64,000 nt of DNA, taken from assembly GCA_030770535.1 (NCBI GenBank), contig JASVEC010000029.1, positions 310,001 through 374,000 of the forward strand. Reading direction: 5' to 3'. The translations under genes and the position numbers were made by a program. A model generated the notes under the pieces. It searched no databases and was not told where the DNA came from. It saw only the letters and a list, made by a program, of their open reading frames with translations. Shown here piece after piece: positions 1 through 64,000 of the stretch; within the stretch, counting starts at the first letter, position 1; every line of letters begins with the position of its first letter. This stretch comes from Batkoa obscura (lineage: Eukaryota).

Positions 1-60
1 ATAAAAAATAAAAAATAGAATTAATTTGCATCCTTTGTTTATTATGAAAGTAACAATAAA

Positions 61-557
61 ACTATCATGAACTAAGCTAAACAAGGGCACAGTTAATAGT
101 TCTTTAACTAAGATGACTGTAGAATCATTATCAAATATTGAAACTGATTTATAAACAAAAGAGGTAGAGCATTGATCAAGTTTTGTTATTCCTTTATTAC
201 ATTCACTCGCTTTTGATTTATTGAATGCATTCCAAACCATTTTTTGACATGATTACATATCACATTCAACAGAACATGCAGTATCAAAAGTATATTTTAC
301 ACCTTTGACCCCAATATTGTAAGCAAATATTTCATTGGGATTGATTTCACCACTCCTTGTATTACGTAATGCATTTGCAAATTCATCATGTTCTCATGAT
401 TTAAATTGACCAATACATTCTTCAGTCCCAAATAAATACGTCTTTGGCTTATTATTCTATTATATTGTATCCTTATTACTGGCTCTTTTAGTAAGATACA
501 TGTCAGATGTAAAGCTTAATAAAGTTAAAGAGTAAGGTATAGCTTGTTTTAAGACAT
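61..557 (-). pseudogene. Decayed gene for a small secreted cysteine-rich protein
   Basis: One minus-strand frame reads signal-like VLKQAIPYSLTLLSFTS, then LTKR (Kex2-type site), then ...ECIGQFKS*EHDEFANALRN...TACSVECDM*SCQKMVWNAF...ECNKG...DQCSTSF. It has six Cys, four in-frame stops and a frameshift next to the ATG at 557. The 3' end is uncertain. Confidence 0.5.
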
Positions 558-747
558 TGCTATTAAAGATTAAATTGATATAATATAATGTGTACACCAG
601 GTAAGTTTACAACTTTAGGTTTTTTTAAAATAGCTATGGGTTTAGAGGGGGTTTTTATAATGGTTGAGTATTGTTGGCCAAGAAGTCAAATGACAACATC
701 TACTTTCATTTAGAATATGGAACACGGTGATAACAAATTAGTTTAAA

Positions 748-1053
748 GTCTAATGTTTTTAAGGCCAAATTTAATAGATTTTTATTCAATTAGACTACTA
801 AATAATATTTAAAAGGTAAATGTAAATTGTCACAGTGTTCAAGATAATAAACACCTTCTTTAAACCAAAAATAAAATGTTACTTTTTTTATTTTTTTTAT
901 TTTTAGTATGCAACACAATAGCAATAAGTTGATTTAAATTCTACTGTTTTTAAGGACAAGTTTGACTAATTTTTATTCAATTAAATCATTGAATCATTTC
1001 TAAACGTAAACATAAATAAAACATTGTTCGACATAATAGATATCTTCCTTAAC
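748..1053. repeat. Diverged direct repeat, ~115-bp unit, two copies (~748-862 and ~940-1053)
   Basis: tctaatgtttttaaggccaaa...tttttattcaattaga...tgttcaagataataaacaccttctttaa aligns with tctactgtttttaaggacaag...tttttattcaattaaa...tgttcgacataatagatatcttccttaa. Confidence 0.6.
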
Positions 1054-1313
1054 TGAAGAGTCAGGGCTCTATTCCTTAGGTAGGTATATGAAGTACGTTC
1101 AATATCCTGTAGTCTCATTTAATAACCTGTAGAATTATTCGTTTGTTATTCATAAGTTTGTTATGGTTGTTAGTTGTCCTCCTGTACTTTGATTATGATG
1201 TTCGTTGTACGTTACTAATTAGAAGTCTCTTTCTGATTCCGAATAAGTCATTAAATTGATTATAAATAAACACTGCTATAAGCAAGTATTTCTAAAAAAA
1301 AGGTAATAAATAT

Positions 1314-1374
1314 GGGGGTACCTTCTTTTGATTTCATCACTTTTTCGATTTTTCAAGTGCTATTTGAGTAGAAA
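1314..1374 (-). mobile_element. Truncated copy of the ~98-bp MITE
   Basis: ATAT followed by gggggt...gatttcatcactttttcgatttttcaagtgctatttgagtagaaa matches one half of the family consensus. Confidence 0.65.
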
Positions 1375-2136
1375 TGAACTTTGATTATTATTTTCTTTTA
1401 CTTTTTATTAAAAAGCACTAATTTTGAATGTTCTATTGACAACAATAATAAATAGCTATTTTGAATAATAAATTTAAAGAATTCGGCTATTAATGAAGAG
1501 CTTTGGAAGGAAAAGAACTGAGTTTGATAATTTTTTTGTTTCAAAATAGTGATTAAATTTTTTTTAATAATGTTTGAGATATTAAATTTCAGAAATTAAT
1601 ATAATAAAATTTAATATTCAAAAAAGGATTTTAATAACAGTAGAATTACCAGTAACTAATGAATTGGAGATTTGAATTATTTAATTAGAACTTGAATTAA
1701 AATAAAATAGGATTCAAAGATGAAAAAAAAAGTTGACAAAAAGAAAGTATATTAAGAAAGATACTTAGTGAAATGAATAGGGCTACCAATTGTTATAAAT
1801 GTTTCTGGGGTCTTAAAAGTTTTGAATGTGGTTTTTTAATAGCATATTATATACACTCTATGAAATAAATTTATCTTATTTCTAGACATCTTTCGAATTA
1901 CAAAAAGATACGTCTTATAAATGATAATAAAAATAGCTATTGAATTTGAAAAAATTTTAAATTTTGAATAAAACAAAATAAATTGAACTTTTCAAAATTT
2001 CAATAAAATGTTTTTAATTAGCTTGTCCATTTCTTATGTAACATAAGATTTAAAAAATTAGAATGAAACACCAAAACAATTAAAACAAATTTTCATCAAA
2101 TTTTAAACCAAAACTTTTTTATTCAAAATCTAAAAA

Positions 2137-2508
2137 ATGACCACCCCAATCAACGAACCATATATTTACAAAATTTACAAACAAAATGAAGTCTCCCATC
2201 AAGATTTCAACAACAACTCTGATTCCTTAGTTTTAACTTCCTTAGATGAATCCTCAGGTTATATTCATTTATGTACTAAACAACAAATTTCTGGTGTATT
2301 AACTCGATTTTATAAAGATGTAAAGGATTTAGTAATTTTGAAATTATCAACTAAGGATTTAAACCAAGATAAATTAAAATATGAACCAGTTATAGAGAAT
2401 AATACCACTCATTATTTTCCTCATTACTACAATAGTATATCTTTTAATAATATTGAAAAAGCTTTTAAATTAGATAACGTTAATCAATTAGATTTAAATA
2501 ATTTTTAA
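2137..2508 (+). CDS. DUF952 family protein
   Basis: Motifs YIYKI, LDESSGYIHLCT..Q, LVILKL, LKYE and FPHYY are typical of DUF952. Confidence 0.85.
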   Translation: MTTPINEPYIYKIYKQNEVSHQDFNNNSDSLVLTSLDESSGYIHLCTKQQISGVLTRFYKDVKDLVILKLSTKDLNQDKLKYEPVIENNTTHYFPHYYNSISFNNIEKAFKLDNVNQLDLNNF

Positions 2509-2585
2509 ATAATAAAAATAATAAAATATTCTAGTTCATTTATTTCATATAATCTTTATTTGTATTTAAAATTTATACCCAACAC

Positions 2586-5500
2586 TTAAAAAGTAAATGT
2601 TGTTTCAAATAATGTTTCTGGTACTACATCGCTTTCAAACTCATTAATTTGGAAGCCCAATTTATTTAGAATTGTAGGTATTTGATTAATATAATCTAAA
2701 TGACCTTCTACAATTTCAGATAAATCCACACTTTCAATAATAGTATTATTTTTGATATTTAAACTATTCTCTTTCATTTTCATTAAGTTGGTAGCTTCAT
2801 AGGTGGTCATGGTGGTATCTAAATACTCAATATCGGATTTACTTGAATCTGAATCTAATATTTCATCTTCTTCACCTTCATTGTCTTCTTCATTTGATAG
2901 TTCTTCTTTCCAATATTTAATTAAATCAATATTTCCAGCTACTGATTGACCATAACTTAAACCACGATGTAAAAAGGAAAGGATCCAATCTTGTTCAATA
3001 TAGCCATTAATAAATCTACCAGAAATTAAAGTTCTAACAGCCTTCCATCGCTTTTTGTCACAAGTAATTGGAGCTCCTAACAATATTACATTTTCAATGA
3101 TATCAAATAATTGAAAATTATTTTCGGAGCGTAATAATAATTCTTCTAAACAATAAAAGATTACTCTTGCTCCTAATGAAAATCCAATTAAATTAACAGG
3201 TCGATGACCTTGTGCATAATTAATTAATGCATCTGCTAATATTAATCCTGCTTTTTTACTTCTATCTAAACCTAAAGACCATGGATTATCTAATATACTA
3301 CCAGCTTGTAGAATAGTTAACGGCCAAGCAATAGAAGCCACTAATCCATTTAAGATTGTTTTTTTTAATACTTCATTTGTAGCAATGCCAATAACAGAAG
3401 TAGCTAACAAACTATTTAATGCTTGACCAATTGATAATAGTATCTCTGTTTCATATTTTAAACAATACATATCTCCTTCTTTTAGTTTTTTCCATGGTGA
3501 AATTAAATCTTCTTCGGATTTTAACCACCCACTTATACCAATAGTTACATTTAAGGATCGTCTTTTTAATTCATTTTTTTTGATTAATGGTAAAAATGTG
3601 AATTCTTTTATACTTCCAATTCTTCTAGATACTCTATATCCTGCTAACCCTGCACCAGTAGCACCAAATAAAGAGGTTACTAAAGCAATACCACTTGTAC
3701 CTGCTAATAAGGAAGAGGCACCAAACACTGCTCCCATATAAGGTAATACTAATGGAGCAGCTAAACCACCTGTTACAGCTAAAGCAACACCACCTCCAAT
3801 AGCCCCTAAAGAAGTCCACGCCCAACGCGAAGTTTTAGATTGATTTTCTCGATGTGTTATTTGATTTTCTGAATTTTTATTAAAATCATTAATTTCTTGA
3901 TTAAACAAATCTAAAGCTAGAGGGATTTCTAATTCATTTAGATAGTCATTTATTGTCACATTTAATTTATTGCCCATTAGTATTAAAAAATGTCTTGTTT
4001 TATTGTCATAATTACCATCTTTAATTAAAGAGATTAACAATTGTAATAAGATGGATCTACTTAAATTGATATCTTCTTTAAATAATATTAATATTAAATT
4101 AAAATCAATTTCAAATTCTAAATCCTCCGGTTCTAAACTCAATCCTATATAAAATTAAATTAAATTAAATAAATAACTAAATTAATATAATAAACTTACC
4201 TTCCTTAGCAAATAATTGTTTTGCTGCATTAATGATATTTCCTTGCCATTTTTCCCAGGCCATAAAATAATTTTTTTTAATATTAGCATTAGAAATAGCC
4301 CCTTCAAATTCTCTAAATAGGCTAAAATAAGCTATGCTTTCTTGATAAATAAAACATTGCAATGGTATATAACATTCTTCTGGTATTTCAATTTGTAAAT
4401 ATTTTAAATATTCTTTATTATTTTCTATTATTTCATTTTCTTCTTCTGAATTGATTACATCTTCATAATATAAACTGGTAATGTCATGTAATTGATCTTC
4501 ACTTACGTTACTTAATTGTGCTTTTTTATGCTGTTGGATTTCTTTATTCATACTGTTATTTGAAATAGTATTGGTATCCCTACTATTTGTCATAGCAGTA
4601 GTGTTGTCTAATATATTATTATTATTATTTACATCGTTGTTGATGCTACTGTCTAACATAATATTTCTGTTTAGTACATTATCATCCATTGAAGTATTAT
4701 CATGTGTTATAATATTCTTATCTAATTTGATGCCATCATTAATGACTTTACGATATACTGTATTTTCACTTGATAGAATACTATCCTCTAATATAGTATT
4801 ATTAGTATTCTTGCATATATTACCGCTAATTTCCTGCAAGGGATTATTATTATTGAATATAGTATCGTTATCAACAATCTTATTGATTAATTTAGTATTA
4901 TCATTATACAATACAACATTATCTTTATAACTCTGATTATTATTTGAACTAGTAACTTCATCATCCTTAACTTTATCATCTTTTAGTTCAGTGATGTTAT
5001 TATCCAATACAACACGATCATTACTTAATCCATCTTCTTTGTTATTCACTAATTTAGCACTGTTATCGTTTTCTAATATACTATCTACATTATTATCATC
5101 CAATACGATATTTTTATTTGTCACATTATCTTCCTTAATAACTCCTTTATCTAAAGTGTCATTATCCTCCAATATAATGCTATCATTTTCCTTTTTCTCC
5201 CACTCGGAAATTATCTTATTATCCTCCTCTTCTTCCTCTTGATTGATAATAAAACTACTACTATGTCCACTGATCAACCCTTCTTCTAACTTACTTTTCT
5301 CATCAAAAAAGGAGGAAGATACTCCACTTTTATCATTCAAAAATGAATTCTCATTTAACAAAACATCACCTCCTAATAAATGAGATGTTGATAAAATATC
5401 ATTTCCATTCTCATTGAATTGAAGGTTACCACTAGGATCGCTTTCACTCATTGAATATTCAGATAATATCATACTATTATCTGCTGTTAAAAAAGAACTT

Positions 5501-6464
5501 CTTTTATTATTATCAGTTGCTAAATGATTTACAATTTCTTCTTCCGAACTCCAAACAGGGTCTTTCAATTGTATGGAAAGGTCATCAATTGTACCATTAC
5601 TTATTAAATTTTGGATATCATCCTCTTGATTTGTTGTTAGTGTTAAAGCTTCTTCTTTTGTTGATAAAATAGGTTCAGCATTTTTAATACCATTATCTTC
5701 CACTTCTTGAGTCTCTTCTTTATTATTTATAGTATCGAACCCTTCTTCAATTAAATTAATAGATTCCTCATGTTGACTATCTAGATTACTTTCGTTTTTA
5801 TTTACCTGTTGTATATCTTTCAAACTATTTACATTATTAAGACCTTCTTTTGTTAAATCAATCAGCTCATTATTCTTAATAGTAATGTTCTCTTCTTCTT
5901 TCACTATATCATTGGAACCTTCTTTTATTAAATCTTTCGATTCTAGATCACCAATATTCATATTATCAAACTGGTGCTTTATTAAATCTACAGATTCATT
6001 AGTATCCATACCAATATTCCCTCCAATTTTAACTTCTTCTTCTTTTTTTTTCAATAATTCAAGAGGCTCATCAGTTTCAATAATACTATTATCCATCAAC
6101 TTACTTTCTTTTATATTAGTCCCATCATCCTTCTTTTCCTTCACTTGATCCAATTCCCTACTTTTACTTTTTAAACCAGGCTCCCATCGATTACCCCATT
6201 TTTTTAATTTGTCTAAATTAACAATATTAATACTATTATTAATACAATTAGATTAAATTATGAATAATACTTACCATAATTCAAAGAACTTCTCTTTAGT
6301 TTTGATTCCGTATTAATAATGTTTGAGGTGACTTGATTAAATGAACTTCGCTTTAATTTGATATCATTAGAAGTAGGAGAGGGAGGAGGATCAGAGATGG
6401 ATTTTTCACTCTCGAATTTGTTGCGTAATTCTAATATTCGACTTGTGCGATTCTCTTTTTTCAT
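2586..6464 (-). CDS. DUF726/TMCO4-like alpha/beta-hydrolase-fold protein with a long acidic N-terminus; 3 exons
   Basis: Motifs GGGVALAVTGGLAAP, AGLILADAL, GHRPVNLIGFSLGARVIFYCL and GHLDY. Introns at about 6274-6213 and 4199-4145 join three ORFs from the track. Confidence 0.85.
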
Positions 6465-6665
6465 GAGGGATATTGATGTATTGGAAGTTATACAAAAGAT
6501 GTTTTTTTAAATAAATTTGAAATAATAATTCTTTGATTCTTCAACTTACCAATTAAAATCTTTGAATTTTAAAAAAAAAATTTGGTGGCTTAAAATAACT
6601 AAAAATTTTATTTTTAATGACTAGAATTTCAATTTCAATTTATTTAATCTTTAAAATAAGCAGTC

Positions 6666-8344
6666 ATGAATTTCAATTCAATAAAGTTATTATTATTCTT
6701 TCATCTGTCTTTGATCAACGCTGTTAATATTTTTGAGTTACCAAGTAATTAATCAAATATAATGATATTGATGGAAATAAAATATAATGACCTATTTTTA
6801 TTAAAACTTAGTTGTATTATGGCATGGTATGGGAGATAGTTATAATAATCCGGATTCGTAAGTGATAATAAAATCCATAATAAATAATATGATAACTGAA
6901 TAATTATTTTTCACTAATAAGGATGCAACGATTAATAAAAATCATTAATCGAGTCTCCCCAAATACCTTTGTTCATTCAGTGTATCTTGATCAACAAACA
7001 AACAAAGATAGAGATGCTGGATTTTTTGGGAATTTAAATGAACAAGTGGGTACTTTTTCTCTTTTTTTTCTTTTTTTTCTTTTTTTTCTTCTATTTTTTA
7101 TAATACTATATGTTGATGATAATAATAAATCTAGATCCCCTTTGTTTGTCATCAATTAAATAGTATAGCTGAATTAAAAAACGGGTTTAATGCCATTGGA
7201 TTATCTCAAGTGAGTTGAAATAATTATATAAAATTAAGCTAATATTTTAATATTTTATCAAAAAAATAAGGGTGGCTTGTTTCTTCGCTCAGCTTTACAA
7301 AGGTGTCCCAAACTTAAGATTTTTAATTTAATTACTTTAGGTTCTCCTCATAGTGGTAAGCAGTTTATTATTTTATTTAGCTTTATATTGTTTTATTTTA
7401 ATAGCATACAATAGAATGACAACGGAAAAATTTACTAATAAATTAATATTTGAATCACTTTTAGGCGTTTCCTTTGCGCCTGGATGCGATAAAAATCTAG
7501 ATACCATAAAATGTCGATGGATTAACTATTTGATGCGTAATGGAGCTTATTCTTATTATATTAGAAATCATATCATTCAAGCTCAATATGTCAAAGTAAG
7601 TTTACTATTTTTTATAGTTTATTAAGTTGATGATGGAAATTAATGAATACTTTTAATTTATAATAGGATCCAACGCAATATGAAACTTATTTAAAATATA
7701 ATTCATTTCTTCCTGACGTTAATAATGAATTAAAAGTAAGTTATTTTATAGAATTAAAAGAAATATTTATTTATTTATTTATTATAATAGGTTAAAAATC
7801 AAACTTATTTCAATCAATTAATAAATTTAAATAAATTAATTTTGTTTAAATTTGAAAAAGATACAATCTTAATTCCTAAAGATACTGCGGTAAATTTTAA
7901 TTTATAAGTTTATTACATATTGTAACTAATGATAATTAATTAATAAACTTAATAGTGGTTTTCTACTTATGAATCAAATAATCCTAATTTAATTAAATTA
8001 GAAGATCAAATAAGTTATAAAGAGGTAAGTAGAATATACTAAAATAACACAGTCCAATTCAATACTAATTTAATAAAATAAATTAGAATTGGCTTGGTTT
8101 AAAAACATTAAAAGAAAAAAATAAATTATTCTTTTTTACTGCTCCTTTTGAACATGTAAGTTATTATTTTTCATTATATTTTATTGAATTCATTTAAATA
8201 ACCTCAATTCCTGTCTCTTAGATGCAATTCACAGAAGATTATTTTATTCATTCGGTTTTACCTCATGTATTAAATATTACTATTACTTTCACTAAATCCA
8301 CTAATATAATTTTAAATCTTCATCAAAAACCATTTAAATCATAA
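6666..8344 (+). CDS. PPT1: Palmitoyl-protein thioesterase (PPT1 family), multi-exon, with signal peptide
   Basis: Exon translations VVLWHGMGDS, NAIGLSQ|GGLFLR, NLITLGSPHS, HIIQAQY and FLPDVNNE. The last exon ends QKPFKS* at 8344. Confidence 0.85.
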
Positions 8345-8406
8345 TAAATTAAATAAAAAGTGATAACTTTAACATATTCATTTAATTAATATATTTATTT
8401 AATTGT

Positions 8407-10048
8407 TTATTTTGTATATCTTTTACAAAATTGTTCAATACGAAGATAAGCTTCTTTAAGTTGTTCTGGTGGAGCTGTAATAACTACACGGAAATAATTA
8501 GGATATCTAAAACATTTACCGGGTAAACAGAAGACCGATTCTTCAGCCATTAATTTTTCAGTAAATTGGACATCATCTGAAATTCCATTTAATTTAGTAG
8601 TATCAATACCAACCATCATATACATAGCACCTTGAGGTTCAATGACATGAAGACCAGGGATATTCGATAATATTTCATGACTAATTTTAACATTATGTTC
8701 TAATGCTTTAATTGTATCTTGATAAAATTCTTCTGGTGTGTTATGTAAGATATCGGGTAAGGCAGCTTGAATTAATGTATTCGAACCAATAATTAATTGA
8801 GATAAACTAATTAAGGCTTTACGAACCTAAATAAAGATAAAAAATTCAATTAATACTTGGAATTATTTTATCCCAAAATATTTTACCTCTTCAAGTAATC
8901 CATTTCTATCATGAACCATAGCCCACCCTACTCTCCATCCTGGAACCAAATATTTCTTAGCAATACCACCAACCGCAACAACTGGAACTTCACTAGTTAA
9001 GGAAGCAATAGGATAAAATTGATTTCCTTCAAATACCATATCACAATAAATTTCATCAGCAATAATAGGTACCCGATGTTTTTCACACACTTTTAATATT
9101 TCTATTAAATGTTCTTTACTAAACACAGAACCGCAGGGGTTGGAAGGACTATTAATGACAAGGGTTAGTATGGGTTGATGAGAGTTAGAAGAGATGGGTT
9201 AATTTAAATGAACTTACTTATTAATTAAAACGGCCCCAGTTTTATTTGTAATTAATTTATCTAATTGTTCTAAATCAATTTCCCATTGTTTTTCTGGCTA
9301 ATTAATTTTAAAATAAACATTATTAATATCGCTTACATAAACAAAACAATTTAAATCAATATTTTTAACTTACTAATAAATCATATTCTTCAACATTAAA
9401 ACCTTTACTTTCTGCAAATGTACGATATAATGAAAAGCCAGGTCTTGGTATTAATAAGGTTTGATCATGATTGATCATGGCACTAACTACTAATTCAAGG
9501 GCACCGGAGCAGCCTGAACCAATGATAATATCCTATTGAAATCTATTAGTAAATAATAAAATAGCTATTCTTTTCAAATACTTACGTTAGCTGTTAATGG
9601 TGAAGTTTCGGTCGAAAATTTATCTGCAATAGCTTGACGAGCATATTCAAAACCTAAAAGAATAAAGAGATAAATCATCTTATTGATAATAAAAATGATA
9701 ATAATTTTTACCATGAGCAGGTGCATAACCATTAGCTTTTGAACTTTTAATAGCTTTAATTAAACTATCTTCAATCGAATCATGTACTTTAAAATTTCCG
9801 AAAACGGTTGGGTCACCTATTAAGAAAATAATCAGTACATTATTAAAATGTTATGATTATTATTAAAACAAATTATAAATATATATAAAATAATATAGCT
9901 TTTATTTACCAATTGATAAACTAATCACTTTTTTTTCTGGATTTGGAGCTACTTTCATACCATCCACAACTTGACGAATTGGATTATAAGTACGTTTAGC
10001 AACCTCTGTAATTTTAATATCCCATGAGTTATTTGCTGGAGCAGTCAT
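8407..10048 (-). CDS. TAT: Tyrosine aminotransferase (class I PLP enzyme), multi-exon
   Basis: NPIRQVVD, LSIGDPTVFGNF, GSGCSGALE, PSNPCGSVFS, IADEIY, KKYLVPGWRVGW (PLP Lys) and PQGAMYMMV. Confidence 0.92.
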
Positions 10049-10586
10049 CTTTTATTATTATTACTATTATTTTTTACAATATCTAAAATTTCAATTAGAA
10101 TAATAAAGAAATTAAAAAGTGTGAGAATTTAATTGATGTGGATTTTATACGTATTGGAAATTCTCTAGCTTCGAAATCAATAATTAAGAGCTTGATTTTA
10201 ATTGGTTAAGTTTGAATCTGCCCTGACTAAATATTTATTTTTTAATATGAGGTTTCAAGTTCAAGTCAGTGCAGATGGGTTAATATATATCTGATAGTAT
10301 ATAATAAAGCGTTATTGAATCTATTTTTATAATAATAGCAGTATTATTTATTTTATTTATTTTAAGTAATAAATTAAACTAAAATATTTAATTCAGTTGA
10401 TCAATTGAGTAAATTATACAAAAAATATCAGTTTTTCTAATAAAATAATAAAATTTGATGACTTCACCAAGAAATTCCAATTGGAATTTTTAACAGTTAT
10501 AAAAAGTAGCAATTGTTGAACTTTCTAATCTCATTTCTTTCAATTATATTTATTTATTTCCTATTTATTTAATTATTTAAATACAA

Positions 10587-11347
10587 ATGGCTACCGAAAC
10601 AATGAAATTGATTTATAGTCAGATGAAGTATACTAATTTTATAACTAAAGAACAATTAGACTATCTTGTAGATAATGAAAGTAAACAAGAATTAAAAAAA
10701 TATCCAATTTTATTATCTCAATCTTTAAATTGGAGTCAAATGGTAAACTAGTACTATAATATTATAGTCTTTTTTATATTTAATTAACGACCATAATATT
10801 AATTAGGATAGTACCCAAAATTTAAGCACATTGGAAATATTAAAAATGATTGAAAATGGTAATTAAATTATTAAAATTATATAATTCATTCGTTTATTAA
10901 AATTTAGCAAGAGCTTTTTATATTATGCTATTGTATTCTCAATTATCTATTGAAGATTTGATTGATTATTCCAAAGGAGAAAGAGATGCTAGTGTGACTA
11001 GTAATACAAAAATAGAATATTTAGATCATATTAAGTTTCCAGATGAGGTAAATTAATTTCCTATTGTCACATGCTATTATCCTTATAAATATTAACTTTA
11101 TTTATAGTTAATAATATGTGTTCGAATTCAAGATTATACAAAAGAAAAATTAGCTATTGAAGCAATTATTTATTCTTGTAAAAAGAAGAAAATGATGATA
11201 AAAGCAGTAGTGGAACAAACATGTATTGATTTTAAAACTAAAAAGAAAGCTCAATTTTCAAATAATATGTTGCTATTACTAAATAAGGTGGATCAACATT
11301 CCATTCATTTTTTTAAGCATTTTGGAAAGTTAAAATCAAAGTTATAA
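10587..11347 (+). CDS. Hot-dog-fold (4HBT-like) acyl-CoA thioesterase, C-terminal SKL; 4 exons
   Basis: Exons 10587-10742, 10807-10858, 10908-11047 and 11108-11347 give LNWSQMDSTQNLSTLEILKMIENAR...IEYLDHIKFPDELIICVRI...KLKSKL*. Absent from the ORF track. Confidence 0.75.
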
Positions 11348-11401
11348 TTATATATAAAATCATATTTTTATGTGTTTGTTTGTTTTACTTTATTATTTAT
11401 C

Positions 11402-11465
11402 TTGTATTGTTTTATATTATTTTGTATTATTTTGTATTATTTTGTATTGTTTTATATTATTATTA
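11402..11465. repeat. 10-bp minisatellite (ttgtattatt)n
   Basis: About six imperfect copies between two convergent genes. Confidence 0.7.
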
Positions 11466-11498
11466 TTGCTGTAATAATATTATTAATAGTAACATCTT

Positions 11499-13129
11499 TC
11501 ACTCAGTATGTCTAAACATGAGATAAAATACAACCGTACAAATACCCATAACGACCGTTTGAGCAGCAAATAAAGGTACATAATTAGGATCATAAGACCA
11601 AATAGCTAATAGCATACCAATTAAAGAAGAAATACAAACTGATAAATAATATAATGAAGAAACAACGGATTTCAATTCAGGGGAAGCATATTGATAAGAA
11701 TATTCTAATACTGTAGTTGCCGAAAACACTTCACTTATAGCTAATAATAAATAACCTGGTACTTGATACCATACAGATATTTGATTAACTGGATCTTTAA
11801 CACCATTTAAATTAGTAAAATCATAATAAGGACCTGTAGAATATACTATTTTTTGTAAAACAGTCATATAGATGAATGCTAAGAAACAAATAAAGAACCC
11901 GATTGTAATACGTGTAATTGGACCTAATTTAAACCCAAATTTTCTTAAGATCGGAAATACAAAGAAATCCATAATCGGTATTAATATAATAATTGTTATA
12001 GAATTGAATAAATTTAATTGTTCAGCTGATAACCAAGAGGGGGATTCCATAGTTAAACCCATTAATATAAAGGAATCAGATGTATTATAATTTAATGCCC
12101 AGTAAATAGAAAAAAATAAAAATACTTTACAAGCATTAAATGTACGTTTTAAATCATCAACAAATTGATTATCAATTTCATTAAATTGATTTTTAGCTTT
12201 ATCTAACCAATGTTCATACTCTTTACCCTCATTATTCTTTTGATTTCGATTATTTAAACAATATTTCAATACTTTAATCACTTTAATAATTGGATTTCCT
12301 TTCAATTCTACTTGTTTATATTTTAAAAATACTTTGCCCATTATGAAAAAGAAATTAGTAAATATAAATATAACACATGGAATTGCAAAGCCAATGGAAT
12401 AATCAAAAGCTTTAACAACTGGAGGACATACTAAAGGTCCTAATAAAGATCCTACATTAACTGACCAATAAAAGAATCGAAACACTCTTTCTACCGTAAG
12501 ATCATAACTAATCATTTTATTGGGATTATCAGTTGGTTTATCACCTAGAATTAATATGTTAATATTCTAAACTTATTAACTAAACACTAATAAAATTTAC
12601 CCAAAGGAATCTGTTCCGCTGTGAAAGTATTAACATTTGCTTTAATACCACCTGCACCCCAAGCCATAAATAAAAAGATAGCTAAACAAAAGCCAGGTAA
12701 ACCAAAACCAGCTTCTAAAGAAGGACTAATTGCTGATAAAGCCAATAATATTAAACCAACAAAATAAAAGGTAGAAGATAAAATAATGGCTTTAAATTTA
12801 CCGAGGTAAACATCTGCTACCACAGCTCCAATAATTGTAGTTAAAAAAGATAGGAATTGAAATCCTCGATTAATGGCTGATGCACTCGCTTTACTTTGAT
12901 CTAATACTTTAGTAAGATAAGGAATAAACATCAAAGTGACTCCATAGTAAGTGAATCGTTCACCAAGTTCAGTAATAATAATAAACCACGCTTGTAATGG
13001 GATTTTACCAGGAATATATTCAATGTTATCACTTTGACTATTGTTATCGATAATAACTGAATCCTCCTTTTTTTGGTCAACAATAGTATCCTCTTTTTCT
13101 ATTTGTTTTAATATTGTTGGATTGGTCAT
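11499..13129 (-). CDS. PTR2: POT/PTR2 family peptide transporter; 2 exons
   Basis: ELGERFTYYG (ExxERFxYYG), GAGGIKANV, FFYWSVNVGSL and LEYSYQYASPELKS. Intron at about 12600-12546. Confidence 0.93.
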
Positions 13130-14142
13130 TCTTTATATAAAAATATAGAAAAGAAATTAAAATTTTTTTCTTTATAAAAGATATTAAACTAATTATCTCT
13201 TTTTCTCTTTAAATTAATTTTAATCTAAGTTATAATTTTGGGTTTTATTTATACCCTCTTTTTAAATCTTTTTTAAAGCTATTGAATTTTGTACATTTAA
13301 TAAATTATCATCTTCTATTTTTTAATATCTTGTACTCAATTTGTATCTTAATGGTATCATTTATTTGTTTATTTTTATACTTTCTATTTTTATTCTATTC
13401 TTAATTTATAGTTTAAAATTGACTACTTGTTTGCGCACTTTATCATTATCTATTATGTCTATATTTATTATCTCGCTATTAATTTACTAGATGATAAAAT
13501 AAGATTTTTAAATTGAACCACTATTAATTTATAACAACAAAATATTTTTTTATTCTTAAATCTTTGTTGATATTTTAGTTCATTAGATTTGAAATTTTAT
13601 GAGTAAAATGGTATCATTTTGAGTCATTATTGATAAAATATTAAGAACTTTCTGTAAAAAATAAAGAGTACAAAAAAATCGTCTCAATATATAAATACAA
13701 AAAACATACCAAACTTGACATATTCGTTTTGTTTTATCTTCAGCTTACTTCAACTGCTTCCATCTTAAAATCACTTAAAAAATTATTTAATTTCTCACTT
13801 AAAAAAATCCCATTGAAAATTAACTTTCTCACCTTTAAAACCGAAAACTTCATTTTTAGTTTACTAAAAATACCTTAAACATTGAACCCTGAATCTCATG
13901 ACTTTGAAATAATAAATTTTCAATTTCAATTGAATTTGGAATCAGCTGATTTGAAAAATTCAATGAATTTCAAATTAATGATTATTGAGACCTTAATTTA
14001 AAATCATTGCAAAATTTATTATAAAATGTTAAAATTTCAACAAATTGAAATTGTTATTAAAGTTGCTTAATTGATTAAGATTATGGCGTGAAATGCGTTA
14101 AGATGCATTGATTTAGTATAATTATTTTAATAATCTTAATAT

Positions 14143-14369
14143 GAGTATGTTTTTTTGGTTTCATTATTTTTTCTATCTTTTAAGCGCTATTTAAGTGGAA
14201 AATTGTTAGTAAAATTCTTAAACATAAAAATGCATCCCCAAGTGATGAAGCCAAAGAAAACACCTCCATATGGGGATGTATTTTTGTGTTTAAGAATTTT
14301 ACTAACAATTTTCCGCTCAAATAGTGCTTAAAAAATGGAAAAAATAATGAAACCAAAAAAAACATCCTC
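14143..14369. mobile_element. MITE cluster: reverse copy 14143-14239, right-end fragment 14240-14267, forward copy 14272-14369
   Basis: All three parts match the family consensus. ATAT occurs at 14139-14142, 14268-14271 and 14370-14373. Confidence 0.85.
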
Positions 14370-14724
14370 ATATAAAGTTCTTATTATAAAGATGTTATAC
14401 ACTGTTATCCGCCATAAACGTAATATATTTAAAATAAAAGTTTCCTATAATATTTTTGTTTTTTTACACTTGCTTCTTTTAATCTTCCTTTATGATATTT
14501 TTATTAAATATTATTACAACTTTCAATTTACTTTGATATAACACTAACTTAATCTTTTGTTTTTAAATGAATAAAGTAATCATAAGCTCATTTTAATATT
14601 CGAAAATTAAAAATATAAATAAACATAAACATAACTTTTACAATTATAATAATATGGCTACTGTTTATTAGAAAGGCTGAGTTATAGGAAAAGTTTCATA
14701 TTCAAAGGAAAGAGTTAGAATAAG

Positions 14725-16041
14725 TTAATAATATGGATCTAATTTCATCCAACTTAACATTGGGTTTTTTCCTAACTCATCATAAAAAGCTACAGGCAAA
14801 TAAGGATTAATTGGCGCAATTAATAATAAAGGAGTAGTAAATTTATACGTAACCTTTATCATTTCATCATCGTCAGATGCATCAAAGTGATCTGTTTTGA
14901 TCGTTTTAATGTTTGGGAAAAAAGATAAAAAATAAAGATAAGGATCACTCAAAGGATAAAAGTCTTCAAAATTAATTTTCTTGACAGAGTTACATTTGAT
15001 TAATTTACGCTTTTCTTTATAGTCACCATATTTATTACAGTAAAACTCTTCAATTAAATCTTTAAGATCGCTATAAGGAAAAGAAAAAGAAACAACTTGT
15101 ATACTTGGTATTAAAGAAATAGAATTTAGCGACTCTTTTGAGAATTCACTGAAATGAACTTCTTTTAAAGTTGCTAAGTTCGAAAAATTACGGGTAATTG
15201 GAGAACTAAATTCAAAATAACCTAAAGAAATGTAATCACTACTTTTGATTGATTCTATAATATTCTCCCCATTTTCATTACTATTATCAAAAATAGTATT
15301 ATTATTAATTAATAATTCTATACTCTTCAATTGTTTAAGATCACCTAAGTAACTAATTTTAAAATCTATATAGCCTTCAACCTTAAGCTTTAGATTAGAA
15401 ATGAAACTTATATTAGGATTGACATAGTTATTAACAGTGATAAATGAGAGTGATTTTAAATGTAATGTCCTCAAGTTTTTGAATTCTGTCTTAATAGTAT
15501 CTAGTCCATGAAGATTTAAATTATATATAGAATACAGAGTTAGTGACTTTAATTTATCTGGGTTCAAATGTTTAATAAAATCTTCAACAATTATTTCATC
15601 CTTAAAAACTTCAAAAACTTCAACTTGATTTAAATAATCATTAAATATCACAAATTCTTCTGTGGGTTCCGAAAAACACATTACTATTTTTTTTAATTTA
15701 GGTAGTTTAGCTTTGATTGGGAATTTGTTATCATGATCATATAAACTCTCATAATTTACAGATCTTATGTTTGAACAAGAGTTTAAATACTTAAGGATGC
15801 TTTCGTCTATATTTATATGCTTCATTGATAATCCGTTAGTTTCAATAAATTCTTGTTGGTAATTTTTATAGCTAATAAATTGATCATAAACTGAATAAGT
15901 TAAGTTGTATCTAATAACACTTTTTGTCACCCTTAATAAGCATTTGTTTAACAAGCACAAATCAAACAATTCCACTGGGTGTAATAATTTGAATATATTT
16001 TCCAATAAGTCGTCTGGTAATTGATCAAGCTTTAATCCCAT
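14725..16041 (-). CDS. F-box protein with LRR-like C-terminus, intronless
   Basis: N-terminal LDQLPDDLLENIFKLL...LCLLNK F-box motif, followed by repeated LKxLxL segments. Confidence 0.8.
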   Translation of the reverse strand: MGLKLDQLPDDLLENIFKLLHPVELFDLCLLNKCLLRVTKSVIRYNLTYSVYDQFISYKNYQQEFIETNGLSMKHINIDESILKYLNSCSNIRSVNYESLYDHDNKFPIKAKLPKLKKIVMCFSEPTEEFVIFNDYLNQVEVFEVFKDEIIVEDFIKHLNPDKLKSLTLYSIYNLNLHGLDTIKTEFKNLRTLHLKSLSFITVNNYVNPNISFISNLKLKVEGYIDFKISYLGDLKQLKSIELLINNNTIFDNSNENGENIIESIKSSDYISLGYFEFSSPITRNFSNLATLKEVHFSEFSKESLNSISLIPSIQVVSFSFPYSDLKDLIEEFYCNKYGDYKEKRKLIKCNSVKKINFEDFYPLSDPYLYFLSFFPNIKTIKTDHFDASDDDEMIKVTYKFTTPLLLIAPINPYLPVAFYDELGKNPMLSWMKLDPYY

Positions 16042-16677
16042 TGTAAATGAAAGACAAACATAAAAAAGTTAAGAGTAACGTTTCTATAAAAAATTAAAAA
16101 TTAAATTTACATTATTTGTCTTTTATTTTTTTAAATTTTAAAGTCAGAATCTATTATCATTGGTTAAACAAATGCAGATATTTGTAAAAATTGGGTTTGC
16201 ATGACGTCCCAAAACAATAATTAATGTTCTAAATGCTACCAACATATTAGAAATTTATTTAATATTATACATATTAAGTATTTGAAATAATAAGATTAAT
16301 ATATCCAACTTTTTGTTATATTTTCGATGCATAGAATTACTGCATATTTGTTTCTTTTGCCAGGCAGTTACAAGATATAATTACTATAAAAGCATATAAA
16401 AGTTGAGCCATAAATTTATAAATTAAGTAATAAGAGAAAGTTTGTGAAATAGATCAAGGTGGTGTAAGTCTAATTTTGGATAAATTGGATTGGCTAAGTA
16501 TCTTATTATTTAAGATGAAAATAGGACTGCAGTTAAACACATTATCTAAAAAAATACACATTTTACTACTACCTTTTCTAATCTCATTGATATTCAATTG
16601 GTGGAATAATGAAATTTAATGTTTTATATTATTTTTAATAGATACGTTTTTTGGGTTTATTTATAAACTGTTGTATT

Positions 16678-16775
16678 GAAATGTATTTTTTTGTTTAAAA
16701 ATTTTACTAATAGCTTTTCCACTCAAATAGCACTTAAAAGATAAAAAAAGTGATAAAACCAAAAAAAACACCCCC
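16678..16775 (+). mobile_element. MITE copy with degenerate left end
   Basis: atgtattttttgtttaaaaattttactaa...ctcaaatagcacttaaaagat...aaaccaaaaaaaacaccccc. Confidence 0.8.
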
Positions 16776-16854
16776 GTATACTAATTTTTTACTAAGCTAG
16801 CAATAGTCAAATTAAAGTAGAATGAAAGAATCAGAGTTTTGATGAATTGATATT

Positions 16855-18257
16855 TTGGGCCTAAATTTCGTCCAACTTAACATAAGAGTACTATCTAATT
16901 ACTCATGACAAACTATGGGAGAGCATTAATAAGTACAATTGATAATAAAGGGTTAATGAGTTTGTAACTAATTTTTGGTGTCTTATCCTTGTCAGATGTA
17001 CTAAGGCATCTCATCCTATTTTGGTTACTTTAAGGTTTGGAAAAAACAAAAACAAAAATGATTAGTAATGAATCAGTAAAAATTATCTATATTAATTTGC
17101 TTGACAGAGTTGCATTTGATTGATTGACGTTTTTGTTTTGTTTACGATGAAATTCATTGATTGTTTTTCTAATACTACTGTTCAAAAAAGTTAGATTGAT
17201 GATTTGAATGCTTGGTATTGAAGGAATTGTGATTTTTCAAAACTATTGACATTAAAAGAAGTCCATTTCCGTGATTTTTCAACAGAATCCTTAAATACAA
17301 GTAATCGGATATTTTATACTAAAACAACCTAAGCAAATACTATTGACATTTTTAACTGAGCCTACAATATTCTGTTCGTTTCTATGATTATTATTACCAA
17401 AAAATCCCGATTAAAGTATATTAATTTTATACTCTTTAATTGTTTGAGATCACCTAAAACAATCGAGTTGAAAATCGATATTTCTTTTAACTTTTAGCTC
17501 CAAATCTGAAATGAACTTTATATCAGAACTTATATTATTGGTAGCCGAAATGAATGGGTCTGACTTCAGATGCAGTGTCTTTGATTTCTTGAAATTCGCC
17601 TTAATAGTATTTAATCCCTCAAGATTAAGATCATTTATAGAAGCAACTATAAACGGTTTTGATTTATCTGGGTTCAAACGCTCAATGATGACTTTAATCG
17701 TTAAGTCATAGTTAGAAACTTCAAGTACTTCAAGTACTTCAAGTTGATTTAAATAGTTATCAAATAACCTAAATGTTGGCGCGCCTTCTAAAAATGTATA
17801 GTTAATTTTTTTGACTTAGGTAGTTTAGGTAATTTATCTAATTTCAGTGATTCATAATTTATTCCACGATTGGAATTATTGTTAGGATAGATAATATCCC
17901 AGCTATCCCAGCTATTCCAGTTATAATGGATACATTTACCATATATGATATAGCAATATATATTTTCATGATGTATATATCTAAAGTTTGGACAGTAATA
18001 TAAATACTTTAAAGTGTCACAATCTACATACAGGTATTTGTTGATAGTCTTTTATCTTTGATAAATTCTTCCTGATAATTTGTGTACTTTTTTAATTCAT
18101 TATAAGCACAATAAGTTAAGTTATACTTATAATGCTTTTGGTCACTCTTGATAAACACTTATTTAGTAAGCATAAGTTGAATAACTCAACTAGATGTAAT
18201 AGTTTAAATATCTCTTCCAACAAGTCACCTGGGAATTAATCAATTTTTATTCCTATT
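16855..18257 (-). pseudogene. Tandem pseudogene of the adjacent F-box/LRR gene
   Basis: Begins IGIKID*FPGDLLEEIFKLLHLVELFNLCLLNKCLSRVTKS (ATG>ATA, CAA>TAA) and ends MLSWTKFRP. Contains frameshifts and an internal inversion. Confidence 0.9.
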
Positions 18258-19123
18258 TTGAACAAAAATCAATAAAAAAGAATGATAAGATAAGATAAGT
18301 TTTTTTCTTTTTTGATTTTTTTGATTCTTGATCATAAAATTATTGTTCATTATTATTGGTTAAATGAATCCAACCAAGCATTTATCAAAATTGAGCTTAA
18401 ATGATGTTGCAAAATGTTAACTATACTAAAGACTATAACTTCAGTTGAAACTTGTAAATCGTAGTAATCACTATAATAAATAATATCTGGACAATATTGA
18501 TGTATGTTAGCGATATTCGAGTGTACTTAAGCAAATGTGAAATTCATTAAATGGCTTGAAAGATATCAAGAAACCAGCGTTTATATATAGCCTACCAGTA
18601 ACATTATAAAATTATAGTTTTATACAAATATTTAAGCTATATAAATTGTAAAAATACACATGGGTAAGTTTAAAAGCTTGATTAAAATTAAAGGAATTAT
18701 ATTTTTTTGTCCATTTCTTATGTAATATAAAATTTAATAAAATACTACATAAATACTGAACAAATTTTGGACCTTGGATTTAAACTACCTTATATTTATA
18801 TTTGAATTATTATGTTTTTTCTCTCAAGCTAGTTAATATAAAAGCATGGTACTAGTCAAATAAGTAAAAAAAAATATCGTTTTGTTAACACATCTTGACC
18901 ATCTACTTCAAATATAGTCTTGCAATAAATACTCTATTTAAAAATCTAGTTGTTAAATAATTAATAGGTTACTACCTGATCTCTCAACATACATTTTGGG
19001 TAATAGGAGATTTATTTTTTGTATATTAATAGTCAAAAAAATTCCCAATATCAAAGGTTTGCTCTTGAACAAGATTGTTTAAATTTAGAATACTTAACTT
19101 TAGTAACAGGACTATCAACAATT

Positions 19124-19170
19124 AAACTCAAAACTCAAAACTCAAAACTCAAAACTCAAAACTCAAAACT
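19124..19170. repeat. 7-bp microsatellite (aaaactc)n
   Basis: About six perfect copies. Confidence 0.9.
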
Positions 19171-19593
19171 TTAGCGTATAATTGAAAGATTAAAAATAAT
19201 CTGATAAAATTTTATTTACCTTTCAAATTATTAAAATTAAAATAAAGCTTTTCATATCATAAGCAATGTTAATAAAGTAAATACTAATTAATTATATAAA
19301 AGTGCAATTGCTTGTTCCTCATTATCATTGAAGATTATGTAGTATGATTAATCACCATAAGTAAATGAATGTTTACGGTGTTTAACTTCTATTTGAGATA
19401 TCCAAGGTTAACATTTGGAATATAAATTTAGCTTTCAAAAATGATTTTAGTCATTGCTGTTATTCAAAATAATGCTATAATATTACTAATGTTTGAATCA
19501 AAACTATAAAAGTATTGAAATTAATGATAGTCAAAATTGATTGTTATTTAGATAGATCCAGTAATAAATAACATTGAAATCAATTCTATTGAA

Positions 19594-22500
19594 TTACTTT
19601 CTTGGCTCAGATTTTTTAGAGTTGTTTGAATTGGTCTTTGAGCGTGCTAACAATCGTTGAGGTTGTCTATTGACATTCGTTTGACGATTAAATGTAGTTG
19701 AACGAATTGGACCTCCAGTACCTCCAGTAGTTCGAACTGGTTGAACTGATTGAACTGGTTGAACTGATTGAACTGATTGAACTGATTGAACTAGTTGAAC
19801 TAGCTTTGATCCATTTTTCAAATTTGAATCCTTACGAATAATACCCTTTTTTTCACTCAATTTTTCTCCACCTGATTGAACAGTAGTAACACTTGATTCT
19901 GATTTTTCTTCTTTAACTTGAGGAATTTCATTGATATCAGTTACTACATAATCCTCAGGATTAATTAAAGGCCATTCTTTTGGATATTCTTCAGTATTGA
20001 TGTTAAATTGATCTGGATTAGTAGTTTCGATCTAAAATATTTAATTTAATTTAATAAATTGTTATTAAATAGTATAATTTAAAATTACTGTAAATTGCTC
20101 ATTTACAAAAGTAGTTGTAAGATTGAGATTTGTGTTATTAAGTTCACTGAGTTTTGTAATTTCTGGAAGTACAGATTCATCAACATGTGCTTTTACAAGT
20201 TCAACTAAATTATCTTTACTCTTACTTACTGAGTCATTGAGATGTGACATTGAAGTAATATGATTAAATTGTAGATTTTCTAGAGCTGAAGTCATTGTTT
20301 CTGAATGTTCTTCTAATGCCTTATTTCCATTACCAACATGAAAATGACAAGTGTTCATTTCATTGTTGTATTGGTTTTCGTTCTTAATCATTACTTGTTT
20401 CATTTCCTTATGAGATTTATTAATGGTATTTTTGTTACTATTAGTCAAATTGGTAATGTTGTTTGAGTATTTTAAAGAGGCTATACGATACTTATCAAGG
20501 GTCATGGAAGCATCTTCTAAAAATAAACTCTGTTTCTTGTTCTCTTTTTGATAATTAACATTGGATTTTTCTAATGATTGGGTAAACTTTGTGTAAACAT
20601 TTTCCTCATATGCCTCTCTTGAGTGTAACATACTTAAATGCTTATCCATAGCATTAGAAAGGTTACTATGGTGATAGGAAGAGTATTCTTTGAGAGAATT
20701 TTCCATAGTAGAAATTACTTTGGCTCTTTGTAAAGCTTCCGATTCTTTAACATCTTTTAATAATCTCTCAGACCATTCATATTGAGCTCTTAGTTTTTGT
20801 ACTTCGCTTTCACGTTCCTTTTTCAATTCCTCCATTTGACTATCATACTCCTCAGTTTTTTTTTCAAGTAATGAAGTATATTCTTGTTTCATATTATTAA
20901 CTTTACCAGTAAATTCATTCCCTAAAGTTTCGATTTGATGACTAAAATCATTGTTATTCTGATCAATTGTAATTGAAAATTTATCTAAAGTATTACAGGT
21001 AAATAAAGTCTGTTTTTCAATTAAGCTAGTAAATTCATTGAAACAAGTTGCAAGGCTTTGAACTGATGATTTGATAAACCCAAAATTATCTTCAAGTCTA
21101 TCTTTATTGGTTGATGTTAAAGCATTGAGTTTCTCAAAAGAACTCTTAATATTACTAGTAACATCTGATGACTTTATTATAAGTGAACTCATTAATGCAT
21201 CTGATACACTATTAATTCTATTTTTAAGTTCAAGATTGGATTTAGATATTTGTTCTAACCTTGAGTTTGATTCCTTAAATTTAAAAGAAGTATTAGATAC
21301 TAACTCATTAGCGAATTTCATATTAGTTTCAGCAACCTTATACTTATCACTAACAACTTTAAATAAGTCTTGTAATTGTTTACTTTTCGCAGTAGTAGCA
21401 TTTAGTAAATCTCTAGCTACTTTATCTAATTGGACTTCACTCGATAGATAAGCATCATTTTGTCTCTTTAAAGTTTCGATCTTTAATAAAGCTTCCTCAA
21501 GTTTCTTATTGCTGGTTTCTAAATGAACTTTAGTTGTTTCAAGTTCATTAGTTTTCTCGTTAAGTTCATTATCCTTCAAAATCAATTCTTTTTTATTCTC
21601 TTCAAATTTATTGCTAAGATCTGAATTTATTTGTTGTAATTCATTAATTTCTGAGTTCAATCTTTTAGTTTCAAATTCCAATTCTTTAGATCCATTAGTT
21701 AACTTTTCATAAACATCATTAGCTAAATACGCTCCATCTTTATCCCGTTGTGCCTTTAAACTGGCTGCCATTTTTTGATATTCTGTTTTATATTCCAAAT
21801 AGAGAGCAGCTTCACCAAGGGAAATGTTAGCTCTAGGTCTATTTTTGATAGACATTGCTTGTGAAGCATATTTAATTGTATTGATACTTTCTTTTAAATC
21901 ATTTTCAAGTAAAGAAACAGTTGCTATCATACGTGTTTTTGTGCCACCACCTAACGAATCTTCAAGGATACGTGTCAATTTGGAATTTCTAAATGTTAAA
22001 CCTCCAGTTGAATTAGAGTTCAATTTAGAAGAGCTTCTATCAGAAAGATCTTTTATAATTTGACCTAAAGTAAGTAAAGAACGATTGATTTTACCAGCTT
22101 CAGCTGCTTGAGCTTTTTCAGCACCTGACCTTGAAATATCCTCGGATCCAGCAAGATCTACAAGATGTAATTTACCTGTCGTGAAATACTTTTCATCACC
22201 ATTTTTTGAATTGATTTTAATTTTAAGAGTATATATACAATGAGAACGACTTGAGCTTTTATTAAGCTTTGTTGAAGCAGTATGACGCATGGCTGCTCCT
22301 TTTTCTAATAAAGCAACACCTTCAGATGGATTAGTAATTACTGTTTCTGCTAATCCTTTGATAACAAGATCCTTTTCAAGTCCTTTAATAAGAATAAGTT
22401 TAGATAACTCAGTACCTGGTTCATTTGCACCAAGAAGGTCATAAACCTCCTCATTATAAATTTCAATCATAGAAACTTTTATCAATGACATGTTTTCTTT

Positions 22501-23013
22501 ATCTGATTCAAGTTTCTCAAATATTTCATATAAAGTTCTTGGTATAATACCTGAGTTACCTGATGGCATAAATTGTACTTCATCCAATTTTCCTTCCATA
22601 GTATGAGTCTTTCCTGTACCAGTTTGACCATAAGCAAAGAGTGTACAACTATATCCTGATAATACTTCATCAATCATTGGTGAAACTATTTCATCATAAA
22701 CTGCTTTTTGTGAGGCTGCAGGGCCAAACACTCGATTAAAAGAGTAAGGTCTAGTCACATAACGCTCAGAAGTTCCTTCTTTATAACTGACTTCATTATT
22801 TTCTTCAGAAGCTTCAATGCCTATTTTTTTACCAACTAAAACACTTTCTGGACCACGACAACGAATGTAAACTTGAATAGGACAATCAATTGGTGTATCT
22901 TTTTCTGGTTCATTCTTACGTTTTTTAAGAGCAGGTGGAGGTATACTTGAATCTAAGGACTTAACTTTATTTTCTAATTTTCTATTAAAACTATTGGTTT
23001 GTGGAATGGACAT
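19594..23013 (-). CDS. bimC: Kinesin-5 (BimC/Eg5 family); 2 exons
   Basis: IQVYIRCR, FAYGQTGTGKTHTMEG, SSRSH, LVDLAGSEDISRSGA, LEDSLGGGTKT, then LKAQRDKDGAYL and a long coiled coil. Intron at about 20088-20032. ATG at 23013. Confidence 0.9.
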
Positions 23014-23363
23014 TTTGAGATAAAGTTTATAAATAATTAATCTTTGAAAGATTCGAACATAGAACAAAATTCTCTATTGAAAATGTAAAAATAAACTATT
23101 GTTTGTCTGTCTCTTTAATTGGCCAAAAGTTAAATTGGGCTACAAATCATTGAGGTTGTAAATTTATGGGAACAAAATTTAATTCTGCAATTTACTCAAT
23201 GCTACTCTAACTTAATTTTTTCTTATTTTCTAATTGGTTACGTATCCCTTCCGAAATCTATCCCTTGCTTAAATATTGTACTTTGTTAAAAAAAACATAA
23301 AGACATAATAATGGATGCATTTGTTAGTATTATTGTTTAATTCACAGAAAAAATCGATGATAT

Positions 23364-23461
23364 GGGGATGTATTTTTTTGTTTAAGAACTTTACTAACAA
23401 TTTTTCCGCTCAAATAGCGCTCAAAAAATGGAAAAAGTAATGAAACCAAAAAAACACCCCC
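23364..23461 (+). mobile_element. Full-length MITE copy, TSD ATAT
   Basis: ATAT-ggggatgt...acaccccc-ATAT, 98 bp. Confidence 0.9.
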
Positions 23462-23599
23462 ATATTTAGCTAAAAATAAGAATAAAAATCCAAGTAATCA
23501 ACAAGCTTTAGATTAAACTTAATAACTATAATAGTTTTATTAATAAATGTTGTATAAAAAATAATATTGAAATATTAAAAAAATAATAATAATAAGTAT

Positions 23600-24150
23600 T
23601 TTGACAGGAAAAAACAGATTGCCATTAATCAAAATCCCTTTTAATGGTGATTTTTATATAAATCATGTATTAAGACCATTTATTAAGAAATATTTACCTA
23701 TTTTATATCTTAACAAATTGTTTAAAGTCTTTATATCTACAATAAAGCTAATTCTCATATTCGTAGAAAAGTGCAAAAGTATGCTTTAAATATTAAAAGG
23801 AAATATGATATTACTATATTTCTAAAGGTGGTATCCCTGTAAAATCCCCAGATCCTAGCACTTTTGGTTTTATTATATAGGGATGTATTTTTGTGTTTAA
23901 GAATTTTACTAACAATTTTCCATTCAAATAGCGCTTAAAAGATGGAAAAAGTGAAGCTAAAAAAACACCCCTCTATATAAATCATAAATAGGTCATTTAG
24001 AAATACCTTCAAAGTAACATATCAGTTTAAAAAGCCATAACAAAAACGTAAGTAAGGACATTTATTGTCTTTTTGCGGCACTACTTAATAATATAGCAAA
24101 AAAATTTAAGATACATCGATAAAGGGTCTGAATATTATATTGTCTTTTAA
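23600..24150 (+). mobile_element. Degenerate IS630-Tc1-mariner transposase remnant, interrupted by a MITE
   Basis: TGKNRLPLIKIP, FYINHVLRPF, KVF..(H)NKANSH (decayed second-Asp motif) and IPVKSPDPSTFGF (SPDLNP-like motif), with frameshifts. The 3' limit is approximate. Confidence 0.7.
23879..23974 (+). mobile_element. MITE copy, TSD ATAT
   Basis: ATAT-agggatgt...cacccctct-ATAT. Confidence 0.85.
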
Positions 24151-24461
24151 AATCAATAACCTCACTGTAGTGGGTTCATATTTAAATAAGATTTATAACA
24201 TCAAACTTAATTTTTAATAAAAAATTTCTTCAATCAATTGTTATACAAGATTTAAAAATTACTTTATTTAATACTATTAATTAATCAAATACTTTTGTTT
24301 TATTTATTGAGATTTGAATATGATATTGAAAAATAAACAGCCAGTTAAAGCACTGAATAAAAATACTAAGCAATTAATAAAAAGTATAAGTATTTTGTTA
24401 AAAATAAAACTCGAAATACCCCCACTTTGAACTGTATTTAATTTATTAAACAATAATTTAT

Positions 24462-24728
24462 TTAACCATAACGTACTTTAGTAACAATATTTTCATGGTC
24501 GATATGAACATTAAGTCTATCTTCAACAAAGTCCATAGTGCTCATACTATCTGGTTTTAAAACTCGATGTTTATCTGGTAAATCTTGTTTAGTGACCTGA
24601 AGGAAAGTCAGTATAAATAAAATTTAGTCTATATGAAGACATACCTGGTTATTACCGCTACTTACGCTTTCTCCTTCATTAAATTTTCTACCAACTAATT
24701 TAGCTTCCCAATGTTCAATGTTTTGCAT
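24462..24728 (-). CDS. Peptidase inhibitor I78 family small protein; 2 exons
   Basis: MQNIEHWEAKLVGRKF...Q|VTKQDLPDKHRVLKPDSMSTMDFVEDRLNVHIDHENIVTKVRYG*, matching the TMDxxxxRLNV motif. One GT-AG intron. Absent from the ORF track. Confidence 0.85.
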
Positions 24729-25207
24729 TTTTTGAATGTTTCTTGTTATAACTCTTTAAATTGTAGTTTAAGTTATACTCTATTGTATAAATATATAAAT
24801 TGTGTTTACTTTAAATAACTTAGTTTATTATTATTTTGTTTAAAAAGATAACTCATTTTTATTCTCATTTTATTTCCTATGTTTAAGCATTTTTTATATT
24901 AAGACGTCATTAGTTGATCATTAAAATTTAGCATTATTGCTATTTTGAGAAATTCAAGTATTAGAATTTAAAATATTAAAAAATGGAGTTATAAGAAAAA
25001 CAATACTAAAATTTATTAAAAACAAAAAAACATATAAGAATAAGCTTTAAATTATATGCAACAAATTATCGGTTATTCCAACAACGATTAGTAGATATAA
25101 GAACATTTATAACAAATAAGAGTCTATATTTTAATATTTATAAAAAAAAATGGTTTTACGGAAGATTTTTCCTCTTATTTCAATTATTCGATCTTATCAT
25201 ATAAACA

Positions 25208-25582
25208 ATAGCAAGTCTTATACCGACTATTATACAATACTCTGTATTAATTATTGTAGCCTTGTATGTTTACGATTCCATATTTGGTCTCGTTAGTGTG
25301 AGTATGTATTTGTTGTTAGCAATAGCAATCATATACACAATAGAATAATTATATAATTATCTAAAGCCAAAAAAAAATAGCGTAGTATCACAAGGCGAGA
25401 GCACGTTGATTTTCAAGCGTATAGTTCCATGTATCGCAGTATTTGATGCTTATAAACTTATTTTTAAAAAAATTGGATTTAAAAGCCTTATTACCTCACT
25501 TCTATTAACTACATATACAGCTCAGGCTTTGGATTATCATTTGAAACAAATGACAGAAAAGTGTCTCTATCTTTCAAAATGA
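25208..25582 (+). pseudogene. Pseudogene paralog of the small membrane protein at 28406
   Basis: IASLIPTIIQYSVLII...IE*LYNYLK...IFKKIGFKSLITSLLLTTYTAQALDYHLKQMTEK...SK* is colinear with 28406-28783. Start codon is ATA and there is an internal TAA. Confidence 0.85.
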
Positions 25583-25746
25583 AATGGTGATGGCATTAAA
25601 GTAATATTGCTTTTTTTAATAAAGTTGATGATTTAATCAAATGTAAAAGTGTACACATACTCCACTGAAAATAACGTTATTTAGTTATTTTTTTTTAACC
25701 TTGAAAGATAAAAACTCAAATGCTATTTATTTCATGATAATCAAAT

Positions 25747-25844
25747 GGGGATGCTTTTTTTGTTTTCATCACTTTTTCCATTTTTAAGCGTTGTTTGAGC
25801 GAAGATTGTTAGTAAAATTGTTAAATAAAAAAACACATCCTCCC
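25747..25844 (-). mobile_element. MITE copy, TSD AAAT
   Basis: AAAT-ggggatgc...catcctccc-AAAT. Confidence 0.88.
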
Positions 25845-26419
25845 AAATTTCTAATAGTTTTGGTTTTAATGCCCAAGTTTTAATATAAGTTTGGTGCCGT
25901 TTTCCAATATTTGTTATAAATAAATACTAAGCTGGATTATAAGGTTTGTTCATTTTTCGTATATAGCAGTGGAAGAGCTTCTTTAATCTAAAAAGCAATA
26001 AAGTGGTTAAAAGGATAGACTCTGTAAACTGGAAAATAAAATCAAAAATTATTATTACATTGAAACATAATTTGTTAAGTAAACTCACCGTAAAAATTCA
26101 AAGCTAAATACAAATCGACTGTAATATACTACCTGGTAGGTGGGATATTACGGTTAACTTAGACATCCAAACAATTTTACAATAGAGTTTGATACGTAAA
26201 TTTATTAAAAACTAAAATTTACACAAGAGCAAATGGAATTATAGAGCTAATTTAGGTTCGGATGTGCAGTGTCTAGTGATAGTTTCCAGCCAATATTTTG
26301 TTGGAGGTTTCTAAATACAGGTTGTTTTTAGCTTTTGGGGACAATTAAAAAATTCAATAAAAAAAATCAAAAAAATAGATAAACAAAATAGCCTATACAA
26401 TTTAAGCTGGGTTTGTCAA

Positions 26420-26499
26420 TAGGGAACTCGTCAAAATCAGAAGTTGGTTCCAAATTGCATTATATTTTGAAATCAACTTCTGTTTTGATGAGTCCCCTA
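26420..26499. repeat. ~80-bp imperfect palindrome (hairpin or MITE-like)
   Basis: tagggaactcgtcaaaatcagaagttggttccaaa pairs with tttgaaatcaacttctgttttgatgagtccccta. Confidence 0.8.
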
Positions 26500-26894
26500 A
26501 TAAAAATTTAAAGTATTTAATGCTAAAGCAATTATATACAAAAAATATAAGTCTTTTTTTCCAAAATTCAAAAACATACAGCTTATATAATGAATATCAA
26601 AAACTATTGTTGCTTCTTTTTATCTTAGGTATTTTATTTCAATAAACTTTCATGTTTAAAATTTTTAGTTTAGTATTAGTTCCTTACTAAAATTTGTGTA
26701 GTTAAATGTGCTTTTTTTTACAAAGCTTAGTGCAAATTTTAATTTTTTCCGCATTTATACAACTAAAATGAAACTTTTGATACATCCATTTTTCTATTTT
26801 AGTAACTATACTTCTTGGAAAATAGTATGCCACATTATTTAGACATACCAGATTACAAAAACCAGCTTTTTCTCTAGTTACTTCGTTTGATTAT

Positions 26895-27257
26895 ATTAAT
26901 ATACTAAATACTGCACTAAATATCGCATAATACTCTGTGTTTGAAATTATGGCCTTATATGCTTATAACTTCGTTTTTGATCTTCTTGGTATAGGCACAT
27001 CTTTATTTCCAGTAATAGCAACTAACCTTACAACAGAAGTCTTGTGGTATCTTTTGGAAACAGAAATAAGTAATCTAGGAGGGCAAAATTGGTCTATATA
27101 AAGCATATTCCTCATACAATTGGTTCTTCATTTACCAGTATCCCTTGTCTGTGAGTACGTTTTTAAGCAAATTGAACATAAAAACTATTGTGCTTTATTT
27201 CTCGTCAGTATGTATGCAACAGCAATTATTAGTAATCGTTTAAGAAAAATGATATAA
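26895..27257 (+). pseudogene. More diverged pseudogene of the same small membrane-protein family
   Basis: NIA*YSVFEIMALYAYNFVFDLLGIGTSLFPVIA...YVFKQIEHKNYCALFLVSMYATAIISNRLRKMI*, with two internal TAA codons. Confidence 0.7.
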
Positions 27258-27484
27258 AGTATCTGAATCTTCCATTTGATAATGATATTAAAATTAGAAT
27301 ATCTTCTTGTTAAAGTATTTAATTAGATAATAAAGATGACTTAGCCATTGTGAAAGTTTGATACTCAATGGTTGGAGTTAAAAGCAGTCCTTGCTTGATT
27401 AACTTGCCTTGAGTCGAACGGTCTTAGCTTATATAACTAAGATAGACTTAAATTAATAGGAATAATACGTAATACGCTACGAAT

Positions 27485-27866
27485 TATGTGAAATAAATAT
27501 AATAGAAGATACTACTGTAAAATCTATGTAAGATGTTGTCAGAAAGACTTGATGACTTTATTAATAATACAATATCAGGGAGTAATTCAATTAAAAAAGC
27601 TTCGAGTTATCATGTTGAAGAATCTCTTTTATACTTCAAAAAGTACGGATATCAAAACGAGAGGATATCATTCTTTGCAATATGAAGTTAGAAATCCTCA
27701 CAACAAATCAAAACAAGGAACTCTGGATTGATTATACCACATGGTTCGCGGTTAAATTGATTACAAGACTACAACTAGTTTTGTAAACAAGTTCAATGAT
27801 TACTATCTTCTAATTAATCCGAGAGCTGATAAAGCAATACTTCACACCATCAAACTAGCTTTGTAG
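27485..27866 (+). pseudogene. Possible decayed gene of unknown family
   Basis: Protein-like translation across stops and frameshifts: LDDFINNTISGSNSIKKASSYHVEES / TSKSTDIKTRGYHSLQYEVRNP...GTLD*LYHMVRG*IDYKTT... Confidence 0.3.
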
Positions 27867-28405
27867 ATATTTTTAAAAATGCTTTTTATTTAATAATCCA
27901 AGTTTATGAAGATTATTTGTTCCTTTTTTAATATTTATTATAAACTGTATTATATTGACTTATGAAGGTTTTATTCATTTCATATACACAACAGTGAAAA
28001 CCTTTTTGAATGAAAGTAGCAATAATGTGATTATACAGATAAGCTCTAAGACTTCAAAAATAGATCAAAAATTAACAGTGAGATATAATTTTTTGACTAA
28101 TCTTACTATAAATATTTGTAACCAAAATCGATCCAATCATAGTATCTCATCCGTTGGTGCGATATTACGATAGATTCTAACATCCAAGCAATTCTATGAA
28201 CGAGCATAGTTCGTAAATTCGTTAAAAAAGTAAAAAGTAATACTGGAGTAGGTTGGATTAATACGCAGTAAGATACCTATTCTAGTAGTTATTAATGGCT
28301 TAAGAACATTTTGATAATTGAAAATCAATGCTTATTTATATTAAAAATGTGGCTTTACAAAAGACTTTACCTCACAATTCCATTTAATAAACTTATTGTA
28401 AAACA

Positions 28406-28783
28406 ATGGCTAATATTACACCAACCATTATACAGTTTTCTGTAGTCCTTATAGCAGGTTCATATATATATGGCTACTTTAATGATCCCTTTGGTCAAAC
28501 TATGTACTTATTCCCGGTAATAGTAGTCATCTACATGATAGAACGCATAAGGAGCTACCTAAAGTCAAAAGCAAACGATGGAACAGTGCTAGGCGGGGTT
28601 ATATCGATTTTCAAACATATGGTTCTTTTTATAGCAGTATCTGATGTTTATAGCTTTATTTTTAAAAAAATTGGGTTTTGCAGCTTTCCCACATCACTCC
28701 TATTAACTATGTATACTACACAAGCTTTAAACCATTATTTAAAAAAAACGACAGAGAAACACCCTTATTTTTCAAGGTGGTAA
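28406..28783 (+). CDS. Small multi-pass membrane protein of unknown family
   Basis: Intact 125-aa ORF with about four hydrophobic segments. Two degenerate paralogs lie upstream. Confidence 0.7.
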   Translation: MANITPTIIQFSVVLIAGSYIYGYFNDPFGQTMYLFPVIVVIYMIERIRSYLKSKANDGTVLGGVISIFKHMVLFIAVSDVYSFIFKKIGFCSFPTSLLLTMYTTQALNHYLKKTTEKHPYFSRW

Positions 28784-29156
28784 TGGGCTAAAAAATACAT
28801 TTGAATAAAATTAGCACTTTCATAGATATGTATATATACAGTTTATTAAATAAAGCTATTTGTTTTATTTTTTGAAAATTGCTTTGTTGAATATTTAAAA
28901 TTAATTAGCTTCATAACACACTTTTTTGATCTTTATCATAATGAAATATTATTATTATACTTTTATTCGTCTTTTGTAAATATCAGTATAAGTCTCTCTG
29001 AGTAAAAAAATAGTAAAATGTTTGTAGAGATAAGCTTTGGAAATTCAAAAACAATAAAAATTTTGTCTATTGAAATGAAACTTGTTAAGTAAACTCATTG
29101 TGTATATTTCAAATTAAACATTTATCAAATAAAATAAATATGAGTATGTGAATAAT

Positions 29157-29517
29157 TTAAGCCTTATTGTTTTTAATAAATTCAATCCCTTTTTCAATCT
29201 TACTACTTAATTCATTCATATTAACTTCCAACTCATTTAATCGCGTTTCGTTTGTACTATCAGTTGAAAAGGAAGATATATTAGAGTTCAAATTTTGTTT
29301 CAAGTTTAAATAACCTAGTACTGGGGCAATGTCATCTATGATAAGAAATTAATTAATTTGCTATAAGACTCTCTTCGATAAAATGAATAAAACTCTATAC
29401 TGCTACCTATTTTTCATTACCTGTTTTTTCAATATTTGAGTACGTTTTGTCATTTATTATTATTTCATTCAAGTCTTCTAATATTGAATTAAATTGTATA
29501 TTTGATACTTTGTCCAT
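29157..29517 (-). CDS. Small (~90 aa) coiled-coil protein of unknown function; 2 exons
   Basis: MDKVSNIQFNSILEDLNEII...IEKT|DDIAPVLGYLNLKQNLNS...RLNELEVNMNELSSKIEKGIEFIKNNKA*. A phase-1 GT-AG intron keeps the frame. Confidence 0.6.
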
Positions 29518-30056
29518 TCTCTTTTAAAAGTTGAACTTAATTTTTAGATATTGAAATTTTAAGTTCCATGTTAGACAAATTTTGAGTTTCTGAAATTACA
29601 ATTTTCTATGATTTGGTATTGAGCTAGAATTTTTACAGTTATTCTTATATCCTCTGGCTAACATACCTTTCAATTGGCTTCTTCAAAATTAGCTTCTCTC
29701 TATATAGAATCTATTTAATAAATCATAATATGAGTATAAAAAACAAAAATTTAGTTTAATTAATAAAGAAGTTAAAACAAAAAACAGTTTAGAAGAGAGA
29801 GGAAGGGGTACTACAGAATGAAGTTAAACACAAAAATAGTAACAAGTTAAGCTCTTTTAGTTTCAAACTTTAGTTTTAAAGGCTATAAAAATGATTCATT
29901 TCAACAAAAATTGGACGATTCATTAAGCTCTCTCAAATACAATGCATCTAAGGATATAGAATGAATATACAAAAAAATGTTAACAATGTTAAGCTCCTTC
30001 GGGATTTTAAAAAACAATATTACAAAAAAGAAGAGAAACAAGTCCTTTTAACACAT

Positions 30057-32120
30057 TCATTCATCTTCTTCGTCCTCTAATGTATTTTGATATTCGATTG
30101 ATTTTCTATATAAATCTACTATTTCTAATGCTGGACTTCTTCGTTTTAAAAATTTATTCTAAAAATGTTTTATTAATAGATGTTTTTTTAAATACATCAA
30201 TTTAGCTTACTTCCAAAAGTTCTGAAGCACTTGACCTTTTTTCTGGATCACATATCAAGGCGCTATAAAGTAGTTGTTTGAACTCTAAACTCCAATCATA
30301 AGGATCCTCTAACTGTGGTGGAACTCCAGATAAAATGGATTCTTTTGCCTAAATTAATTGAATATTAAAAATAATTTTCAAAAAAAATCAAATATTACCG
30401 TAACAGCATCTAGTCCCATTAATGGTGGTCCACCTTCTGCCATTTCTAATAATAAAATACCAAAACTCCAACTGTCAGTCTAAAATAACGAATAATCTAA
30501 TTTCTGCCGACTAATTAAATAATTATAAGGCTTACTTTGTGATTATAACGATCTCCTTTTATCATTTCTGGTGACATCCAATATAAAACCCCAATAGATT
30601 CATTTGGTTGAGCTATTCCTTGTTTAAAATCACATGCTTTAGCAAAATCAGCTTAAAATTTAGGTTAGCATTTATTTTATTGGCTAATACAACTAAAATA
30701 CCTAATTTGATTTGTCCGTTAGAATTGATGAGGATATTATCACTCATAATATCACGATGAATACGATTTAGCTTTTCTAAAAATGAAAGCGCGCATAAAA
30801 TATCATAAGAAATCCTAGCAATTTGATATTCGTTCATTCGTATCTCTGGATAAGATGAAATTATATCCGTTAGTGGTCCCATATCCATATATTCCATCAC
30901 CATCTACATAAAATTATAAACTCGTTTACTATACATAGAATATAAAAACTTTACCCATAATGAAGCATCATTTATATAACAGCCATCGAAGAATAAAAGG
31001 TTAGGGTGATTGTTAGTTTTCATCATAAATAATTCGTTTTTTAAAGTTTCTAATTTTTGTTTCATGTCTTTTTTGATTATTTTAATCGCAACCTATAATT
31101 TCAAATTAATAACATTAATTTAAAATTTACATTTCATTACTTTTTTCCCAGTTTTGCTATCAATCGCTTTATGTACATCCCCTGATTCTCCTTCAGCTAT
31201 TGCTTCAATTTCGCTAAATTTAGTACTTGGTTCAATAACATCAACCACATAGTCCCTTAACTGATAATCATCAACAAAGTGAGGTGTTAAAGGTCCTACT
31301 GAACTTAAAGAATCACGCGGGCTTGAGGTTGAAAATCGATCTGAGTATGATGTAAGTGCTTTTAAAGGCTGCGGTATTTCTAATGATTCTCTTTGAGCCT
31401 TATCCAAAGCCATTTCTAAAAGAGAAGGTTCTCTACTTTGATTAAACACTTCTTCTTGATAAACCGATCGTCTTTTAGTCAAACTTGAGATTGAATTCAA
31501 ACTAACTCTACGAGTTGCCTTTGCTGTAGAATAGCGAACTGAAGCTCTGTTGAAGTCAAATCCTTTATCATCCATTAATTTATCTGGGTAAGAAGACGGC
31601 ATAAGTGAAATGCCACTTTCTGCAAACTTATCAAGCCAATCTTTAGGTATACCAATAGCAGATGGTGTGCCTGAAGAAAAATTTATTGACATTTCATGTT
31701 TCACTCCATAAGGAGTTCCAATTGAAACAGGATTTTCTCCAGTCCTAGGATAAACTTCTGGGATTTTAGGTACTAAGTTAGGATCAATATAACGAGTATT
31801 TAAAAGATCCTCATGTGGAACTCTTGATTGCCAAACATCTGGGACGCCCTAAAAAATTAATATTGTATAATAATAATTCTTAAAGCTCTATTTACCATAA
31901 ATCTTCCAGAGTCTCCGTTATACTCAATATGTATACCATGTTCGAAATTGGTCGGACCACCTATTGAAATAGACTGACTATTTGGATCTTGGACCAATTC
32001 AGGTATAGCCTTTTCTTTTAATCCTTTGCCTTTAAATATACGTGAGGGAGATTGAAGTATATTGTACATCCATCCAGACATGGCTGGTTTTCCGTTTTGT
32101 TTTGAGGTTGAGCCAAGCAT
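30057..32120 (-). CDS. PAK/Ste20-like kinase with two CRIB motifs and atypical catalytic motifs, multi-exon
   Basis: ISIGGPTNFEHGIHI, VSIGTPYGVKHEMSI, IAEGESGDV, VAIKI, VMEYMDMGPLTDII, HRDIMSDNIL, ADFA, YWMSPEMI and DSWSFGILLLEMAEGGPP. Confidence 0.85.
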
Positions 32121-33436
32121 AAAAAAGCAAAGGTAAAATCGTGAATAAAGTACTGAATCAAAGATAAAATAAAATTATTGAATCTTCAATTATGTAGTTT
32201 ACTAGTTATAATAATTAATAAAGTAAATTTTATCGAACACTTAATAAAACTTTTCTTTAATTTTAAACATTTAATTATAGAAATTATCTTTATTAAGAAA
32301 TATGCGGGAGAGGGAAAATAAAATTGGCCAATCAAACCACATTCGCCTGGTAAGCAGTAAATCCCCTTAAAACTCTTTAAAAAAATCAACTAATAGATCG
32401 ATAAAAATGATCTTAAAAGCCATTAGAAGTGAAATAAATAAGGTTTTAAGTAATAGCAATGATGATTTTAATAAATTATAGTATATTTTACAATTATATA
32501 TTAAAGTAAGACTCTGATATCTTTAATAATAACCTTTATTCTCCTTTTCTCAAAATAAACAAAAATCTTGAATTTTATTTTTAAATTAAGAACCGTTGAA
32601 TACAAAAAATTAGAACAAATTCTTAAATTAATCTGAAATTCCAAGCTTTATTATTTGTTAAAAAATAATACTGGCAAGTTTTGATGATTGGACTTTGACT
32701 ATGAGATGAACTTTCTAAGTTTACTTATTCTTATTTTAATTGCTATTACAATGGAATTTAGTATTAATAGTATAGTTATCGTAATAAAATAACATTAATC
32801 ATTATGCTTTGATACTATTAAAAGCGCTATCAAATATAAAATATACACTAAATTGAAAAATACAGCATACAATTCAAGTTTGTTTAAAAATCTTAAAGCT
32901 TTAAAGATTTACTGGTAAAATCTGTAACAAGGATTCGGGATAAATCTGAATTTTAAAGTTTCGTTTAAAATTTCATCTGGTGTTTCTATAAATAACTTTC
33001 TTAAAATAGAATTTTATTGAGTATTTGTAAAATTTTATTAAAATTTAAAAAAAAATTAATAGTAGCTAAATCATTCAAAAACATATTTTTTAATTTCAAA
33101 ATATAATGCTTTTACTACGTTTTATTATAGTATACTAGTTTTTGAAGCAATTTTTGTACTTGGACTATATTATATAGAGGAACTTATGTTATTTATATAT
33201 CACACTAAAGCTTATTAGTCTAACAAGGTATATAAGGTACATTTATTAAAAAGATTGATAGCTTTTAAATCAAAACTGAGAATAATATACTGGCTTTTTA
33301 ATTTTCAATAAGAACCCTTGAGCTTCTTTTATCAAATGGGAAAATATTGTCAATTTTTAAATATTCAATATTGTCAAATTTTTGCTAAAATACAATATTG
33401 AAAGCATCTGATAAACAACATAAAATAAGCTCATTT

Positions 33437-33536
33437 GGGGATATATTTTTGTGTTTAAGAATTTTACTAACAATTTTTCTGCTCAAATAGCGCTTAAAAA
33501 ATGGAAAAAATAATGAAGCCAAAAAAAAACAGCCCC
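33437..33536 (+). mobile_element. MITE copy, TSD ATTT
   Basis: ATTT-ggggatat...acagcccc-ATTT. Confidence 0.9.
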
Positions 33537-34107
33537 ATTTATTGAAATTAAATTGTCGTTAATGCCTTTTCCTTAATAGCACAAATATCCTTTTTAAGGA
33601 GTGATAAGAGAGAAGGTAAATGATAGAGCCATGTTAGATAAGGGACGAGAGTAAAGCCATCAAAAATATCTTATGATAAGTGCCAAAATATTTGTAGTTT
33701 TCGACTTTTCATCTTGACTTAAAATTAATGTTTTCGTGGCACTAAGTTTAATTTTATCCGCATGTTTAATAATGATGAGGTTAAGGAATATTTAGAAGAA
33801 ATCACAAATGCACTTAGTAGCATATGAATTAAATATATTAATATAAGGTGTATCATTAACGTGATTACCCATTAATGTGATATTCAGTAACATACTGGGT
33901 GCTCTAACAAATGGGGGTATAGCTTTGTGTTTTTTTCTGAACTTTCAACCTCATATTTAGTTGCTAAAACCGAGATTTAAATTTATATTTACTTTGACCA
34001 CCACAATCAGTTATTCACTAAATAAAACCCATAATAACCGATCCCAAATTATAGTCAACTAAAATAGTGTGACTGAATATTTTTTTCGAAAAAAAGAGAA
34101 ATCCAAG

Positions 34108-35745
34108 ATGAGCAACCATTCAGCCTACAATTCACCATTAACTTCTCGTTATGCATCTAAAGAGATGTCTTACAACTTCTCAGATGACAAGAAATTTTCG
34201 ACTTGGAGAGCTCTTTGGTTAAACTTAGCTACTGCTGAGAAAGAACTTGGTATTGGGGGTATTACTGATGAAATCTTAAAAGAGATGAAAGATAATTTAG
34301 TAAGTGAAATATAACATAATTGATAAAATATTGAATCAGTTGTTAGACAAATATTGATTATACAATCGCCGCCGAGGAAGAAAAGCGTAGACGTCACGAT
34401 GTTATGGCTCACGTACACACTTTTTCGATTGCTTGTCCAAACGCAGCTCCAATCATTCATTTAGGAGCAACCTCATGCTTTGTTACCGATAACGCTGATC
34501 TTATTGTTCTAAGAGATGGGTTAGATTTACTTTTATCAAAACTTGTACCTGTTGTTGAGTCCTTAGCCAAATTTTCAGTTGATTATAAAGACTTACCAAC
34601 CCTTGGATTTACCCACTTTCAACCTGCCCAACTTACCACTGTCGGTAAAAGAGCTACTTTATGGTTACAGGTATTGCGATTGAAATTACAAAAGTAATTG
34701 TAAACTATAATTGTTATTTTAGGAACTTTTATGGGATCTTAGAAATATTGGTCGTGCTCGTAATGATCTTAGATTCCGTGGTGTTAAAGGTACTACAGGT
34801 ACTCAAGGATCTTTCCTTTCACTCTTCCAAGGTGATCATGAAAAGGTAAGCATCATAATATTGGCGATGATTTTTTAATTAAAGGAAATAGGTTGAAAAA
34901 CTTGACGAATTAGTAACTAAACTTAGTGGTTTTGAAGTACCATATGCTGTTACTGGTCAAACCTATTCCCGTAAAGTAGATATTGATGTTGTCAATTCTT
35001 TATCTTCTTTCGGCGCAACTGCTCATAAGATCGCTACTGATATTAGATTACTTGCTAACCTTAAAGAAATTGAAGAGCCATTTGAAAAGGATCAAATTGG
35101 CTCTTCTGCTATGGCTTATAAGCGCAATCCTATGCGTTGTGAACGTATATGTGCTTTAAGTAGACATTTAATGACTTTATCTGGTAATACATTAGCCACT
35201 GCTAGTGTACAATGGTTAGAACGTACTTTAGATGACTCTGCTAATCGTCGTATCACTTTGGCTGAATCATTTTTAACCGCAGATATTGTACTTACCATCC
35301 TTCAAAATGTGATTGAAGGTTTAGTCGTTTACCCACAAGTAATTCAAAGCCGTATCCAACAAGAATTACCATTCATGGCTACTGAAAACATTATCATGGC
35401 TATTGTTAAGGCTGGTGGTGACCGTCAAGTATGTCATGAAAAAATTCGAGTACTTTCTCACCAAGCAGCTTACGCTGTTAAAGCAGAAGGTAAACCAAAT
35501 AACTTGATCCAATTGGTTAAAGAAGATCCTTATTTCGAACCTGTTTGGGCACAGGTAATATATTATTGATTAAGTTTTTCGTTTTTTAACACTTTGATTA
35601 GCTTGATGAATTGTTAAGACCATCCACTTTTATTGGACGCGCACCTCAACAAGTGACTTCCTTTATAGAGAAAGAAGTTAAACCTGCTTTAGATAGTTAC
35701 CCACAATTCGTTGGTAAAAGATTTGATTCCAGTTTAAATGTTTAA
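34108..35745 (+). CDS. ADE13: Adenylosuccinate lyase, multi-exon
   Basis: [66 protein letters not shown] and [11 protein letters not shown]. Confidence 0.97.
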
Positions 35746-36035
35746 AAGAGACATTATAGAGATTTATAAAATGATAAATGGGTGTATACAGCACTTTTTA
35801 CCTTTATCGGTTTTAATAAGATAGCTTATATTATAAATTTGATTTTATAGTTAATATGACTTTGAAATGTTGGATTAATTAAATTGAACAGTAATTTAGT
35901 AGTTAGATTTTATTTCATATAAAAAAGCTTAATTGAAAACAGCTTACTGTATCAATATTTATAATAAATATCAAATATTAAAACATTATTGTTTGTAAAG
36001 TCAAAGTAAAATAAAATAATAAAAGATAAACAAAT

Positions 36036-36127
36036 GGGGATATTTTTTTGGTTTCATCACTTTTTCCATCTTTTAAGCGCTATTTGAGCGGAAAAATTAG
36101 AAAATTCTTACAAAAAAATGCATCCCT
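36036..36127 (-). mobile_element. MITE copy, TSD AAAT
   Basis: AAAT-ggggatat...catccct-AAAT. Confidence 0.88.
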
Positions 36128-36330
36128 AAATGGTGTTTAGTTAAAATAAAATTTCAAACTATTATTTACTATAAATAATATCTGTTAAAAGTTTAAATAC
36201 ATTGAGAGAATTGAAAATCCAGTGTTTTATTCTTACTTCAACAACACCAATACACTAAAAAAAGCAATTTAAGTTCTCTTTATTTGATTCATTGGTTATA
36301 AACGATAGTATATGATATAGAATAACATAT

Positions 36331-36429
36331 GGGGATGTATTTTTATGTTTAAGAATTCTACTAACAATTTTTCCGCTCAAATAGCGCTTAAAAGATGGAA
36401 AAAGTGATGAAACCAAAAAAAACATACCT
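36331..36429 (+). mobile_element. MITE copy, TSD ATAT
   Basis: ATAT-ggggatgt...catacct-ATAT. Confidence 0.9.
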
Positions 36430-36719
36430 ATATATATAAAAATGAAAAAAAATGAAAGGTTAATTTTAATATATTAATGAAAATAAATAAAGTTAAAAAG
36501 AATTAACTTTAAACAATGGTTAACGATTTTGAAGTAGATGTATTAATTAAGGATATCTAGCAACAAATTAGCAACAAATTAGCAACAAGCTTCTATTTCA
36601 TCATAAAGAACTTTAGATGATAAAATATTTAAATTAATTTTAAGGCATATATTTATTTCAATAATATCTTAAAAACATATAGGACTTTAACCCAGATACT
36701 AAAATGGCATAATTGATAG

Positions 36720-37652
36720 CTAATAAGGACCATTATTCCCCCAAATAGGCAAATTACCGATGATTGCATTAATCAAATTTTCATTTCCGTATCTATTTCT
36801 ATCACGATAGGATTTAGAAAGTTCAATATGAATACCACCACCATTTCTATTTGCCACATTCTTTTCATGAGTTCCAGCTAAATCGCTAACGTCATCCACT
36901 TCAATATCATTATTCACATAACGACATGAAGACACGTTATCTTGGTTTTTACAATAAACAACCTTTTCATTATTACCAATGGAATTCTGAATGTCTTTAG
37001 CAACCTTTTGGACGTTTTTATAACGACCTCCAACAATCACTTGAATATCACCTCTTCCGGCAAATCCATGCCATGAAACAATGAATTTGGATCTAATAAG
37101 GTTTGAAAGTTTAGTTGTATTAAAGATGGTGGCAGTGACATGCATAGCATTTGGATGACAAATTTGCTTTTTAACACAATTTTCTTTAATGGTATCAGGA
37201 CACCGAGACTTGTTAAACTTTTCGTTAATAACATTCTCAATTTTTTCACAGCAAATATTTTTATTACAGTTATCGGTTCGAATCTTATTACTAGTTTCTC
37301 CATTTATACTGCAATTAAAATTATAAAAGCTTGCATTATCGAGTCTGTTATATAACTTGTTTGCAAAGTTGTCTGAGTTTAACTCAATAAAACCCCCATG
37401 GATCGCAATTGATGCCACACTTTGACTAGAGATAGTCTCATCCTCACGGATACCAATGAATGGGATGCTTACTTGTCTGGAATTCGGATTAGCTCCGTGG
37501 ATGGCAAATGACATAGCCTTTTCTTGCCTTGGTTTAGTCTCAATAGTCTCGACTGCAGCGTTAGGATTTGCATTCATAGCATCACCAACATTGGTATAAA
37601 AATCAGCAGCAAAAATGGACGATAAGAGTAAATACACATTGAATAGCTTCAT
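36720..37652 (-). CDS. Secreted poly-gamma-glutamate hydrolase-like protein (PghP/DUF867 family)
   Basis: Signal peptide, then IAIHGGFIE, HVTATIFN, VSWHG, VIVGGR, LAGTHEKNVANRN and GIHIELSKSYR. No introns. Confidence 0.8.
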   Translation of the reverse strand: MKLFNVYLLLSSIFAADFYTNVGDAMNANPNAAVETIETKPRQEKAMSFAIHGANPNSRQVSIPFIGIREDETISSQSVASIAIHGGFIELNSDNFANKLYNRLDNASFYNFNCSINGETSNKIRTDNCNKNICCEKIENVINEKFNKSRCPDTIKENCVKKQICHPNAMHVTATIFNTTKLSNLIRSKFIVSWHGFAGRGDIQVIVGGRYKNVQKVAKDIQNSIGNNEKVVYCKNQDNVSSCRYVNNDIEVDDVSDLAGTHEKNVANRNGGGIHIELSKSYRDRNRYGNENLINAIIGNLPIWGNNGPY

Positions 37653-38147
37653 CCTTGATAAAAGTTAATTTCAAAAAACATTTTCTACTTTTTATAGTTG
37701 ACATTCTAAGATTTTTGTTTTATTGGCTATATTAGGATAAATTAATTTTGGAACTATTGGGTTTGACAACCTTTGAACCTACTTTTATTCTTATAACAAA
37801 GTATATACATAACTGCAACAAGAACATTCCAATTTTAAGCATTATCCGTAAAATAGCTCTAAATCCCATAGAAAACACAAAGTTATAAAATAGACGTGAT
37901 GACTTAGAGTCTTGAGATACTATCTAAAGAGTTTTATTTTATTAAAGTAGTGTAAAATGTTAAACTTGCTATCATTAGAATCAAGGGATGCCTCAAAACC
38001 ACTTTTTAAAAAAGGTAACTCATGAAAGCCATTTTAATCTTGATTATAAAAATTTATGCAGAAAAGTTAAAGTACTATCTTTCTACTTTATATCAAAGCA
38101 TTTAATCATGAATAGATTTTTTGTTATATATGTAATAATAGAAATAT

Positions 38148-38977
38148 AATCAAGAAGGCCTTTACCTCTTTGAAAAGGCAAGTTTTTAATGATTCCATTA
38201 ATCTTACCCTTATTTCCGTCCTTACACCTATCACGATAGGATTTAGAGAGCCCAATATGAATACTACTACCATTTCTATTTGTTACATCCTTTTTATGAA
38301 CTCCAGCCAATTCACCAATATCACCCACTTTGCTGTTGTTATCAACATAATAACAGAAAGGCGTATTTTTTTGGTATTTATAACAAACCACTCTATCATT
38401 ATAGCCAATAAAATCCTGAATGTTTTTAGCAACCTCTTGTACGTTACAATATCATCCCCTAACAACTACTTGAAAATCTCTTTTTTCGTTAAAGCCATCT
38501 GATGAAACAATAAACAGGTTTAATAAATTTTGAAAATTTAGTTATATTAAAAACAGTGGGGTAAATATACATAGCGTTTACTTGACAAACGTCTTTTTTA
38601 CTACAATATGTTCCAATGGGATCCGAACATTGGGAACTATCAATTTTTCATTTTCATTGCCATCAATATTTTGACAACAGACGCTTTTATACCAATTAGA
38701 AGTTCGAATATTTTTACTATCTTCATCACTTAATCTACAATTAAAATGATAAAAAACTCCATTACCAAGTCTATAAAATAGAAGTTTTGCAGTCATCGGA
38801 ATGTTTTTCAATAGCACCTCCATGGATTGCAATCGACGATACATATACTTGTTCAGGACCTTATATAATCTATTCAATTGCAACAAGAGGATTTGCATAT
38901 ATCGCATCATTGGCACTAGTATAAAAATCACCAGCAAAAACGGATGATAAAAGTAAGGATATTTTAAATAGTTTCAT
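38148..38977 (-). pseudogene. Pseudogene of the poly-gamma-glutamate hydrolase-like family
   Basis: Starts MKLFKISLLLSSVFAGDFYTS. Frameshifted fragments read IAIHGGAIE, FYHFNC and ELAGVHKKDVTNRNGSSIHIGLSKSYR. Confidence 0.88.
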
Positions 38978-39213
38978 TCTATAAAGTTAAATTTGGTTTA
39001 ATGAAAGTTGATGTTTCGATTTTTCATACCTCAAGCCTATCAATAATCCCATTTTGATGACTGTGTTAAACTAGATAAGCATTGATTAATTCGAGTCCAA
39101 TAAGATGTAAACAATTTAGCTGATTTTATATGTAAAAATGAATGTAGTAGCTGTTATTGCTATAGTTAGATTCTGCTTAATTTAAAAAGGTTAAATTGCA
39201 TAATTTGCGCTTA

Positions 39214-39436
39214 CCTTTACAGTTATTTAACTTTAAATATGCAGTATTTTCTATTAAATTAATTTAAACATGGGTTAGGCATTTTCAATTTTGTATTTGT
39301 TAAATAGAAAAATAGAAAAATAGAAAAACAGAAAAACCATCAACAATAAACAGCTATAAATTCAAAATGTCCAATCCATGTTTAAATTAATTTAATAGAA
39401 AATACTGCACGTTTAAAATTAAATAGCTGTAAAAGG
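39214..39436. mobile_element. Foldback/MITE-like element with ~80-bp inverted repeats
   Basis: cctttacagttatttaactttaaatatgcagtattttctattaaattaatttaaacatgg... is mirrored by ...ccatgtttaaattaatttaatagaaaatactgcacgtttaaaattaaatagctgtaaaagg. The core is (tagaaaaa)n. Confidence 0.75.
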
Positions 39437-39679
39437 CTATTTAAAGTTTATTTATTTTACGGCTGTTAAATCTAAAAGTGTACTTAAAATCCTATATTGA
39501 AAAAAGGTTCACTGCCATTAAAATATTTTCTAAAACAGATAGATAGTAAAGAACATCATAAGTATAAACATGGAAATTAATAAAAAGGTTAAAAAAAACC
39601 CGATATAGTGATACTTTACATCAAGGCATTTTATAATAAACAATGAATTTATTTTTCTTATGCAACCTTAAATATTAGA

Positions 39680-40510
39680 CTAATAAGAGCTATCACTATT
39701 ACGAATAGGCAAATTATTGATGATTGCATTAATCATCTTCTCATCTCCATCCTTATTTCTATTACGATAGGATCTAGACATTTCAATATGAATACCACCA
39801 CCATTTCTATTTGCCACATTCTTTTCATGAATTCCAGCCAATTCATCAATATCATCAACTTTACGATTGTCATTTACATAATAACAGTAAGGTGCATTGC
39901 CTCTATACTTGCAATAAACTACTTTATTTTTATTACCAATAGAATTTTGAATATCTCCAGCAACCTTTTGGATGTCATCATAACGACCTCCAACAATCAC
40001 TTGAATATCACCTCTTTCGGCAAACCCATGCCATGAAACAATAAACTTTGATTTAATAAGATTTGAAAATTTCTTAGAATCAAAAACAGTGGAAGTAACA
40101 TGCATTGCGTTTGGATGGCAAACTTGCTTTTTTGTGCATTCTTCTCTGCTATCTTTACATTGAGCTTTATCAAAATTTCCATTGTTGTCACCATCGATCT
40201 TTTTACAACAAATAGTTTTATAACAATTATTGGTTTCAATTCCATTGCTCATTTTCTCGTCTATACTACAATTGAAATTATAAAAAGCTGCATTATCAAG
40301 GCTGTCATATAACTTTTTCGCAAAGTTATCAGAATATTTTTCAATCGTACCACCATGGATTGCAATTGATGCTATATTTGGTCGTCTAGAGTTTCTATCA
40401 ACAACCTCTTTTACAGCGTCAGGATTTGCTTTCATGGCATCATTGGTGCTGGTATAAAAATCAGCTGCAAAAACAGATGATAAGAGTAAGGATAATTGGA
40501 ATACTTTCAT
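39680..40510 (-). CDS. Secreted poly-gamma-glutamate hydrolase-like protein (PghP/DUF867 family)
   Basis: Signal peptide MKVFQLSLLLSSVFA, then IAIHGGTIE, HVTSTVFD, VSWHG, VIVGGR, LAGIHEKNVANRN and GIHIEMSRSYR. No introns. Confidence 0.82.
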   Translation of the reverse strand: MKVFQLSLLLSSVFAADFYTSTNDAMKANPDAVKEVVDRNSRRPNIASIAIHGGTIEKYSDNFAKKLYDSLDNAAFYNFNCSIDEKMSNGIETNNCYKTICCKKIDGDNNGNFDKAQCKDSREECTKKQVCHPNAMHVTSTVFDSKKFSNLIKSKFIVSWHGFAERGDIQVIVGGRYDDIQKVAGDIQNSIGNKNKVVYCKYRGNAPYCYYVNDNRKVDDIDELAGIHEKNVANRNGGGIHIEMSRSYRNRNKDGDEKMINAIINNLPIRNSDSSY

Positions 40511-42154
40511 TTTCTAATATTTTTAATTCAGTAATAGTTTATATTTCTACTTTTTATACTTGGTTTTTTACTCATCATGATATTGCTGGCTATGCTAAAT
40601 TGGATAAACATGGAAGCATTTAAAGCCCAATGAAATATTAATAAGATTTTACTCTAATTTTAAAAGCTAAAAATAAATCTGGCTATCCTAACTATAATAT
40701 TAAAGAACTAAGGTAGTTTTTACATAATTTTAAAAAGTTAAAAATACTTTTTATTATTATTTGTTATTCACTAACATTTAATCTCCTATAATAAAAATTA
40801 TGATTTAGTAGATTTAATTACTTTAGTAGTATACGAGATGTTGTTTTAATGTTTTAACTACTAAAAAGTAGCTCAAAGTTTAAGAATTCTTTTATAAAAA
40901 TAAACAAAAATATATGCCCATAAATAGTTTAATTTTACAAGCTTATTTTTTATTTCTTACGATTTTTAGTTAAAATTTATAACAATGTTCAACAAAACAG
41001 AATGGTTTAATAAAATATTATCAGAAATAAAGGAAGATGGATTAAGTAAATTTAAAATAAATATGGAATATAAAATAAATTAACGATTAAACAATAGAAG
41101 ATGAATCTTTTATGTCTTTATTTACAATATTCCATATCAATAAAGTTATAAATTCTCTTAATTTGATTGATGAAGGAAATGGTAATATTCTAGCCCTTTT
41201 ATAATAGTTTTAGTTTTATTATCCATTAAGTTATTGTATTACCCAATTCACATCCATTTTCATATGAGGTAAATCAACTACACTACCTATAATTATTAAT
41301 GATTATAAAGTTTAATGATAAAAATGCCAAGATCTATTGTAGATTAAAACCAAAATGTTATTGTACTTGTGTTGAGTTTTATCAGCTAGGTAAAGCTAGA
41401 TCATTTATAAGCAACTTTTTCTGACTTACTTTATAAAAAGCTATTTATAGTTCCGATATTAAAGTGGTAAAGATATTGGATTTTAACTCATTTTAACTTA
41501 TTTATTTCTATAGTGTCATCATTTGCTTGCTGTTAATTTACTTAAAGCAATCATGGAATCTGGGAAAGAAAATAGTATCCAAGTCAATGATAAGTCGAAA
41601 GATAAACTCACATTTAATGATTGTCATTTTCTTTATCTAAACATTTAAAATTTCCTGCTACCACCAGCATCGTATTTTGGGTTATTGCATGCGATTAAAG
41701 ATTATTTTCAGGAAGATAAGGAGTTAATTTCATAGTTAATAGGTTTAATCTGAAAGTGATTGAAAATAGTATAAAAGTAATGTGATATTACTTAACCAAG
41801 TAATTGTGATTGCTTTTTTGCTTTATCATTTTATCCATTTTTATACAATATTAAATAAAAAATCATTAGCTGAATACTGAAATAAAAAAGATCTAAGTAC
41901 ATTATTATTAACCGTATCTGGCCTTTATCAAGTTAACATAGATTTCAGTTTTTATCATTCATTTAAATTTTGATGCTATAGAAATTCACTAAATAAATTA
42001 AATTTATGATATATTACAATTGATATAATTATGGAAAGATAGTTAAATCATAATGAATTTTATTCAATTATAATACAAATACAAAATTATCACTACATTC
42101 CTCAGAAAAATAGGTATTTGTAGGTATTGACGTATATATCTACATGTTTTAGAA

Positions 42155-43319
42155 TCATTGTTCTTTTAAATATAATTCCATACCATTTCCCCATCGTAAT
42201 TGCTCCTCCCTATCATCAAAATGGATCACTACAAAGGAACATTTCACCCATTCTATAGCAGCATAAATATCTTTGTTCCATTTAGTAATTCTAAATGTAT
42301 TTTTATTAGTAATATGGAATTGAAGACGCTCTTCCAACTTAGGCAAGTCAGCTGTTGATTCAATTGATTTCTCTTCGTCCTCAGATGTATACAGATATTA
42401 ATCCCCATGTTTAATATAAATAACATCATTTTTTATTTCACAAGTGACTTCAAGATCTACGCCATTTGTATATCCAAAAAGCCCATTGTCAAAAATATCA
42501 ATGGCATCGTGTTCATAGTAGTCTTCATAATCGTTATTATTGTGTTTACCTTTGTTGTCACTAATATGGACCTTTTCTCTATACAATTTTAAAGCATACT
42601 TTTTATTTTCCTGAATTTATTCCCATTAATATCAATTAGGCTAAAGTTTGATATTCTCTTAACTTTAGGTCTTTTATTGGATAACTCTTTATCTTCTTGG
42701 ATCAATTTATCAATATTGTTAATATCTTCAACAATCATTCCAATAACTCTTAACTTAATACTTGCGCTATATTTATAATTCATTGTTACATCATGTGTGT
42801 TAAAACATTGGTACTTTTTGTCACCCAAATAAACGATAAAGAAGTGAGCTAGAACATTTTTTGATTTAGTAATATCAGCAAACTTGCCAATATCTATGAC
42901 TTTATAGTATTCAACAACAGTATTAGTTTCAGTTAAGTTTGGCATAATAAAATCATTTTCCCTCATAAACAACACATATGGAATGCTTTGTTGGTTACTA
43001 TATCGTTGATAAGGCATAAGCTACCAAATAGATAATGATATATATTGTCCTTTTTTAAGTAATCATAGTAAACATTAAACCCAATCCCACTATCCATCAC
43101 TAGATTCCTACAGTTATAATTGCATTTTATCTCTCTTTGATAAATATACATGGAAAAATAATCTTTTCTTAGTACCACAAAAATATCTTCGTTTCTCTTC
43201 TCAATTTCAACATCAATATCGGTTACCTTCGTAAATTCACATTTTTTATCAATCAGACACTTATCAATAATACTGATATCAACTTCAGAATAAAGCACAA
43301 TCACTCCCATTCCAGCCAT
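42155..43319 (-). pseudogene. Intronless ~390-codon gene of unknown family, broken by two frameshifts and one stop
   Basis: Four consecutive minus-strand ORFs with globular composition overlap or abut. The last two share a frame across a single TAA. Confidence 0.6.
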
Positions 43320-43818
43320 TTTATTCTATTATAAACTTAAATAAAAGAGAATAGCTAATTTTGATTTATATAGTGGTATGAACCATAATATCATTTTAAA
43401 AATCATTTACCATTTATGTCAATGTAATTTGATTATAAAAGAACATATGTGAATATATTTTTTTCATTATTTTGTCCATATTTTATGGAACATAATATTA
43501 AATAGTTTATAAATTAAACTAAACAGACACTTCTAATGATTAAATTTATAATTTTTTTAAAAAATTAATAAAAAAACAAAATCGTCAAGTTATACTACCA
43601 CAAGAAAGCATTTAAGAAAGTAATAGAGACAAGATCAAACTTACATTCATTTTAAAATTTATAAATATTTTAATTATATTAACCTACTAGATTTGTACAT
43701 CATATAATAAAAATTATTTTCCGATTTAAAATAACAAAAAAGCTATAATCAGAAATCAAAAATATAAGCTTAACTAATAAAACAAGTATATTATTTTAAA
43801 CCATAACAAGATATTTTT

Positions 43819-46739
43819 TTATAGATTTGCAAGTTGTTCTTGTAATTTATGGATCTTTTCAAGGAGAGTCTTATTAATTGAATCTTTTTCTTCGTTTTGC
43901 TCATTGAGTACTTTAATTAATCCCTGTAAAAAAGCAATTAAATTTCATGATAAAAAAACTCTTAACATAAATACTTACATCAAATTGAATAAGTTCATTA
44001 GTTTTAGTTTCAACTTGTTTCTTTAAACCTTCAATTTCCTCATAACGTTCTTTTTCTCTATTTAAAAGCTCCTATAATATTGAAGTTTAATAAACGCTAT
44101 TATAAGTATAATATTCAATCCAATTACCTCACGATTTTTTTGTGAAACCTCAAGTTGATCAACGGTCATACTTAAAGCTTGTTTAGTACCTTGATTTTCT
44201 TTAGTAATAGAATCCAATTGATCTTTAAGTCCAATGGCAGAAACGAGCTCCGTTTTTAATTGCTAGTATAATAAGTCAGAATTTTAACTAGTTAATAAGT
44301 AAATTTACATTAATATTTTCAAGTTCAACTTCATATTTCTTCTCCAATTCTTCATACTTTTTTAAAATTTCGCCTTTTTCAGTTTTAATAGTTTCGATTT
44401 GTTGTTCATTGGTTTTAAGGCTAGCGATTTGTTTTTTTAAAGTCTAAAACTTATAAATATAATTCTGATTAATATATAAATTAACCTTACTTCAATCTCA
44501 TCCTTAAATTTGCTTTCTTCTTTTTTAAGTTCATCTAATTCAAAAGATAACTTTCCTTTTTCAGAATGTAAATTTGTAATTTGAAGTTCATAAGCTTCTT
44601 TAGATTCCTTGAATTTCGTATTTAGTTCCTAAAATTATTAAATATCAGCTTCAAAAGCTAAACCTGAACTACTTACTTCAAGTTCATTTTTACTTTGGGA
44701 AAAGGAATCGGCTTGAGAATGAAGGGATTCAAGTTCAGAAATTAAACTATTTTGTTTAGTTTCTAATTTTTTCTTTTCTTCAGTAATCTTTTGAATATTT
44801 TGTTTAAGTGAACTAATTTCATTTTCAAGACCAAATTTAACATCCTCAATATTCTTTAAATGCTCACTTTGGATATTCTACTTTTTTTAATATACTAAAT
44901 TTAAAATTAATATCTAAATTACTTCAATCTTTTTTTCATATTCCGAAGTTGTAGCTGCTTCTTTATTATTATTTTCTTTGATCGATTCCAATTCTTTTTG
45001 ATGAGTCTCGTTAATTTGCTGAATCTTTTCTTCAGTTTCTTTACTTAATTTCTATAAAACAAATTAATACATGTAAAATCAATCCTAATGACTACTTACG
45101 TTCATAGCATTATGAGCCTCTTCTACTTCATTTTTGCTTTCAGTTAGTTGATTTTTAAGCTCTTCAATTTCATTTTGTAAGCCTTGTTGAGCTTGACCCT
45201 GTTGTTCCTTAGCTTCTTCAAGTGATTTAGTTAACTCTTGAAGTTGATTCTCAAGCTCTTGAATTCTTTGATCTTTTTCGGCAATTAACTCATTATCCTT
45301 TTGACTCTTTTGTTCATTCACCTGGGTAATATCAGCAACCAAAGCCTCCTATATTAGAGTTATAAATGCTCTCAAAAATTTATAAAAATAAACCAACCTT
45401 TTCATCAACCAACTCCTGCTTCTCTTCATTTAACTTAATAATTTGAGCTTCTAAATCGAATCCTTTTTGAGTAAGAGTTTTGATACTAGTTTCTCCTTTT
45501 TGAATCAAAATTTCTTTTTCTTCAATTGTTTCATTTAAAGTTTTACACTAAAAAAATCTAATTAAAACACAACATAATAAATAAACTACTTACCTTTTCA
45601 TCAAGTTTGCTAATTTCCACACGAAGTTTATTTATTTCAATAGCACTAGCGGTGGATGCTTGAGAAGTTGCACCATTGAGCGGAGCTCTAGGTTTAACAC
45701 CAGTTGTGGGTGTAGTACCATTAGCTGCTTTTTTAGATAATTCAGCTGCTACTTTTCTAACTGAAGTAGGTTGAGCAGTAGTAGATGTGGATCTAGAACT
45801 AGTTTTACTTAAACCACTGGAAACTGGCTTAGATGCAGTACTTCTGACCGAAGTAGAAGCCTCAGGTTTAGCTATGTTATCAGAAGAAGCTGCTTTAGTT
45901 GATACTGTCTTTCTCAATGGAGTTGAGCCCTTAGCAGCGCTACTCGGAGTAGCTGTAACAGTAGTTCTTGATGGACGAGTTAATGGAGTTGGGCCTGGTT
46001 TGGTTCCAGAAGTGCTAGCAGTTACTGGCTTTCTCACTCCAGTGGCAGTAGATGCTTTAGATTGTTCTTTTCCTACTGCACTGACTACAGGCTTTCTTAC
46101 TCCAGTGGTAGTAGGTGCTTTACTTATTCCCGAAGTTGTAGGCCTTGCTGTACCTTTGGTAGCAGGTACTTTACTTGGCATTTTACTTGCTCCGGTAGTT
46201 GTTGGTTTCCTCACTCCAGTAGTAGTGGGTGGTTTAATTGGTACTTTACCTGCTCCAGCAACTGATGGTTTTACTGCACTTTTGGTGGCGGGTGATTTAT
46301 TTGGTACCTTCTTTTCCTCAGTAGCTGCAGGTTTATCTTGAAATTTAGACTCTTCTTTATCTTTAGATTCTTTTGTTTCAGTTGGAACAACAGGCTCTTG
46401 CTCGGGCTTTTCCTCTTCTTTAGAAGCTTCTTGTTCGTTTTCAGGGGCTAAAGTCTCATCTTTACTTTCATTCTTTAATTCTTCCTCTTTATCAAAATCC
46501 TCTTTTTTATTTTCATCTTTTGATTCTCCTCCATTATTTAAACCATCCACTTTTTTATCTTCTTTAGCGTCCACATCAATCAGATCTTCTTCATTTTGAT
46601 TTTCACCATTCATTCCATTTTGGGTATTAAAATTATCTTCATTTTTAACCTCATGAATTGGAAAAGAATTTTGATCTTCAGTATCTAGCTTATTTTTATT
46701 ATCAATTAATGGATTACTGCTTGCTAATATATCGGACAT
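43819..46739 (-). CDS. Multi-exon protein with acidic N-terminus, basic Thr/Ser/Pro-rich repeats and long C-terminal coiled coil
   Basis: 393-aa first-exon ORF followed by several short GT-AG introns and heptad-rich exons ending KLQEQLANL*. Confidence 0.75.
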
Positions 46740-47933
46740 CTTTTAAGGGATCGGTAATAAAAATAGTACTATAAAAATTGAAATTTTTTAAATAGGAGTT
46801 TAAACCAATCATCAGGCTTCCCCTTGGATTTTACACGGAGTTTTTTATTGGTTTCAAATTCAATCAGATTCTGAACACGTAGTTTGTTTTTTGAGATTTA
46901 AGCCAATCATTTGGATTTAAAAAAAGCCTTGTTTTTGGTCAATATTATTGTATACTACATATTGTGCACACACTACACTTTTGTAATATTAAATTTCGGC
47001 ATGTTCAAATATTATCAGCTTATTGAACTTTTAAAAAATCCCTTCTTATAAGATAGATCTTTAGTATCGCTATTGATGGAATAAGCCCTTATTCTATTAA
47101 CTGTACTAATAGAAATTTGGTTTAACAATCAAGTTATTAACAAATATCATGAATTTTTTAGAAAAACCAGAATATTATACTATATTATAAGGTCTACAAA
47201 ATTCTTGGGAGCAAATATTAAAATTTAGAAAAAAAACAGCTGTAAAAATAAATAAACAAACGTTTCTTTTGTCATTTTTTTATTGTATTTATAAACCTAA
47301 AATATTCAAAAAATTTATCTAAAAAATAAGTTTCACTTTTCATTTTATTACCAATTCAAAATAAGAGCAACCTTTGCACAAAGTTTATAGAATATTTTGG
47401 CAAACTATTTGTATAAAAAATAACTTTTACTTTAAATAAAGCTATAACAAAAAAGTACTGTAAAATTGTATAAAATTTTATACTATATTAACAACTTTAA
47501 ACTTTATTAAACAGCAGCATAAAAGTACATCCAAGACTATCACTATATGACTTTTGATATTTTTTGGACATCAAAGAGCTTTCATTAGGTTAATTTAAGA
47601 AATCTTTTCAAGTGTGCTAATTTTTTGAAAAAGTCTTTTAATAAATTGTTAAAAAAGTTAAGTTTGATAAATTAAAGAAAACAAATTTCTAATTTTATTC
47701 TGTATTGAAAATAAAGAAACACGTTTTTATTTTTATTTTATATATTTGTATATTTATAGATCTTTTTTTATATTATTGACTATTTTTAACTTTTTTAAAA
47801 ATTGAAATTAAATCCAAAAACTCAAATTTATTCTTGAAATTTCCAAAACTCTCAAGTTGATTTTGTTTTAAAATCCTTTTAAAATCCTTTTCAACTATTC
47901 CTATCATTTCCAACAAACATTACTCAATCTCAA

Positions 47934-48461
47934 ATGCATCAAAACAAAGTGCACTCTTTATATCGTTCATTATTACGATCGGGTCGACAAAGTTTAGGTG
48001 ATAGTAATCGAGGTTTACGTCCAATGAAATTAAAATTACGACAAGGATTTGAAGAAAATAAAACTTTGAATCTAAAAGAAGCACAAGAAAAATTGGAAAG
48101 AGGTAATATCTATAGACTGTGATACTAAACACAGTTATTAATGACAGTTGTATTTAATTAGGTTATAAGACTTTACAATTTTTGAAAGTAGCAGCAGATA
48201 AAGATAGTACCGAACATAGAATCGTTAAATCATTATGTATTATGGAACATTACCAGGAGAGCTATGGTATTAGGTAAAAGAATTATTAGCATTATTTCTA
48301 TTAATTGAAGTTAATACCAACTTTTTTATCATACGTATAGACCACCAGTATTTGGTAAAAAAGTAAGTGAAAGTCGAAAAAAAGCATATAATGAAAACTA
48401 TGATAATTATTTAAGAACGATTGAAATGTTAAATAAAACAGAAGGATTGGCTCTACGTTGA
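47934..48461 (+). CDS. LYR-motif / DUF1763-like small protein; 3 exons
   Basis: VHSLYRSLLRSG, LRQGFEEN, TLQFLKVAADKDSTEHRIVKSL and YLRTIEMLNKTEGLALR*. Confidence 0.7.
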
Positions 48462-48681
48462 TGCGTAGAAAAGAGAGACTATAGAATGCTTTGGAATATA
48501 TAGTGGAATAAATTAATATTTATAGAATATAAAAAATAAAAGTTCAAGTTCTATTGATAGTGCGTTATTTTTATTTTAAAAATATGATTAAAATAAAATA
48601 AAATGAAAAAGTAGACTTTTATTATAAAAACGCATATTTATTTATTACACATAGTTACTAAAAATCACTCAACTCCCAAAC

Positions 48682-49407
48682 TTACAGTCTCGGTTTCAAT
48701 TCTACATTATCATCTAACTCCCCATTTCCAATCTTCTTTATCAATTCAATCAACTCTACCTTAAACTCTTCACTCTCCCCCTCTCCCACTTCCTCATTAG
48801 GCTTCAATTTATACTCCGCAATAAAAGCCAATCTTTTTAATTTTATAGAATAACAATCAACTATTAATTTCATCTCTTCTTTTTTCATTGAAGCTAATTT
48901 TGAGGCTATTATTAACTAATTAAGATAATCAAAAAATCCAATCAATTTGCTTTTATAATAAACAATCTAATTACCTACCTCATCCGGGTACACTACTGCT
49001 GATTTGTAATAAAATTCACAAGATTTCAATTGAAATGGAGAATCTTTATTTAATAAAGAATCAAACTGAAACTCGGTATTAGAGGCAAGGGATTTGATTT
49101 TTTCAATAAAAGCAATGAGACCTAAAAGTTATACAATAGTTAGTTTTTAATATTTACTAATATTAGATAAGAAACATGAAATGGAACTTACCAATTTCTC
49201 CATAATGAGACCACCAGGCGTTATTAATGTGCTGATAAATATCCTATTTACAAATGAGGTTACAAGCTGATTTGGTTAACTTAAAATAAAATTGAATTTT
49301 ACTTGATGTCCCCAATGAACTGGTAGTTGAATTAAGATAGGATGAAATAGTATAGAGTTAGCTATTGGGTCTGGGAAAGTAGATAGTATTGTTAATTTTA
49401 TTGACAT
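48682..49407 (-). CDS. Hot-dog-fold (4HBT-like) acyl-CoA thioesterase, C-terminal PRL; 4 exons
   Basis: LPVHWDIK|DIYQHINNAWWSHYGEIG (D..xHxNN motif), FYYKSAVVYPDE|LIIAS, ending VELKPRL*. Confidence 0.8.
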
Positions 49408-49815
49408 TTTAAATAATGATAAAAATAAAATCAACTTTGAATTTTATTAACTTAATACAAAAACACGTGGTAATTAATAATAATTTACGATTGAAATTGA
49501 AATTAATTACCCTTTATAAAACTAGAATAGCTAGATGAATTATTTTAATCTAAAAAGACATATTAAAGTAGGTCATAAAAATCTAACAATTAGACAATAA
49601 AAGTATAAACTAGAAGCATTTTAAATCTTAATTAAAAACAAGCTTTATTTATTAAAAAAAAGAAATATAAAAAAAAACTTCATTTGACTCATTATAGTTT
49701 TAATTAAGAATAAAACCATAACCCCCATCTTAACACATCAACTACTCGTTCTCTTTTATAAAAAGAAAAACTGAAATATAATCTAATAAATCCCTTATAA
49801 AATCAAACCACAATT

Positions 49816-52800
49816 CTACAAATTATTCTCCTTATTATTATTACTAGCAAAATCTCGCCATTGTTGTTTACTATCCAAATATTTATTGTTATTATTACCA
49901 AAATTGTATTTCATTTTAGGTTTCATACTAGTATTATTATTGCTACTATGATTACTATTATTTTCATAATTGGATTTATTATGTTGATAACTTCCTTTTG
50001 ATGAATAGGAATAATTTTTATTATAATATCCTTTCCTTGGTTTGATTCGTTTTTCTATTGTTATTAATATCAATTATCTTTACAAATTTAATATTATAAT
50101 AAAAACTTACGTGTGGCTAATAATCGACGTCCTTTAAATTCCTATAATATTTGTTTATTTATTATTAATTAAAATTCTACTGTTATAAATTTAATAATTT
50201 TACCTTATCATTTAATATTTTAATCATATCCTCTACAACAGATGCACTATTCGTTTCAATTAGAGCAAATGTTTTTAATTTAAATATGATAATTTTTGTA
50301 ATCTAAAAAATAGATTCAATATATTATTTTTAATATAAATTTTAATAATTTATAATTACTTCTTGTTTGAATTGATCAATTAAATTGAAAAAAGGTTCTT
50401 CCATTTCAAATTGTTCTCCATTATTAATATATAATACTTTACTTGGATCTGGTTGATTATCATGATATTGTTTATCAACCCATATTATATTATAGCCATT
50501 AATAACTTGTTCATCTTTATTCAAGTTTTCTTTTAATTCTGCTTCTTCTTCAGATACTTTAGATGCCCAGTCTACTTGTTCAAATGTGTTATTTTGATTT
50601 TGATTATTATTATTCCCAATAGTATTATCTTTCTTATTTAACCAATCATCAACTTTTGTTGTGGTATCTGATTTCATAAATCCCCCCTTTACTTCATCCC
50701 ATTTCTTTGAATTTGGAGTTTTCTTTTTCTTTCCTTCCCAATTACTTCCCGATTCTACTTTTTCATTGTCGGACCAACTACTCTTTGTTATAATTTTACC
50801 TTCTTTTAATTCTTCCATTTTATGTTGTTCATTACCATCATCAGACCAACTACTCTTAGGTAATTTTTTATTCATTTTATCTTGAATCTTAGCTTCCAGT
50901 TTTTCTATTATATAAAAATTATTTAAATTAATACATTATCTTATATCAATTTTTATAAATATTATTTACCTTTTTTAGTATTGTCCAATAAAGTATTGTT
51001 ATTATCAAGAGTCAAATTCAAAGCTTCTGTTTCTAAATCATTACGTAATTGATTTTCTTTAGGTTTTAAATTTCCATTTTCATCTGGCCATGTATATGAA
51101 TTATGTTTTCCTACTTTCTTTTTACTTTGTACTGAAGTTGGTTCTAAAATAAAATAAAATTAATTTATATAATATCAGAATAATAATAAAATCTCACCAA
51201 TAATAGAAGACTGTCCATTGTTATTACTTGCCCCATTTTCCATTTTACTTTTGTTCTGATTTAAATTGACTTTGTTTTTAAACTTGTTATTCTTTTTTGA
51301 TGAAGTTTCCGTTTTAATTGAATTAGAATCCGTATTGAATGTAGATGATTCAATAGCCTGATTCAATTCCTTTATATTATTTTTAATATTAAAATTCTTA
51401 ATCTTTGGAATTTTATGACTATAATCAAGTACTATAATAAATTCGATTAATATCATAAAATCTAAATTGAAATTAAAGTAAAAATATTACTATGAGACCT
51501 AGTTTCAAAACTAACTTTAACCCCACAAAAATTTAAATTAACAAAACCAAATGGAAAATTAGGTGCTGTTAATTGAATAATACTATCAAAATAAGGTGTT
51601 TCATAAAAGGAATTTAAATCTTGTGGTGGGGGTATAATGTCCAATAAAGAAATGGCTGTTTCGGCTATTCTTTTCTGTTCACTTCTTCATAAAAATATTT
51701 AAAAAAACACATATAAATAGAGTGATATAAAATTACTTTGATTTTCCTGAAAAATGAGGACGTACCACTTCCCAAAGTTTAATAAAATCCTCTCTTGATT
51801 TTTCCAATCTTTCTTTTAATAACTCATTATCAAATGCAGTCACGCTTTGACTACCCATAGAAGCAAGACGTGGTTCTAAACTAGGTGATAACACATAATC
51901 AATCTAAAATTATTATTAATAAAAATATTAAATTTGCTAATTAAAAATTAAATTTACCTTTAATTTTGAAGCTAATTGAGAAATCATGGGCTCTTTGTTT
52001 AAATTTGTATGAGTAAGTAAAATTCGAATTTCACATGTATCAACAATCTTTAATATAGAAAATTAATATAAATAAATAAATAATAGAATTTAATTACCTT
52101 ATTTGACATTTCAATCAATTCTCCAATCTGCAATAAAGTGACCCAAGCGCCATCTTCATTACCAGCTAAATAACCACTACCTATATTTAATATAAAAAAA
52201 TTGAAGTATTAATAATTAAACTAAATTAATTACTTACCAGTACCATGATCAAATAATTTATTTCTAACAAATGCTCCTCCAAGTCCAAAAAATCTCACTT
52301 TTAATTCCCCAATTTCTAATATCGGAGAATATTGTTGATCAATAAAATATAAATTATCAATATTATGCGTGGATGTTAAACTTTGTAATACAGTTATATT
52401 TTCAAAAGATCCATGGATCGTATAGATTGGCACAGAAAATTTTCGATTTCCATTTAAATATTCTGGGAACTCTGAAAGTTCTTCAATTTTAATCTCAGAG
52501 CGTAAAAGTTGAGAGGGGAAAGAGAGTAACATACTCTTCCTTTGATGATTCATCAATGTGCTACTACTGATTAATTGTCGTAAGATTCTAATTGAAGTAT
52601 TTTGTTAAATAAAAATAACTGAATTTATAGTACATTCTCATTACCTCTCACTCATCGTTTTAATCGATTCCGCAGCTAAATGAATTAATTAGATTAACCA
52701 TCCTATTCAAATCATATTAAAAATTGCTTACAATGAAACCCAAAAGAACCAGAATGTATTACAGCTCTGGATTTATTTTTTTTAATTAAACTTTCTAACC

Positions 52801-53142
52801 TAGTAAAATCACCTATTGAGAAATTGAATTTAATATTTGAATTTTCAATTAATTAAGATTTATTTGTTTAAAATCCAACTTACCATTGATATTAGCTACA
52901 AATAATACTTTTTCTAAAGTAGAGTAATTGAAGTCGGTATCTATAAAGTAAAAATAAGTTGTATCAATTTTATGCTTTTTAATATATAATGAAATAGAAT
53001 TACTTTCATTCATTTCTGAAAGATTCATAATTTGATTGAAAAATTTTTTTAAAGTATTCAAGTATTTTGACCATTTGGTTACTTTTTTATTATTGGTAGC
53101 CAATAATATTTTGGATTGAAAAAGGTGATCAATTTTTCTCAT
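49816..53142 (-). CDS. DUF2433-like (metallophosphoesterase-fold) protein with low-complexity linker and C-terminal RRM-like domain; many exons, start uncertain
   Basis: VIHSGSFGF, LSEFPEYLNG...FSVPIYTIHGSFEN, RFFGLGGAFVRNKLFDHGTG, WVTLLQIGELI and GFVNLNF, with TFALIET and FKGRRL near the end. Confidence 0.75.
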
Positions 53143-53969
53143 ATTTGTAATAAAGATAGTAATAAATTTTCTTTTATTAATTGTAAAGACCTAAATTATT
53201 AGCTATAGGATAATAAATACTTCTTTTTCAATATTATACATTTGAAAATGGAATACTTGTATATCGTTTATAAGGAGAATGACTTTGAATGCTTTCATTT
53301 TTTCAGCATAATATTAGAGTCCATTTCATTAGGATAAGTTATGACTTAAATACTTTTTTATGACGACGCCAATTGAAAAAAAGGCAACTAATTTTTAATA
53401 TAGATTTTGTTAGTAAAATTTAAAAAAAATATTATAAAAACAGAAATAACTATCAACATTAAGGGGATAGTTATCTTATAATAAATCATGTTATTAAAAA
53501 ACCTAATAAGAATAAGAATTTAATTTTTGCTATTGGAACCCTTTTTCATAACAACTAAAGATCTTAATAAAAAATGTAGTAATAGCCTTATACTACCATT
53601 ATAGAGAATCACTTGCAAATAACTATATTTTTTAAATAAAAAAATAGTGTGAATCGTTTATCAAATATCCTAATCCTAACACTAACACTAACTTAATATT
53701 TAAATCTAACTAATTTCTACATGTTAAAAAGTAATATACTGTTTTAAACTATACAGTATGAAAAAATTGTTTCATTTTTTAACATTGATTTCAGATATTC
53801 AAATTAATTTAATATGAAATCTACAATAGTAATATTTAACATATATATTAATACAATATTATTAAATATAATTACAAAAAAAAAATGCTTTTGACTTATT
53901 AGTTATTAGGAAATAATGTTTAAAGTTAAGTGCTTCAATTATAGGACCATTTTTATAAATACAGTATAT

Positions 53970-54068
53970 GGGGATGTTTTTTTTGGTTTTATTACTTTTT
54001 TCATTTTTTAAGCGCTATTTTGAGTAGAAAGATCGTTAGTAAATTTCTTAAACAAAAAATACATCCCC
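53970..54068 (-). mobile_element. MITE copy, TSD ATAT
   Basis: ATAT-ggggatgt...acatcccc-ATAT. Confidence 0.9.
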
Positions 54069-54656
54069 ATATACTGAATTTTTGCAATTTCAATAAATTG
54101 ATAAAAATACAGATGTAACAAATTACAAACTTAATTATTAACTATTTGTCTAATATGTCAACTAATTATTATTATTTTTAAAACTTTATTTTTATTTGTT
54201 TATTTAAATTGGATATAAAAACTCAGCTTTTATATAATCGCTTAATATTATTAGTTTTAACTTTTAAGGTTGTTTTATTAATATCAACCATTTATAATTG
54301 TTATATACTAAAGGTTTTAAGTATCAATAATTTAATCTATTGTTAACGTATTTGTAATCATATATTATACAAAATCAAATATACAAAATTTATTGTATGT
54401 CATTTAATATTGAAATGCGGATTTATAACATTAACATTTTAAAGCAAATAAACTAATAATCGAAATTTATTTATATCTTAAAACTTACAAATCAGCTCAA
54501 AAACAATAAAATATTAATAACTTAAATGTTAAAATCAATTCAAAATTTATAATTTTTACATAATCAGAAATAAAAATCTAAAAGTATAAATAACATTAAA
54601 AGAGACACTTTTAAAATAGTTATATTCAATTAAAAATAATTTCAACAAAATAAAAA

Positions 54657-55573
54657 ATGAGTAGTAAAAAACTCAAATTAATTTTACGTAAAGTAGTTCA
54701 ACAAGTAGTGTCGATTGAACAATCAGAGGTGTAGGTAGCAGAGTACGACGTAGCATTGGTACTACTAAATTAAGAAACCTTGATCCCTTCTTGATGTTAG
54801 ATGAGTTTGATGTAAAATATCCAGGAGGCTTCCCTGATCATCCACATCGAGGATTTGAAACTGTATCTTATATATTCACTGGAAATAATCAACATGAAGA
54901 CTTTACTGGAAATCAAGGCATCATTGGACCAGGTGACTTACAATGGATGACTGCAGGAAAAGGAATAGTTCATGCAGAAATGCCATTACCACAATCTAAA
55001 GAACCAGTCACTGGTTTACAGTTATGGGTTAATTTACCAAAAAGAGAAAAAATGTGTGAACCTAGATATCAGGATTTCAAAGATAATGAAATACCTAGAG
55101 CAATACCAGAAGTAGGAGTAGAAATTAAAGTAATTGCTGGTGAAGCTTATGGAATTCAGTCATCTATTAAAACCAGTAATCCAGTTTATATAATAGATTT
55201 TAAAATGGAAGCAAATAAATCAGCTTATCAAATCTTACCAGCTGGATTTAATACTGCATTTATTTATACTATTAAAGGTCAAGTGGAAGTTGCACAAAAT
55301 GGAAAATTAGTTTTACCTCATACAACAATAGTATTTGATAAAGAAGGTGGGGATGAAGTTAATCAAATTTTAATTAATAGTCATAATGAAAAAGTTCATT
55401 TTATTTTGATTGCTGGTAAACCTATTAATGAACCTATTAAACAATATGGTCCTTTTGTTATGAATGATCAAGAAGGTATTAATAATGCTTTTTGGGATTA
55501 TCAGTTTAATAAAAATGGGTTTGAAAAAGCAAAGAACTGGAAGTCGATTATTGGAAGAAGAAGTTTTATTTAA
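54657..55573 (+). CDS. Pirin; apparent 1-nt deletion near 54728
   Basis: EQSE/GVGSRVRRSIG, LDPFLMLDEF, GFPDHPHRGFETV, QWMTAGKGIVHAEMP, LQLWVNLP and YGPFVMN. Confidence 0.9.
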
Positions 55574-55829
55574 TTATGTTATTTACTATTATTATTATTG
55601 TTATTAAAAGTAAAAAGGTTGAATTTTTTTTAATATTTTAAATGTTTATTTACAATATTAATTTCAATTCTACAATATTAAACATTATTCCTTTAAAATA
55701 CTATTTCAATTTCAATTAGCAATTTAAATATCTATTCATTAAATTTATTAAATAAAATATAAAATAATCTGAATTAAATTTTATTGATTTAATATTTTAT
55801 TAAAAGTAAAATATAACCAATATTAAATA

Positions 55830-56741
55830 TTAATATATATTCAAATTAATCCAATCCACATAAGTATTTACTTTAGTAAAAATGGATGGAAAGTTTTGAT
55901 TTAAACATTTCATATTAATTACTAATGAAGCAACCCCAATAATCTTATTTTCTATTACTAAAGGACTTCCTGAATCTCCGTGACAAACGGAACTTTTATC
56001 TTCCATATGACGAGCACAAAGATGATTCATTTGATTTAGATCTCTATAAGCTTTATTACATTTCTCAAAGGAATATATAGATAGTGTAGTTTGTAACAAA
56101 TTAGGTGAACTTGAGTCATATTTTAAAGGATCTGTTCTACCCCATCCTGCAAATTGAGCTTCTAAGCCCTCTTCATTGGCTAAGTTATCAGTATCAAGTA
56201 ATAGATATTCTCGAACTGGACTTGGTGTCAGTAATTTAATAATAGCAATGTCATTGTTAACAAATGGATCTTGTTTATTATAATTCGGATGTAATATAAC
56301 TTCTTTAATTGAATGAATAGTAAAACTGCCATCAGGTCCTTTACCTAATAAAGATGAGCCACCATTATTATTAGAAATAAAAGGTGATGAGTTGGTATTA
56401 TTGGCTTCCATTTTCATCTCATCTAATTCTTTTTTTTCTAATATTCTAGAATCAATTAATCCGCTTGGTGAATTATCCGAATAATACGACCATACTTTTA
56501 ATGGAAGATTTTCATCCATACAATGAGCCGCAGTAAGTATAATATTAGAGCTTAATAACCCACCACCACATAAATGAATATTGCCTGTACGTATAGACAC
56601 TAAAGAGGGATGATTCTTCCAACTAGCGGGGCTTCCATTAATTATTCGATAATTAATACTATTGTTAGTTGGGTTTTCAGATTGGATTGGGAAGCAGTAA
56701 TAAAAGGTTAACAGTAATAATAAAGTGGGTAAGTAAAACAT
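55830..56741 (-). CDS. Secreted S1A serine protease
   Basis: Signal peptide, R-IING, HLCGG, LTAAHC, NDIAII and CHGDSGSP. Confidence 0.93.
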   Translation of the reverse strand: MFYLPTLLLLLTFYYCFPIQSENPTNNSINYRIINGSPASWKNHPSLVSIRTGNIHLCGGGLLSSNIILTAAHCMDENLPLKVWSYYSDNSPSGLIDSRILEKKELDEMKMEANNTNSSPFISNNNGGSSLLGKGPDGSFTIHSIKEVILHPNYNKQDPFVNNDIAIIKLLTPSPVREYLLLDTDNLANEEGLEAQFAGWGRTDPLKYDSSSPNLLQTTLSIYSFEKCNKAYRDLNQMNHLCARHMEDKSSVCHGDSGSPLVIENKIIGVASLVINMKCLNQNFPSIFTKVNTYVDWINLNIY

Positions 56742-57319
56742 TTTTTGATATACGCCAGGTATAGAAATAGAATTCAAATAAAAGAAAATTAAAATTGAAT
56801 GTTTTCAATATAGTTGTGCTTTTATAATAATTAAATTTTAATGTTACTTTTAAATTATTTAATATATTAAGATAATTCTTAATATTGATATTTTCAACCA
56901 ATTATTGAGAGTTATTATTTTTTATTTATTGATTACTAAGTGAGTTCTAATGAGTTACTTTTTAAAATCAATTATTATATTATAGTAGTTAATTAATATA
57001 ATGATGTTAATATTCCAAAATATATGTATTTTAATATAGATGATGGTTTAATGAATTTATTAATAAAAACAAACAGTTTTGATGGAAGTAACATAAACTG
57101 TGTGTTATATATTACACTCTAAAGGGTATAAATAAAAGTCGACATGAATATAATATTTTAACTCAATATTTCCTCAATTATTTTTTACAAATGTTATTTA
57201 CAATTTTAACTTACTAAATATCCACTTAATTTGCAAACCCTTACAATAAATTTGCATTAAATAAACAAAAAAAATACATTTTTTTTTTTTTAATACTGAC
57301 TCTCAACTCGTTAGAAGCC

Positions 57320-59906
57320 ATGAAAACATTGTTATTTTATGTCTTTAGTTCAATCCTACTATTTCTCATAATCTATAAATCCACACTTGAAAACAATGAT
57401 ATAAGTGGGTGTCAGATGACATACTCGTATCCCGAATTTATCAAGCAAAATTTTGCTTCCAATACAAAAGAGTTAAATAGATATAGTTTATATTTATATA
57501 AAGATTTAGAGTTTGATAATGAAGAAAAGGTAAAAAAAATTTATACTATTTGTATACAAAATAAAAATGAAAATAAGATTTTTGGGAATTAATAATTAAT
57601 TTTAGCTTTATGGTACCCCTGTATTATTTCTACCAGGTAACGCAGGCTCTTATAAACAAGTTCGAAGTATTGCAAAAACGGTCAGTTCATTAGCTAAAAA
57701 AAGAAATATTATGGGTTTGGATTTTTTTACAAGTAAGAAATTATTTAATTTTATTCCAATTTAGAACTATTAAAACTAATAATTTTAGTAAATTTCAATG
57801 AAGAATTGAGTGCTTTAGTAGGTCAAATATTAGTGGATCAATCAAATTATGCTATAGAAAGTATTGATTATATATTAAAATTATATCAAGAAAACTCAAG
57901 TAATAATAAACTCATCCCGATACCTACATCCGTAATAGTCATTGGACACTCAATGGGTGGCATTGTTGCAAGAAATATACCAAGTTTAAAGGCATATAGA
58001 AAAGAAAGTATTAATAGTATCTTTACATTAGCATCACCACATTTATATCCACGATTACCATTAGAAAAAGAAATGTATTTATTATATGATCAAGTAAACC
58101 ATTTTTGGAGAGAAAGAAATTTTCATCAAAATGAATTCAATGATATTCGCAATGAATTAAATAATATTAGTTTAATTTCAATTACAGGAGGTAACAGAGA
58201 TAGTCAAATTGCTTCTGATTTATCGGAATTATCTACTTTAGTTAATAAAAATCATGGATTTACGGTTTATACTACTAGTCTATCAAAGGCCTGGGTTAGC
58301 AGCGATCATCAATCTATTCTTTGGTGTAAACAAGTGGTGTTATCTGTTTCTAAAGCTATCTTAAATATTATTGATATCAACTCCGAGTTTCGAACTTTAC
58401 CTATTAAGGATCGAATGCAACAGTTAAAATTAGATTTATTACAAATACCTAAAGAAGAAGCAGATTTTGAACTTGAAATGGAACAAGCAATAGGATTTAA
58501 GGAAGATGGCAAGGAATTGGAGTTAGATCTTAATAGTTCTAAATTATTAAAAATAAGTTCAAATATAGAAAATTTCAATTTCATATCTTCTAAAGAAATA
58601 GTGGTATTTAAATGTTTAAAAAAAGATAATAGTAAATTACTTTTATGTAATAATTTTAATACTATTACATCTACCCTTTTACCAGCAACCGAACATCAAT
58701 TTGATAAGGGATTTGGAGATATTATTTTACAACATATACATATTAATTTAAAATTAGAAGATAAATATGATTATTTATTAATTAAAGGAAAAGAAAAGAA
58801 AATTCAAAAAATAAAAATAAAAATTCAAAAAGAAGAGAAATTAATTATACAACCAAGTATTATGGAATTGTTATTAGGTTATAATACAAACCTCATTAAT
58901 AAAGAACAACAATTGAATTCATACTTTAAAATTCAACTAAAGTTACCAGAATCTCCATTATTAGCATATAAATTTATGTTAAAATCCGATAATAATCCAG
59001 AATTAAATTTTATATTACGACAAACTAATTACCAAATTAACGAATATAAATATTTTGTAAATAAAATGAATGAAGCAATCAAAATCAATTTTCATAGTCA
59101 AGCTAAAATGCCCAATCATCATTATCATTTTAATGAAATTAGTAATCATATTCGAGATATTATTCAAGATAATATTAATTACATTCATAATTCTCATGAA
59201 TTATTAGATCCATTTTGGAAATTCATTGAATTACAACTATGGTTGAATTTACCTCATAAAACTGAGATAAATGAAAAAGAGATGAATATCAATCTTTATT
59301 TTCAATTAGATATTTATTCTACACTAGGACGATTATTCAAACGAATTGATTTAGCCATAGCAGTATTTCCATTTTCATTGATAATATTATTATTTACAAA
59401 TAATTTATTAAAATTTAAAAAAATACGTTATATTCAATATATCAATTGTAGTTTAAAAAAAGAATTAATTTATTATACAATAATATTATGGATATTTAGT
59501 ATAATTCAATCTATTATAATAATATTTCAATGGGATAATTTAATAAGTAATAATCATTGGGATTTATTTCCTGATTTTTCATTATTATTAATTAATGATA
59601 GAGGTTTATTATGTACTTGGATTATTCCTTTAATTACATTTATGTCTGCTGGGTTTATTATTATTTATTATTTCATTATTATAGGCTTAATTATAATATT
59701 TCAATTAGTTTCAATGATTATAAAATCAAAATCTTGGTTTCGATTACCATACAAACAATTCTTACATTTTCCATTAAGTTTAAGGTTTTTGACTTTATTT
59801 TTATTGACAATATTGACTGCTAAATTCATCCCTGATTTTATATTATATATAAGTATTGTATTAATTGCTATTAATAATGCTAAAATAAGTAAAATGAATG
59901 TAAGTT

Positions 59907-59947
<41 letters not shown>

Positions 59948-60424
59948 CTATTTAACTAATATCTTTGTTTTAATTAGTCTAAAATCGAACAATATCAACT
60001 GGATATATCAATAGTTCATTTCTTATTTACTGCATTACCATCCCATATTCCTGCCTTAATTGTATGGTTTAAAAGTTTTATTCAAGATAATAGAACCTTA
60101 CCAATATTGAGTTATCATTCATTATCTTTTGATAATATATTATTAACTATATTAATATTATGTTTTATTATTAATCCATTATCAGCTACTTTAATTGAGA
60201 ATTTACAAAAAAGGTAAACAATAATTTCAAATGAAATCATTGAATGTTGTAATTGATTTTTTATTAGGAAATTGGTATGTAACTTAGTTTATACACTTTT
60301 TACAACATTGGCTATTTATACTGCTTTAACTGGATTTACTTATACTTTTATATTCCCTCAGATTGCTACTTACATGTTATTAATTTGTTATATACTTGAT
60401 TTTAGTATTGTTAAACAAGTATAA
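57320..60424 (+). CDS. BST1: GPI inositol deacylase (Bst1/PGAP1), multi-exon
   Basis: [36 protein letters not shown] and [10 protein letters not shown], followed by C-terminal TM helices. Confidence 0.92.
59909..59947. repeat. (AAT)n microsatellite in a BST1 intron
   Basis: About 13 AAT units just after a gtaagt donor. Confidence 0.9.
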
Positions 60425-60481
60425 CAATAATTAAAATGAATAAATAATAATTATATACAAAATAATTAGAATATAAAAAGT

Positions 60482-61360
60482 TTATTTAAGTAAATCACAA
60501 GTTAATTTAAATCTAGCTGCAGAATCTTTACAACTAAACTGTCTATTAATAATATATTCTTTAATATGATCCTTAATATTTTCTTTAGGTACACTATTAG
60601 GTATATTTTTTTTTAAATCTTGCCACATTCTTTTACAATTATTAACATGAATTGCTTTATTTTCAATATCAATAAACCCTTTACTATTGTCAAAATTTTT
60701 ATGTTTATAACCTAATGTTTCAATGCCATCAAATCCTGACCAAGAAGTAGTAACAATTATACTTCCAGTTTCTATATTGTTAATTATAAATTCATGTAAA
60801 GCATCCAAATCATTAATGCTAATTGTATCACAACAAACTTCTTTTGTTTCCCTACATAACCCAGCAAATATAAATGTTTTTTCTTCTTTATCGTTATCAC
60901 TTTTTTTATCTTTATAGAAATTGGACCTATCCAATTCGACCATTAAATCTTTTCCACCTATTTTCTTATCTCTTAAGCTATCAAATTTCCTAACATAAGC
61001 TTTACGAAATTTATTATTCCAATTAATAATTACATTCTTAGAAATATTCGTTTGAACTTGGGTTTCACTCACTTTAAATTTAAAAGCAAAACAAGCTAAT
61101 AACTGTAAAATTTGACCTATTTTTAATTGCGAATTTTCAAAGATACTACCAGCTAAGACTGAAAACATTTTGTTACATTGTTTATTATTACATCGCATTA
61201 AGGAACTGATCCGTTCTTTATTTCGATTCTTGATTTTAGACATACTCGATTGACAATGAACACATTTATCTGGATAAGGTGGTATAAGTCCTAATTCTTT
61301 AGCTAATTCAAAGCTTGTTTCTTCTTTTGAGGTTTTGATACCAATATCAAATAAATTCAT
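60482..61360 (-). CDS. Merlin/IS1595 (ISXO2-like) transposase-derived protein with degenerate DDE
   Basis: CxxC...CxxxxC Zn ribbon, GSIFENSQL, IGGKDLMVELD, IETGSIIVTTSWSGF, GYKH and HVNNCKRMW. Intact 292-aa ORF. Confidence 0.85.
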   Translation of the reverse strand: MNLFDIGIKTSKEETSFELAKELGLIPPYPDKCVHCQSSMSKIKNRNKERISSLMRCNNKQCNKMFSVLAGSIFENSQLKIGQILQLLACFAFKFKVSETQVQTNISKNVIINWNNKFRKAYVRKFDSLRDKKIGGKDLMVELDRSNFYKDKKSDNDKEEKTFIFAGLCRETKEVCCDTISINDLDALHEFIINNIETGSIIVTTSWSGFDGIETLGYKHKNFDNSKGFIDIENKAIHVNNCKRMWQDLKKNIPNSVPKENIKDHIKEYIINRQFSCKDSAARFKLTCDLLK

Positions 61361-61448
61361 TATTAGAAATGTAATAAGGAGTTAGCATTTATTTGTTATC
61401 AATTTTTGATTTTTTTTAGAATTGAAAATTAATCCGTCATTCCAATTT

Positions 61449-61521
61449 GATTTTAACCCTATCAAAAGCTACCTTAACCGTTAATTATTGGATTTAACCC
61501 TATCAGAAGCTTACCTTAACC
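61449..61521. repeat. Two ~31-bp direct repeats upstream of the Merlin-like ORF
   Basis: gattttaaccctatcaaaagctaccttaacc and gatttaaccctatcagaagcttaccttaacc. Confidence 0.8.
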
Positions 61522-61672
61522 ACAAAAAACCTTTAATTTGTAATTGTTAAAAGTTACTTTAATCATCCAAAATTTCTTAATTTAAAATAATAAATTTATT
61601 TATGATATTATTTATTTATGATATTATTTATTTATGACTTTATTTATTTATTCATTTAATAAAAATTAATTA

Positions 61673-63190
61673 CTAATTATTAATATTCTCTTCAATCCAT
61701 TTCAAAAAATAATATACTCTTGTAAATCCGGATGGAAACTGTTTATCTAAGCATTTAACACTTTCGACAAAGCCCATAATACCAATGATAATATCCCCCA
61801 CCAATAAAGGCCCCCCGGAATCCCCTTGACAACCAGAAATTTTTCCCTCTTTATAACCAGCACATAATATTTTCTCTTTATTTAAATCTAAGCCATATGC
61901 TTTACTACATAAATCAATATTATAAATTGAAAGTACTGCTTTTTTTAATTTCTTAGATAATAATTCTAAATTATTTGGATCCACTCGACCCCAACCAAGT
62001 AATGTAGCTTCAAGGTTTTGTTTAAATCCTAAATCTTTATTATCTAATTGATAGTATTTTTTTAATAAAATAGGTGAACTTAATTGAATAATACCAATAT
62101 CATATAATGGACTATTTGGTTTATATTGTTCATGATATTTAAATCGGGATACTTCATGAATATCATAGATACCATCGTTGTTAGTGCCCGTTGGTAGTGG
62201 GGTAAGAGAAGTAGCTATTGGGGTTGGAATAGAGCTGAATATGTTACTTACAGACGGATTAGTAATAAAAGTTTGATAGGTAGTAGTAGTAACAGTAGTA
62301 GCAGTAGTTGAAGTTTTCTTAGTTTTATGGTCTTTTTTTGATGCTTCCTTACTTTTTGATGCTTCTTTACTATTAGAAGCTTCTGAGTCTTTATCACCAG
62401 ATCGAGGTTGTTTGGCTTTGCTCGCTTTCTTTTCCTTTTTAGATTCTTCTTCTTCTTTCTTCTTCTTTTTATTCTTCTTCTTGTGATCCTTATTATCGTT
62501 ATCATCGTCATCGTCATCATCCTTATCTTTTTTATGTTTATCATCTTCATCATCTTCATCATCTTTGTTTTTATCCTTCTTCTTTTCATCACCTTTATCT
62601 TTCTTATGCTTATCATCTTCATCGTCATCTTCGTCGTCTTTATTTTTATCCTTCTTCTTTTTATCATATTTATCTTTCTTATGTTTATCATCTTCATCGT
62701 CACCTTCATCGTCATCTTCGTCGTCTTTATTTTTATCCTTCTTCTTTTTATCATCTTTATCTTTCTTATGTTTATCGTCATCATCATCCTTATCCTTTTT
62801 ATGTTTCTTATTGTCTTCCTTATCTTCCTTACCTTCCTTACCTTCCTTATCTTCCTTATCTTCCTTACCTTCCTTATCTTCCTTATCTTCCTTATCTTCC
62901 TTATCTTCCTCTTCCTCATCACGTCTTCTGCCCAATTTATTTTGATGTAAAGAATAAACCTCTAGTTTTCCAGTAATATTAAATATACAATGAGCCGCAG
63001 TAAGAATTATAGATTCACTAATTAAAGTACCACCACAAGTATGACTTCCGTTAACTCTTATTGATACCATAGGGGAATATTCATTCCATTTGGCTTCTTC
63101 TCCGCCTATGATTCGAGTTTCGATTTTTTCTGAATAGAAGATAGGGATGAGAATGGTTGTAAGGGTTAAAAGTAGGACAAATAGGTTCAT
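61673..63190 (-). CDS. Secreted S1A serine protease with a large Lys/Asp/Glu-rich insertion
   Basis: Signal peptide, R-IIGG, HTCGG, LTAAHC, YDIGII and CQGDSGGP. Frame stays open through the insert. Confidence 0.9.
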   Translation of the reverse strand: MNLFVLLLTLTTILIPIFYSEKIETRIIGGEEAKWNEYSPMVSIRVNGSHTCGGTLISESIILTAAHCIFNITGKLEVYSLHQNKLGRRRDEEEEDKEDKEDKEDKEGKEDKEDKEGKEGKEDKEDNKKHKKDKDDDDDKHKKDKDDKKKKDKNKDDEDDDEGDDEDDKHKKDKYDKKKKDKNKDDEDDDEDDKHKKDKGDEKKKDKNKDDEDDEDDKHKKDKDDDDDDDNDNKDHKKKNKKKKKEEEESKKEKKASKAKQPRSGDKDSEASNSKEASKSKEASKKDHKTKKTSTTATTVTTTTYQTFITNPSVSNIFSSIPTPIATSLTPLPTGTNNDGIYDIHEVSRFKYHEQYKPNSPLYDIGIIQLSSPILLKKYYQLDNKDLGFKQNLEATLLGWGRVDPNNLELLSKKLKKAVLSIYNIDLCSKAYGLDLNKEKILCAGYKEGKISGCQGDSGGPLLVGDIIIGIMGFVESVKCLDKQFPSGFTRVYYFLKWIEENINN

Positions 63191-63493
63191 TAGAGCTGGT
63201 TGTGATTGCTAATCAATAGCTGTGTGATTCTAAATTAATTTGTAAAGTTTGAATGAAGAAGCTTTTATATTATTGAGTAAGTTAATGAATAAATTATTAA
63301 TTCAATAGTTCCATTCTTTATTAAGATTACTAAATCTATAATGGATTTTTTGTATTTAGTTGTTTTACTTCTATTATTAAATGAAATTTAATATAGTTTT
63401 AGTTATTACATATAAGTTTGTAAATATTTTTTATTTTATAAACGGATAATTAATAGCTTAATAAAGATAGAAAGGAGAATTCTAAATGTATAT

Positions 63494-63609
63494 GGGGGTG
63501 TCCGAATTGGTTTCATTTTTTTATCCAATTTTTAAATATTTATATTTTAAAAACTTTGCTTAAAATTCTATAAAAATAAATTCTTTATTAAAAGCCAAAA
63601 GTACCCGAC
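63494..63609 (-). mobile_element. Possible divergent relative of the MITE
   Basis: ATAT-gggggtgt...ttggtttcatttttttatccaatttttaa...cttaaaattct...aaaagtacccgac. The right TSD is not preserved. Confidence 0.4.
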
Positions 63610-64000
63610 ACAGTTTTAAATTATTTTGTTATAATTTATATTGTCAATTAGCGGAATTTTTATTAAATTTAATATAAATTCCTGGATTAGTAAAGATTTT
63701 ACTAATATAGCCTGTATAGTGATATTAGTCAAAGTTGTAATATGTAAATAAATATATGCTTTTATATAGCTTTATTAAGAAATATTTATTATTAATTGTT
63801 TTATATTCAACACTACAGATTTGCTATCAAATGAATAAATTATTTTAATGTTATAATTACATTATTAATATATCGCTAAGTTAATAAATAGCTGCATGGG
63901 AGGGAGTGGTTAGCCCCAAAACTATAATTAACCATCCCTATGTAATACAAGCAGTGTATTAATAGTTTTTACTTATTATTACAACTACTTGCTCTTTGAC

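What the first reader, a model, noticed from the sequence alone, without database searches (positions are those of the whole stretch)
36720..40510. Tandem cluster of secreted, phage/bacterial-type poly-gamma-glutamate hydrolases in a fungal genome
Seen: three intronless tandem paralogs (two intact, one pseudogene) in an intron-rich genome. Each has a signal peptide, and the intact copies carry the ordered motifs IHGGxIE, HVT(S/A)TxF(D/N), VSWHG, VIVGG, LAGxHxKNVANR and GIHIE(L/M)SxSxR. Knowledge: these match the PghP / Gamma_PGA_hydro (DUF867, PF05908) Zn-peptidases of Bacillus phage and prophage-derived genes, where His and Glu of HGGxxE plus the SxHG His bind Zn and the late Glu is catalytic. 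All four residues are present in both intact copies. Inference: a horizontally acquired gene was fitted for secretion and amplified, perhaps to strip or feed on bacterial gamma-PGA capsule or slime. Sporadic fungal homologs may already be known, so novelty must be checked.
Basis: partly seen in the sequence, partly recalled or inferred. Interest (0 to 1): 0.9.

Follow-up and report, generated by a model that had tools for sequence, protein, structure and literature searches.

The report
Fungus's borrowed bacterial-slime-cutting enzymes
This soil and insect-infecting fungus carries two intact genes and one dead copy of an enzyme family otherwise typical of bacteria and phages; the proteins are predicted to be secreted and to cut the polyglutamate slime of bacteria, and were likely acquired long ago and remodelled with a cysteine-rich insert.

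Summary
Observation confirmed. Three tandem minus-strand paralogs are present: two intact (36720-37652, 39680-40510) and one pseudogene (about 38150-38977). Both intact copies pass Pfam PF05908, and their predicted folds match PghP/YndL (copy C: Z 23, rmsd 1.9 A). Both keep the three zinc ligands, the catalytic Glu and the essential Arg.

The nearest named proteins are from Neoconidiobolus thromboides (91-92%). Conidiobolus coronatus, in another family, has two homologues (about 30%). Ten such proteins form one clade (100/99) sharing a short leader peptide and a 50-70-residue cysteine-rich insert, seen in none of 167 comparison rows. So the transfer is ancient, not recent. The donor is unresolved, and a phage donor is neither shown nor rejected. 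Many bacterial homologues already carry leader peptides.

Contigs from relatives' runs, some splicing the neighbouring ADE13, cover both genes unspliced. Activity is untested. Aureobasidium homologues were listed in 2015. I found no report of this clade, and a secretome survey of both species counted zero M86.

Verdict: new variant of a known enzyme family; interest 0.5.

The parts
36720..37652 (-). Copy A: intact PF05908/M86 gene, 310 aa; Zn ligands H85, E90, H195; catalytic E277; R283; PghL Ser80 position is Ala
   Evidence: 92% identical to N. thromboides K502DRAFT_325792
37608..37652 (-). Copy A predicted signal peptide (codons 1-15)
   Evidence: hydropathy script; inference, no dedicated predictor
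37420..37518 (-). 33-codon internal duplication in copy A (degenerate AIHGA repeat ahead of the real AIHGG); loops out in the model
   Evidence: also present in the N. thromboides orthologue P0004
38150..38977 (-). Copy B: pseudogene with three frameshifts, three in-frame stops and loss of six key residues; ends approximate
   Evidence: further indels and about 16% divergence in other runs
39680..40510 (-). Copy C: intact PF05908/M86 gene, 276 aa; Zn ligands H52, E57, H161; substrate-site H137, T139, S140, N231, R249; catalytic E243
   Evidence: 91% identical to N. thromboides K502DRAFT_356326
40466..40510 (-). Copy C predicted signal peptide (codons 1-15)
   Evidence: inference
40115..40267 (-). 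Insert 1 of copy C (about residues 82-132): six Cys conserved in all 10 fungal-type proteins; lies just before the H137-x-T-S motif
   Evidence: pLDDT 45-65, so its structure is unknown
39845..39925 (-). Insert 2 of copy C (about residues 196-222): two conserved Cys, predicted beta-hairpin ahead of the AGxHxKN loop
36043..36421 (.). MITE-like element (56-nt perfect inverted repeats) between ADE13 and copy A; breaks contigs there
34097..35735 (+). Flanking adenylosuccinate lyase (ADE13) gene, part seen in transcript contigs, with four GT-AG introns; context, not part of the cluster

Best explanation
Copies A and C are intact PghP/PghL-family (PF05908, MEROPS M86) zinc-peptidase genes, predicted to encode secreted endo-hydrolases that likely cut L-glutamate-rich stretches of bacterial poly-gamma-glutamate in soil, litter or insect cadavers. 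Shown: family, conserved active-site residues, tandem arrangement, one pseudogene, and a shared clade with C. coronatus. Predicted: the fold. Inferred from PghL: Zn held by H52/E57/H161 activates water, E243 is the general base, and H137/T139/S140/N231/R249 anchor the polymer's free carboxylates, releasing gamma-Glu dimers and trimers. Inferred further: a secreted gamma-glutamyltransferase would finish these to glutamate, giving food and clearing slime. The gene likely came once from a prokaryote into a saprotrophic ancestor of Conidiobolaceae and Neoconidiobolaceae, gained a cysteine-rich (likely disulfide-bonded) insert on a cleft loop, and duplicated separately in each lineage.
For: Pfam 53.9 and 61.1 bits against cut-off 22; PHROG 4175 for 4 of 4 proteins. 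VIA-align Z 23.2 to PghP 3a9l (rmsd 1.9 A, 183 residues) and 22.8 to YndL 5onj, next hit 11.3; Foldseek top three are PghP-family entries for both models. PghL residues H41, E46, H102, H77, T79, S80, N151, E165, R171 (PMC6506827) map to H52, E57, H161, H137, T139, S140, N231, E243, R249; eight of these nine are invariant in 10 of 10 fungal-type proteins, and S140 is Ala in 2 of 10 as in 10 of 113 others. R171S abolished PghL activity in that paper. Purifying selection: dN/dS 0.29 between A and C, and 12 of the 18 listed strain differences in A are silent; B diverges about twice as fast (108 of 675 against 37 of 548 in run X12). Runs whose contigs splice ADE13 cover A and C without gaps of intron size (X6; X7). 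One clade at 100/99 and 100/100. These families are mostly soil saprobes with saprotrophic ancestors (PMC10386553; PMC9409958). Table S8 of PMC9391592 lists secreted T03 (GGT) counts of 1 and 2 for the two species (columns counted by eye).
Against: No activity data. Three side-chain contacts of PghL are not kept: N73 (Pro/Leu), S74 (Asn), T168 (Arg/Lys and others), although T168 is Thr in only 34 of 113 other homologues. Copy A has Ala at the Ser80 position. Both inserts sit in the loops that PMC6506827 names as forming the cleft, and insert 1 is not modelled with confidence (pLDDT under 65), so specificity may have changed. Identity to characterised enzymes is only 21-25% structurally. GGT is also listed for E. 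muscae and Z. radicans, so it is not specific support. The tree is unrooted and the fungal branch is long, so transfer rests on distribution, not on nesting. The searches did not return the known Aureobasidium homologues, so they are not a full census of eukaryotes.
Confidence: 0.6

Rival explanations
1. The enzymes are active zinc gamma-glutamyl hydrolases whose main natural substrate is not bacterial gamma-PGA but another gamma-linked L-glutamate chain, such as folate polyglutamate tails in insect or plant material. The inserts would adapt the cleft to the head group.
For: PghL binds six L-glutamates and cuts only L stretches (PMC6506827), chemistry that folylpolyglutamates share (my knowledge). 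Both inserts lie in cleft loops and are conserved in 10 of 10 proteins. Table S8 of PMC9391592 lists no secreted C26 gamma-glutamyl hydrolase for either species (counted by eye).
Against: The two family members whose assays I read act on gamma-PGA. No folate activity was seen in the passages read. That table misses these very genes under M86, so its zeros are unreliable.
Confidence: 0.2
2. The proteins act during insect infection on a host substrate (for example gamma-glutamyl isopeptide cross-links in haemolymph clots), or the cysteine-rich insert is a host-binding module.
For: N. thromboides and C. coronatus are the two broad-host-range insect pathogens of their families. Short cysteine-rich secreted modules are typical of fungal effectors (my knowledge).
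Against: The carboxylate-anchoring residues, including R249, are kept, and protein-bound isopeptides lack the repeating free alpha-carboxylates they bind (inference). The only sequenced carriers may simply be the pathogens that were chosen for sequencing.
Confidence: 0.1
3. The gene is not a transfer into Entomophthorales but an old fungal or eukaryotic inheritance lost in most lineages.
For: The fungal stem is long (1.2-1.45 changes per site) and no donor is resolved. Other fungi have family members (Aureobasidium; an M86 column exists in Table S8 of PMC9391592). GC and GC3 are close to host values (0.32-0.35 and 0.23-0.29 against 0.36-0.38 and 0.18-0.22).
Against: A full phmmer scan of 1.84 billion representatives gave 18 hits, of which only three carry the insert; the profile search gave 8, all of this clade. 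All named members are Entomophthorales. The family is broad in bacteria (54 loci over many phyla) and was 3 of 261 organisms in eukaryotes in 2015.
Confidence: 0.08
4. The cluster is bacterial or phage contamination in the assembly.
For: No listed contig spans ADE13 to copy A; contigs break at the MITE.
Against: Three DNA runs from three studies hold the cluster with strain differences, at contig depths like those of ADE13 (X9 431-452 against 447; X10 38-46 against 42). Spliced-RNA runs cover it. Orthologues lie on fungal scaffolds of 37-142 kb in two species. A pseudogene and MITEs are interleaved.
Confidence: 0.01

Closest known systems
PghP of Bacillus phage phiNIT1 (PDB 3a9l; MEROPS M86.001) and the phage PM1 enzyme (PDB 21dc)
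   Same: Fold (Z 23.2, rmsd 1.9 A over 183 residues); His/Glu/His zinc site; catalytic Glu; His-x-Thr-Ser motif
   Different: 21% identity; N-terminal leader; 50-70-residue Cys-rich insert and a 20-30-residue second insert; fungal chromosome, tandem copies, no phage genes around
PghL/YndL of Bacillus subtilis (PDB 5onj; PMC6506827)
   Same: Z 22.8; nine of nine key residues in copy C including the essential Arg171 equivalent
   Different: N73, S74 and T168 contacts not kept; both cleft loops expanded; copy A has Ala for Ser80; activity and stereospecificity untested
PghP-like proteins of Aureobasidium melanogenum and A. namibiae (KEQ57754.1, KEQ75168.1; PMC4497714 S1 Table)
   Same: Fungal carriers of the family, with the same proposed benefit (feeding on soil gamma-PGA)
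   Different: Ascomycetes, found by BLAST with PghP in 2015 and not returned by my searches; I did not see their sequences, so shared origin or inserts were not tested
Secreted long-loop bacterial PF05908 proteins (Scytonema, Chroococcopsis, Pyrinomonadaceae, Kofleriaceae; L046-L059 subset, P0125)
   Same: Hydrophobic leaders; both cleft loops lengthened with Cys (second loop 59-85 residues against 71-79 in fungi); highest mean profile score on the fungal set (57 bits)
   Different: First loop only 41-50 residues with one Cys against 81-104 with six or seven; not joined to the fungal clade in the free trees; AU p 0.44
Gamma-PGA endohydrolase of Myrothecium sp. TM-4222 (Tanaka et al. 1993, doi 10.1271/bbb.57.1809)
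   Same: A fungus with gamma-PGA endohydrolase activity, by its title
   Different: Seen only as a reference-list title; its protein family is unknown to me

Membership tests
PF05908 / MEROPS M86 (PghP family) | Score above the Pfam gathering threshold | tested here: met
   53.9 and 61.1 bits against 22
PF05908 / MEROPS M86 (PghP family) | Zinc ligands His41, Glu46, His102 (PghL numbering) | tested here: met
   H52/E57/H161 in C, H85/E90/H195 in A; 10 of 10 fungal-type proteins
PF05908 / MEROPS M86 (PghP family) | Catalytic Glu165 at the end of strand 7 | tested here: met
   E243 in C, E277 in A, on the last predicted strand
PF05908 / MEROPS M86 (PghP family) | Gamma-PGA anchoring residues His77, Thr79, Ser80, Arg171 (and Asn151) | tested here: met
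   All in C; A has Ala at Ser80, a variant in 10 of 113 other homologues
PF05908 / MEROPS M86 (PghP family) | Further side-chain contacts Asn73, Ser74, Thr168 | tested here: inconclusive
   Not kept in the fungal proteins, but also variable among the 113 others (Thr168 in 34), so not family-defining
PF05908 / MEROPS M86 (PghP family) | PghP alpha/beta fold | tested here: met
   Predicted models; Z 23.2 and 22.8, next 11.3; Foldseek E 6.6e-10 (C) and 3.0e-8 (A)
PF05908 / MEROPS M86 (PghP family) | Zn-dependent endo-hydrolysis of gamma-L/DL-PGA | not testable with these tools
   needs an enzyme assay
Phage- or prophage-derived pghP genes | Phage context, or nesting among Bacillus and phage sequences | tested here: inconclusive
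   No phage gene among 34 window frames scanned with Pfam; outside the Bacillus/phage clade in free trees but AU p 0.31 and 0.37 do not reject it
Horizontally acquired gene (prokaryote to fungus) | Patchy eukaryotic distribution and nesting within a prokaryotic clade | tested here: inconclusive
   Patchy distribution fits; nesting not shown, tree unrooted, long stem, donor unresolved
M14 carboxypeptidases / N-formylglutamate amidohydrolases | Best structural and profile match to those families | tested here: not met
   Z 9-11 against 23 for PghP; no such Pfam hit

The most novel reading that the evidence does not exclude
Conidiobolus-like fungi own an ancient, lineage-specific M86 subfamily in which a disulfide-stapled lid over the substrate cleft changes what the enzyme does: it binds slime processively or accepts D-glutamate-containing stretches that PghL cannot cut. 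It would be a fungal weapon that strips the gamma-PGA shield from competing bacteria in litter and insect cadavers.
Probability: 0.15. Interest if true: 0.85.

Novelty: new variant of a known kind. Interest (0 to 1): 0.5.

Why it matters
It gives named, testable genes for fungal breakdown of bacterial poly-gamma-glutamate, an activity reported for a fungus in 1993 (title only) and a gene family listed for fungi in 2015 but, in the papers I could search, not described for Entomophthorales. It points to a bacterium-directed trait in fungi that are studied mainly as insect pathogens. It is a probable ancient transfer absent from a survey of transfers that included C. coronatus and scored zero in a secretome survey of both species. 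The conserved cysteine-rich insert on the cleft is a natural experiment in M86 specificity, and a secreted, likely disulfide-stabilised gamma-PGA hydrolase could be useful for polymer processing or biofilm removal. It is not a new kind of system: family and chemistry are known.

Tried and rejected
No whole genome is held, so further copies elsewhere in this genome, a pgsB-type synthase, GGT and C26 genes were not checked. Two metagenome scans, one viral scan and one genome scan with P0125 found no locus; could not run on alignment A1. NCBIfam gave no hit for 4 of 4 proteins. BFVD's best matches were ordinary PghP proteins. The ESM Atlas gave only bacterial-type PF05908 clusters. No RNA holder is on record; RNA status of X1, X2, X6 and X7 is inferred from spliced ADE13 contigs, and X12 showed no listed splice joint. 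Contig depth was not used to rank expression. No listed contig bridges ADE13 to copy A. Donor tests were inconclusive, and those groups were named after seeing trees; the 'bdello' profile group is biased because four of its nine members were top hits of copy C. FastTree paired the clade with P0125 (85), but IQ-TREE did not. Loss in obligate pathogens (E. muscae, Z. radicans) could not be tested: no homologue from them was returned, but I did not confirm that their proteomes are in those libraries, and Table S8 scores the known positives as zero. Rows left out: P0112 (repeat protein, spurious hit) and six fragments from the 123-row tree; subsets of 51, 88 and 45 rows were used. One search crashed part-way and was redone. 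One search was an uninformative comparison. No complex was predicted. Disulfide geometry could not be read because model coordinates are not provided.
Full report
1. Observation. The three copies are there, all on the minus strand. Copy A is 36720-37652 (310 aa) and copy C is 39680-40510 (276 aa). Copy B starts at 38977 and is traced by tblastn to about 38158 in two frames. It has three frameshifting deletions, three stops, and has lost H137, T139, S140, H161, N231 and E243. Pairwise DNA identity is 69-76%. Pfam PF05908 scores 53.9 and 61.1 bits against a cut-off of 22, PHROG 4175 agrees, and the best PDB sequence hit is YndL (E 1.6e-6). Each copy starts with a 15-residue hydrophobic leader that ends just before the conserved core Asp (heuristic only). 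Copy A carries a 33-residue internal duplication that loops out of the model.

2. Host and context. The nearest proteins are two hypothetical proteins of Neoconidiobolus thromboides FSU 785, 91% and 92% identical to C and A. The window is therefore from that species or a close relative (inference). Neighbours are eukaryotic: ADE13, a PAK-type kinase, kinesin, an F-box protein, trypsins. Eight of 12 listed runs were laid. DNA runs X3, X9 and X10, from three studies, hold the cluster with strain differences; in X9 and X10 contig depths over the copies match ADE13. Contigs of X1, X2 and X6 skip four GT-AG introns of ADE13, and X7 skips the last one, so these runs behave as RNA. X6 and X7 each have single contigs across most of A and of C with no intron-sized gap. 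This shows presence in transcript assemblies of relatives, not expression level. One allele in X1 and X2 is identical to the window over about 320 bases, so those runs may not be independent. No listed contig bridges ADE13 to A; all break at a MITE at 36043-36421. Contamination is rejected on the sum of this evidence. A and C are under purifying selection (dN/dS 0.29; 12 of 18 listed differences silent, from a list cut to the best-supported 40 rows), while B diverges about twice as fast and has further indels.

3. Structure and active site. AlphaFold models have mean pLDDT 82.8 (C) and 77.8 (A). Against 48,161 chains, C matches PghP at Z 23.2 (rmsd 1.9 A, 183 residues) and YndL at 22.8, the next fold at 11.3. 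Foldseek agrees for both models. From PMC6506827 (parts 1-3 of 6 read): His41, Glu46 and His102 bind zinc, Glu165 is catalytic, His77, Thr79, Ser80, Asn151 and Arg171 bind the polymer, R171S kills activity, and the enzyme cuts L stretches into dimers and trimers. Copy C has all nine residues. Across ten fungal-type proteins eight are invariant and Ser80 is Ala in two, including copy A; Asn73, Ser74 and Thr168 are not kept.

4. The distinctive feature. The span from the zinc Glu to His77 is 81-104 residues with six or seven Cys in the ten proteins. It is at most 50 in the 113 other rows of the first alignment and at most 46 in the 54 genome-locus proteins. The span from His102 to Asn151 is 71-79 against a median of 49. 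Six Cys of insert 1 and two of insert 2 are invariant in 10 of 10. By alignment these inserts fall in the two loops that the PghL paper names as forming the cleft (inference). Insert 2 is modelled as a hairpin with high confidence, insert 1 is not. Disulfides are inferred from Cys conservation and the leader, not shown.

5. Distribution and origin. A full scan of 1.84 billion representatives gave 18 hits, three with the insert. A profile search gave eight proteins: two from N. thromboides, two from Conidiobolus coronatus NRRL 28638 (CONCODRAFT_170587 and _170031, on different scaffolds) and four from unnamed JGI contigs. Identity between the two groups is 27-32%. The species belong to different families, and Neoconidiobolaceae lies next to Batkoaceae and Entomophthoraceae (PMC9409958, passages). 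The ten form one clade (99 in FastTree with 123 rows; 100/99 in IQ-TREE with 51 rows; 98 with 88 rows), with paralogs grouping by lineage. So there was one old gain and separate duplications afterwards (inference). GC and GC3 are near host values. The donor is unresolved. Free trees place the clade near secreted Bdellovibrionota-like proteins and outside the Bacillus/phage group, with a long-branch warning, and AU tests reject neither a Bacillus/phage sister (p 0.31, 0.37) nor the long-loop cyanobacterial/acidobacterial group (p 0.44). Many bacterial homologues begin with hydrophobic leaders (by eye), so secretion need not be a fungal addition. Transfer from a prokaryote is the likeliest origin because the family spans many bacterial phyla and is rare in eukaryotes (3 of 261 organisms), but nesting was not shown.

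6. Mechanism. Most likely (0.6) these are secreted zinc endo-hydrolases of bacterial gamma-PGA that release gamma-Glu oligomers, finished by secreted GGT (T03 counts 1 and 2 in Table S8 of PMC9391592, eight rows seen, columns counted by eye). This fits families that are mostly soil saprobes (PMC10386553, passages). Shown: family, residues, selection, clade. Predicted: fold and secretion. Inferred: substrate and ecological role. Rivals are another gamma-L-glutamyl substrate such as folate tails (0.2), an insect-host substrate (0.1), old vertical inheritance (0.08, a rival on origin only) and contamination (0.01).

7. What is known. PMC4497714 (part 1 of 6, passages, and rows of S1 Table) lists PghP-like proteins in two Aureobasidium species and Ricinus, and proposes feeding on soil gamma-PGA. 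A 1993 title reports gamma-PGA endohydrolase from Myrothecium (reference list only). The Entomophthorales proteins are deposited as hypothetical, with PF05908 precomputed in the collection searched. I found no description of them: paper searches; passages of PMC11291939, PMC12387763, PMC8778642, PMC11105155 and PMC9391592; term searches of supplements. Table S8 of PMC9391592 gives M86 as zero for both species, although the column exists, so another genome in that survey presumably has a hit that I did not identify. The library lacks most subscription journals and bioRxiv supplements were closed, so absence from print is not proven. The scan's own notes held no look-alike DNA; one note on a bacterial PghP-like protein did not affect my reading.

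8. Verdict. A real, intact and selected gene cluster; a member of PF05908/M86 by every sequence and predicted-structure test available; a new variant through its conserved cysteine-rich cleft insert and its old restriction to Conidiobolus-like fungi. Recent gain, phage donor and added secretion are not shown. Interest 0.5; it would be 0.85 if the insert proves to change specificity.

Noticed in passing
window:36043-36421: MITE-like element with 56-nt perfect terminal inverted repeats; thousands of contig pieces of DNA runs fall on it, so it is a high-copy family. In runs X9, X10 and X12 the joint beside it differs from the window.
   Followed up: partly
window:39216-39433: Second inverted-repeat element (76-nt arms, 89% complementary) between copies B and C, with raised contig depth in DNA runs.
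   Followed up: no
window:60485-61381 (-): 299-codon frame with an ISXO2-like DDE transposase domain (PF12762, E 1.2e-8); from recall this is the Merlin type of eukaryotic DNA transposon, a possible MITE mobiliser.
   Followed up: no
window:11502-13132 (-): POT/PTR2 di- and tripeptide transporter gene about 24 kb from the cluster; it could import small peptides, but the proximity may be chance.
   Followed up: no
window:55833-56804 and 61676-63208 (-): Two trypsin-family protease genes, the second with a long repetitive stretch and overlapping frames.
   Followed up: no
window:36741: In runs X9, X10, X12 and X7 a C>T change turns W304 of copy A into a stop, shortening the tail by seven residues; the N. 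thromboides orthologue also ends at residue 303.
   Followed up: partly
window:38100-38950: Pseudogene B is partly covered by contigs of runs taken to be RNA, so it may still be transcribed; DNA carry-over is not excluded.
   Followed up: no
window:2134-2505 (+) and 54719-55570 (+): DUF952 and pirin genes, families also common in bacteria (recall); origin not examined.
   Followed up: no
L013, L016-L023, L025, L027, L034, L036, L038 (match near 2001-2550 in most): Most Elusimicrobiota PF05908 proteins have Leu at the Arg171 position that is essential in PghL, suggesting another substrate or specificity.
   Followed up: no
L048, L049, L052, L053, L056, L059: A clade of cyanobacterial and acidobacterial PF05908 proteins with Cys-bearing long cleft loops; a second, bacterial remodelling of the same loops.
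   Followed up: partly
L001:619-1701: Staphylococcus phage Alsa_4 gene annotated as glycerophosphoryl diester phosphodiesterase begins with a PghP-like domain.
   Followed up: no
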